NCBI GenBank assembly: GCA_964454175.1
Contig: CAYVSA010000028.1
Location: forward strand, 12,151 to 22,765
Source of the DNA: an uncultured Pseudomonadota bacterium
GTDB lineage: Bacteria; BMS3Abin14
Length of the DNA stretch: 10,615 nucleotides
Direction of reading: 5' to 3'
The translations under genes were made by a program, and so were the position numbers. Position 1 is the first letter of the stretch; every line of letters begins with the position of its first letter. The notes beneath the pieces were generated by a model. It was not told the DNA's origin. It did no database searches and saw only the letters and a list, made by a program, of their open reading frames with translations. Shown here piece after piece: positions 1 through 10,615 of this stretch.

Positions 1-480
1 AGAGGCCCGTATAGAAAGCTTTCCAGGATAAGGAAGGATGCTGAAAAGTATCCGAAGTTAGTGGATGCAGTTCTGAAAGCTGACACAGGAAAGCTCCTGG
101 CGGCGCTGAGGGGGGCTCTCAGGGGCAAGGTTGACGTCCACGGAATCATGCTAGTGGTTAAATATTCCAGGATGCAGCTTGTCGCTGTGGATGACGACAC
201 CACATTTACACATGTTTACAAACAGTATACTGGCCAGACCGTCAGCGGTGGATATGTCTACAACAATTATCTTGTCACCTACCAGACCCTTACTACCGGC
301 TACACGGAACTTGAGCAGCGGTCAAAGATCCAGACAGCAATATTTTATACTCCTCTTTCAGGAATCCCGTCAAAGTACGACTCTGATACATCGCCAGCCA
401 GGTTGGTAAAAGGATCGGGGATTTACCTTAACGACAACCGCAAAAGTGAGATGGTTGAGTTCGTGGGGAAAGGAAAGTAG
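1..480 (+). CDS. Hypothetical protein, C-terminal part (5' end outside window)
   Basis: Frame 1 is open from base 1 (RGPYRKLSRIRKDAEKYPKLVDAVLK...) to TAG at 478-480, so the GTG at 61 is probably not the true start. No recognisable motif. Followed by a terminator-like hairpin. Confidence 0.6.
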   Translation, partial: RGPYRKLSRIRKDAEKYPKLVDAVLKADTGKLLAALRGALRGKVDVHGIMLVVKYSRMQLVAVDDDTTFTHVYKQYTGQTVSGGYVYNNYLVTYQTLTTGYTELEQRSKIQTAIFYTPLSGIPSKYDSDTSPARLVKGSGIYLNDNRKSEMVEFVGKGK

Positions 481-521
481 TATTTTTGCGAGAGATTTAT
501 CACTATCCAGGAAGACCTGCA

Positions 522-553
522 AACCGCCTTCGGTGTGAGGCGGTTCTTGTTAT
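522..553 (+). terminator. Putative intrinsic terminator hairpin
   Basis: AACCGCCT (522-529) pairs perfectly with AGGCGGTT (538-545), plus a U-G closing pair and a 6-nt loop, followed by the T-rich CTTGTTAT. It lies about 40 nt after the stop of the first ORF. The U-tract is imperfect. Confidence 0.6.
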
Positions 554-572
554 GTCTAACAGGGAGTCGATC

Positions 573-1949
573 ATGAGGCGTGTAATTACCGTATTAATTG
601 TTCTCGGAGTTTTAACTGGGCTTTTTGTTCTCGGCGCTGGATGCGGTGGCGCAGGGGGCGGGGGAGGCGGTGATCTGCCAGACCTGCCTGAAACACCGGG
701 ATCTGTTGGTGGCGGAGTTCAGGAAGGCACCTTCACGGTAACAGCTTTGGATCGGTATTCCGGTTCGCCAGTCATTGGCGCCAATGTCTATGTGGCCATT
801 GGTTCAAGTGCTTTCCATTTGCCGACAACCAGCACCGGCACCGCGGTGTTTCCTGGCCTAAGTCCGGGGCCGGTTACTGTTACGATCATCGCTGCTAGTT
901 ACATTCCCATCACGATCGTCGATATCGATGCAGCTGCAGTTACAATTCCCCTGGATGCAGATAGTTACTCATCAGCTTCTCACACAATCACTTTAAACGG
1001 TTTGACGACCCCAGTTATCGACGGCAGGGGGGCCATTGTCTGGAGCAACCCACGTGCAGGATTGGCCTTCAGTGTGATGGATGGAGGGTCAGGTAACCCC
1101 GTTACTTATCCCGATCCGGTCGTGATCGATCTTGTGGATAATTGGCCCGTGGCTATTGTCAGCTACGTGTTCGATGCTTCCGAAGATCCGGACAACATCC
1201 TGCAGGCTTATATGGAGTACACGAGCGGTCCACCTTCCGGCGGCATTGAATTAAACCTCACATCAGGGAGCATGAAGCAGGTCTCCGGTTCGGTAATCGT
1301 GCCAGGAAGCTTTGATCTGACGATTCCCGGGGTAGATATAAATATTATTCCCTCAGCTCACCTCAAAGCTCTTGGGGATATTTTTGTGGGAGATGTTGTT
1401 GATCCATTTATCACCAGCAGCACTAATGCTGTTTTCGGTACACCCTATGCCAACGATATGAGGGTTGCCAGGATACCAAGGGACGGCGAGTACGCGTACG
1501 TCGCATATCTGGCAGACAGGAGCATAACTGATGAGGACAGAGTGACAATTCATGCCGTCCGTGGGAGTTATGACAGCCTTGGCACCACGGTAAACTTCGA
1601 CGATTTCAGGGCGACTGCCACCTCGTTGAGCGTTACTACAGGTACCCTGACTCCCACCATTTCCTGGACCAACACGGAAGCGCCGGGATTCAGTGGAGGT
1701 TACTTCCTCGTGGTTCTTGCGAATAATGATGCTGGTACCCTTGACTGGGCATTTATGGCCGATGGTGCTACCACATCGGTAACATTACCTGCTTATACAG
1801 GAAATGCGCTTGCCGACAGCACTGATTACAAAGCGTTCGTCAATGCGCTTTATATTCCCTCCTTCGATTTCGACAATTTCACCTACGAAGAATTTGAGGG
1901 AGGCTTTACGCATCAGACCAGCAAGGAATATAGTTTCACAACGCCGTAA
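573..1949 (+). CDS. Lipoprotein with carboxypeptidase-regulatory-like (Cna-B/Ig-type) domain and C-terminal Fn3-like beta-sandwich, 458 aa
   Basis: AGGGAG RBS at 561-566 precedes ATG 573, a better start than the track's 486. Signal peptide MRRVITVLIVLGVLTGLFVLGAG|C with lipobox, then Gly linker GGAGGGGGG. VTALDRYSGSPVIGANVYV...TGTAVFPGLSPGPVTVTIIAASY matches the CarboxypepD_reg-like pattern. C-terminal TPTISWTN...TSVTLP...STDYKAFVNA...YSFTTP is Fn3/Ig-like. Confidence 0.8.
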   Translation: MRRVITVLIVLGVLTGLFVLGAGCGGAGGGGGGDLPDLPETPGSVGGGVQEGTFTVTALDRYSGSPVIGANVYVAIGSSAFHLPTTSTGTAVFPGLSPGPVTVTIIAASYIPITIVDIDAAAVTIPLDADSYSSASHTITLNGLTTPVIDGRGAIVWSNPRAGLAFSVMDGGSGNPVTYPDPVVIDLVDNWPVAIVSYVFDASEDPDNILQAYMEYTSGPPSGGIELNLTSGSMKQVSGSVIVPGSFDLTIPGVDINIIPSAHLKALGDIFVGDVVDPFITSSTNAVFGTPYANDMRVARIPRDGEYAYVAYLADRSITDEDRVTIHAVRGSYDSLGTTVNFDDFRATATSLSVTTGTLTPTISWTNTEAPGFSGGYFLVVLANNDAGTLDWAFMADGATTSVTLPAYTGNALADSTDYKAFVNALYIPSFDFDNFTYEEFEGGFTHQTSKEYSFTTP

Positions 1950-1966
1950 TATCTGGGGATTGTTTA

Positions 1967-2023
1967 TGGGGTCGGACCTCTAGCGACCCCCCAGGAAAAG
2001 TAAGAATGTGAGGTCTGACCCCA
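1967..2023. repeat. REP-like imperfect inverted repeat (GGGGTC...GACCCC family)
   Basis: TGGGGTCGGACCTC (1967-1980) is the reverse complement of GAGGTCTGACCCCA (2010-2023) at 13/14 positions, the mismatch being a G-U wobble. An internal CGACCCC (1984-1990) can pair alternatively with GGGGTCG (1968-1974). Confidence 0.6.
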
Positions 2024-2047
2024 GGTATGCGTTTCTTGTGGAAACAT

Positions 2048-2076
2048 TTGCCATGTGATAAAAATGTCTAGATAAT
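2048..2076 (+). promoter_or_regulatory. Putative sigma70 promoter
   Basis: TTGCCA (2048-2053), exactly 17 nt, GATAAT (2071-2076). Both boxes match consensus at 5/6. It lies 35 nt upstream of ATG 2112, which has RBS GAGGTG (2101-2106). Confidence 0.6.
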
Positions 2077-2111
2077 CTGCGGTTTTGCGGTCTTTTCCGA
2101 GAGGTGAATCA

Positions 2112-3665
2112 ATGAGAAAAGTCTTCTTCTCGCTCCCTGTTCTTCTTTCTTTCCTGTTCTTCCTTGGAGGCTGTGGCACGGTTGGCGACGATGTTGCCCC
2201 CACTTCTGCGCTGACTGATCCTCCGGACAAGGTGTTCTTCAACGGTTCATCTGGAAAGGTCAGGTTCTCCGGGACCGCTTCGGACAACCTTTCCATCGAT
2301 ATCGTCCAGATCTCCTTTGACGATGGCACCACCTGGAAGACAGCTACCAAATCAGGATCAGGTTCATCCGTCACCTGGAGCTATCTGGCGACAGCAGGCC
2401 TCTTACCAGCCGGGGCCAATACGGTCAAATCAAAGGCCTTTGATAAAGCAGGCAACGTGGGAACTCCGGCAGATGCTGTGTCTGTCGATAGCACAATCAG
2501 CACCTCCGTTTCCACCCTCGAATCCATCGTCAGCAGCGGCACCTGGTCCACGATATACTTCTCTTCCGGCAGCGGCGATGCCTACGGAGACAGCTCAACA
2601 GCTGTTGTCCTGGAAAATACGGCTGCACTTATGATCCAGGGAAACGGCTACGGGCAGGCGATCACCTCGGCCAACTATTCGGCCTCTGACATGACTCCGG
2701 CAACCGTCCTGGAAACAACCTTTGCAGCCTCCCGTCTATTTTCCGTAGGACACGATCTGAGTATCAAGAACCTGAGAGTTGTTGGCGCCATCAGCGCTGT
2801 CGATGTTGCGGATGTTATATCCACCCTGGATGTGACTGTGGATGACAGCGTATTCACGGGACAGAAAGGTTTTGCCATCGATGCAGCAGACAGTAATGCT
2901 GGCGACTCAACGACTGTTTCGGTAAGTGTGACCGGCACAATGATAGACAACACTCTTTCTGATGCCAACGACAGGGGCGGAATTTCCCTCCAGAAAGTCA
3001 CCTTCGCCGTGGAAGATTCCATGGTTACAAACCAGTGGGCATTGCCCATCGGTGTGGGAGGTGGAATTTACGTTGATCTGGGTTCTGGTTATATCAACAG
3101 CAGTGTTTTCGTTGATAACTCCACGGCTATCTATGTTGCCAATGGTTCTCCGAGGATATCGTCATGCGTCATCACCGGATCAGGAACGTCACCATCTAAC
3201 GGGATAAGGTTTACCGGAGTGAGCGCAAGCCCCATTATCAGGTACAATACGATAAGCGCAAACACCGGCTTCGGTGTTGGTCTCCTGGGTAATTCCAGGC
3301 CGGTTTTCACCCACAACACGATTGCCAACAACGGCAACGCCGGGATTTATATCGATTTTGACTTCACCAACGCTAACGACGTGCCAGTGCTCGGAGATTG
3401 CACAGTCTTCAATATATGCCAATCCGGTGGAAGGAACGGTATATTTAACAACTCCCCCTACGAGGTCATTGTCACCAGCACCAGTTCCACCTGGATCCCC
3501 ATAAGTGCGGAAGGAAACTTCTGGGGAACGGGTAAAACCACTTCGGCCCTTGTGGACCTGGTGATTCAGGACGGGGACACTACACTTAATGGCGGTTCGG
3601 AGGATTTTCCCCTGGCGAGAGCATATCTGGACTTCTCACCCTTTGATCCCACTGATCCCAACTGA
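2112..3665 (+). CDS. Lipoprotein with bacterial Ig-like domain and right-handed parallel beta-helix (pectin-lyase-like, NosD/DUF1565-like), 517 aa
   Basis: RBS GAGGTG then ATG 2112. Signal MRKVFFSLPVLLSFLFFLGG|C. Ig-like APTSALTDP...FSGTASDN..IDIVQISFDDGTTWKTA...WSY...VKSKAFDKAGN. Beta-helix repeats (SPRISSCVITG, PIIRYNTISANTGFGV, PVFTHNTIANNGNAGIYI). C-terminal cap GNFWG...IQDGD...LDFSPF. Confidence 0.85.
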   Translation: MRKVFFSLPVLLSFLFFLGGCGTVGDDVAPTSALTDPPDKVFFNGSSGKVRFSGTASDNLSIDIVQISFDDGTTWKTATKSGSGSSVTWSYLATAGLLPAGANTVKSKAFDKAGNVGTPADAVSVDSTISTSVSTLESIVSSGTWSTIYFSSGSGDAYGDSSTAVVLENTAALMIQGNGYGQAITSANYSASDMTPATVLETTFAASRLFSVGHDLSIKNLRVVGAISAVDVADVISTLDVTVDDSVFTGQKGFAIDAADSNAGDSTTVSVSVTGTMIDNTLSDANDRGGISLQKVTFAVEDSMVTNQWALPIGVGGGIYVDLGSGYINSSVFVDNSTAIYVANGSPRISSCVITGSGTSPSNGIRFTGVSASPIIRYNTISANTGFGVGLLGNSRPVFTHNTIANNGNAGIYIDFDFTNANDVPVLGDCTVFNICQSGGRNGIFNNSPYEVIVTSTSSTWIPISAEGNFWGTGKTTSALVDLVIQDGDTTLNGGSEDFPLARAYLDFSPFDPTDPN

Positions 3666-3674
3666 GGCACGCTG

Positions 3675-4781
3675 ATGCTGGAGTCAACCGTCCACTTCAC
3701 AGATCTGCGGTCGAGAGTCGGCTACAACCTCCTGGACAAGACCAGGAAGCTGTTTGCGGCCAGCGGCTTTGCCGACTGTATAGACGAGGGCGACAGGGTA
3801 GCGGTAAAGCTCCATTTCGGCGAGGCTGGAAACACGGCCTTTTTGCCCCCGATGTACGCCCGGGTGATCGTCGAGGAGATTATAAAAGCCGGCGGCAAGC
3901 CCTTCGTCACCGACACGAACACGCTGTACAAGGGCAGCCGCGGTGACGCTATCGACCACCTGGAAACAGCAATTAAGAACGGCTTTACCTACGCGACGCT
4001 GGGCGCCCCTGTGATCATCGGAGACGGTCTGATCGGCCTCGATTACATCGCTGAAAGGATAAACGCGAAGCGGTTCGAGGAAGTGAAAATAGCGTCGGCA
4101 GTCTACCACGCAGACGCCATCGTAACCCTTGCCCACTTCACCGCCCACGAGCTGTTCGGTTTTGGAGGGGCGATTAAGAGCATCGGCATGGGCGGCGCCG
4201 CCCCCTCGGGAAAGCAGGAGATGCACTCGGACGTGCTCCCGGTGGTCGACTCTGAAAAGTGTACATCCTGCGGCAGATGCGTGAGGTGGTGTCCGGCAGA
4301 TTCGATCAGCCTGCAGGAGGGAATGACCGCTCAGATCATCGAGAGCATCTGTATCGGGTGCGGAGAGTGCACGGTGGTGTGCACCGACGGGGCGATCGCA
4401 GTGAACTGGAAGACGGACGTGCCGGCGCTCCACGAGAAGACGGTCGAGTATGCCTACGGCGTGCTGAAGAATAAACCGGGCAAGCACCTTTCGTTCAACT
4501 TCCTGGTGAACATGAGTCCGGACTGCGATTGCTATGATTTTAATGATCCCCCCTTCGTGGCGGATGTGGGAATAATGGTTTCAACAGACCCTGTGGCAGT
4601 TGATCAGGCCGCAGTTGACATGGCAAACCGTGCGCAGGGTCTGGGAGGCAGTAAACTGGAGGAGCTGGACGCTAAGGACAAGTTCAGGAGCGTTACCGGC
4701 ATCGACTGGGAACCGCTCCTGGCCCACGGTGAGGAAATCGGCCTGGGCAAGAGGGAGTACCGCATTGAAGAGATCGAGTAG
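3675..4781 (+). CDS. DUF362 domain Fe-S protein with 2x[4Fe-4S] ferredoxin insert (COG2768-like), 368 aa
   Basis: VAVKLHFGEAGN, PFVTDTNTLYKGSR and FGGAIKSIGMG family motifs. CTSCGRCVRWCP (4260-4295) and CIGCGECTVVCT (4350-4385) ferredoxin motifs. SPDCDC (CDC at 4524-4532), S-x-DPVAVDQA, and C-terminal GEEIGLGKREY. Confidence 0.9.
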   Translation: MLESTVHFTDLRSRVGYNLLDKTRKLFAASGFADCIDEGDRVAVKLHFGEAGNTAFLPPMYARVIVEEIIKAGGKPFVTDTNTLYKGSRGDAIDHLETAIKNGFTYATLGAPVIIGDGLIGLDYIAERINAKRFEEVKIASAVYHADAIVTLAHFTAHELFGFGGAIKSIGMGGAAPSGKQEMHSDVLPVVDSEKCTSCGRCVRWCPADSISLQEGMTAQIIESICIGCGECTVVCTDGAIAVNWKTDVPALHEKTVEYAYGVLKNKPGKHLSFNFLVNMSPDCDCYDFNDPPFVADVGIMVSTDPVAVDQAAVDMANRAQGLGGSKLEELDAKDKFRSVTGIDWEPLLAHGEEIGLGKREYRIEEIE

Positions 4782-5706
4782 GCTGATCGCGTCAGCTGCA
4801 CTAGCTGTTTCACTGGCCTTATCGGGTACGGCCCAGGCCGAGGAGATGAAGAAAACCATCAGGGCCGTACTGGTCCCGGAGCGAAACATCTTCAACCAGC
4901 ACATTAAGTATAACTACATGTGCGACTACGTCTGTGCGGTGATGCCGGTCAAGTTCAATTTCGGGGTCATGAAGGACTACAGGGATACCCTTGCCGCCCT
5001 TTACGACGGTGATGCCGAAGTGGCTGTACTGGGAAGCTTCCTCATGGCGCACGGGATCATTAAACACGGCTTCATCCCCCTTGTAAGGCCGGTCTGGGAG
5101 TCTGGAGAGTCAACATACAAGTCCGTCATATTCGCAAGAAAAGACTCCGGTTTGACCCGTGACCTGTCAACCTGGAAGGGCAGGTCCTTTACCTTCGCTA
5201 ACAAGCACACATCCGCAGGGTATTTCTATCCACTGTACCTGCTGAAAAAAAACGGAGTCGGCATGGAGCCGGAAAAATTCTTCTCCGTCATGAAGATAGC
5301 GGGGAGCCACGATGCCGCTATCTGGATGGTCTCCAACGGGTTTGCAGAAATAGGCGCTGCAAAGAACACCGTTTTTGAAGAGACGATGAAGAAAAATCCG
5401 GACCTGGGGAATATAATTGATGTGTTGTACGTTGGCGGAAAATTCCCGGACGCCACCTTTGCGGTATCGCCGGCAATGGAGCCAGAACTCAGGGAGCAGC
5501 TGCGAGATACCCTGCTCAATATGGACAAAACACCTGGAGGACTTAAAGCCCTTAAGAAATTCGGGGCCAGGAAGTTCATCCCCTGCGAGCTGAAGGATTA
5601 CGACACCGTCCTTGACGTAGTAGCAGCCGCCGGCTTCGATATAAGTACCATCGATGTAGTTGACCACTCGCCCAAAAAGCAGGACACAGAGGGCGGAAGA
5701 CCTTGA
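4765..5706 (+). CDS. PhnD/phosphonate-binding-family periplasmic substrate-binding protein (orphan, sensor-associated), 313 aa
   Basis: Proposed TTG start at 4765 (in frame with the 4600 ORF, AGGGAG at 4752-4757, 7-nt spacing) gives a clean Sec signal MKRSSRLIASAALAVSLALSGTAQA|EE. PhnD-family motifs: KDY..TLAALYDGDAEVA, STYKSVIFARKDSG, KGRSFTFANKHTSAGYFYP, GSHDAAIWMV, FPDATFAVSPAM...LRDTLLNM. Confidence 0.85.
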   Translation: MKRSSRLIASAALAVSLALSGTAQAEEMKKTIRAVLVPERNIFNQHIKYNYMCDYVCAVMPVKFNFGVMKDYRDTLAALYDGDAEVAVLGSFLMAHGIIKHGFIPLVRPVWESGESTYKSVIFARKDSGLTRDLSTWKGRSFTFANKHTSAGYFYPLYLLKKNGVGMEPEKFFSVMKIAGSHDAAIWMVSNGFAEIGAAKNTVFEETMKKNPDLGNIIDVLYVGGKFPDATFAVSPAMEPELREQLRDTLLNMDKTPGGLKALKKFGARKFIPCELKDYDTVLDVVAAAGFDISTIDVVDHSPKKQDTEGGRP

Positions 5707-7964
5707 AACGTAACATCGTTATCGGCCTATCGGCCATTTTTTTCGTAGTTCTCGTAGGGGGAGGATTGGTTGCCTCCTTCATGAACACGTTCAATAACTA
5801 TTATGTCGCTTACTACCAGATGGATGGAGTCATCAGGGATATACAGGACCTCCACACCAGAACACTCATAGCGGTAGGTGAGATCGAGAGGGCCAGGTTC
5901 GATAAGGACAGGCTCCAGGACCTTCTGGACAGGGTGACCAACATAAATCTTTCTCTTTCCAGGCTTGAGCAGGAGGTCAATCCGGACCTGGTAACCAACA
6001 AGGGGTGCGGGATGTGCCATGATAACCCGGAATCCCTGGTTTCCGACCTCTCACAGGTCCTCAGCCTTTTCGAGTCCGCCTTCAACGATTTCACGATGGC
6101 TGCCAGCCTGCTCATCACCAGGGGCGAGGGAGTGAGCCCGGAGGATGTCAAAACCAACCTGCAGCATGACCTTGATCTTATCTACGACATTGTTTTTGAG
6201 CTCAACCAGGTTACGACACCCATGCTGGAGCACATCCACATCGAGATGGACAACAACATTGCAAGGATCGGCAGGTTAAACACCGTAACGGTGATAATTA
6301 CCATAATCCTTGTCCTGGGAGGGATGATCCTGACGGCAACAGCAGTTACCAAGCCGATCCGGAAGCTCACAAGGGGCACCGAGGCTGTCGTCCAGGGCGA
6401 CTACGACTTCAGGATAGATCTCCCTGGCAAGGACGAGATGAACCTGCTTGCAGAGCGGTTCAACTACATGTCCGAGGTCCTTTCGAACAGGGAAAAACGG
6501 CTGAACGAAAAGAAAGAGGAGCTGCAGGAGCTCAATGAAACTCTGGAAAAAAAGGTGCACGACAGGACTGTGGCCCTCAGGGAGAAACAGGAGGAAGTAA
6601 ACAGGAAATACCTGGAACTGGAATCCACCAACGAGGAACTGCAGGCATCTTACGTTCAGCTCCAGTCCACGGCTGCCGAGCTGGAGGAGGCTCAGTCCAG
6701 GCTTCAGGAGAATTATGACATCCTCCAGACCATGAACAAGGAGCTCAGGCGTGCCAACGACGTCAAGAACAAGTTCCTATCCATAATGTCCCATGAACTC
6801 AGGACACCCCTGACAGTCATAAACGGATATCTTTCACTGGTGCTCGAAAAAAACTACGGAAAGCCGTCAAAGTCGTTAAAAGATGTTCTGGCTGTCGTCA
6901 AGGAGCAGGGCGTAAATCAGCTCAGCCTTATCGAAGACCTTCTGGATCTCACCAGGATCGAATCGGGAGAATTCAGGCTCGACCGCCAGCCGTGTTATCC
7001 GGAAGAAATGATGAAGAAGCTCATCGAAAGTTTCAAGCCGAAGATGGACGAGAAGGACATCACGGTTACCCTGGATGTGGAGGGTGAAATCAGCCAGGTC
7101 TTCTGGGATTATCAAAAGATCCTGCAGATCTTCCAGAACCTCATGGACAACGCTCTCAAGTTCACTCCCAACGGCGGTTGGGTGGCTATCAGCATCAGGC
7201 CGAAGACCGATTTTGTAGAGTTCAGGGTCAGCGATAACGGGATAGGTATTCCGAAGGAGCAGCAGAACAGTATTTTCGACCGGTTCTACCAGGTTGACAG
7301 TTCGTCCACCAGGAAATTCGGAGGATCAGGGCTGGGGCTGTCCATTGTGAGGGAGATCGTGCTGGCCCACAACGGCAAGATCTTTGTAGACAGTGAAGAG
7401 GAAAAAGGAACGACCTTCCTCATCCTGCTGCCTCCGGGCGACCCGGCGAGTGTCACCACCCTGGGCGACGAGCACGTCGAGGACTGGAAGGAAGAGGTAT
7501 CTTCAACCAGCCTGGTTGAGGGGAGAGGCGAAAAGATCCTGGTGGTGGACGATGATGAAGCCTTCCTGAAGATGATGTCCATGATCCTCACGAAATACGG
7601 ATACGATGCCTATACAACCACGGACTCCAAAAGTGTGATAGGAGCTGTGAAGGAGAACGGGATCCAGGTCGTATTGCTCGATCTTATGATGCCTGACCTG
7701 GACGGATACGAGATCACCAGGAGGATGAAACGAGATAAGGTGACGAAAAAAATACCGGTTATCATTGTCTCCGCTTCCGGCGGCAAGGAGATCACCAGGA
7801 AAATAAAGGAAGCCGGTGGTGACGATCACATTATCAAGCCTTTTGATCACGAAGAGATCCTTAACCTCATCAGCGGCAGCCTGAAAAAGGAAAGCGGAGA
7901 TGACGGTGAAGCCGCTACAGACCCGGGGCAGCAGGATGGCGGGCAAGACGACACATCAGGTTAA
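5703..7964 (+). CDS. Membrane hybrid sensor histidine kinase: TM - periplasmic helical domain with CxxCH - TM - HAMP - long coiled coil - HisKA - HATPase_c - REC, 753 aa
   Basis: TTG start overlaps the upstream stop (TTGA). TM1 IVIGLSAIFFVVLVGGGLVA; CGMCH at 6006-6020; TM2 TVTVIITIILVLGGMILTATAV; HAMP TKPIRKL...DEMNLLAERFNYM. H-box MSHELRTPL (His at 6792-6794), N-box NLMDNALKFT, G1 DNGIGI, F-box FDRFYQVD, G2 GSGLGL. REC: KILVVDDD...LLDLMMPDLDG (Asp at 7680-7682)...KPF. Confidence 0.95.
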   Translation: MKRNIVIGLSAIFFVVLVGGGLVASFMNTFNNYYVAYYQMDGVIRDIQDLHTRTLIAVGEIERARFDKDRLQDLLDRVTNINLSLSRLEQEVNPDLVTNKGCGMCHDNPESLVSDLSQVLSLFESAFNDFTMAASLLITRGEGVSPEDVKTNLQHDLDLIYDIVFELNQVTTPMLEHIHIEMDNNIARIGRLNTVTVIITIILVLGGMILTATAVTKPIRKLTRGTEAVVQGDYDFRIDLPGKDEMNLLAERFNYMSEVLSNREKRLNEKKEELQELNETLEKKVHDRTVALREKQEEVNRKYLELESTNEELQASYVQLQSTAAELEEAQSRLQENYDILQTMNKELRRANDVKNKFLSIMSHELRTPLTVINGYLSLVLEKNYGKPSKSLKDVLAVVKEQGVNQLSLIEDLLDLTRIESGEFRLDRQPCYPEEMMKKLIESFKPKMDEKDITVTLDVEGEISQVFWDYQKILQIFQNLMDNALKFTPNGGWVAISIRPKTDFVEFRVSDNGIGIPKEQQNSIFDRFYQVDSSSTRKFGGSGLGLSIVREIVLAHNGKIFVDSEEEKGTTFLILLPPGDPASVTTLGDEHVEDWKEEVSSTSLVEGRGEKILVVDDDEAFLKMMSMILTKYGYDAYTTTDSKSVIGAVKENGIQVVLLDLMMPDLDGYEITRRMKRDKVTKKIPVIIVSASGGKEITRKIKEAGGDDHIIKPFDHEEILNLISGSLKKESGDDGEAATDPGQQDGGQDDTSG

Positions 7965-9354
7965 GTTGACCCAGGACATATTTGAGCCGTTGAAGGCTCT
8001 TTCTACACAAGCAGCCCGGGCCGCGTCACAGCTTGGGCTGTCAGTGTTTCTGGTGGGGGGGTCCGTCAGGGACCTGCTTGAAAACAGGCTTCCTTCTGAT
8101 TGGGACCTGGTAGTATTCGGGAAGGAAGAAGCCGGGGTTGACGAGCTGGCATCGGTGCTTGCCCAAACCTGGGGGGTCAGGGAACCGGTATCTTTTCCCC
8201 GATTCGGAACTTATCTGGTTCTTGGACCTTCCGGCCAGGTTGAGATCGCCCACGCAGACAGAAGGACCGGTCTGGTCCCTCAGTCAGACGACCCGCTTGT
8301 GCGTGATGCCCTGTCCAGGGATTTCACGATCAACGCACTGTACATGGATCTGGAACAGATCGGATCTGATCGCGGCAGAATAACTGTCCTGGACCCGGCC
8401 GGTAATGGACTTGCCGATCTATCCGCTGGTCTGCTCAAAACGCCTCTCAACCCGCTGGTAACACTTGGGGATGACCCACTCAGGATTCTCAGGGCGGCAA
8501 GGCTTCGGAGCACCACCGGTTATCAATTGGACCGGGCTTTCGGCTCTGCAGCACGCAGGGCAGTCAGGCACCTGACGGGGGTAGCTACGGAAAGAGTCAG
8601 GGATGAACTGGAAAAGATCATGGTGTCAGAGCGTCCCTCGCTGGGGCTGTCCTCCCTGGGGAAATGGGGGGCTTTTTCAGTGATAGCTCCTGAGATCCAT
8701 GAGATGGTTCACTTCCGCCAGCGCACCCCGCATCATTATCCCAGCCTGTTTAACCACACCCTTCGCGCAGTTGACAGAGTCCCCCCGGACCCTGTTCTCA
8801 GGTGGGCAGCCCTGACCCATGATTGCGGGAAGCCTGCTGTGAGGAGCAGGTCCGGTGAAGTGGACAGGTATTTCGGTCACGAATCAACAGGTGCTGTTAT
8901 GGCCTCTGAGCTCCTGACCAGGCTGAAGTTTGGTAAACAGTTCATAAAGGATGTTACCGATCTGGTCGGGCTTCACATGGTCCAGTACGACTCACAGTGG
9001 ACTGACAGGGCGATTCGAAGGTTCATGGTAAGAGCAGGTGACCACCTCCCCAGACTACTGGTGCTGCTGGAAGCTGATGCTTCGGCCCTTCGGCTCAGGG
9101 CTGATAAACTCAGATCTTTAAATGTCATGAAGAAAAAACTGGAGGAAATGGCCGGTACCGAACCTCCCCTTACCTCCCCCCTGGATGGCGAAAGGATCAT
9201 GGATCTTCTTAATGTTGAAGCGGGCCCGGTGGTTGGTCAAGCAAAAGATGCCCTCGTAAGGGCAGTGGTGGATGGGGACCTGAATCCGGACGCAAAAGAA
9301 TCTGAGCTTTTCCTGCTCAGATGGTTCGAAGGGCGCAGCGGTAAGCAGCTTTAA
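7900..9354 (+). CDS. Class II tRNA nucleotidyltransferase (CCA/poly(A) polymerase family) with HD domain; possibly CC-adding type
   Basis: Motif A LVGGSVRDLL...DWD, motif B variant DALSRDFTINAL, motif C DPAGNGLADL, motif D DDPLRILRAAR, motif E ERVRDELEK. HD domain HH..SLFNHT...AALTHDCGKP...GHE...HM...AD. C-terminal PLDGERIMDLLNVEAGPVVG. Start uncertain (ATG 7900, GTG 7906 or ATG 7936); all overlap the kinase 3' end. Confidence 0.9.
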   Translation: MTVKPLQTRGSRMAGKTTHQVKLTQDIFEPLKALSTQAARAASQLGLSVFLVGGSVRDLLENRLPSDWDLVVFGKEEAGVDELASVLAQTWGVREPVSFPRFGTYLVLGPSGQVEIAHADRRTGLVPQSDDPLVRDALSRDFTINALYMDLEQIGSDRGRITVLDPAGNGLADLSAGLLKTPLNPLVTLGDDPLRILRAARLRSTTGYQLDRAFGSAARRAVRHLTGVATERVRDELEKIMVSERPSLGLSSLGKWGAFSVIAPEIHEMVHFRQRTPHHYPSLFNHTLRAVDRVPPDPVLRWAALTHDCGKPAVRSRSGEVDRYFGHESTGAVMASELLTRLKFGKQFIKDVTDLVGLHMVQYDSQWTDRAIRRFMVRAGDHLPRLLVLLEADASALRLRADKLRSLNVMKKKLEEMAGTEPPLTSPLDGERIMDLLNVEAGPVVGQAKDALVRAVVDGDLNPDAKESELFLLRWFEGRSGKQL

Positions 9355-10615
9355 TTGATTCATCCAGTGTGGACGAATCGTCCAGTTCAACCTTTGAACT
9401 CTCTCCCAGTTCAACCGGGCGTACAAATGAATTCATGTGGTCTGCCAGGACCTCCACTCTCCCGTCAGATATGCCCCCTTTTTTCCTTCGCACCGCAAGG
9501 CGTTCTTTTAAAGTGTTCTCGCTTGCCGTGAGGTGCAGGACCAGCAGTCTCGCACCGGCCTCCGCGGCAGTCTTTGCCGCCGCCTCCCTGTGTGCTCTTT
9601 GAGAGAAGGTCGCATCTGCGACAACGCTGCCTCCAGCCCCCAGGGTTTTTAAGGCCTCATCGTTGATCTTTCTGTAGGTTTTTTCTGTCATGTCGGGTGA
9701 ATAGATCCCACTTTCGAAGGGAACCTCGCGGCTCTCTTCAGGATCGATCCCCACCAGTTCTTTTCTTACGCGGTCGGATGAAAAAACGGTCAGATCAAGC
9801 TTGCTCGCAAGGCCGTTTGCCACAGAGGATTTGCCGGAACCTATTAATCCGCAAGTCAGAAAATATGTTAGGGGACTGAGTGTCCTGGCGAATTTTTCGG
9901 CAAGGAGCATAAAGTCAGCGGCGTTATCCCGGGCCTGTGCGGCTTCGGATCCTGACACGGATGGATCTTTAAAACGGTAACCCTCAACCTTTCCACGGAC
10001 GACAGCTCTGTAGCATTTGTAGAAGTTGTAGAGTGCTTCGTTGCCCTCCTGTCCGGCCTCTTTCAGGTAGGCTTCCGTATATGTGGATGCCAGCTGTAGG
10101 TGTCCGAGCTTTTCAATGTCCATAGACAAAAAGGCTGCGTCGCACAGTATGTCCGAGTACCTGAAACGCTTGTTGAATTCAATGCAGTCGAATATCTGTA
10201 TTCCGTTGTCCATACATATGTGCTGGGAATGAAGATCGCCGTGCCCATCCCGTATCCAGCCGCCAGTTTCCCTTTCGTCAAACAGCCCGGCATTCACGCT
10301 CCTGAAAGTCCTGGTGTACTCTGCCAGCAAGTCAAAGGTCTGCTTTGACAGGGTCTGACTTATAAATGGTTTTATCTGGGCGAAATCCTCTTCTGTATTG
10401 ATATCTACAGCCGAGGTACCGCCAATTCGGGTGATCTCTTCTGAGGACGGGGCTGACAGGTGGAAGTGGGAGATCTTCCCTGCTATCCTTTTCATCATCA
10501 TCCCGGTCGCCTCTCCTTTTTCAAGGAGGTTTGAAAGGATGCGGTCCTCGGGAAGACGAAGCATCATGACCGCGTATTCAACAGGCTTGCCCTCGCCGCC
10601 GATTTTCAGGGTGCC
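9317..10615 (-). CDS. Bifunctional aminoglycoside-phosphotransferase-like / AAA_33 P-loop kinase fusion (COG2187+COG0645), 5' end outside window
   Basis: Frame is open from 10615 (GTLKIGGEGKPVEYAVMMLRLP...). APH-like catalytic RDGHGDLH and FDCIEFNKRFRYSD..CDAAFLSMD, YKCYRAVVRGKV. Walker A GLIGSGKS, SSDRVRK, VVADATF. TGA stop at 9317-9319, overlapping the nucleotidyltransferase 3' end by 38 bp. Confidence 0.9.
   Translation of the reverse strand, partial: GTLKIGGEGKPVEYAVMMLRLPEDRILSNLLEKGEATGMMMKRIAGKISHFHLSAPSSEEITRIGGTSAVDINTEEDFAQIKPFISQTLSKQTFDLLAEYTRTFRSVNAGLFDERETGGWIRDGHGDLHSQHICMDNGIQIFDCIEFNKRFRYSDILCDAAFLSMDIEKLGHLQLASTYTEAYLKEAGQEGNEALYNFYKCYRAVVRGKVEGYRFKDPSVSGSEAAQARDNAADFMLLAEKFARTLSPLTYFLTCGLIGSGKSSVANGLASKLDLTVFSSDRVRKELVGIDPEESREVPFESGIYSPDMTEKTYRKINDEALKTLGAGGSVVADATFSQRAHREAAAKTAAEAGARLLVLHLTASENTLKERLAVRRKKGGISDGRVEVLADHMNSFVRPVELGESSKVELDDSSTLDESIKAAYRCALRTI

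Follow-up and report, generated by a model that had tools for sequence, protein, structure and literature searches.

A transporter-less PhnD-family binding protein and a helical heme-motif kinase as a likely two-protein periplasmic sensing unit

Introduction

In TorT-TorS, and in Tar with maltose-binding protein, a periplasmic binding protein docks on the all-helical sensor of a kinase or chemoreceptor; TorT and maltose-binding protein are not PF12974 proteins, and the TorS and Tar sensors are not known to carry heme. Desulfovibrio DcrA has a periplasmic heme-c sensor domain. In AioX-AioS-AioR, which senses arsenite, and in the ArrX and ArxX systems, the gene of a PF12974 binding protein (SBP) lies beside that of a membrane kinase, away from any transporter, and the SBP is the ligand receptor. 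A 2021 review, in the portion available, names AioX/AioS among pairs of a PF12974 SBP with a kinase, describes the AioS sensor as sCache-like, and also includes TorS/TorT (PMC8050422). In TtrS and ThsS, a PhnD-like domain senses an oxyanion (tetrathionate, thiosulfate) for the histidine kinase, according to the available text of PMC5408782. CxxCH motifs are described, in excerpts of two further papers, in the PAS-like periplasmic sensors of Geobacter GSU0582 and GSU0935, where they are taken to serve redox or gas sensing (PMC3831638), and in the Cache-fold periplasmic sensor domain of Cache_heme receptors (PMC12889525).

Here we describe a locus within a window of 10,615 nucleotides, the whole stretch of DNA analysed, in which a transporter-less PF12974 SBP gene likewise adjoins a membrane kinase gene. 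Unlike AioS, sCache-like in the portion of PMC8050422 available, this kinase has a predicted four-helix-bundle sensor with a CxxCH motif, and unlike the Aio-type proteins its SBP belongs to another clade with a latch-loop motif of its own, PERNIF, which sCache-linked SBPs lack. The window also holds no sigma-54 regulator, in contrast to AioXSR, although paralogous pairs in the same phylum (L095, L096) are followed by one. Whereas the PhnD-like domain of TtrS and ThsS is fused into the kinase, the SBP here is secreted as a protein of its own, next to a kinase that already possesses a helical domain with the heme motif; and whereas GSU0582-type and Cache_heme domains adopt PAS or Cache folds, the present sensor is a predicted helical bundle with a dedicated SBP and no Pfam match. 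We consider it likely that SBP and kinase make up an AioX/AioS-like two-protein periplasmic sensing unit, with the SBP as co-receptor of a heme-motif sensor. A helical heme-motif sensor of this kind is apparently undescribed.

Results

The locus consists of three co-directional genes, all on the + strand, in the order DUF362, SBP, hybrid histidine kinase. The DUF362 gene (3675..4781, ATG start at 3675, TAG stop at 4781, 368 aa) overlaps the SBP gene (4765..5706, TTG start, TGA stop, 313 aa) by 17 nt, and the SBP gene overlaps the kinase gene (5703..7964, TTG start, 753 aa) by 4 nt, its stop and the kinase start sharing the TTGA at 5703-5706. An earlier note on this DNA had drawn the same layout and overlaps, and every item is present. 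The 4-nt stop/start overlap is also found in 5 of the 10 orthologous loci and in L094, L095 and L096; we count it, as putative translational coupling, in favour of SBP-kinase pairing. Dense packing is not peculiar to the trio, as the flanking genes are equally tight: the gene upstream of DUF362 stops 9 nt short of 3675, and a CCA-enzyme ORF downstream (ATG at 7900 or 7936) overlaps the 3' end of the kinase gene.

A Shine-Dalgarno-like AGAGGGAG (4750..4757, + strand) stands 7 nt 5' of the TTG start of the SBP gene. The N-terminus of the product, MKRSSRLIASAALAVSLALSGTAQA, resembles a signal peptide, which on the translation would span 25 residues and end in AQA (4765..4839); its position and the TTG start are the same in L026, L027, L031 and L032. 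The protein matches PF12974 (Phosphonate-bd; E 6.7e-43, 147.2 bits, cut-off 27) and TIGR01098 (118.9 bits, cut-off 112.05) and falls under the threshold of the PhnD equivalog TIGR03431 (110 against 261.1). Its PDB relatives are PtxB, PhnD, ArrX (6x6b, E 1.6e-11) and AioX (6esv, E 1.6e-7), and it is the sole full-length PF12974 gene product of the genome, which is 98.5% complete. The binding protein had been described as lacking ABC partners, which the window bears out, as it contains no ABC permease or ATPase gene; genome-wide, too, no PhnE-type permease exceeds the cut-off (best match 52.9 bits against 216.7). Judged from sequence, the SBP is an orphan, transporter-less periplasmic protein of the PhnD/PtxB family.

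We compared its binding site with that of PtxB, for which the hinge Tyr, STS motif, His and phosphite-capping Tyr are assigned in the available text of PMC5700983. By alignment with those residues, PtxB Y94, S124/T125, H155 and D16 correspond to Y118, T149/S150, H182 and E39 of the SBP. The TSAG motif (residues 149-152; 5209..5220) is the counterpart of the PtxB anion-binding STS motif in the alignment to 5o2j, with the third Ser of S124-T125-S126 replaced by Ala (T149-S150-A151), and H182 lies within a GSHD motif (residues 180-183; 5302..5313). At the position of the phosphite-capping Tyr the SBP has A230, adjoining D229. With respect to PtxB and PhnD, the SBP retains the oxyanion-binding Tyr, Thr-Ser, His and Asp positions and lacks the phosphite-specific capping Tyr. 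The latch loop carries the PERNIF motif (residues 38-43; 4876..4893), invariant in alignment A2.

The kinase gene product is predicted to comprise a transmembrane segment (TM1, about residues 5-27 by hydropathy), a periplasmic helical domain, TM2 (about 193-215), HAMP (6333..6482; E 1.4e-11), a coiled coil, HisKA (6765..6968; E 7.5e-17), HATPase_c (7107..7436; E 2.3e-32) and a C-terminal receiver (7536..7871; Response_reg, E 2.2e-25). It has the features of a hybrid histidine kinase, namely an H-box His (SHELRTP, residues 363-369), an HATPase_c domain with GSGLG at 541-545, and a receiver with an acidic pocket (DLMMPD, residues 660-665). The NCBIfam TorS model (TIGR02956) scores 250.8 bits against a cut-off of 676.5 and matches at model positions 428-828 only; we rejected an assignment as TorS, as the score is far under cut-off and the match is confined to the cytoplasmic core.

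The periplasmic domain (about residues 28-192; 5784..6278) is modelled by AF2 as an all-helical four-helix bundle with a pLDDT of 81.9. It has no Pfam match at E<=1, including PF12729, PF02203, sCache and Cache_heme (PF11845), and its model no Foldseek match at E<=0.001; a PAS-like or Cache_heme assignment was rejected on the all-helical model and the lack of any such Pfam match. VIA-align places the model near natural four-helix-bundle sensor domains at Z 11.8-14.6 (8bsa Vc1313 LBD 14.6, 9kup MCP2201 LBD 13.4, 3va9 HK9 sensor 12.7, 6gcv McpN 12.0, 9m07 QseE 11.8), a range which, according to the tool's own note, is common among helical bundles and which designed bundles also reach. Those domains, of 4HB_MCP/TarH type, differ from the present sensor in having no covalent heme motif, and no sequence-profile match links them to it. 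ESM Atlas features of the sensor lie closest to the 4HB_MCP_1, TarH and CHASE3 clusters.

A periplasmic CxxCH had been noticed in the kinase, and a CGMCH motif (C102, C105, H106; residues 102-106, 6006..6020) indeed lies between TM1 and TM2. None of the 13 orthologous sensors departs from CxxCH, nor does any row of the broad alignment A3 (10 rows) or of a script-made alignment (15 rows). Across the 13 orthologues, which share 28-54% identity and come from a small phylum made up of a single family with 16 genomes, so that synteny there is non-independent evidence, the invariant residues include C102, G103, C105, H106, S135, T139, M174 and H177. In the broad sensor family C..CH, S135 and T139 are the sole invariant columns. 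The S135-x3-T139 motif maps to 6105..6119, and M174 and H177, which vary in the broad family, lie with P173 in a PMLEH motif of the last periplasmic helix (6219..6233) and are candidate distal heme ligands. The host organism should be able to mature c-type cytochromes, the genome having five Cytochrom_C_asm (PF01578) matches over cut-off and a ResB-like gene. The 13/13 invariance of CxxCH at 28-54% identity, with the overlap recurring in 5/10 loci, puts these features of the locus beyond chance.

We next turned to the neighbourhoods of related SBPs and kinases. Eight of the nine nearest non-orthologous SBP loci adjoin membrane receptors and none adjoins ABC genes; proximity of the closest homologues to phnCE-type transporter genes, which the earlier note took as grounds for giving up its reading, was likewise seen at none of the nine. 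An intact TM-helical-CxxCH-TM kinase lies directly downstream of the SBP in five (L089, L090, L094, L095, L096), with a Pfam HAMP domain in all but L089. L093 has a decayed kinase copy, shortened to 169 aa and with CMQYY in place of the motif, L091 and L092 have helical receptors without the heme motif next to the SBP, and L088 is a close SBP relative without an adjacent receptor. Conversely, of eight helical kinases with CxxCH that are not orthologues, six lie next to an SBP; the other two (L144, L135) have none within a 1.5 kb flank, so this sensor type can occur without one.

In a quick maximum-likelihood tree, the window SBP groups with all CxxCH-linked SBPs in a 24-member clade (SH-aLRT 96). 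All five ABC-linked SBPs in the tree lie outside it, and sCache_3_2 kinases are paired with SBPs from a different clade. In the same sample, 6 of 20 lower-tier PF12974 loci are ABC-linked. The full combination of PE[RHQ]N[IV]F.Q and T[TS]AG is exclusive to rows of the window SBP's clade, the former motif being absent from ABC-linked and sCache-linked SBPs. Within the clade, two fused double-SBP forms deviate from PE[RHQ]N[IV]F.Q; the three double-SBP rows differ at 1-2 motif positions, and the motif is absent from the long-branch row L165.

Complex modelling, proposed earlier as a check of SBP-kinase interaction, returned a predicted SBP-sensor complex with a score of 0.89 (runs 0.89, 0.90 and 0.89), against 0.01 for the best of three controls; the score is the model's own confidence, obtained with self-built alignments and with the sensor as a monomer, though such sensors are normally dimers. 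Of 157 solved complexes, 116 attain the score mark, as do 2 of 215 mismatched pairs. At least 82% of contacts are shared between runs, and the pLDDT of the partner is no lower than 76. The predicted interface joins SBP residues 38, 41-44, 180-181, 183-184 and 187 to sensor residues 134-136 and 138-145, and so takes in the class-specific PERNIF signature and S135/T139; these residues overlap positions found invariant independently of the prediction. Overall, the SBP is most likely a co-receptor of the adjacent kinase.

The first gene of the trio (3675..4781) encodes a DUF362 protein (PF04015, E 3.5e-43, 148.4 bits, cut-off 24) into which a 2x[4Fe-4S] ferredoxin domain is inserted; the insertion matches Fer4 families and carries two CxxCxxCxxxC motifs (residues 196-206 and 226-236). 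Its AF2 model (pLDDT 86.5) has 16 Foldseek matches at E<=0.001; the 12 listed are LarA-type entries or the structural-genomics protein 4nar ranked among them, with LarA-type racemases, LarA and malate racemase structures among them, at E 1.8e-6 to 4.9e-4. In the available text of PMC11770544, a single Pfam clan unites DUF362 with DUF2088, the N-terminal family of LarA. The protein differs from LarA in its 2x[4Fe-4S] insertion and in a TM-score of only 0.32-0.46 to LarA-type entries. No characterised DUF362 member was apparent in the literature found, as far as its available text goes.

Discussion

The earlier note had proposed a three-part sensing module, of which the SBP-kinase pair is supported and the DUF362 partner is not. 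In a true three-component module the DUF362 protein would provide a cytoplasmic redox input to the kinase, or would as an enzyme consume or make the compound sensed by the pair, and we consider this improbable. The three genes are contiguous and co-directional in 10/10 complete loci of the phylum, with start/stop overlaps kept in several genera, and they stay together where both flanks (L025, in G002) or the upstream flank (L024, in G010) are rearranged; elsewhere in the same genome, roughly 3 kb separate a DUF362 paralogue from a HAMP kinase and a sigma-54 regulator. However, the phylum is one family, so that this synteny counts roughly once, and adjacency is confined to it: tblastn found DUF362 at 0/9 outside or paralogous SBP-receptor loci, and an SBP accompanies DUF362 at 0/18 out-of-phylum loci. 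Only one of those 18 has a kinase, which is polytopic, lacks CxxCH and lies beside hydrogenase-like genes, and in five genomes holding both genes (G101, G022, G191, G261, G312) they sit on different contigs or far apart. DUF362 is moreover widespread, with full-length homologues in 144/401 genomes (31-56% identity outside the phylum) amid heterogeneous neighbours, has a LarA-type fold, and within the phylum is far more conserved (65-88% identity) than its neighbours (46-57% and 28-54%). The DUF362 Fe-S gene most likely encodes a LarA-superfamily enzyme that joined the transcription unit in this lineage only; it is probably co-transcribed with the SBP-kinase pair, and its product is probably outside the signalling module.

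Two other explanations concern the pair itself. The CxxCH might serve as a structural disulfide or metal site in an SBP-dependent kinase with a single input; that the distal-ligand candidates vary across the broad family, and that L091 and L092 pair heme-less helical domains with close SBP relatives, would fit such a role. We nonetheless judge it unlikely: Cys, Cys and His keep canonical c-type spacing in every intact member examined, the sole copy that lost the motif (L093) is also truncated, the domain is periplasmic in an organism with cytochrome c maturation proteins, and a disulfide has no need of an invariant His. That SBP and kinase are functionally unlinked, with the SBP working for a transporter that escaped recognition and with compact-genome packing behind the gene order, is already disfavoured and has very little probability. 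Tight flanking genes and the ABC-linked PF12974 proteins in the sample speak for it, but the lack of a PhnE-type permease above cut-off, the receptor-linked neighbourhoods of the nearest relatives, the position of ABC-linked SBPs outside the clade, the class-specific interface motif and the complex score all argue against it.

In an SBP-kinase sensing unit, the secreted PhnD-family SBP would bind a small anion and, in a ligand-dependent conformation, would dock on the sensor bundle at the tip far from the membrane, where the end of helices 1 and 2 meets the loop between helices 3 and 4 (S135, T139); both of its lobes would take part, with the PERNIF latch loop among the contacts. A c-type heme, held covalently through C102 and C105, may sit near the membrane in the same bundle; H106 would then be its proximal ligand and either M174 or H177 the likely distal one. 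Such a heme would tune the bundle or add a further input, whether redox state or a diatomic gas. The joint signal may travel via TM2 and HAMP, reaching the HisKA/HATPase core and the C-terminal receiver; the downstream regulator lies outside the window. No response regulator or Hpt gene adjoins the kinase gene; the only two Hpt matches of the genome fall within a 726-aa and a 689-aa ORF.

Gene organization and genomic context

The three genes form a co-directional run on the + strand. The DUF362 gene extends from ATG 3675 to TAG 4781 and encodes a 2x[4Fe-4S] protein (Pfam DUF362 3.5e-43, several Fer4 families and two CxxCxxCxxxC motifs); the gene for the secreted PF12974 (PhnD/PtxB-family) binding protein, referred to here as the SBP, extends from TTG 4765 to TGA 5706; and the gene for the 753-aa hybrid histidine kinase starts at TTG 5703. 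TTG 4765 is the best start for the SBP: it is preceded by AGAGGGAG at 4750–4757, it yields a 25-residue signal peptide with AQA as its last residues, and a TTG start is also found in four other genera. The overlapping frames described in the earlier note are confirmed, with 17 nt common to the DUF362 and SBP genes and a TTGA overlap at 5703 joining the SBP and kinase genes. In the kinase, two hydrophobic segments enclose a periplasmic sensor (residues ~28–192) that carries CGMCH at residues 102–106, followed by HAMP, a coiled coil, HisKA (SHELRTP), HATPase_c and a receiver.

Flanking genes are packed just as tightly, with a 9-nt gap upstream and the ORF of a CCA-adding enzyme overlapping the kinase end. 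A promoter scan of the region returned 7 promoter-like sites against 4.5 expected, consensus matches that carry little weight; those on the + strand lie at 1905, 2048 and 3416, none of them at the starts of the three genes, and a scan for terminator consensus matches found none that was convincing between these genes. The downstream neighbor (7900–9354, +) belongs to the CCA-adding/poly(A) polymerase family, has an HD domain and, according to which of its starts is taken, overlaps the kinase 3' end by 29 or 65 nt. Convergent with it is a gene at 9317–10615 (−) whose product has an AAA_33 kinase-like C-terminal half (weak Zeta_toxin match) and an N-terminal half of ~240 residues without a Pfam match; both genes are conserved neighbors in most loci of the phylum. 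Upstream, 486–1949 (+) and 2085–3665 (+) encode two probable lipoproteins in which a Cys is followed by a Gly-rich linker; one has a CarboxypepD_reg-like domain and the other is a right-handed beta-helix/NosD-like protein, a gene of the latter type preceding DUF362 in five related loci.

The genome itself is a 2.17-Mb assembly, 98.5% complete. As it holds only one full-length PF12974 gene, besides a 233-aa partial gene on another contig, and no PhnE-type permease over the cut-off (best 52.9 bits vs 216.7), the SBP is an orphan. Five Cytochrom_C_asm matches over the cut-off and one ResB-like gene indicate that heme c can be made. Two Hpt matches were found, both in long ORFs, and no response regulator adjoins the kinase in any orthologous locus. 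A second cluster of this genome (L185, G000:C12:18000-35000) also brings DUF362, SBP-like fragments and a kinase close together, in the order 226-aa OpuAC-like half binding protein, DUF362 paralogue (no Fer4), Fer4_5 polyferredoxin membrane protein, ResB-like protein, HAMP histidine kinase, sigma-54 regulator, EB_dh heme-binding-type protein, CarboxypepD_reg, HEAT repeats, another Fer4_5 protein, the 233-aa partial Phosphonate-bd protein and Sulf_transp.

A putative anion-binding protein and a divergent helical sensor

The nearest solved relatives of the SBP are PtxB (E 4.1e-19), PhnD-type proteins, ArrX and AioX. We aligned the SBP to Ps_PtxB and mapped the alignment onto the residue roles given in the excerpted text of PMC5700983. 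By those roles, the oxyanion-binding positions are retained (PtxB Y94 as Y118, S124/T125 as T149/S150, and H155 as H182), Ala takes the place of the third Ser in the STS motif, and the phosphite-capping tyrosine is replaced by A230 beside the invariant D229, a position at which the SBP is closer to E. coli PhnD than to PtxB. From these residues we infer an anion-binding pocket that is probably intact and not phosphite-specific.

The phylum-level search covered 16 genomes, all of one family. The periplasmic sensor is full-length in 12 of the 15 other genomes of the family, and a single-sequence query did not find it in 25 genomes of other families, where the HAMP part alone matched. The sensor orthologues (n = 13, 28–54% identical) have invariant C102, G103, C105, H106, S135, T139, M174 and H177. 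The sensor has no Pfam match at E ≤ 1; assignment of the kinase to TorS, WalK, BarA or similar NCBIfam families was rejected, the kinase core alone having matched with scores far below cut-off. An AlphaFold2 model built from the orthologue alignment is all-helical (pLDDT 81.9) and gave no Foldseek match in the PDB at E ≤ 0.001. VIA-align matched it to natural sensor bundles (8bsa, Z 14.6; 9kup, 13.4; 3va9, 12.7; 6gcv, 12.0; 9m07, 11.8); since designed bundles score equally high, these values indicate a general four-helix-bundle fold only. ESM Atlas features also point to the 4HB_MCP_1, TarH and CHASE3 clusters.

When the orthologue sensor profile was searched against 1.84 billion representative proteins, just 11 matches reached E ≤ 0.001. 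Six of these, at E ≤ 1e-10, are close relatives or fragments, and four weak ones (P0008, P0009, P0010 and P0012) are kinases of TM-helical-CxxCH-TM-HAMP layout, which revealed a wider, very divergent family of CxxCH helical kinases. A broad alignment of 10 members in three subgroups retains C102, C105, H106, S135 and T139 as its sole invariant columns, and the same five recur in a 15-sequence alignment. By helix register, H106 would sit close to the membrane-proximal end of the bundle and roughly level with residues 174–179 of the last helix, which makes M174 or H177 plausible candidates for the distal heme ligand.

Pairing of binding proteins and receptors across genomes

We searched the SBP profile in 401 genomes and examined the loci grouped by score into three tiers. 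In five of the nine top-tier loci (seven from other families and two in-phylum paralogues), an intact TM-helical-CxxCH-TM kinase lies directly downstream, with CxxCH at residue 104 in L089, 106 in L090 and 89 in L094 (a hybrid kinase), L095 and L096 (each followed by a sigma-54 regulator); Pfam HAMP was detected in four of these five kinases, L089 being the exception. At L093 (7479–7988, −; genome G312), an intact SBP gene, a close relative, sits beside a decayed receptor ORF of 169 aa in which CMQYY replaces CxxCH before the frame stops. The receptors at L091 and L092, a GGDEF-EAL protein plus a kinase, are heme-less helical HAMP proteins, and L088 is without a receptor.

No ABC genes occur in these nine loci, nor beside the 11 loci of the next tier within the 1.5-kb flanks inspected, where 8 of 11 adjoin a kinase or HAMP receptor. 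In the lower tier, 12 of 20 loci lie by receptors of sCache, GAF, GGDEF, HD-GYP or MCP types, 6 by ABC_tran or BPD_transp_1 genes, and 2 are without clear context. Across all 40 non-orthologous PF12974 loci sampled, 28 are thus beside membrane receptors versus 6 beside transporters. The earlier note's expectation that the closest SBP homologues sit with kinases rather than phnCE-type genes is therefore upheld, with 8 of 9 top-tier loci by receptors and none by ABC genes. In the reverse direction, searching with the broad sensor profile showed that 6 of 8 non-orthologous CxxCH helical kinases adjoin an SBP, L144 and L135 having none within the flank seen. L144 (628–2106, −; genome G011) encodes an in-phylum paralogue among the CxxCH kinases, with CLTCHH at residue 94, and adjoins a gene for a receiver protein; no SBP gene lies within the 1.5 kb seen, and G011 has only one SBP of the same clade as the window SBP.

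This clade emerged from a quick maximum-likelihood tree (n = 50; L156 left out for want of a tblastn match to extract, and two long fused proteins trimmed). The window SBP falls in a clade of 24 (SH-aLRT 96) together with all CxxCH-linked SBPs, two linked to heme-less helical receptors, three double-SBP forms, L088 and one long-branch row; the five ABC-linked SBPs that the tree includes all lie on the opposite side. The full signature PE[RHQ]N[IV]F.Q (positions 38–45) plus T[TS]AG is confined to rows of this clade; among them, the three double-SBP rows differ at one or two positions and the long-branch L165 is without the motif. At the PE[RHQ]N[IV]F.Q positions, SBPs linked to ABC genes or to sCache receptors have other residues. 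One family member, G004 (100% complete), is without the sensor, the SBP and this DUF362 copy. Co-loss would account for this; because the CCA-enzyme gene is missing too, an assembly gap is the simpler reading.

L078 (1231–3108, −), L079 (1249–3078, −) and L080 (607–2367, +) are open frames of 587–626 aa encoding fused double binding proteins (PBP_like_2 + Phosphonate-bd) that fall in the window-SBP clade, have CxxCH at ~residues 508–540 within the PF12974 part, and are each followed by a HAMP-containing membrane protein; here the heme motif may reside on the binding protein instead of the receptor. At L091 and L092 (genomes G191 and G022), a close SBP relative is followed by a 1197–1204-aa HAMP-PAS-GGDEF-EAL protein, a 616–617-aa kinase and an RR-HTH regulator, L092 also having an EB_dh gene upstream of the SBP. 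The near-identical heme-less helical periplasmic domains of the two membrane proteins suggest that one binding protein may serve two receptors.

A predicted complex between the binding protein and the sensor

We folded mature SBP residues 27–313 with sensor residues 28–192, each with its own alignment made in this analysis and the sensor as a monomer. An interface with the kinase periplasmic domain, as anticipated in the earlier note, was predicted with a score of 0.89 (runs 0.89, 0.90 and 0.89) against 0.01 for the best control, passing a mark that 116 of 157 solved complexes attained, as did 2 of 215 mismatched pairs. Contact agreement between runs was at least 82% and partner pLDDT at least 76. 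PDB entries matched by the SBP sequence bear binding-protein names only, and there is no sign of a solved homologous complex behind this result. The prediction supports binding of the SBP to the sensor.

The identity of the predicted interface residues matters more than the score. On the SBP they come from both lobes and comprise 38, 41–44, 46–47 and 50 on the side of the PERNIF loop (residues 38–43), 67–71 and 74, and 175–181, 183–184 and 187–188 around GSHD and W187; on the sensor they comprise 64–82 and 128–152, including the family-invariant S135 and T139. In the predicted complex, the defining motifs of the SBP clade lie opposite those of the sensor family. SBP E39 aligns with PtxB D16, which, in the excerpted text of PMC5700983, belongs to a latch-like loop above the pocket that is displaced by ~4.5 Å when ligand binds; the modeled docking surface would therefore include an element expected to report ligand occupancy.

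The DUF362 gene

The earlier note further proposed the DUF362 protein as a partner in signaling. Its adjacency holds within the phylum, where DUF362, SBP and kinase are contiguous in all 10 complete loci and three further fragments are consistent, synteny that counts roughly once because the genomes are close kin. Some link is favored by the trio remaining intact despite differing flanks, on both sides in G002 and upstream in G010, and by overlapping reading frames in several genera; the gene is likely co-transcribed with the SBP–kinase pair in this lineage. In the outside loci inspected, the adjacency does not hold. Full-length DUF362 homologues occur in 144 of 401 genomes (31–56% identity outside the phylum; at this threshold most genomes have a single match), and of 18 such out-of-phylum loci none has an SBP within 1.5-kb flanks, one has a kinase and the rest have heterogeneous neighbors. 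That kinase, in G316, was rejected as an instance of the same module, being polytopic, without CxxCH or SBP, and located by hydrogenase-like genes. Conversely, none of nine outside or paralogous SBP–receptor loci has a DUF362 gene, and in five genomes with both genes (G101, G022, G191, G261 and G312) these are widely separated or on different contigs. DUF362 is also much more conserved within the phylum (65–88% identity) than the SBP (46–57%) or sensor (28–54%), and the window's genome has five members of the family. A role as signaling partner is not borne out by these loci, and the gene is best regarded as an operon passenger specific to this lineage.

An AlphaFold2 model of the DUF362 protein (pLDDT 86.5) matched LarA-type nickel-pincer racemases in Foldseek (E 1.8e-6 to 4.9e-4, TM only 0.32–0.46), in agreement with the common Pfam clan that the portion of PMC11770544 consulted gives for DUF362 and the LarA family. 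We found no function described for DUF362 in the open-access literature searched. A PNP_UDP_1 phosphorylase gene adjoins DUF362 upstream in G010 (L024:3883–4566, +) and lies directly downstream of its closest out-of-phylum homologue in G262 (L109:2631–3383, +), two cases only and a possible hint to the enzyme's pathway.

Proposed mechanism and relation to known systems

The SBP–kinase pair is a real, conserved module. The analysis shows an orphan secreted SBP, a kinase whose periplasmic helical domain bears an invariant CxxCH, partners that lie side by side again in other lineages, conserved motifs that complement one another, an interface predicted with confidence, and genes for cytochrome c maturation. 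In such a module, the SBP would take up an oxyanion-like ligand and close, and the closed form would dock at the tip of the bundle; heme by the membrane end would set or gate the response via its redox or ligation state, and TM2 and HAMP would relay the signal to the kinase core and receiver. A more far-reaching reading, which we offer tentatively and think rather unlikely, is that the kinase periplasmic domain founds an undescribed receptor class, a four-helix bundle with covalent heme near the membrane and a tip docking site for a dedicated PhnD-type SBP. As a coincidence detector, it would respond to a periplasmic oxyanion solely under a certain redox or gas state, or vice versa, and would occur in several bacterial lineages with kinase, hybrid-kinase and sigma-54 outputs; in this candidate phylum it would also be welded, via overlapping frames, to a LarA-fold Fe-S enzyme whose substrate or product could be the signal.

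To our knowledge, a handful of binding-protein-dependent kinases are known. The window pair has its design in common with AioX/AioS/AioR and, more loosely, resembles TorT/TorS and the chemoreceptor Tar with MBP, differing from each in sensor fold and in the heme motif. Among PF12974 proteins, the consulted part of a 2021 review (PMC8050422) gives AioX/AioS as an example. TtrS and ThsS, as far as the excerpt of PMC5408782 describes them, are a fused version of the design, from which the window pair likewise differs in sensor fold and heme motif. From the heme-c sensors GSU0582/0935 (PAS-like) and Cache_heme, as portrayed in the excerpts consulted, the window sensor differs by its fold and its co-receptor. 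SBP-dependent kinases are a known design; what is apparently new here is a heme-motif helical sensor with a PhnD-type co-receptor, a combination for which we found no description in the open-access literature searched.

One SBP clade is dedicated to helical sensors bearing a heme-attachment motif, and for this clade the annotation 'phosphonate ABC transporter substrate-binding protein' is corrected. If heme is attached, the sensor would add a third structural type to the PAS-like and Cache_heme domains that sense with extracytoplasmic heme c. It would be the first of them linked to a co-receptor, and a testable system for how chemical and redox inputs combine in one transmembrane receptor. A family model could start from the signatures PE[RHQ]N[IV]F.Q of the SBP and C..CH plus S-x3-T of the sensor. 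In another clade, PF12974 SBPs at L158 (2–2410, +) and L160 (4716–6887, − and 5–1027, −) occur with kinases and sigma-54 regulators, and multiheme cytochrome genes directly adjoin them (10, 8 and 3 CxxCH motifs).
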